Assembly (NCBI RefSeq): GCF_018420025.1
Contig: NZ_JAEDAM010000024.1
Coordinates: forward strand, 1-14,396
Direction: 5' to 3'
DNA: 14,396 bases
DNA from: Candidatus Vampirococcus lugosii
GTDB taxonomy: Bacteria > Patescibacteriota > Gracilibacteria > Absconditabacterales > Absconditicoccaceae
Shown: piece after piece, positions 1 to 14,396 of the stretch
Layout of the letters: each line of letters opens with the position of its first letter
Position numbering within the stretch: the stretch's first letter is position 1
Translations under genes and position numbers: made by a program
Notes under the pieces: generated by a model
What the model saw: the letters and a program-made list of their open reading frames with translations, nothing else
Told to the model about the DNA's origin: nothing
Database searches by the model: none

Positions 1-8
1 AAAAAATA

Positions 9-124
9 TTTAAATTATTTAAAATAAAATTATAAATTTGTGTAGTACACAAATCTATTTTTATTTTCTTCCAAATCCTTGTCTAAATCAAGGATTTAGA
101 AATTTTGTTCTACAAAGATGAGGT
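9..124. repeat. Left copy of a ~116-nt inverted repeat that brackets the window (partner at 14280-14396)
   Basis: The reverse complement of 14280-14396 aligns to 9-124 with one 1-nt indel (A-run near 34-36) and two adjacent-region mismatches (cttcc vs ctcgc near 68-72). It contains the palindrome atttgtgta-g-tacacaaat (36-54) and a 9-bp-stem hairpin aaatccttg/caaggattt (73-97). The outer boundary is cut by the window edge. Confidence 0.9.
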
Positions 125-368
125 AAAACTCTCCTCCACAACTCTCACTTCCTCCTCACTTGTAATATAGACTAACATTATTTACAGTAATCATTCTATA
201 AAACTTTCTTTATCATCAAATCTTGAATTTAATTTATATCTTCAAGAAAATTCTGAATAAGTAAAATTACTTGATTAAGTAATTAACATTCAAAGTCTAT
301 CTTATCAATGATTTGATGACTCATTTTATTTATCTTTTCAATACTATTTAACTGTATTTTCATAATTT

Positions 369-387
369 TTTAAGTGCAGAAGATTTA
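369..387 (+). repeat. Partial third copy of the 3' end of the 57-nt dispersed repeat (core gtgcagaagatt)
   Basis: tttaagtgcagaagattta matches tttaggtgcagaagatta at 13672-13690. The exact 12-mer gtgcagaagatt is G/C-containing and unlikely by chance in this AT-rich window. It lies 14 nt downstream of the thyA stop. Confidence 0.5.
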
Positions 388-400
388 AATAAAAGATATA

Positions 401-1318
401 TTAAATTGCTACATTTGCTTTAATAGGGTTATAAGGATTATATCATAATATTTCAAAATCTTTATATTTAAAATCAAAAATATTTTTAATTTCTTTATTT
501 AATTTTAATTTAGGTAATTGTCTTGGAGTTCTAGATAATTGTAAATTTACTTGTTCAATATGATTTTGATAAATATGAACATCACCGAAACTATGTATAA
601 ATTCTCAAACTTCTAAATCGCAAACTTGTGCGATCATATGAATAAGAAATGAATAACTTGCAATATTAAAAGGTACTCATAAGAATACATCAGCACTTCT
701 TTGATATAATTGACAAGATAATTTTCAATTTTGTATATAAAATTGAAATAAAGTATGGCAAGGTGGTAATCAAGATTTTGACATTTCCAAAATTTCAGAT
801 GCATTCCAAGCAGAAACTATCAATCTTCTAGAATTTGGATTTACTTTTATTTCATTTATTAACCAAGAAATTTGGTCAAATCAATTAAAATTTCTCCATT
901 GTTTTCCATATATTGGTCATAATTCTCAGTATTTTTTGGCAAAATCATTATCTTCTTTTATTCTTTTTGTAAACAAAAGCATTTTTTCTTTCCAAGAATT
1001 TGAATATTTAGGATATTTATCTAACAATCAATTAGACTTTAGATATGATTGAAATGGTCGTTCATTCCAAATTTTGACATCATTATCTACTAAATATTTT
1101 ATATTTGTAGAACCACTAATAAACCAAAGTAATTCATGAATTATAGATTTTACAAAAATTTTTTTTGTTGTTAATAAAGGAAATCATTCTGATAAATCAA
1201 ATCTCATTTGATACCCAAATTTACTTATAGTTCATACTCAAGTTCTATCATTTTTTTCTTTTCATTCTAATAACAACATTTTTAATAAATCAAGATATTG
1301 TTTTTCTGAATTTGACAT
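401..1318 (-). CDS. thyA: Thymidylate synthase ThyA (305 aa, code 25)
   Basis: Minus-strand ATG at 1318-1316 and TAA at 403-401, with length divisible by 3. The translation gives [104 protein letters not shown]. These are the hallmark ThyA motifs, including the catalytic Cys (PPCH) and an E. coli-like C-terminus. In-frame TGAs sit on conserved Gly positions. Confidence 0.95.
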
Positions 1319-1433
1319 TTTTTTAAGATAAATTTTAATTTTAAAACAAAACTGTTTTACATAAAATATAATTGATTTATATAAAAAAATCAATCACTTT
1401 ATGTGAATGAATTTAAAAACTTATTTAAATATT

Positions 1434-1509
1434 CAGGGAGGCTAGGATTCGAACCTAGAGCACCAGCTTCGGAGACTAGTATGTTAAACCAGTTAGACAC
1501 CACCTCCCT
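1434..1509 (-). tRNA. tRNA-Arg, anticodon CCG (76 nt including discriminator G, no encoded CCA)
   Basis: The minus-strand sequence is AGGGAGG-TG-GTGT-CTAACTGGTTTA-ACAT-A-CTAGT-CTCCGAA-GCTGG-TGCT-CTAGG-TTCGAAT-CCTAG-CCTCCCT-G. It has a 7-bp acceptor stem, a D loop with GG, a T loop TTCGAAT, and anticodon loop C-U-CCG-A-A. The anticodon stem has two G-U pairs, so the anticodon assignment is less certain than the tRNA call itself. Confidence 0.85.
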
Positions 1510-1545
1510 TTATTGAAAAAAATTGATACATTTGATATGAATAAT

Positions 1546-1574
1546 AGTATAATTATTTTTTTTTAAAATTTCAA
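1546..1574 (-). promoter_or_regulatory. Candidate sigma70-type promoter for the tRNA (TTGAAA-N17-TATACT)
   Basis: The minus strand reads ttgaaa (1574-1569), a 17-nt spacer, then tatact (1551-1546), about 35 nt upstream of the mature tRNA 5' end. Such hexamers are easy to find by chance in this AT-rich DNA. Confidence 0.3.
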
Positions 1575-1586
1575 ATCTTTTTACTT

Positions 1587-1643
1587 TAATCTTCTGTACC
1601 TAAATTAGAGAAAAGAGTTGATTTTGTTGATTCTGTAGGTAAT
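1587..1643 (-). repeat. 57-nt dispersed repeat, copy A (inverted relative to 13634-13690)
   Basis: The reverse complement (attacctacagaatcaacaaaatcaactcttttctctaatttaggtacagaagatta) matches 13634-13690 at 52 of 57 positions. It lies in the tRNA/pyk divergent intergenic region. Confidence 0.9.
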
Positions 1644-1666
1644 TTCTTTGATTTCTATTTTGTTGT

Positions 1667-1710
1667 TTTACACAAATAAAAATTTTATTTATTATATTTT
1701 TTTGTGTAAA
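1667..1710. repeat. Inverted repeat tttacacaaa / tttgtgtaaa with a 24-nt AT-only spacer
   Basis: A 10-bp perfect inverted repeat (1667-1676 and 1701-1710). It uses the same TTTGTGTA/TACACAAA half-site that forms the palindrome inside the terminal inverted repeats. Confidence 0.6.
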
Positions 1711-1750
1711 CAACGCTAGTCTATATTAAATATAAATATATTAAAAAAGC

Positions 1751-1778
1751 TTGAAAAAAAATATTATATTTGTATAAG
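1751..1778 (+). promoter_or_regulatory. Candidate promoter for pyk (TTGAAA-N16-TATAAG)
   Basis: ttgaaa at 1751-1756 and tataag at 1773-1778, 32 nt before the pyk ATG. This rests on a hexamer match only, in AT-rich sequence. Confidence 0.25.
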
Positions 1779-1810
1779 TAATTTTTATATAAATTATACT
1801 GTATATATCT

Positions 1811-3247
1811 ATGATAGATAAGAAAACAAAAATTATTGCTTCAGTGTGACCAGTTACTAAAGATGAAAATAGCTTAATTTCTTTATATCAAAATTGAGTA
1901 AATGTAATAAGATTTAATTTTTCTCATGCTGATTATGATTCTGTAAAAGATATTATATCAAAAATAAAAAATCTTAATATTCAATGAATAACTAATTTAA
2001 GTTTATTATTAGATACAAAATGACCTGAAATAAGAACTTGAGATTTGGAACAAAAAATTGATTTCAAAAAGTGAAATATTTTTAATATTTTTTATAAAGA
2101 TTCTAATTTATGTACAAATAATGATTTGTATTGTGATTATGAATATTTATGAGATTTAAATATTTGAGATATAATTAGAATAGATTCTTGACTTTTTGAT
2201 GTTGAAGTTGTTTCAAAATGAAAAGATTTTTTGGAAGTTAAATCATTAAATTCTGCAAAAATATGATCTCGTAGACATATAAATTTGCCTTGAATCAAAA
2301 TAAAACTTCCTTGAATAACTGATAAAGATAAAAAAGATATACTTTTTGGAATAGAAAATTGAGTTGATTTTATTGCTTTAAGTTTTGTAAGAAATAAATC
2401 AAATATTGATGAACTAAAAACTTTTTTGAAAGAAAATAATGCTGAACATATCAAAATTATTTCAAAAATTGAAAATCAAGAAGCTATTGAAAATTTAGAT
2501 TCAATTATAGAAAACTCTGATTGAGTAATGGTAGCAAGATGAGATTTATGAATAGAAGTTGATATTGAAAAACTTCCAAATTATCAAAAAACAATAGTAC
2601 AAAAATGTAGAGATAAATGAATATTTGTTATTGTTGCCACTCATTTATTGGAAACTATGATAGATTCACCTTTTCCAACTAGAGCAGAAGTTTCAGATAT
2701 TTATAATGCCGTTTTGCAAAAAGCTGATGCATTAATGTTAAGTTGAGAAACAACAATATGAACATATCCTATTGAATCGGTAAATATGATGTCAAAAGTA
2801 ATAAAAAGTGCAGAAGATAATATTAATTATGAACATAATTGTTTTGAAAATATTTGATTGAATAAAAGAGATGTTGAAAAGAAAAAATTAATAAAACATT
2901 GATTTTATATATGAGAAGATTTATGAGTGAAAGCAATAATTATACTTACTAAAACTTGAAAATTAGCAAGAATAGCAGCAACTTACAAACCTAATAATAA
3001 AGTTTTTGCATTTACAAAGAATGAAAATACATTAAATTATATAAATATATTGTTTTGAATTGAATGAATTAAAATGAATTTTGATTCTAGTAATACAGAA
3101 AATGTTGATATGGCTATCAAATTACTTTATGAAAAGTGAAAAATTACAAAAGCTGATAAATTAATAGCAATAGCAGATAATATATCCAAAAATTGAAAAG
3201 AAATTCCTATTATGCAAATAATTAATGTTGATGATATTATTTTATAG
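1811..3247 (+). CDS. pyk: Pyruvate kinase (478 aa, code 25)
   Basis: ATG at 1811 and TAG at 3245-3247. Motifs seen are [81 protein letters not shown] and [32 protein letters not shown]. Many in-frame TGAs fall on invariant Gly. Confidence 0.95.
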
Positions 3248-3273
3248 TTTAAATTATTTATTTTAAATTAATA

Positions 3274-3316
3274 TTTTTCTGAAAAATGATGATGTTTTTT
3301 AGAAAAATTTTTTATT
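3274..3316 (+). terminator. Candidate intrinsic terminator after pyk
   Basis: A 13-bp stem (tttttctgaaaaa / ttttttagaaaaa, with one G-U and one G-C pair), an 8-nt loop tgatgatg, then ttttttatt. The stem is almost entirely A-T, so stability and function are uncertain. Confidence 0.3.
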
Positions 3317-3339
3317 GTATACAAAATATTAATTTAATA

Positions 3340-3368
3340 TTGATATTTTTATATAAATTGATATATAT
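3340..3368 (+). promoter_or_regulatory. Candidate promoter for der (TTGATA-N16-TATATA)
   Basis: ttgata at 3340-3345 and tatata at 3362-3367, about 44 nt before the der ATG. This is a hexamer match only. Confidence 0.2.
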
Positions 3369-3411
3369 AAATATATATACATTTTTAAAATTAAAATTAA
3401 AATATTTTTTT

Positions 3412-4728
3412 ATGAAAATATGATTGGTATGACAGACAAATGTTGGTAAAAGTACTATTTTTAATAGATTTATATGAACATATAGAGCGATAATTACTGA
3501 TATTGCATGAACAACAAGACAAATAATTAGTGATAATTTTTATCCAAGAGATGATTTTTTATGTAAAATTTATGATAGTCCTTGACTTGCTGATTTTGAT
3601 GAAGAATTACAATATATTCAAGAAATAATTGAAGATTCTGATTTGATAATTTTTGTTATTGATTGAAAAAGATGAATAACAATGAAAGATGAAAAAATAA
3701 AAGAATTAATTATAAAAAGATGAAAACTAAATAAAAGCATTTTGGTAGTAAATAAATTGGATTCCAAAGTTAATTCTCCAGATTTAATAAATTATATTTG
3801 AGATTTTTATAGTTTTTGATTTGAAAATATATTTCCTTGTAGCTCCAAAAGTTGAGAATGATTATGAAATATTTCTGATTATATAGAAGAATATATAGAC
3901 AAAAATAATATTAGTCAATTTGAAGAAAAAGAAGAAAAAACAATAGATATAAGTTTTGTATGAAGACCTAATACTTGAAAATCAACTTTGATAAATAAAT
4001 TTGCTCAAGAAGATATATCAATTGTTAAAGATACTGAATGAACAACTTTGGATTATATACAAACTGATATAAATTTTAAAAATGAAAAATATACTCTTTA
4101 CGATACAGCATGAATAAGAAAAAAATGAAAAATATTATGATTAGAAAAAATAGCCTTTAGTAAAACAAAACAATTATTGCAATACAAAAAACCTGTAACA
4201 ATAATATTAATTGATATAGATTCTTGACTTACTCATACTGATAAAACAATAATATGACAAATAGATAAATTAAATGTACCAATTATAGTTGCATTAAATA
4301 AATCTGATTTACTTGATCAAAAAACATTAAAATTAAGAACTAAACAAATAATTGCATTGCTTTCATTTGGGAAACATATTCCTATAATTGATATTTCTGC
4401 CAAAAATTGACATAATTTGGATAAAATATTAAAATTTGCAAAAGATATTTCAAATGAATACAAAAAAGAAATAACAACTGCTCAATTAAATAAGGCTATT
4501 AATAAAGCTTGGATGACTAATCCTCCTAGATTTTCCAAAAATAAAATATGTAAAATTTATTATGCTACTCAAATAAAATCTTGACCTCCTAAATTTTTGT
4601 TTTTTATAAATAATGAACAAAAAGCAAATTTTGCATTCAAAAAATGGATAATTAATACTTTGAGAAAAAATTTTTGATTTATATGATGTCCTATAATTTT
4701 GGAATTTAGAGAAAGAGAACAAAAATAA
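3412..4728 (+). CDS. der: Ribosome-associated tandem GTPase Der/EngA (438 aa, code 25)
   Basis: Two GTPase domains are present. Domain 1 has G1 LVGQTNVGKST, G2 GTTR, G3 DSPG and G4 NKLD. Domain 2 has G1 VGRPNTGKST, G3 DTAG, G4 NKSD and SAK. The C-terminus is KH-like (YATQIKSGPPKFLFFINN..LRKNFGFIGCPIILEFRER). Several P-loop glycines are TGA. Confidence 0.95.
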
Positions 4729-4755
4729 TTTTTATTTATTTAATTTGATTTTGTT

Positions 4756-7700
4756 ATGGTTTCAAATGAAGCAAAATTATTTAGAAATTTAGAAGATAAA
4801 TTTGGTTCTGAACTGGTAAGAAAATGAGGTATATATTTTATGTATGGAAATGTTTTAGAAATTAAAATAGATGTAAAAAATATTGATTTTTGAAGTATAT
4901 CTTTTTATTGAGTTGTTGTAGGTAGTAAAAAATATAGTGTTTCATTGACATACTTATATAATTTAGATTTTAAAAATTATTCTTGTGATTGTCCAGCATT
5001 TAAAACATATTGAAGGTGTAAACATATAGTAGCTTTTATTATGTGAATAATTGATAGATTTTTGTTTGATGATAATTTTGTCTATGATAATAAACTTAAT
5101 GATGTAATAAATATTAAAGATTTTAAAAAAAATTCTTCTTTGGATATGTTGAAAACAATTGATTTTGATAAAAAAAATAATTCCAATGATGATTGGAAAG
5201 ATGAAAAATTATATAAAGTTAAAATTGAATTTGATGAAAAGTGATATTATTATAAAGATATGTTTATTTATTTACTTAAATGTAAATTGAAAAATAATTG
5301 AGTATTAAGTCCTTGAAGAAAACTTAAAAAAAATGAATTTGTAAAAGTTCCAGCAAAATTTAAATTGCTTGAATATTTTGCACAAATTGATTCTTGATAT
5401 TATAATTATAATGAAGAAAAAACATTTGATTCAAATCCAGAATTATTTTTTGATTTAGTTAAAAAATATGATAATATATATATATGAAATAAAGAGACGA
5501 TAAATGTTAATAAAAGATTATTTAATTTAAAATTTAATTTTGAAAAACTTGAAAATTGAAATATAAAAATTAACCCAGTTTTGGTATTAGATAATCTTAT
5601 ATATGATATTGATAAAGATTATCTTTATTATAGTAATAATTCTTTATTATCAGCATTAAAATTTTGAAATGAATTGATTTTTTTTAATTTGCCATTAGAT
5701 TTTAATTCTTTTAAAGAATTATTATCTAATGATATAGAGTTATCTACAGAAGAATTTGAAGAATTTAAGAAAGCTAAAAATTATAAATCTTTGATACAAT
5801 ATGCTTATGATTTAAATGGTTTGGAAAATTTTAAAAAAGAACTTCCTTATGATAATCTTGAAGTTATTATTGATAATGATTTTTCAAATGTAGAAGTAAA
5901 ACATAATGTATTTTACAAAGATGAAATTTTGGAAGAAAATGAATTTGATAATAAATATATTTTTAAAAAAGATGAACTTATTGAGAGAGATTTGGAAAAA
6001 GAAAATAATTTATATGATCAAGTTAATTGAATAAAAGTTTTGGCTGATGAAGTTGTTTGAAATACTTTTTATAAAAATTCTACAAAAAATATAGATTCTT
6101 TTTTTGATGAGATAGAAAAACAAGAAAAAAATGGTAAAAAAGTTGTTTATAAACAAAAAACTAAAAGAATATCAAGTAAAACTTTATCTGCAAAATTGGA
6201 TGTAAAATCATGAATAGACCGATTTGATGCTAGTTTAAAATTAAAAATTTGAGATAAAAAAATTAATAGTGCAAAAAAAATATTGGAATCTATAAAAAAA
6301 TGAGATAATACTGTAATACTTGATGATTGAACTGCATTTAAATTGAAAGATAATGTTAAAAAAGTTTTTAAAGAATTGGAAGAAATTGGAATTAATAATT
6401 CAAATATTGAAGATGAAACATATAAAATATGAAAATATAATATATGATTACTATGAAAAAATTCTGAAAATGATGAAAATGATAAAATTCTTGAATATGA
6501 TTTGGATCATAAATGAAAAGAATTAAAAGAAAAAATTTCTAATTTTGATTGAATATCTAATATTGAAGTGCCAAAAGAAATTATTGCTAATCTTAGAGAT
6601 TATCAAAAAAAGTGATTTCAACGGATAAATTTTCTTAAAGAATATAATTTTGGATGAATTCTTGCTGATGATATGGGACTTTGAAAAACTATACAAACTA
6701 TTTCAATGTTGCAAAGAGAATATAATAATAATATTAAAACTCCTAGTTTAATAGTTTGTCCAACTTCTCTTACATTAAATTGGGAAAGTGAAATTGATAA
6801 ATTTGCTCCAAATCTAAAAGCTCAAGTAATAGAAAATTGAAAAGAATGATTTGAAAATATTGAAAAAGATACTAATATAATTATTATTTCTTATTGAATA
6901 ATAGCAAATTTAGTTAATGATTGAAAATTAAAAAAACAAAAATTTCATTATATAGTTGTAGATGAATCACAAAATATTAAAAATCCTAATGCTATAAGAA
7001 GTAAATCTATTTATAAATTGAAATGAAAATATCGTTTAGCATTATCAGGTACTCCTATAGAAAATAATTTAACAGAACTTTGGTCAGTATTTAATTTTTT
7101 GATGCCTTGATTTTTATGAAATTTAAGTTCATTTAGTAAAAAATATAAAAATGCAAATAAAGAAGAATTAAAAATATTATCACAAAAAATTAAACCTTTT
7201 GTAATTAGAAGAACAAAAGAGGAAGTTTTGAAAGAAATTCCACCAAAAATAGAAAATATAACATATTTGAGAATGCCACAAAAACAAAAAAAATTTTATG
7301 ATGAATTAAAAGAAGCTTATAAATTACAAATTTGAAAAAAACTTGAATCTGAATGACTAAATAAAGCTCGTTTTGAAGTTTTGGATGCACTATTGAAACT
7401 TCGCCAAGCTAGTTTATTACCACAGTTAATTGAATGAAATAATGTAAAAGATTCTGCTAAACTTGATTATATTAAAGAAAATATTGAAGAAATGATACAA
7501 TCATGACATAATTTATTAATATTTTCTCAATTTACAAAATTTATATGATATATAATTCAAATTTTGAAAGAGAAAAAAATATCTTATTGCCATATTGAAT
7601 GAAAAACTAAAGCTAAAGATAGACAAAAACAAGTAGAAAAATTTAATTCATGAGAAATATCTGTATTTGTAATTAGTTTGAAAGCATGATGAACAGGGTT

Positions 7701-7956
7701 AAATTTGACTCAAGCTGATTATGTTTTACATATGGATCCATGGTGGAATTCATCCGTTGAAAAACAAGCAACTGATAGAGCTCATCGTATTTGACAACAA
7801 AAAACTGTATTTGTAAATAAATTGATTATGAAAGATAGTATAGAAGAAAAAGTTTTGAAATTACAAGAAAAAAAGAAAGATTTAATTAAAAATGTTTTTG
7901 AATGAGATTTTACTTGAAATTTAAGTGAAGATGATATTAAATATATTTTTGATTAA
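4756..7956 (+). CDS. SWIM zinc-finger / SNF2-family helicase-ATPase (1,066 aa, code 25)
   Basis: The N-terminus carries a SWIM signature, [14 protein letters not shown] (about 4984-5030, CxCx9CxH). The C-terminal half has LRDYQKKGF, ADDMGLGKT (motif I), DESQNIKN (motif II), [14 protein letters not shown] (motif III), [25 protein letters not shown] (motif V) and [11 protein letters not shown] (motif VI). The two standard-code ORFs 5062-5244 and 5674-6030 are in-frame pieces of this gene. Confidence 0.9.
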
Positions 7957-7987
7957 TTTATCAAAAATTTAGTAGATTTTTATTTAA

Positions 7988-8023
7988 TAAAACTTATACT
8001 TAAAATTACTTAGTTAAGTTTTA
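7988..8023 (+). terminator. Weak hairpin between the SNF2 gene and the kinase gene (possible terminator)
   Basis: A 9-bp stem taaaactta / taagtttta with an 18-nt loop that contains tactta twice, followed by an AT-rich tail. It has only one G-C pair. Confidence 0.2.
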
Positions 8024-8046
8024 ATTAAATAAATTTTTTATAGATT

Positions 8047-9861
8047 ATGGATATTAATGTTAATAAACAGTATTTTGAATTGATTGAAGATTTTTTTATT
8101 GTATCAAAAACAGATATTTATTGAAATATAACATATGTTAATGATAATTTTTGTAATATCTCTTGATATACAAAAGATGAATTGATCGGTAAACCTCATA
8201 ATATTGTAAGACATCCAGAAACACCAAAATATGTATTTGAAGAAATGTGGGATACTATCAAAAATAAAAAACAAATTTTTTCTTATATTATCAAAAATAA
8301 GAAAAAAAATTGAAAATGATATTGGCTAAAAAGTGTTATTAAACCTATTTTGAATGATGATTGAGATATTATAGAATTTATTTCTATTAGACAAGATGTT
8401 ACAAAAGAAATAGAATATAATAATAATCTATTTAAAACAATAGTAGAAAATATGTCAGAAAGTGTTTGGATATGAGATAAATATGAAAAAACAATTTATG
8501 CAAATCCTAATTTTTGTGATTTGTTATGATATGATGTTGAAGAGATAATTTGAAAAGAATCATATATGTTTTGGGATAATTTTAGTGCTCAAATTGTTAG
8601 AGAAAATAATAATATTAGAAAAAAATGAAAAAAATCAAAATATGAATGAAATTTAATAACAAAAAATTGAGAAAAAATACCCGTATTTCTTAGTTTAGCT
8701 CCTATGAAGGATTGATGAAGTGTTTGAATTATGACAGATTTGAGAGAATTAAAATCAGTAAAAAAACTTGCTGAATATCAAAAAGCAATAGAATGATCAA
8801 ATATATTATTAAAAATATCGCCAAATTATAATATAACATATGCAAATCAAATATTTTTTAAAGCATCAAAAATAAAAAAAGATAATATTTTAAATAAATA
8901 TTATTTTGATATATTAGATATTGATTCTCATTTAAAAAATGAAATAAAATTATCTCTTGAAAATAAAAAAGTTCGAAGATGAGAATTGAAATTAAATGTA
9001 AATGATGTTGATTATTTTTCTTGGGCTTTTACAAATATTATACCTTTATTTAGTAAAAATTGAGAACTTGAAGAATTTTTAGTTTTGAAAAATAATATTA
9101 CAAAAGAAAAACAATATGAAACAAAAATTCAAAATGATAAAAATCATATAATAAAAAAATTGGAGGAAATAAATAAAACTAAAGATGAATTTATAAATAT
9201 TGTAAGTCATGAATTAAGAACTCCTATGACTACTATCAAATGATATATATCAATGATATTGGAATGAGATGCATGAGATATTAATGATGAAGTAAAGATA
9301 TATTTAAATAAAATAATTACTAATTCTCAGAGATTGATTTATTTGATAAATGATATATTGGATGTGCAAAAACTTGAATCTGGTAAAATGAATTTTAATT
9401 TTACCAAATTTGATTTTGTAAAATTACTTGATGAAGTGTATTTTGATATGTTAAATCTTGCCAAAAAAAATAATCAAAAACTTTTATTGAATAATGATTT
9501 TAAATCATTATATATTATTTGTGATAGAAATAAACTAATACAAGTTCTTGTAAATTTGATAAATAATTCTATTAAATTTACTCCAAAATGATGAGAAATA
9601 AATATAATTTCCAAAATTAATTGAGATTTTTTGGAAATTTGTGTTGTAGATACAGGAATATGAATAAGTGAAGATGATCTAAATAAAATATTTGAAAAAT
9701 TTTGACAAGTAAAAAATTCTCTTACAAGGGATATAGAATGAACTGGTCTATGACTTTTTATAGTTAAATCTATAATAGAAAATTTAGGTTGAAAAATAAA
9801 TATAGAAAGTAAATTATGAGTTTGAACTAAATTTTATTTTTCTATACTTATTAATAATTAA
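8047..9861 (+). CDS. Soluble sensor histidine kinase with three PAS-like domains, HisKA and HATPase_c (604 aa, code 25)
   Basis: PAS1 reads GKPHNIVRHPETPKYVFEEMWDTIKNKK..KNGKGYWLKSVIKPILNDDGDIIEFISIRQDVT. Two further PAS-like blocks follow. The H-box is FINIVSHELRTPMTTIKGY, the N-box LVNLINNSIKFT, G1 VVDTGIGIS and G2 EGTGLGLFIVK. I saw no hydrophobic membrane-spanning stretch. The standard-code ORF 9334-9591 is an in-frame piece. Confidence 0.9.
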
Positions 9862-9894
9862 CTCAAAAAAATTTATTTTATAAAAAATATATAA

Positions 9895-10374
9895 ATGAAA
9901 AAAACAATATTAATTGTAGAAGATAATAAAGAATTGTCTGAAATGTTCAAGATTAAATTTGAAAAATGATGATTTAATGTTTTTATTTCTGATAATTGAT
10001 TTGATTCATTATGACTTGCTATAGAAAAAGAACCTGATCTAATCTTATTGGATATAATGATGCCTGATATGGATTGATTTGAAACATTAAAAGTATTAAA
10101 AGAACAGACATCTTTAAAAACTAAAATTTTTATATTTTCAAATTTAAAGAGTGATGATCATATAAAAAAAGCAAAAAAATTATGAGCTGATGATTATCTT
10201 GTAAAAGCAGATTATACACCAAAAGAAGTTCTTGATAAAGTGATATTATCAATATGACCGGCTGATGATAAAAAATCTATTTTTTGTTCAGATGCAGATA
10301 AAACTTTTGTTTCACAATGTCCACATTGTTGAGAAAAATTTAAATTAGATATTAAAATATCAAAAGATGAATAA
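9895..10374 (+). CDS. Single-domain response regulator (receiver) with a short Cys/His C-terminal tail (159 aa, code 25)
   Basis: ILIVEDN provides the acidic pair and LILLDIMMPDMDGFE the phospho-acceptor Asp. IFIFSN and DYLVKAD (conserved Lys) are also present. The tail is FCSDADKTFVSQCPHCGEKFKLDIKI. All eight Gly codons in this gene are TGA and none is GGN. Confidence 0.9.
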
Positions 10375-13300
10375 TATAAGAGAATATGATGAGTTTGAAT
10401 GAAAAAATAATGATGATGAAGAAGTATTTAATTCTAATCTTGCAGATGCTTTAAGTGATACATTTTTGATAAATGAAAAAAATTCTAATTTATTATCAAA
10501 AGAAAAATTAGAAAATATAAGACAAAATTTGTTGCAAACTACGGAAAAACTTTATGAACAAAATAATTCAAATAAACCAATACTTATAGTAAGTGATTGA
10601 ACATATTTGAGTATTAAAGAAAAAGTTTTGAAAGAAATTTATTGAGAAAAATTATATCAAAAATATACACAAGTAGTAAATATTAAATATAATGATTGAT
10701 GATTAGATATAGAAGATTTGGATAATTATTTAAAATCAAATATTCATTCAAATAGTTTAATATTATTATGATGAAGTATCAGTGATATTGTTGATATAAA
10801 TCCTTTTATTTCCAATAGTTTCTTTTTTTCTTTTTTGAAAGATATTATAGAAAATACATGAGATATATCAAAAAATAATTTTTTATTGTGAATATGTTAT
10901 TGACATCAATTAATATCACATATTTCTTGAAATGAGATGGAAAAATGTGGTAGCGATTTTTCTATCAAAACTTGTCAATTTGAAAAAGAAATTCCTGAAT
11001 TTTATAAAAAATGTTTTGTATGATTAAATAATGAAAATCAAAATAATTGATTTAATTCTGTTTTTACTAGATCTTGGAAAGTTTGAAAAAATTATAATGA
11101 TGATTTTGTTCCATTAATAGCTGATCAAAATTGATTTTGAAATAAAAGTGAAACATTTTTGAGTATACAATTTCATCCTGAAGTTCCTATTAAAGATATT
11201 GATAATATAAATAAACTTAAAAATGAATTGTCAAAATTATGAGTTGATATAGATTCGCTTTCTTTTGATGAACAAAAATTATCTGAAAGTATAGATAAAC
11301 ATTTTTTTATTCCAGTATTTGATAATATAATATCAAAAATTTTAACAAGATTTAATAAAGAAAAATCTGAATATTCTGAGATGAATTTGAATTTAATTAA
11401 TGTAAATAAACTTAGATCTACAAGATTAGTGTGAGATTTTTTATCAGAATCTTATCTTGATTTTAATTTTCCCAAAAGAGAAGATTATTTTAATTATCTT
11501 TATAATAATTGATTACTTTATTTAAATTCAAATTTTGATCGAAAAGTTGATAGGTGAGTAAAAGAAGTATCTAATACTTTATGATTAAAATCTACTTCAA
11601 AAATTATATCCGAATTGCAAAAATATAAAAAAGAAATTGATAAAAATGCTGTATTTACTGTAAGAGATATGTGAGCAGGAGATGGAACTTTTTTGGAAGA
11701 AAGTTATAAAGATCTTTCATGAAAAGATATACTTTTTTCTTGAGTATGAGATAAAATATATATAGATTTGTACAAATGAATAAAAAATTCAAAATATTCT
11801 TGGCAAATACCAGATGATATATTGAAAATATTTGTAAAAAAATTTATACAAATAAAAAATGATATAGAAAAACAATCTTGAAAAAAAGAAATAAAAGAAA
11901 TATTGCCAAAAATACTTTCTTCAATAAATATTTCTAAATGAGATGTTGTTTTGGATGATTCTATGTTTGCAGAAAGTACTAGTATGTTTGATTATGTTTG
12001 ATGAAACTCTTTGAGTGAAGAATCTTTAAAATTTTTGGAATCTAGTGATTGAAAAAATAAAATTAATAATTTAAAAAATGATATACAATTAAATTTTTTA
12101 TGATTTGTAAAATGATATTTTGAAAGAATTTTTGTGTCAGATTTTAATTCTTATTTTGATAATCTTGAAGAAATTAGATTTAAGTATTCTAGTGATTTAA
12201 AAAAATGTGATTTAAATTTATCAGTTAGATGAACATCTCATCTAAATAATAAAGATTATTATAATTTAATGTATGATCTTATAGATAAATGATTAAATGA
12301 TTGATGAATTATTATAGATGATTGAATTATTAGATCATATACATATGAAAATAGATTTTTGGAATTTTTGAAATTACAAGATATTTTTTCTGATACAATA
12401 AAAATATTTATTATTTCAGATTTGAAAGATGATATAAAATCTGTAATTATTCAAAAAAAACCTTTTAATGATGAATTAGATTTATCAAATCATGTAATGG
12501 AATGATTTTTTGTAGAAAGTATAGAAACTTTTGATAATAATGATATTATTGTTAATTCTTATGTAAGAAATTTAGTTCATAACTATATATATTCTTTATC
12601 TTTTTGAAAAGATATTTATAAAAAAATAGATAATAAATTATCTTTAAATATAAATCATATAATAAATTTGATTAATAATGATAATTATGAAGAAATATAT
12701 TTTAAAATTGATGAAATTATAGATGATTTATGAAAAGAATATTTGGAAAATATTTGTAGAAATAGTTCTATAAAAAATTTTAAATCATTAAAATTGCGAT
12801 TGGAAAATACTATTCGTTTTAAAAAAGAAATATCTTCTATTGTATCAAAAATATTAAAGCAAGATAATAATGATTATGATTATCTTATTTTATATGAAAG
12901 TGAAAAACATAAAAATAATATTGAATTACATCTTAATATTTTTGATGAATTAATTAAAGAACAAGAAGAAAAATCTAATGTAAATAAAATAAATATAAAG
13001 CCATTTCAAACATTATTAAATTTTTTTGATAGTATGAATGAAGTATCTGATCCTAAAGTTTTGGAAGAATTGTCTTCTTTATCTCCTTATATTTTACCAC
13101 TTTTGGAAAGTAAAGATTTATTGCTTGAAACTTTATGATTAGATAAGTTTTTGGATAAAAAATTTGAATCTGAAAAAGATGATTTAGATAAAAGTTTAGA
13201 AAATATTTTTTGGAAAAATGTAAAAATATTAGTAATAGATAATATACCTTCTATGAAAAAACTTTTGGATGTTGTTTTTGTTTCTGATTTATGAGTAAAT

Positions 13301-13597
13301 AGAGATAATATTACTATGCTATCTTCTTGTGAAGATTGATTATTATCTTTATCAAAATGTGATTTTGATGTTGTAATAGTTCAAAAAGATTTAGATATTA
13401 ATTCAAATTTTTCTATTTTGAATTATATTAATTCTATATGAACAAATTTATTGTATATTTGATGAGATGATAAAAATATTGATGTTGGTAATAATCTTTC
13501 TTATAAAGAACTTGTTCATCCATTTACAAAAAAAGAATTACAAGAATCTATAGCTTCATTTGATTGACTTGTTGATAAGACAATATTAGATATATAA
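10367..13597 (+). CDS. Unassigned 1,076-aa multidomain protein: GATase1-like domain, Rossmann/SAM-methyltransferase-like region, C-terminal receiver-like domain (code 25)
   Basis: ATG at 10367 is the first start after an in-frame TAG at 10346-10348, and the stop TAA is at 13595-13597. The GATase1 signature is LILLGGSISD, FLLGICYGHQLISH (Cys codon 10895-10897) and LSIQFHPEV (His 11174, Glu 11180). The Rossmann motif is FTVRDMGAGDGTF (11666-11686), with a later LNDGGIIIDDG. The C-terminus reads KILVIDN..FDVVIVQKDLD..LVHPFTKKELQESI. The standard-code ORF 12743-13138 is an in-frame piece. The CDS call is strong, but the function is unknown. Confidence 0.85.
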
Positions 13598-13633
13598 TTT
13601 AAATATATATTATTAAAAATTAAAAACAATATT

Positions 13634-13690
13634 ATTACCTACAGAATTAACAAAATTCACTTTTTTCTCTAATTTAGGTGCAGAAGATTA
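13634..13690 (+). repeat. 57-nt dispersed repeat, copy B (inverted relative to 1587-1643)
   Basis: attacctacagaattaacaaaattcacttttttctctaatttaggtgcagaagatta is 52/57 identical to the reverse complement of 1587-1643. It lies between the convergent ends of the large CDS and the transposase remnant. Confidence 0.9.
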
Positions 13691-13724
13691 GAATTTTATA
13701 ACTTTGTATTGACAATATAAAGTT

Positions 13725-14147
13725 TTACTTACAATATCTTTGATTTCTATTTCGTGAAAATTTTCAATTATGTAATATATATTCAACTACTTCTAAACAG
13801 GCATACATATAATAATTATTTAGTCTTTCAACTTCACTTCTTAAATGTATTTTCTCTAAATTATATTCTTGTTTTAAATATTTATATGTTTCTTCTATTA
13901 ACCATCTATAACTATATGCTTTTATTACTTCTATAGCTTCTTTTGCATTTCATACTTTTTTGTTTGTAAGAAATATTCTTTGTCATTTATTATTTTTTAT
14001 CACCACCAAATAATATTTTCTCTTACTGTTTGGGTCAAATATCTTTACCATTCAATAGTAAAGTTTTCCTCTCATTTTCTTGTCTCCTTTCAGACTTATC
14101 TCTACTTCCTTTTTCAAGTTTCTCAAATAACTAATTGAGTTCTCTAT
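13725..14147 (-). pseudogene. C-terminal remnant (140 codons) of an IS4-type DDE transposase
   Basis: The minus-strand frame reads ..IKAYSYRWLIEETYKYLKQEYNLEKIHL.., which carries the IS4-family Y-(2)-R-(3)-E-(6)-K signature (about 13874-13918). It ends at a TAA (13727-13725) and is closed upstream by a TAG at 14150-14148. Only about 130 nt remain before the terminal inverted repeat, so the N-terminal two-thirds, including the DD part of the DDE triad, is absent. It contains in-frame TGA codons. Confidence 0.7.
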
Positions 14148-14279
14148 CTATACTGTTTTTCACTTAATTTTTACATATCTATTTTTTTCATACATACTAT
14201 AAAGTATGTTTTTAGTTTTGACAAAATATCAAACATTTTTTTCTCATCATATTATCTATCAAATATAAAACATATATTA

Positions 14280-14396
14280 ACCTCATCTTTGTAGAACAAA
14301 ATTTCTAAATCCTTGATTTAGACAAGGATTTGCGAGAAAATAAAAATAGATTTGTGTACTACACAAATTTTATAATTTTATTTTAAATAATTTAAA
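14280..14396. repeat. Right copy of the ~116-nt inverted repeat (partner at 9-124)
   Basis: This is the reverse complement of 9-124 with 3 differences. It contains the palindrome at 14350-14368 and the hairpin at 14307-14331. It runs to the last base of the window and may extend beyond it. Confidence 0.9.

Follow-up and report, generated by a model that had tools for sequence, protein, structure and literature searches.

The window analysed, 14,396 nt long, is an entire contig of Candidatus Vampirococcus lugosii, a predatory and tiny bacterium. Its genes were readable only with genetic code 25, in which TGA encodes glycine, and translation with table 11 left almost no ORFs. TGA made up 4.7% of the codon usage, whereas GGN accounted for 0.66% and TGG for 0.5%. 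When TGA was read as glycine, glycine motifs reappeared, among them GICYGHQ in the GATase, the G-boxes of the kinase and the P-loop of Der. The genome has 20% GC and tightly packed genes, which run co-directionally on the plus strand, with short gaps, from a pyruvate kinase through the last of three genes encoding a sensor kinase, a response regulator and a large enzyme-like protein (Table 1). The coordinates proposed for these three genes in the original prediction, together with the spacer and the overlap between them, proved exact, but only under code 25. The sequence alone defines no operon limits around this cassette. The intergenic region upstream of the kinase is the sole sizeable gap near it on the plus strand and a possible promoter region; a promoter scan gave 66 matches versus 76 expected, which is uninformative at 20% GC, and a search for terminator-like sites within the cassette found none.

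Table 1. Features of the kinase–regulator–large protein cassette, in window coordinates.
Feature	Position	Strand	Basis or detail
Intergenic region upstream of the kinase	7957..8046	+	90 nt; gene coordinates
Soluble sensor histidine kinase, 604 aa	8047..9861	+	Pfam: PAS1, PAS2, divergent PAS3, HisKA, HATPase_c
PAS1, NifL-PAS-like, aa 17-120	8095..8406	+	PAS_3, E 1.8e-18
PAS2, aa 127-243	8425..8775	+	PAS_9, E 4e-15
PAS3, divergent, ~aa 257-355	8815..9111	+	PAS_9, E 4e-4
Kinase core: HisKA (9181-9384) and HATPase_c (9523-9846)	9181..9846	+	Pfam, E 1.4e-17 and 3.1e-27
Kinase-regulator spacer, 33 nt	9862..9894	+	gene coordinates
Response regulator, 159 aa	9895..10374	+	Response_reg, E 1.8e-21, 76.8 bits
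Regulator/large-gene overlap, ATGAATAA	10367..10374	+	8 nt; ATG of the large gene and TAA of the regulator
Large four-part protein, 1076 aa (NCBI: glutamine amidotransferase-related protein)	10367..13597	+	AlphaFold2 model, gene call
Class-I glutamine amidotransferase (GATase) domain, ~aa 66-300	10562..11266	+	Pfam GATase, 34.4 bits vs 22.8-bit cut-off
Rossmann / class-I SAM-methyltransferase-like domain, aa 365-725	11459..12541	+	family-wide conservation, predicted topology
All-helical linker, aa 726-950	12542..13216	+	AlphaFold2 secondary structure, pLDDT, alignment
CheY-fold pseudo-receiver, C-terminal, aa 951-1076	13217..13594	+	CheY profile, Foldseek, residue table

The kinase had been described as soluble and as carrying three PAS domains. 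The first claim was borne out, as no hydrophobic or transmembrane segment was found in it (maximum 19-residue Kyte-Doolittle average of 1.08). Of the three PAS domains, PAS1 and PAS2 are strong, whereas PAS3 reached merely 21 bits, under the Pfam cut-off of 27 bits, yet covering positions 5 to 102 of the 103 of the model. PAS1, which largely coincides with the best stretch for NCBIfam nifL_nitrog (residues 19–124), was restricted to kinases with three PAS domains, those of the window and of the orthologous loci L001 and L003, and was missing from single-PAS orthologs. PAS2 is the universally conserved sensor domain, matching the kinase orthologs in 13 loci with E values from 1e-15 to 1e-59; the identity among kinase orthologs was 63%. 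Both HisKA (63.9 bits) and HATPase_c (95.6 bits) scored above their cut-offs, and the H-box His388 (SHELRTP; 9208–9210) as well as the N (N507), G1 (DTGIG) and G2 (GTGLG) boxes are intact and conserved, as in HisKA-type sensor histidine kinases. The protein is thus predicted to be a cytoplasmic and catalytically intact kinase.

The receiver of the regulator (aa 5–105) is competent, with Glu9, Asp10, Asp53, Ser82 and Lys104 aligned to D12, D13, D57, T87 and K109 of CheY, so that all five conserved positions of a receiver domain are filled. No DNA-binding domain was recognised in this protein by Pfam, in agreement with the original prediction. However, the label of "receiver-only" given to it there did not hold, as the receiver is followed by a tail of ~40 aa with Cys131 and a knuckle formed by Cys142-Pro-His-Cys145. 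L001, L003 and L008–L011 all conserve this CPxC tail, which thereby spans from AT-rich Absconditabacteria to GC-rich Gracilibacteria. Matches of the tail to zinc-ribbon and Zn-knuckle Pfam families were all sub-threshold; the cysteines could leave a small opening for binding of nucleic acids (or zinc) by the regulator. Against the PADLOC models, the regulator gave just generic receiver-level matches.

The AlphaFold2 model of the large protein, built on a 34-sequence alignment, showed a mean pLDDT of 79 and a pTM of 0.71. Its N-terminal domain belongs to the class-I GATases (PF00117) by profile, fold and triad, with predicted glutamine hydrolysis: Cys177 (10895–10897) lies in GICYGHQ, and His270 (11174–11176) and Glu272 (11180–11182) lie in QFHPE. 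This triad is invariant among the kinase-linked orthologs. Foldseek matched the domain to the GATase of GMP synthetase, PabA, TrpG and TM1158, with E values down to 2.6e-7 and TM scores on the target of up to 0.68. Identity with GMP synthetase (GuaA) itself was rejected, as NCBIfam guaA_Nterm gave 24 bits versus 172 and PRK00074 20 bits versus 400, in both cases along the GATase part only, and no PP-loop domain is present.

The second domain, split by an insertion of ~150 aa, carries a motif I of SAM-methyltransferases, D434-x-G-x-G-x-G440 (VRDMGAGDG), plus GVGD462, with the acidic residue expected after motif I at the end of beta-2, both conserved family-wide, and further motifs at R-G-T-S-H625 and D651-D-G...S657-Y...R663. 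Matches to Pfam Methyltransf_23/25/12/31/11 in relatives were sub-threshold, the comparison with AprA MT1 gave an E of 0.098, and AlphaFold2 produced a beta-alpha topology with a terminal hairpin, so the domain is assigned, at sub-threshold level, as SAM-methyltransferase-like and putatively nucleotide-binding. The helical linker that follows is poorly conserved, and model confidence is low past residue ~830. No match of the large protein to PADLOC defence-system models was detected, and its GATase and split methyltransferase-like output domains corresponded to no family in NCBIfam or PADLOC.

A receiver-like module had also been proposed for the large protein, and its C-terminal domain indeed matched PDB CheY by profile (E 2.7e-7) and by structure (1u8t; TM 0.78, rmsd 2.3 Å), showing the (beta-alpha)5 fold, although Pfam Response_reg was not detected in it at E ≤ 0.1. 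At the five receiver positions this domain has Asp958, Asn959, Gln1006, Gly1032 and His1051; the acceptor is replaced by glutamine (codon CAA at 13382–13384, read directly), the second acidic residue by Asn959, the conserved Thr by Gly1032 and the Lys by His1051. As the acceptor Asp, the Thr/Ser and the Lys are missing, we consider it a pseudo-receiver, predicted to be unable to take a phosphate at the canonical site. A phosphorelay could still reach the enzyme through a non-canonical acceptor, for example Asp1008, the regulator acting as a shuttle or sink. An Asp two positions past the acceptor site (QKD, QED, SDD) is conserved in three of three orthologs and the first acidic-pocket residue, Asp958, is retained, but the acceptor itself is Gln or Ser, Thr87 corresponds to Gly, and, in two of the three orthologs each, Lys109 is replaced by His or Arg and the second acidic residue by Asn. 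We know of no receiver that uses the +2 position as acceptor, and consider this route very improbable.

Of the 15 distinct loci with a member of the large-protein family, 13 place an orthologous PAS2-type kinase beside it. The original prediction had named a loss of synteny in relatives as grounds for rejecting it; this test did not refute it, as the three families were adjacent in nearly all of the relatives. The 13 kinase-linked loci range from 20 to 66% GC, use code 25 or the standard code, have unrelated flanks and show four gene orders: kinase–regulator–large protein (window, L001, L003), kinase–large protein (L016), large protein–kinase(–regulator) (L008–L011, L014, L033, L034), and a divergent kinase plus a convergent regulator beside the large protein (L017, L036). 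The operon of the GC-rich lineage opens with the large gene, which overlaps the start of the kinase gene. In L001 and L003, the spacer between kinase and regulator measures 23 and 6 nt, respectively. The overlap between regulator and large gene has the same geometry in L001 (ATGACTAA), and L003 shows a TAATG overlap, so that chance does not account for it; in all three, the sequence arrangement is that of a translationally coupled pair, and the overlapping stop and start codons would lead to co-production of regulator and enzyme. A single family member, L006, provably lacks a neighbouring kinase, and in it the Cys and His of the glutaminase are gone as well. Mere neighbourhood, by chance or by generic compaction, would be conceivable in a tightly packed genome of 20% GC with its whole strand co-directional; however, adjacency in so many loci of varied order and unrelated flanks, together with the domain fusions described below, effectively refutes it, and we regard it as hardly credible.

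The distribution of receivers among these loci followed a pattern. In L014, the large protein carries a fully canonical fused receiver (D-D-D-T-K), without a separate regulator. The fused receiver of L016 has retained the acceptor Asp, and the kinase there lies directly against the large gene, without an intervening regulator. The window, L001 and L003 combine a degenerate fused receiver (Q/Q/S at the acceptor) with a separate regulator, which is also present in L008–L011, L017 and L036, where no fused receiver exists. Hence, among these loci a competent fused receiver goes with the lack of a separate regulator, and an absent or degenerate one usually with its presence. L033 is a partial exception, with a kinase and a large protein without fused receiver, and no regulator in the ~1 kb of remaining contig. 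In addition, the distant, standard-code P0068 and P0082 have a canonical N-terminal receiver fused directly to the methyltransferase-like domain, followed in P0082 by a multi-PAS kinase and a regulator.

These arrangements bear on the direction of the signal. The large protein, through its product or its pseudo-receiver, could instead modulate the PAS kinase, while the regulator signals to an unlinked target. PAS domains commonly bind small metabolites and pseudo-receivers can regulate kinases, roles that would suit such a wiring, as would the leading position of the large gene in the GC-rich lineage. Nevertheless, in L014, P0068 and P0082 the fused receiver is a canonical phosphate acceptor, so that the enzyme domain comes downstream of the kinase, and the complementarity between fused receivers and free regulators would not be expected, making this reversal quite unlikely. 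We also consider unlikely that the output is transcriptional, with the cysteine knuckle as a DNA- or RNA-binding zinc ribbon that regulates the cassette or other genes, and the large gene as a co-transcribed target. The breadth of lineages that conserve the tail and its weak zinc-ribbon and zinc-knuckle matches speak for it, but none of those matches passed the threshold and the tail has just one CPxC and one further, variable Cys. Moreover, the regulators of L017 and L036 are receiver-only proteins of 124 aa, without tail, that keep the association and therefore must act by protein contact, and transcriptional control leaves unexplained the enzyme-borne receivers of L014, L016, P0068 and P0082.

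We therefore favour, as fairly probable, that kinase, regulator and large protein make up a single conserved signalling module, of which the large protein is the output, controlled via the phosphorylated regulator. As the kinase–regulator–enzyme partnership is kept in very distant relatives, control of the enzyme is probably direct and not exerted via gene expression. The original prediction of a post-translational output is strongly supported, by synteny and fused receivers, in what concerns the large protein as output, but not in the phosphotransfer to its own receiver, disfavoured here because of the Gln at the acceptor and the lack of the conserved Thr and Lys; of the two mechanisms proposed, protein–protein contact is the most likely one to remain for the window genome. 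PAS2 would sense a cytosolic cue, PAS1 and PAS3 having presumably been gained in the window lineage, and the kinase would autophosphorylate on His388 and then phosphorylate the regulator at Asp53. As the regulator lacks a DNA-binding domain, we infer that its phosphorylated form would bind the large protein, most plausibly at the pseudo-receiver in a contact mimicking a receiver–receiver dimer, although the role of the latter as docking site is a guess. Binding would then switch the predicted glutamine-hydrolysing, SAM-linked activity of the enzyme, and in sister lineages the same control would be exerted in cis by the competent fused receiver.

Single-domain response regulators acting by protein contact are known, as in CheY-FliM, DivK and CpdR. 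The window regulator resembles them in its phosphorylatable receiver, its lack of a recognised effector domain, due to which its output must go via binding another protein, and its HisKA-type partner kinase; it differs from them in the conserved CPxC tail, in a kinase that is not of the CheA type and in the proposed target, a GATase/methyltransferase-like enzyme with its own pseudo-receiver. Enzymatic outputs are likewise known for CheB (REC plus methylesterase), PleD/WspR (REC plus GGDEF) and RpfG (REC plus HD-GYP). L014, P0068 and P0082 similarly fuse a competent receiver to an enzyme-like body, and therefore phosphorylation would gate the enzyme directly. In contrast to those systems, the outputs here are a class-I GATase and a split methyltransferase-like fold, the receiver is C-terminal in L014 and in the window lineage, and in the window it is dead, the phospho-switch being a separate gene. 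No receiver–GATase output was described in the literature found.

Pseudo-receivers include the N-terminal domain of KaiA, plant pseudo-response regulators and FrzS. As in these, the window domain keeps the CheY fold, has its acceptor Asp and other catalytic residues replaced, and is presumed to be a protein-interaction surface; unlike them, it sits on an enzyme, beside a live kinase–regulator pair, and sister lineages show intermediate and fully active receiver states. Regarding the GATase, GuaA, PabA/PabB and TrpG/TrpE share the N-terminal fold and the Cys-His-Glu triad and are the best structural matches, but the large protein has no ATP-pyrophosphatase, chorismate-utilising or other known acceptor domain, and the partner of its GATase is methyltransferase-like.

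More tentatively, the module may represent an undescribed class of two-component output, in which a glutamine-hydrolysing, SAM-binding enzyme is gated by a receiver in cis or in trans, the trans regulator docking on a fossilised pseudo-receiver. If so, the sampled lineages would capture the transition from a fused receiver to a free regulator. Despite extreme genome reduction, the module is kept in Absconditabacteria, GC-rich Gracilibacteria, and Peregrinibacteria-like and standard-code relatives, and therefore it may act as a core switch of metabolism or of the life cycle in these host-dependent bacteria, for example by coupling glutamine from prey, or the redox state, to a modification reaction. 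Finally, CPR bacteria encode few kinases, and Gracilibacteria have the most among the CPR classes (PMC10805038); the statement that such a cassette would be unusual in Patescibacteria was thus overstated, as the module is conserved throughout that lineage and is not a peculiarity of a single genome.

The kinase, regulator and large-protein genes lie on the same strand in the arrangement originally predicted: the 33-nt gap between kinase and regulator is exact, and the overlap ATGAATAA holds both the ATG of the large gene and the TAA of the regulator. A terminator scan found no terminator-like sites in 7700-14000, the fold of the region 3' of the large gene was not significant (z = -1.1), and Rfam gave no match within the cassette. 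The promoter scan returned 66 matches against 76 expected, fewer than in shuffled sequence, and is uninformative at 20% GC. The genes 5' of the cassette are co-directional with short gaps and the gene 3' of it is convergent; a 90-nt gap upstream of the kinase is the sole candidate for the 5' limit of the transcript.

Positions of the features discussed, in the window or in the locus named
Feature	Sequence	Position	Strand	Remark
Kinase gene	window	8047-9861	+	code-25 translation
Regulator gene	window	9895-10374	+	code-25 translation
Large-protein gene	window	10367-13597	+	code-25 translation
Start/stop overlap	window	10367-10374		
Gap 5' of kinase	window	7957-8046		candidate 5' limit of transcript
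Kinase PAS1	window	8095-8406		
Regulator C-terminal Cys knuckle	window	10252-10371		
Gln codon at acceptor position	window	13382-13384		CAA
tRNA-Arg	window	1434-1509	-	anticodon CCG
SWIM/SNF2 protein gene	window	4756-7956	+	1066 aa
DDE_Tnp_1 ORF	window	13725-14147	-	partial match
P0004 gene	L006	513-3902		
Stretch 3' of kinase	L014	10064-10954		
Receiver and methyltransferase-like gene set	L037	3763-8668		Peregrinibacteria MAG
Permuted relative and neighbours	L038	2441-8145		

With Table 11, ORF calling on the window (20.3% GC) yielded almost no ORFs, and eight long genes emerged once TGA was taken as a sense codon. TGA accounts for 4.7% of the codons, all GGN codons together for 0.66% and TGG for 0.5%, and classic glycine motifs were recovered with TGA read as Gly; on these grounds, the Vampirococcus genome has code 25, the code to be expected in Absconditabacteria, and all protein sequences analysed here are code-25 translations of the DNA. 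Most related proteins in the databases are mistranslated, with Trp instead of Gly at TGA, which lowers search sensitivity and hides the large-protein family from routine searches. The window is a complete contig of 14,396 bp, which carries the NCBI entry [quoted passage not shown], whose database copy is 100% identical (1076 aa).

A word-indexed search of 5.8 billion proteins recovered only three homologs of the large protein. Two close orthologs (loci L001/L002 and L003-L005; 43-44% identity) present the kinase-regulator-large protein order and the start/stop overlap of the window, with wholly different neighbours: one has LGT, WecG and UvrA-like genes beside the cassette, and the other SufBD and SecA. 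A scan of GTDB genomes added four Gracilibacteria/Patescibacteria MAGs of 52-57% GC (L008-L011), read from six-frame code-25 translations, in which the large protein, with its GATase triad retained and without a receiver, is followed by a kinase with one PAS domain, the equivalent of PAS2, and by a regulator ending in CPCC, the genes overlapping or almost abutting. At L014/L015, a large protein with a fused receiver precedes the kinase, the large protein also comes first at L033 and L034, and the kinase is directly followed by the large protein at L016. Two standard-code loci of 60-66% GC (L017 and L036) carry a divergently transcribed multi-PAS kinase 5' of the large gene and, 3' of it on the opposite strand, a receiver-only regulator of 124 aa. 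Overall, the orthologous kinase adjoins the large-protein gene in 13 of the 15 distinct loci, the exceptions being L035, where the gene reaches the contig end, and L006, whose family member lacks a receiver and no longer has the GATase Cys and His; chance adjacency of the three genes is effectively excluded. The L006 protein (P0004), an AT-rich family member with no kinase neighbour, has the same C-terminal WFNxxG..RY motif as the GC-rich lineage and is possibly a non-catalytic paralog. A scan of metagenome contigs with the family alignment returned only unrelated amidotransferases (L018-L032), matched through the generic QFHPE GATase motif, and the ~890 nt 3' of the L014 kinase contain no called gene, convincing ORF or Rfam match.

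In more distant standard-code relatives, these parts occur in new combinations. P0068 and P0082 join an N-terminal canonical receiver to the methyltransferase-like domain, and in the Peregrinibacteria MAG that encodes P0082, a multi-PAS kinase and a regulator come next, whereas P0066 and P0075 combine a methyltransferase-like domain with a C-terminal GATase, P0066 adjoining a PAS-only protein. At L037, genes for a multi-PAS kinase, a regulator and a STAS/SpoIIE partner-switching set come after the receiver and methyltransferase-like relative, an order that hints at a larger signalling island. The permuted relative at L038 (methyltransferase-like domain plus C-terminal GATase) has as neighbours a flavodoxin-like FMN reductase, an HI0933-like flavoprotein and a PAS-only protein, a setting that is a possible clue to redox-linked chemistry.

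The kinase (Pfam PAS, HisKA and HATPase_c) has intact H, N, G1 and G2 boxes and, in agreement with the cytosolic location proposed for it, no membrane segment, its top 19-residue Kyte-Doolittle average being 1.08. Of the three PAS domains proposed, PAS1 and PAS2 are strong and PAS3 is divergent (21 bits, E 4e-4), yet it matches the full length of the model. PAS1 also shows likeness to the NifL-type PAS in NCBIfam. The universally conserved part of the kinase is PAS2 plus the kinase core, and PAS1 and PAS3 are confined to three-PAS kinases, those of the Vampirococcus-like lineage, which suggests that additional sensory inputs were gained there.

The regulator (Pfam Response_reg) keeps the full catalytic set (Glu9, Asp10, Asp53, Ser82 and Lys104), and free regulators belong to a single orthologous family, with 39-48% identity across the AT-rich, GC-rich and standard-code lineages. 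Its description as receiver-only held for a competent receiver but overlooked an additional tail of ~40 aa with a conserved CPxC knuckle. This knuckle, in the form of CPHC, CPNC or CPCC, is kept in the AT-rich and GC-rich lineages, but the regulators of the standard-code loci L017 and L036 lack it; possible roles are a zinc site, a dimerisation hook or a contact with the large protein. That the regulator acts on transcription through this Cys tail, conserved in some lineages and missing in others, is unlikely.

For the large protein, the sole Pfam match was a class-I GATase (residues 161-276), with the triad Cys177-His270-Glu272. Among 1.84 billion representative proteins scanned exhaustively with HMMER, 81 relatives emerged, and an AlphaFold2 model from a 34-sequence alignment drawn from them, with orthologs entered as database copies carrying W for TGA, reached a mean pLDDT of 79 and a pTM of 0.71; a 4-sequence model (mean pLDDT 44) was set aside. 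In Foldseek searches against the PDB, the N-terminal domain matched GMP synthetase, PabA, TrpG and TM1158 GATase subunits (E down to 2.6e-7) and the C-terminal domain CheY-type receivers (TM 0.78, rmsd 2.3 A), GATase and receiver being the only folds among the matches listed; a three-sequence profile of the last ~130 residues also matched CheY in the PDB (E 2.7e-7). The central domain (aa 365-725) contains a class-I SAM methyltransferase motif I (VRDMGAGDG), GVGD and a C-terminal block, SVRGTSH...GGIIIDDG...SY...R, which in relatives can be aligned to the final part of Pfam methyltransferase models, every match being sub-threshold. Sequence-profile searches of the PDB gave no significant match for this domain, which is methyltransferase-like and at most a putative methyltransferase. 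The linker that follows (residues 726-950) is helical and poorly conserved. Identity as a GMP synthetase was rejected because the PP-loop domain is absent and scores fall far under the cut-off, and the idea of a defence system was dropped since neither NCBIfam nor PADLOC holds a family matching the large protein.

At the positions of E. coli CheY D12, D13, D57, T87 and K109, the C-terminal domain has D, N, Q, G and H in the window, D, N, Q, G and K in L001, and D, D, S, G and R in L003. With the acceptor Asp replaced in all three, the domain is a pseudo-receiver, with canonical phosphorylation excluded in the Vampirococcus-like lineage; non-canonical phosphorylation of this receiver-like domain is very unlikely. 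Of the two modes of enzyme control in the original prediction, protein-protein contact was supported, whereas phosphotransfer to the large protein's own receiver is disfavoured in the Vampirococcus genome, where the acceptor is Gln.

Among the relatives, the state of the fused receiver can be set beside the presence of a free regulator. The L014 receiver is fully canonical (D-D-D-T-K) and has no separate regulator; that of L016 keeps the acidic pocket and acceptor Asp but has lost Thr and Lys, with no regulator between kinase and large gene. In the window, L001 and L003, the fused receiver is dead and a competent separate regulator is present. At L008-L011, L017 and L036, where the large protein bears no receiver, a separate regulator is again encoded. 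L033 is a partial exception, with neither a fused receiver nor a regulator within the remaining ~1 kb of contig. Fused receivers and free regulators share at most 25% identity, and for this reason, the idea that the former arose by recent copying of the regulator gene was rejected.

The simplest reading of these arrangements is that the large protein acts as the output of the two-component system. The receiver would gate it in cis in some lineages, and in the window the free phospho-regulator would do so in trans, with docking on the pseudo-receiver as a plausible mode. A reverse wiring of the same genes, with the enzyme as the input, appears quite improbable. With the large protein as output, a sensor kinase is tied to an uncharacterised enzyme and not to a transcription factor, and the natural series of states (fused receiver competent, partly decayed, dead beside a free regulator, or absent) makes the evolution of phospho-control from cis to trans directly testable. 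Response regulators with enzymatic output, single-domain regulators and pseudo-receivers are known kinds, and no relevant paper came up in a literature search for receiver-GATase outputs; both the GATase plus split methyltransferase-like output and the cis-to-trans series appear to be undescribed. The analysis also defines a new protein family (~80 cluster representatives, almost without annotation), with predicted active-site residues and named partner proteins from which its biochemistry can be worked out.

Post-translational control of this kind had been expected to be unusual in reduced Patescibacteria genomes; a two-component system is uncommon here but not unique, since kinase frequencies are lowest in CPR bacteria (0.29 per 100 genes) and, among CPR classes, highest in Gracilibacteria (0.40 per 100 genes) (PMC10805038). 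In the Vampirococcus genome paper, two-component systems, kinases and amidotransferases go unmentioned (PMC8080830). As CPR/Patescibacteria genomes retain very few regulatory systems, the conserved kinase module likely controls something central to the host-dependent lifestyle.

Elsewhere in the window, a tRNA-Arg gene lies between those of thymidylate synthase and pyruvate kinase. The gene directly 5' of the kinase encodes a SWIM zinc finger at the N-terminus and a SNF2/Helicase_C ATPase at the C-terminus of one protein; its synteny with the cassette does not extend to relatives. Finally, a short ORF near the contig end, convergent to the large gene, partially matches a DDE transposase and may account for the assembly break there.

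Follow-up and report, generated by a model that had tools for sequence, protein, structure and literature searches.

The gene at 10367-13597 (+ strand) of the window, the whole 14,396-nucleotide stretch of Candidatus Vampirococcus lugosii DNA analysed here, encodes a genuine three-module protein of 1,076 amino acids. A class-I glutamine amidotransferase (GATase) domain with an intact catalytic triad is followed by a domain modelled as a very divergent class-I SAM-methyltransferase fold and by a receiver-related C-terminus. On balance, we favour the view that this protein acts in a dedicated two-component pathway as its enzymatic partner, and most probably as its output.

The gene, 1,076 codons and a TAA, is readable only if TGA specifies Gly (code 25). 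Since table-11 ORF calling over 10367-13597 misses it and finds no ORF longer than 131 aa, the proteins of the window were translated under code 25, in which the frame contains 48 in-frame TGA codons and the one TAA. TGA makes up 48 of the 52 Gly codons of the gene. At the TGA columns of an alignment with standard-code homologs, Gly occupies 109 of the 266 aligned cells and Trp is outside the eight commonest residues. TGA was therefore read as Gly rather than Trp, and code 4 (TGA = Trp) was dropped. TGA is likewise recoded to Gly in the Vampirococcus genome paper (PMC8080830). Provided that code 25 applies, the 1,076-aa ORF is a real protein, and its translation is 100% identical over the full length to the NCBI entry 'glutamine amidotransferase-related protein [Candidatus Vampirococcus lugosii]' (P0001). 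The sequence-only reading of this DNA had drawn the same ORF, and every motif that it quoted is located in the protein: LILLGGSISD at residues 131-140, GICYGHQ at 175-181, QFHPE at 268-272, DMGAGDGTF at 434-442, ILFSGVGDK at 455-463 and LNDGGIIIDDG at 643-653. The gap of about 160 residues that it gave between the amidotransferase signature and DMGAGDGTF agrees with these positions. That the ORF is an artefact, produced by a wrong genetic code or by the fusion of separate genes, has virtually no chance of being right. The lack of a long table-11 ORF in the region would fit such an origin, but the 48 TGAs line up with Gly in standard-code homologs, independent assemblies carry the identical full-length architecture, and the GATase and central domains share one ORF at about 25 further loci, which together refute it. 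Scans at 20% GC returned promoter counts equal to those of shuffled controls and no terminators.

The N-terminal domain (residues ~45-300; 10499..11266, + strand) is a class-I (triad) GATase fold, as judged from Pfam, Foldseek and triad conservation. PF00117 matches residues 161-276 at 34.4 bits against a cut-off of 22.8 (E 2.2e-8), and the isolated N-terminal third scores 37.3 bits. Foldseek found 47 PDB matches at E<1e-3, all of GATase fold with a probability of 1.00; they include the GMP synthetase GATase, GGP1, TM1158 and PabA/TrpG (E 3e-7 to 1e-5). Both the nucleophile elbow GIC177YGHQ and the pair QFH270PE272 are present, with the triad encoded on the + strand at 10895-10897 (Cys177), 11174-11176 (His270) and 11180-11182 (Glu272), and in the AlphaFold model Cys177 lies between strand 172-176 and helix 178-186. 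The triad is kept in 24 of 25 GATase-bearing relatives (Cys 24/25, His 24/25, Glu 25/25); the relative P0004 has lost it and has an intact central domain. The domain shares its fold, G-x-C-x-G-x-Q elbow and His-x-Glu pair with the GuaA-type or 'GMP synthase-like' GATases (PF00117; TM1158, PRK07053/PRK09065 and the plant γ-glutamyl peptidase GGP1), with TM scores of 0.55-0.69 normalised to target at the Foldseek E-values above. It differs from them in showing only 12-23% identity, in scoring far under every NCBIfam equivalog cut-off and in being fused to a methyltransferase-fold domain rather than to a known synthase. It may either release ammonia or take off a γ-glutamyl group.

Two long helices (residues 310-355; 11294..11431, + strand; pLDDT mostly 80-98 in the full-length AlphaFold model) join the GATase to the central domain (residues ~370-745; 11474..12601, + strand). 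AlphaFold, Foldseek and motif conservation identify the latter as a very divergent class-I SAM-methyltransferase fold, for which methyl transfer is a predicted activity only. The model (pLDDT 91.9, pTM 0.91) has a seven-stranded Rossmann-like fold with a β6-β7 hairpin, and its strand order, β1-αA-β2-[insertion]-β3-αC-β4-αD-β5-αE-β6-β7, is that of class-I methyltransferases, with a helical insertion of ~120 residues (~466-585) between β2 and β3. The GxGxG of motif I (DMGAGDG, 11666-11686, + strand; DMG436AG438DG440) and Asp462 at the end of strand β2 (GVGD462) are near-universal among about 50 relatives. All of the best 50 PDB matches in Foldseek are SAM methyltransferases, at weak scores (best E 3e-3, none <=1e-3), and the structural neighbours include the plantazolicin methyltransferase BpumL, OvoA/OvoM, fibrillarin, KijD1, CmoA and COMT. 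The central domain of the Vampirococcus protein has no match in Pfam or NCBIfam, even at E<=10 for methyltransferase families, and family profiles run against PDB sequences returned no methyltransferase and nothing significant. ACC deaminase (E 1.2) and STING (E ~0.5-1), the sole matches in the latter search, were taken as chance. The profiles and AlphaFold alignments used database relatives with TGA read as Trp, which adds noise at Gly columns. Split sub-threshold matches to Methyltransf_11/12/23/25/31, at 17-25 bits against cut-offs of 21-30, were obtained for distant family members; because the halves lie ~250 residues apart, they confirm the unusually long motif spacing remarked on in the sequence-only reading. 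The methyltransferase-like call made there is thus supported by strand order and by the Foldseek neighbours, with the qualification that those matches are weak and that no HMM matches the protein itself.

Strand order, β6-β7 hairpin, GxGxG after β1 and an acidic β2 end are common to this domain and to Methyltransf_11/12/23/25-type class-I enzymes. Unlike them, the Vampirococcus domain has no HMM match (best Foldseek TM ~0.4), contains the long β2-β3 insertion and carries a conserved N-terminal D-[WR]-x-V-x-R element. Also specific to its family are R-x-T-S-H after β4, present as the near-invariant RGTSH (12227-12241, + strand), and S-Y-T-x3-R after β5, present as RSYT..R (12332-12355, + strand); from their placement, these would be the active-site-position motifs of the family. 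Past the central domain lies a helical bundle (residues ~749-870; 12611..12976, + strand; pLDDT ~85-90 falling to ~60), over which close orthologs are only 28-31% identical. The modules had been described as separated by long low-complexity linkers. Most of these stretches (310-355 and 749-870) are instead predicted to be ordered helices; low model confidence is confined to residues 1-36 and ~890-940 and to some of the C-terminus.

Word-index protein searches gave only 4, 4 and 8 proteins, and it was an exhaustive profile search that exposed the family, which comprises about 70 clusters. With a degenerate DNA motif built by hand, 25 GTDB loci were obtained; an alignment search of the GTDB representatives with P0032/P0052 found no relative. 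The named members and all 25 motif matches are Patescibacteria, labelled Gracilibacteria, Absconditabacteria or Peribacteria, and the enzyme of ~900-1,100 residues is conserved across lineages whose GC spans 22-66%. GATase and methyltransferase-fold domain together make up the family core. At the motif-scan loci, all complete ORFs carry the two domains fused. They occur in reversed order in a separate clade (P0051, P0058, P0061, P0077-80), and a distant clade is without the GATase domain, which is missing from P0060, P0064, P0053 and others. Obligate fusion in both orders suggests that the two catalytic domains are functionally coupled, and the hydrolase appears dispensable for part of the family, because P0004 has lost its triad and the distant clade has no GATase domain. 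Most members are without a receiver. P0006 has a canonical one fused C-terminally (E 5.9e-14) and P0060 N-terminally (E 4.8e-12), and the receiver-less relatives all end in a Trp-containing tail, W-[FML]-N-x4-5-R-x-Y. Pfam, NCBIfam and PADLOC hold no curated model of the central domain or the architecture, PADLOC gave no defence-system match, and the relatives are named 'hypothetical'. We found no mention of the protein, the family or the domain combination in the literature. The architecture is therefore undescribed, as the sequence-only reading had held, yet the three-module protein is not unique, being one member of this family.

The close association of the two domains would also suit a new type of glutamine-dependent amidotransferase, a synthase rather than a methyltransferase, in which ammonia is channelled to the methyltransferase-fold domain as acceptor. 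The G-I-C-x-G-x-Q elbow and H-P-E pair are those of ammonia-producing GATases, the glutaminase domains of GMP synthetase and PabA/TrpG are the best structural matches, most of the family has the two domains obligately fused, even under permuted domain order, and the full-length pTM of 0.71 suggests a defined inter-domain arrangement. We nevertheless regard this activity as unlikely. Neither an ATP-binding domain nor a known synthase partner that could accept ammonia was detected in the protein with Pfam and NCBIfam, and we know of no amidotransferase with a methyltransferase-fold acceptor. The members without a GATase and the dead triad of P0004 also count against it, and a nucleotide or SAM cofactor would explain the conserved GxGxG and β2 Asp better than an activated acceptor would.

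The kinase/regulator pair reported earlier directly upstream was recovered. A cytoplasmic histidine kinase of PAS-PAS-HisKA-HATPase architecture is encoded at 8047..9861 (+ strand), with HisKA at 1.4e-17, HATPase_c at 3.1e-27 and the H-box 'SHELRTP' in Pfam, and with PDB sequence matches to 3ewk (4e-30) and 8dik (9e-28). A stand-alone response regulator follows at 9895..10374 (+ strand), comprising a canonical receiver (Pfam Response_reg, E 1.8e-21), which keeps the acceptor Asp, Ser and Lys in the receiver alignment, and a CxxC zinc-ribbon-like tail at the C-terminus; the regulator gene and the 1,076-aa gene overlap by 8 nt, at the stop of the former and the ATG of the latter. By the sequence criteria of H-box, HATPase and canonical receiver residues, the two would form a two-component system operon. 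The trio of kinase, regulator and enzyme is kept in two orthologous loci, the other flanks of which differ. A kinase adjoins the family gene in L007, L008, L010, L012, L013 and L014 and in 11 of the 25 loci from the motif scan, of which many others are truncated, and the kinase alignment shows a near-identical PAS segment in the adjacent kinases. There was no kinase within the flank examined at L009/L024, L020, L023, L034 and L039. The first PAS of the Vampirococcus kinase is of Aer/MmoS/NifL type and the second is highly conserved in kinases next to other family members. An Aer-type PAS as the family-wide sensor was discarded, as it is confined to Vampirococcus-clade kinases and the second PAS is common to all neighbouring kinases. 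This conserved neighbourhood backs the earlier suggestion of a signal-controlled enzyme, with a putative phosphotransfer between the partners. Adjacency in itself is compatible alike with an output, an input or a modifier of the kinase.

A probably flexible linker of low confidence (residues ~890-940; 13034..13186, + strand; pLDDT <50) leads to the receiver-fold domain without phospho-acceptor (residues 942-1076; 13190..13594, + strand), which is defined by an ortholog profile, alignment with CheY and AlphaFold. A three-ortholog profile matches CheY structures over the whole domain (E 1.8e-7), and the model shows a (βα)5-like order. Pfam Response_reg does not match the Vampirococcus copy, and the orthologs, at 19.7 and 22.0 bits, stay under its cut-off of 30.2. 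An alignment that includes CheY and canonical relatives places Gln1006 (13382-13384) at the position of D57, which is Gln and Ser in two orthologs, Asp958/Asn959 at D12/D13, Gly1032 at T87 and His1051 at K109. The phospho-acceptor Asp is thus absent from the fused receiver, as are the complete acidic pair, the Thr/Ser and the Lys. The receiver-like C-terminus proposed earlier holds as homology and fails as to the phospho-acceptor; because Gln1006 replaces that Asp, we term the domain a pseudo-receiver, and it is probably not itself phosphorylated. Its α4 region is poorly predicted, and a classical α4-β5-α5 receiver-receiver contact is therefore doubtful. The fused receivers of P0005 and P0006 keep the acceptor Asp, and there the kinase adjoins with no separate regulator gene, whereas the three orthologs with a degenerate receiver have a regulator gene inserted between the kinase and enzyme genes, a correlation that represents about two independent events. 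Receiver folds fused to catalytic domains, with a histidine kinase gene adjoining, are also seen in CheB, REC-GGDEF (PleD/WspR) and pseudo-receivers, and the relatives P0006 and P0060 carry fully canonical receivers, as in enzymatic-output response regulators. The output pair of GATase and methyltransferase fold, however, occurs in none of those found in the libraries searched, and the fused receiver of Vampirococcus, unlike that of response regulators, would not be phosphorylatable, with a separate canonical regulator encoded upstream.

Could the protein be an input to the kinase rather than its output? Its domains would then report on metabolism by binding glutamine and SAM and would modulate the kinase, any catalysis being secondary. 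Gene adjacency gives no direction, the many members without a receiver cannot take phosphoryl groups directly, and one member combines a dead triad with an intact central domain. We consider an input role very improbable, since ligand binding would require neither the full triad kept in 24 of 25 members nor the residues conserved at the catalytic positions of the methyltransferase fold, and since the canonical receivers fused to some members argue that these receive a signal.

A further possibility is a protein-modifying 'adaptation' enzyme following the logic of CheD/CheB plus CheR, in which the Cys-His-Glu domain would deamidate or de-esterify, and the methyltransferase fold would methylate, the kinase or regulator. 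The tight co-inheritance of the family with one orthologous PAS kinase and the fusion of a receiver to a hydrolase, as in CheB, are in keeping with such a role, and the W-[FML]-N-x4-5-R-x-Y tail of receiver-less relatives could be a docking peptide. It is decidedly unlikely, however. Specific kinship with CheR, CheB or CheD is rejected, as Pfam, NCBIfam and Foldseek gave no sequence or structural signal of it; among the best 50 structural neighbours, methyltransferases of small molecules or RNA predominate and CheR is absent. The motif of glutamine and amino-group N-methyltransferases is (D/N)PP(Y/F) after β4, and the region after β4 is without it. The kinase showed no MCP-like methylation helices, and to our knowledge no class-I GATase acts on protein glutamine. 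What is common to both systems is only the logic of an amide/ester hydrolase, a SAM methyltransferase, a receiver and a sensory kinase pathway; the hydrolase fold differs and there is no MCP at the Vampirococcus locus.

We return to the protein as the output of the pathway. Because neither regulator of the operon has a detectable DNA-binding domain, the effector of the module is probably an enzyme. In the scheme that we infer for signalling direction, docking mechanism, flavin cofactor and chemistry, the Vampirococcus kinase with its extra PAS would sense redox or energy state through flavin, as is suggested by the relation of that PAS to Aer/MmoS/NifL. It would phosphorylate the stand-alone regulator encoded between kinase and enzyme; the phosphoryl signal would thus be borne by this regulator, not by the pseudo-receiver of the enzyme, and the regulator would switch the enzyme by protein-protein contact. 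The GATase part may hydrolyse glutamine or a γ-glutamyl compound, and the methyltransferase-fold part may catalyse a SAM-dependent transfer, either on that substrate or in the same pathway, a small molecule being more likely. A bolder version, possible but doubtful, is a new signalling enzyme in which triad GATase and SAM-methyltransferase fold form the catalytic arm of a PAS-kinase pathway of Gracilibacteria/Absconditabacteria. It would be a new glutamine-dependent amidotransferase or a two-step modifier that might, for example, make or destroy a small-molecule signal or modify a target that controls host dependence or predation in these bacteria of reduced genome.

The genomes of Absconditabacteria and Gracilibacteria are small, and a conserved enzyme that usually has one orthologous PAS kinase as its neighbour, in many cases together with a single-domain regulator, constitutes a lineage-typical signalling module. 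From the analysis emerge a new methyltransferase-fold family, recognisable by its diagnostic motifs, and a pairing of triad GATase and methyltransferase fold, in both orders, that is absent from the libraries searched. The protein is also a natural case in which a receiver fused to an enzyme has degenerated to a pseudo-receiver and a regulator is encoded by a gene of its own. Roughly half of all Vampirococcus proteins are without a COG class or conserved domain (PMC8080830). Were the substrate identified, a conserved protein now called 'hypothetical', from an uncultured group, would gain a function, and the substrate could show what these epibionts regulate according to their presumed redox or energy state.

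Under the bacterial code the window, with a GC content of 20%, holds only four ORFs of at least 80 aa. The frame at 10367-13597 contains 48 TGA codons and a single TAA, which is the terminal codon. Reading TGA as Gly (code 25), by which TGA accounts for 48 of the target's 52 Gly codons, recovers all the glycines of the motifs quoted in the sequence-only reading, every one of which lies where that reading had placed it, and resolves the window into an orderly array of genes. Standard-code homologs provided a test independent of the window's own reading: at the TGA columns, Gly occupies 109 of the 266 aligned cells and Trp falls outside the eight commonest residues. The target is confirmed as one gene under TGA = Gly, and its product matches, with 100% identity, 'glutamine amidotransferase-related protein [Candidatus Vampirococcus lugosii]' at NCBI; the window is the whole of the 14,396-bp contig that carries this entry. 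UGA-to-Gly recoding in Vampirococcus was reported in the genome paper, which makes no mention of amidotransferases, methyltransferases or two-component systems (PMC8080830).

With domains assigned by Pfam, the array consists of thyA (minus strand), a tRNA-Arg (CCG) at 1434-1509 on the minus strand (ARAGORN and Rfam, slightly over the gathering score), pyruvate kinase and a Der/EngA GTPase (both plus strand), a 1,066-aa helicase of the SNF2 family bearing a SWIM zinc finger at its N-terminus (4756-7956, plus strand) directly 5' of the kinase, a PAS-PAS histidine kinase (8047-9861, plus strand), a response regulator (9895-10374, plus strand), the target (10367-13597, plus strand) and a DDE transposase fragment (13725-14075, minus strand). 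Probably the remnant of a transposase, the fragment adjoins the right contig end and encodes 116 aa from its Met, with similarity confined to a central stretch of the DDE_Tnp_1 profile (positions 123-187 of 200). The contig is bounded by inverted repeats of 119 nt (9-127 and 14277-14395) that are 88% complementary. These end repeats are near-identical over ~125 nt with a small hairpin inside (CCTTGTCTAAATCAAGG), and each contig end probably marks a break at a copy of a repetitive element. A second inverted pair of 75 nt, 84% complementary (1587-1661 and 13616-13690), has one copy between thyA and pyk and the other starting 19 nt past the target stop, and resembles a dispersed intergenic repeat. 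A scan of 7900-14396 gave no classical terminator.

The N-terminal module matches Pfam GATase (PF00117) over residues 161-276 with an E value of 2.2e-8, over the gathering score; the NCBIfam models for GuaA-N, CarA and 'PRK07053/PRK09065' amidotransferases matched weakly, far under their cut-offs. The full-length AlphaFold model of the target (pLDDT 80.9, pTM 0.71) is confident over residues ~45-300 and places Cys177 between a strand and a helix, like a nucleophile elbow. When this model was compared with the PDB by Foldseek, all 47 matches at E<1e-3 had the class-I GATase fold, among them GMP synthetase glutaminase domains, Arabidopsis γ-glutamyl peptidase GGP1, TM1158, PabA/TrpG and GATase-like homoserine acyltransferases. 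The earlier motif-based GATase1 assignment is borne out by both searches. The triad that it had noted is also conserved, with Cys and His in 24 of the 25 GATase-bearing members and Glu in all 25, as is the 'GGS' loop. The module is predicted from these residues to be a competent Cys-His-Glu hydrolase, acting in ammonia release or γ-glutamyl cleavage.

The central domain of the target has no Pfam or NCBIfam match even at E<=10, and family profiles found nothing significant for it among PDB sequences. The sole PDB sequence matches of the central-domain family profile A10, at positions ~102-229 around GxxDRxY, were STING ligand-binding domains with E values of 0.5-1, which are not significant. 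When 1.84 billion representatives were searched exhaustively by profile, 71 relatives emerged, of which 24 had E<1e-30. With relatives as the alignment, AlphaFold modeled residues 360-750 with a pLDDT of 91.9 and a pTM of 0.91, and the strands and helices follow one another as in class-I SAM methyltransferases: β1 (430-435), αA (441-449), β2 (455-461), a helical insertion with small hairpins (~466-585), β3 (588-590), αC (593-603), β4 (614-619), αD (628-642), β5 (643-651), αE (664-673), β6 (678-684) and β7 (690-697). The best 50 Foldseek matches of this model in the PDB are all SAM methyltransferases, at weak scores (best E 3e-3, none <=1e-3, TM ~0.4); its neighbors are BpumL, the OvoA/OvoM methyltransferase domains, fibrillarin, KijD1, CmoA, COMT and spermidine synthase. 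Distant members give sub-threshold Pfam matches to Methyltransf_11, 12, 23, 25 and 31, each split in two, with motif I near the domain start and profile positions 53-97 ~250 residues downstream, which agrees with the methyltransferase-like call and the overlong motif spacing remarked on from the sequence.

The GxGxG motif proved near-universal across the family when its conservation was checked, together with the Asp ending β2 (GVGD462). The top family signature is [RK]-x-T-[SC]-H immediately past β4, and its second part, [DE]-[DN]-G-x3-S-Y-x4-R, follows β5, 24-25 residues past the first. In the methyltransferase fold, the spots after β4 and β5 line the active site. We conclude that the central module is predicted to adopt a SAM-binding Rossmann fold of the methyltransferase type, within which it forms a new family that has no Pfam model; methyl transfer by it is putative. 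A glutaminase-like domain joined to this fold could also be read as a new amidotransferase whose acceptor domain is the methyltransferase fold, which we consider unlikely.

The C-terminal domain of the target has no Pfam match, and its two orthologs score 19.7 and 22.0 bits for Response_reg, short of the cut-off of 30.2. A joint profile of target and orthologs matched CheY structures over the full domain (E 1.8e-7), and the AlphaFold model shows a (βα)5-like order with an ill-defined α4 region. Alignment with CheY and canonical relatives equates CheY D12/D13 with Asp958-Asn959, the phospho-acceptor D57 with Gln1006 (Gln and Ser in the orthologs), T87 with Gly1032 and K109 with His1051. By these equivalences the domain is a receiver-related pseudo-receiver. 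Two more distant relatives differ, P0006 having a fully canonical receiver (Pfam E 5.9e-14) and P0005 keeping the acceptor Asp. The sequence-only reading stands in its observation and interpretation of the protein, including the likeness to a receiver, but that receiver is degenerate rather than intact, most of the supposed low-complexity linkers are predicted to be ordered helices, and the protein is no one-off.

The target is instead one member of a Patescibacteria-linked family. Typical members have 850-1,140 residues with the GATase followed by the central domain, and the majority lack a receiver. At the extreme C-terminus of the receiver-less members (P0007-P0032 and the family ORFs of loci L015-L039) is a conserved tail, W-[FML]-N-x4-5-R-x-[YN], which is missing from the five receiver-bearing members; tail and receiver may be alternative coupling devices. 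In the Vampirococcus clade the first receiver strand is immediately preceded by an 'FWKN'. In a permuted clade (P0051, P0058, P0061, P0077-80) the methyltransferase fold comes first and the GATase second, and P0060 joins an N-terminal canonical receiver to the central domain without a GATase. The 25%-identical relative P0004 (L006, 513-3902) no longer has the Cys and His of its GATase (GAGSQ, NFNPEF), retains the central GxGxG and RSTSH, and has a long, helical, different C-terminus. Named members are 'hypothetical protein' from Absconditabacteria or Gracilibacteria, and one is a 'GMP synthase-like glutamine amidotransferase'. Neither PADLOC nor NCBIfam has a model for the architecture, in keeping with the first impression that it lay outside described families.

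A degenerate DNA pattern of the family signature, which matches the window once against 0 expected, was found at 25 places in 185,579 GTDB species genomes, every one of them in a Patescibacteria MAG (labeled Gracilibacteria, Absconditabacteria, Peribacteria or Patescibacteria group) or in an unnamed bacterium, with GC contents of 22-56%. Every complete ORF at these places carries both domains, so the target is not a fusion artefact of separate genes. Tandem paralogs in one MAG (L028, 3440-6244 and 6264-8000) both have GATase and central domain. Several low-GC MAGs labeled 'Candidatus Peribacteria' carry the family gene, including L001/L038 (CAZACQ010000012.1), where the L001 gene needs 46 TGA-to-Gly readings; since Peribacteria are not known to depart from the standard code, the automated taxonomic label is doubtful.

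The target lies directly after a kinase/regulator pair, as first described, with the regulator stop overlapping its start by 8 nt. The kinase-regulator-enzyme trio is repeated in the two orthologous loci, where the other flanks are unlike. Elsewhere the order varies: an enzyme with canonical receiver and then a kinase (L007, P0006), a kinase with the enzyme 6 nt downstream (L014, P0005), overlapping kinase and enzyme (L008, P0014), a divergent PAS kinase and a convergent single-domain receiver (L010 and L013, high-GC, standard code), enzyme, kinase and receiver (L012, P0060), and an adjoining PAS-PAS protein (L011, permuted P0051). Among the 25 motif-scan loci, a kinase is adjacent in 11, with a receiver too in 9 of these, and many of the other loci are truncated; no kinase was found within the fetched flank of L009/L024, L020, L023, L034 and L039. 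The neighboring kinases share a near-identical PAS segment (…FKTIVENMSESVWIGD…TIYANPNFC…GGxVGIMTDLRE), and those adjoining family genes are orthologous.

Kinases of the Vampirococcus clade have an extra N-terminal PAS near MmoS, Aer and NifL (E 4e-30, 9e-28 and 2e-14), from which we infer putative flavin binding. In the window's kinase this first PAS (8047-8410, plus strand) carries a PHNIVRHPETP motif and suggests flavin-based sensing of redox or energy. Vampirococcus lugosii is described as a fermentative epibiotic predator. That the family itself provides a metabolite-sensing input to such a kinase seems to us quite improbable. The stand-alone regulator (9895-10374, plus strand) has a canonical receiver and a ~40-residue tail with C-x-x-C spacing (…QCPHCGEKF…), zinc-ribbon-like and weakly matched by the Pfam CPXG/CpXC Cys-rich motifs; no DNA-binding domain was detected by Pfam in the window's regulators. 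A separate regulator gene is absent in both cases where the fused receiver has the acceptor Asp (P0005, P0006) and present in all three where it is degenerate (target and two orthologs). This pattern fits a stand-alone regulator that has taken over as phospho-acceptor, though the correlation draws on about two independent events.

The family is closely co-inherited with one orthologous kinase, receivers are repeatedly fused to it at either end, and the regulators have no detectable DNA-binding domain; on these grounds it is probably the enzymatic partner of a dedicated PAS-kinase pathway and most likely serves as its output. The proposal of a signal-controlled enzyme is upheld as a reading on the kinase co-inheritance and receiver fusions. 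In Vampirococcus the extra PAS would sense redox or energy state, the kinase would pass the phosphoryl group to the stand-alone regulator, and the regulator would then touch the enzyme or its pseudo-receiver. The enzyme would hydrolyze glutamine or a γ-glutamyl compound and perform a SAM-dependent transfer as well. The closest structural and HMM neighbors make a small molecule the more likely substrate; a modifier of the pathway's own proteins, in the manner of CheD/CheB plus CheR, is a rather improbable alternative. The domains of the target are of known kinds. What is new is their pairing, the divergent methyltransferase-fold family and the dedicated signaling context.
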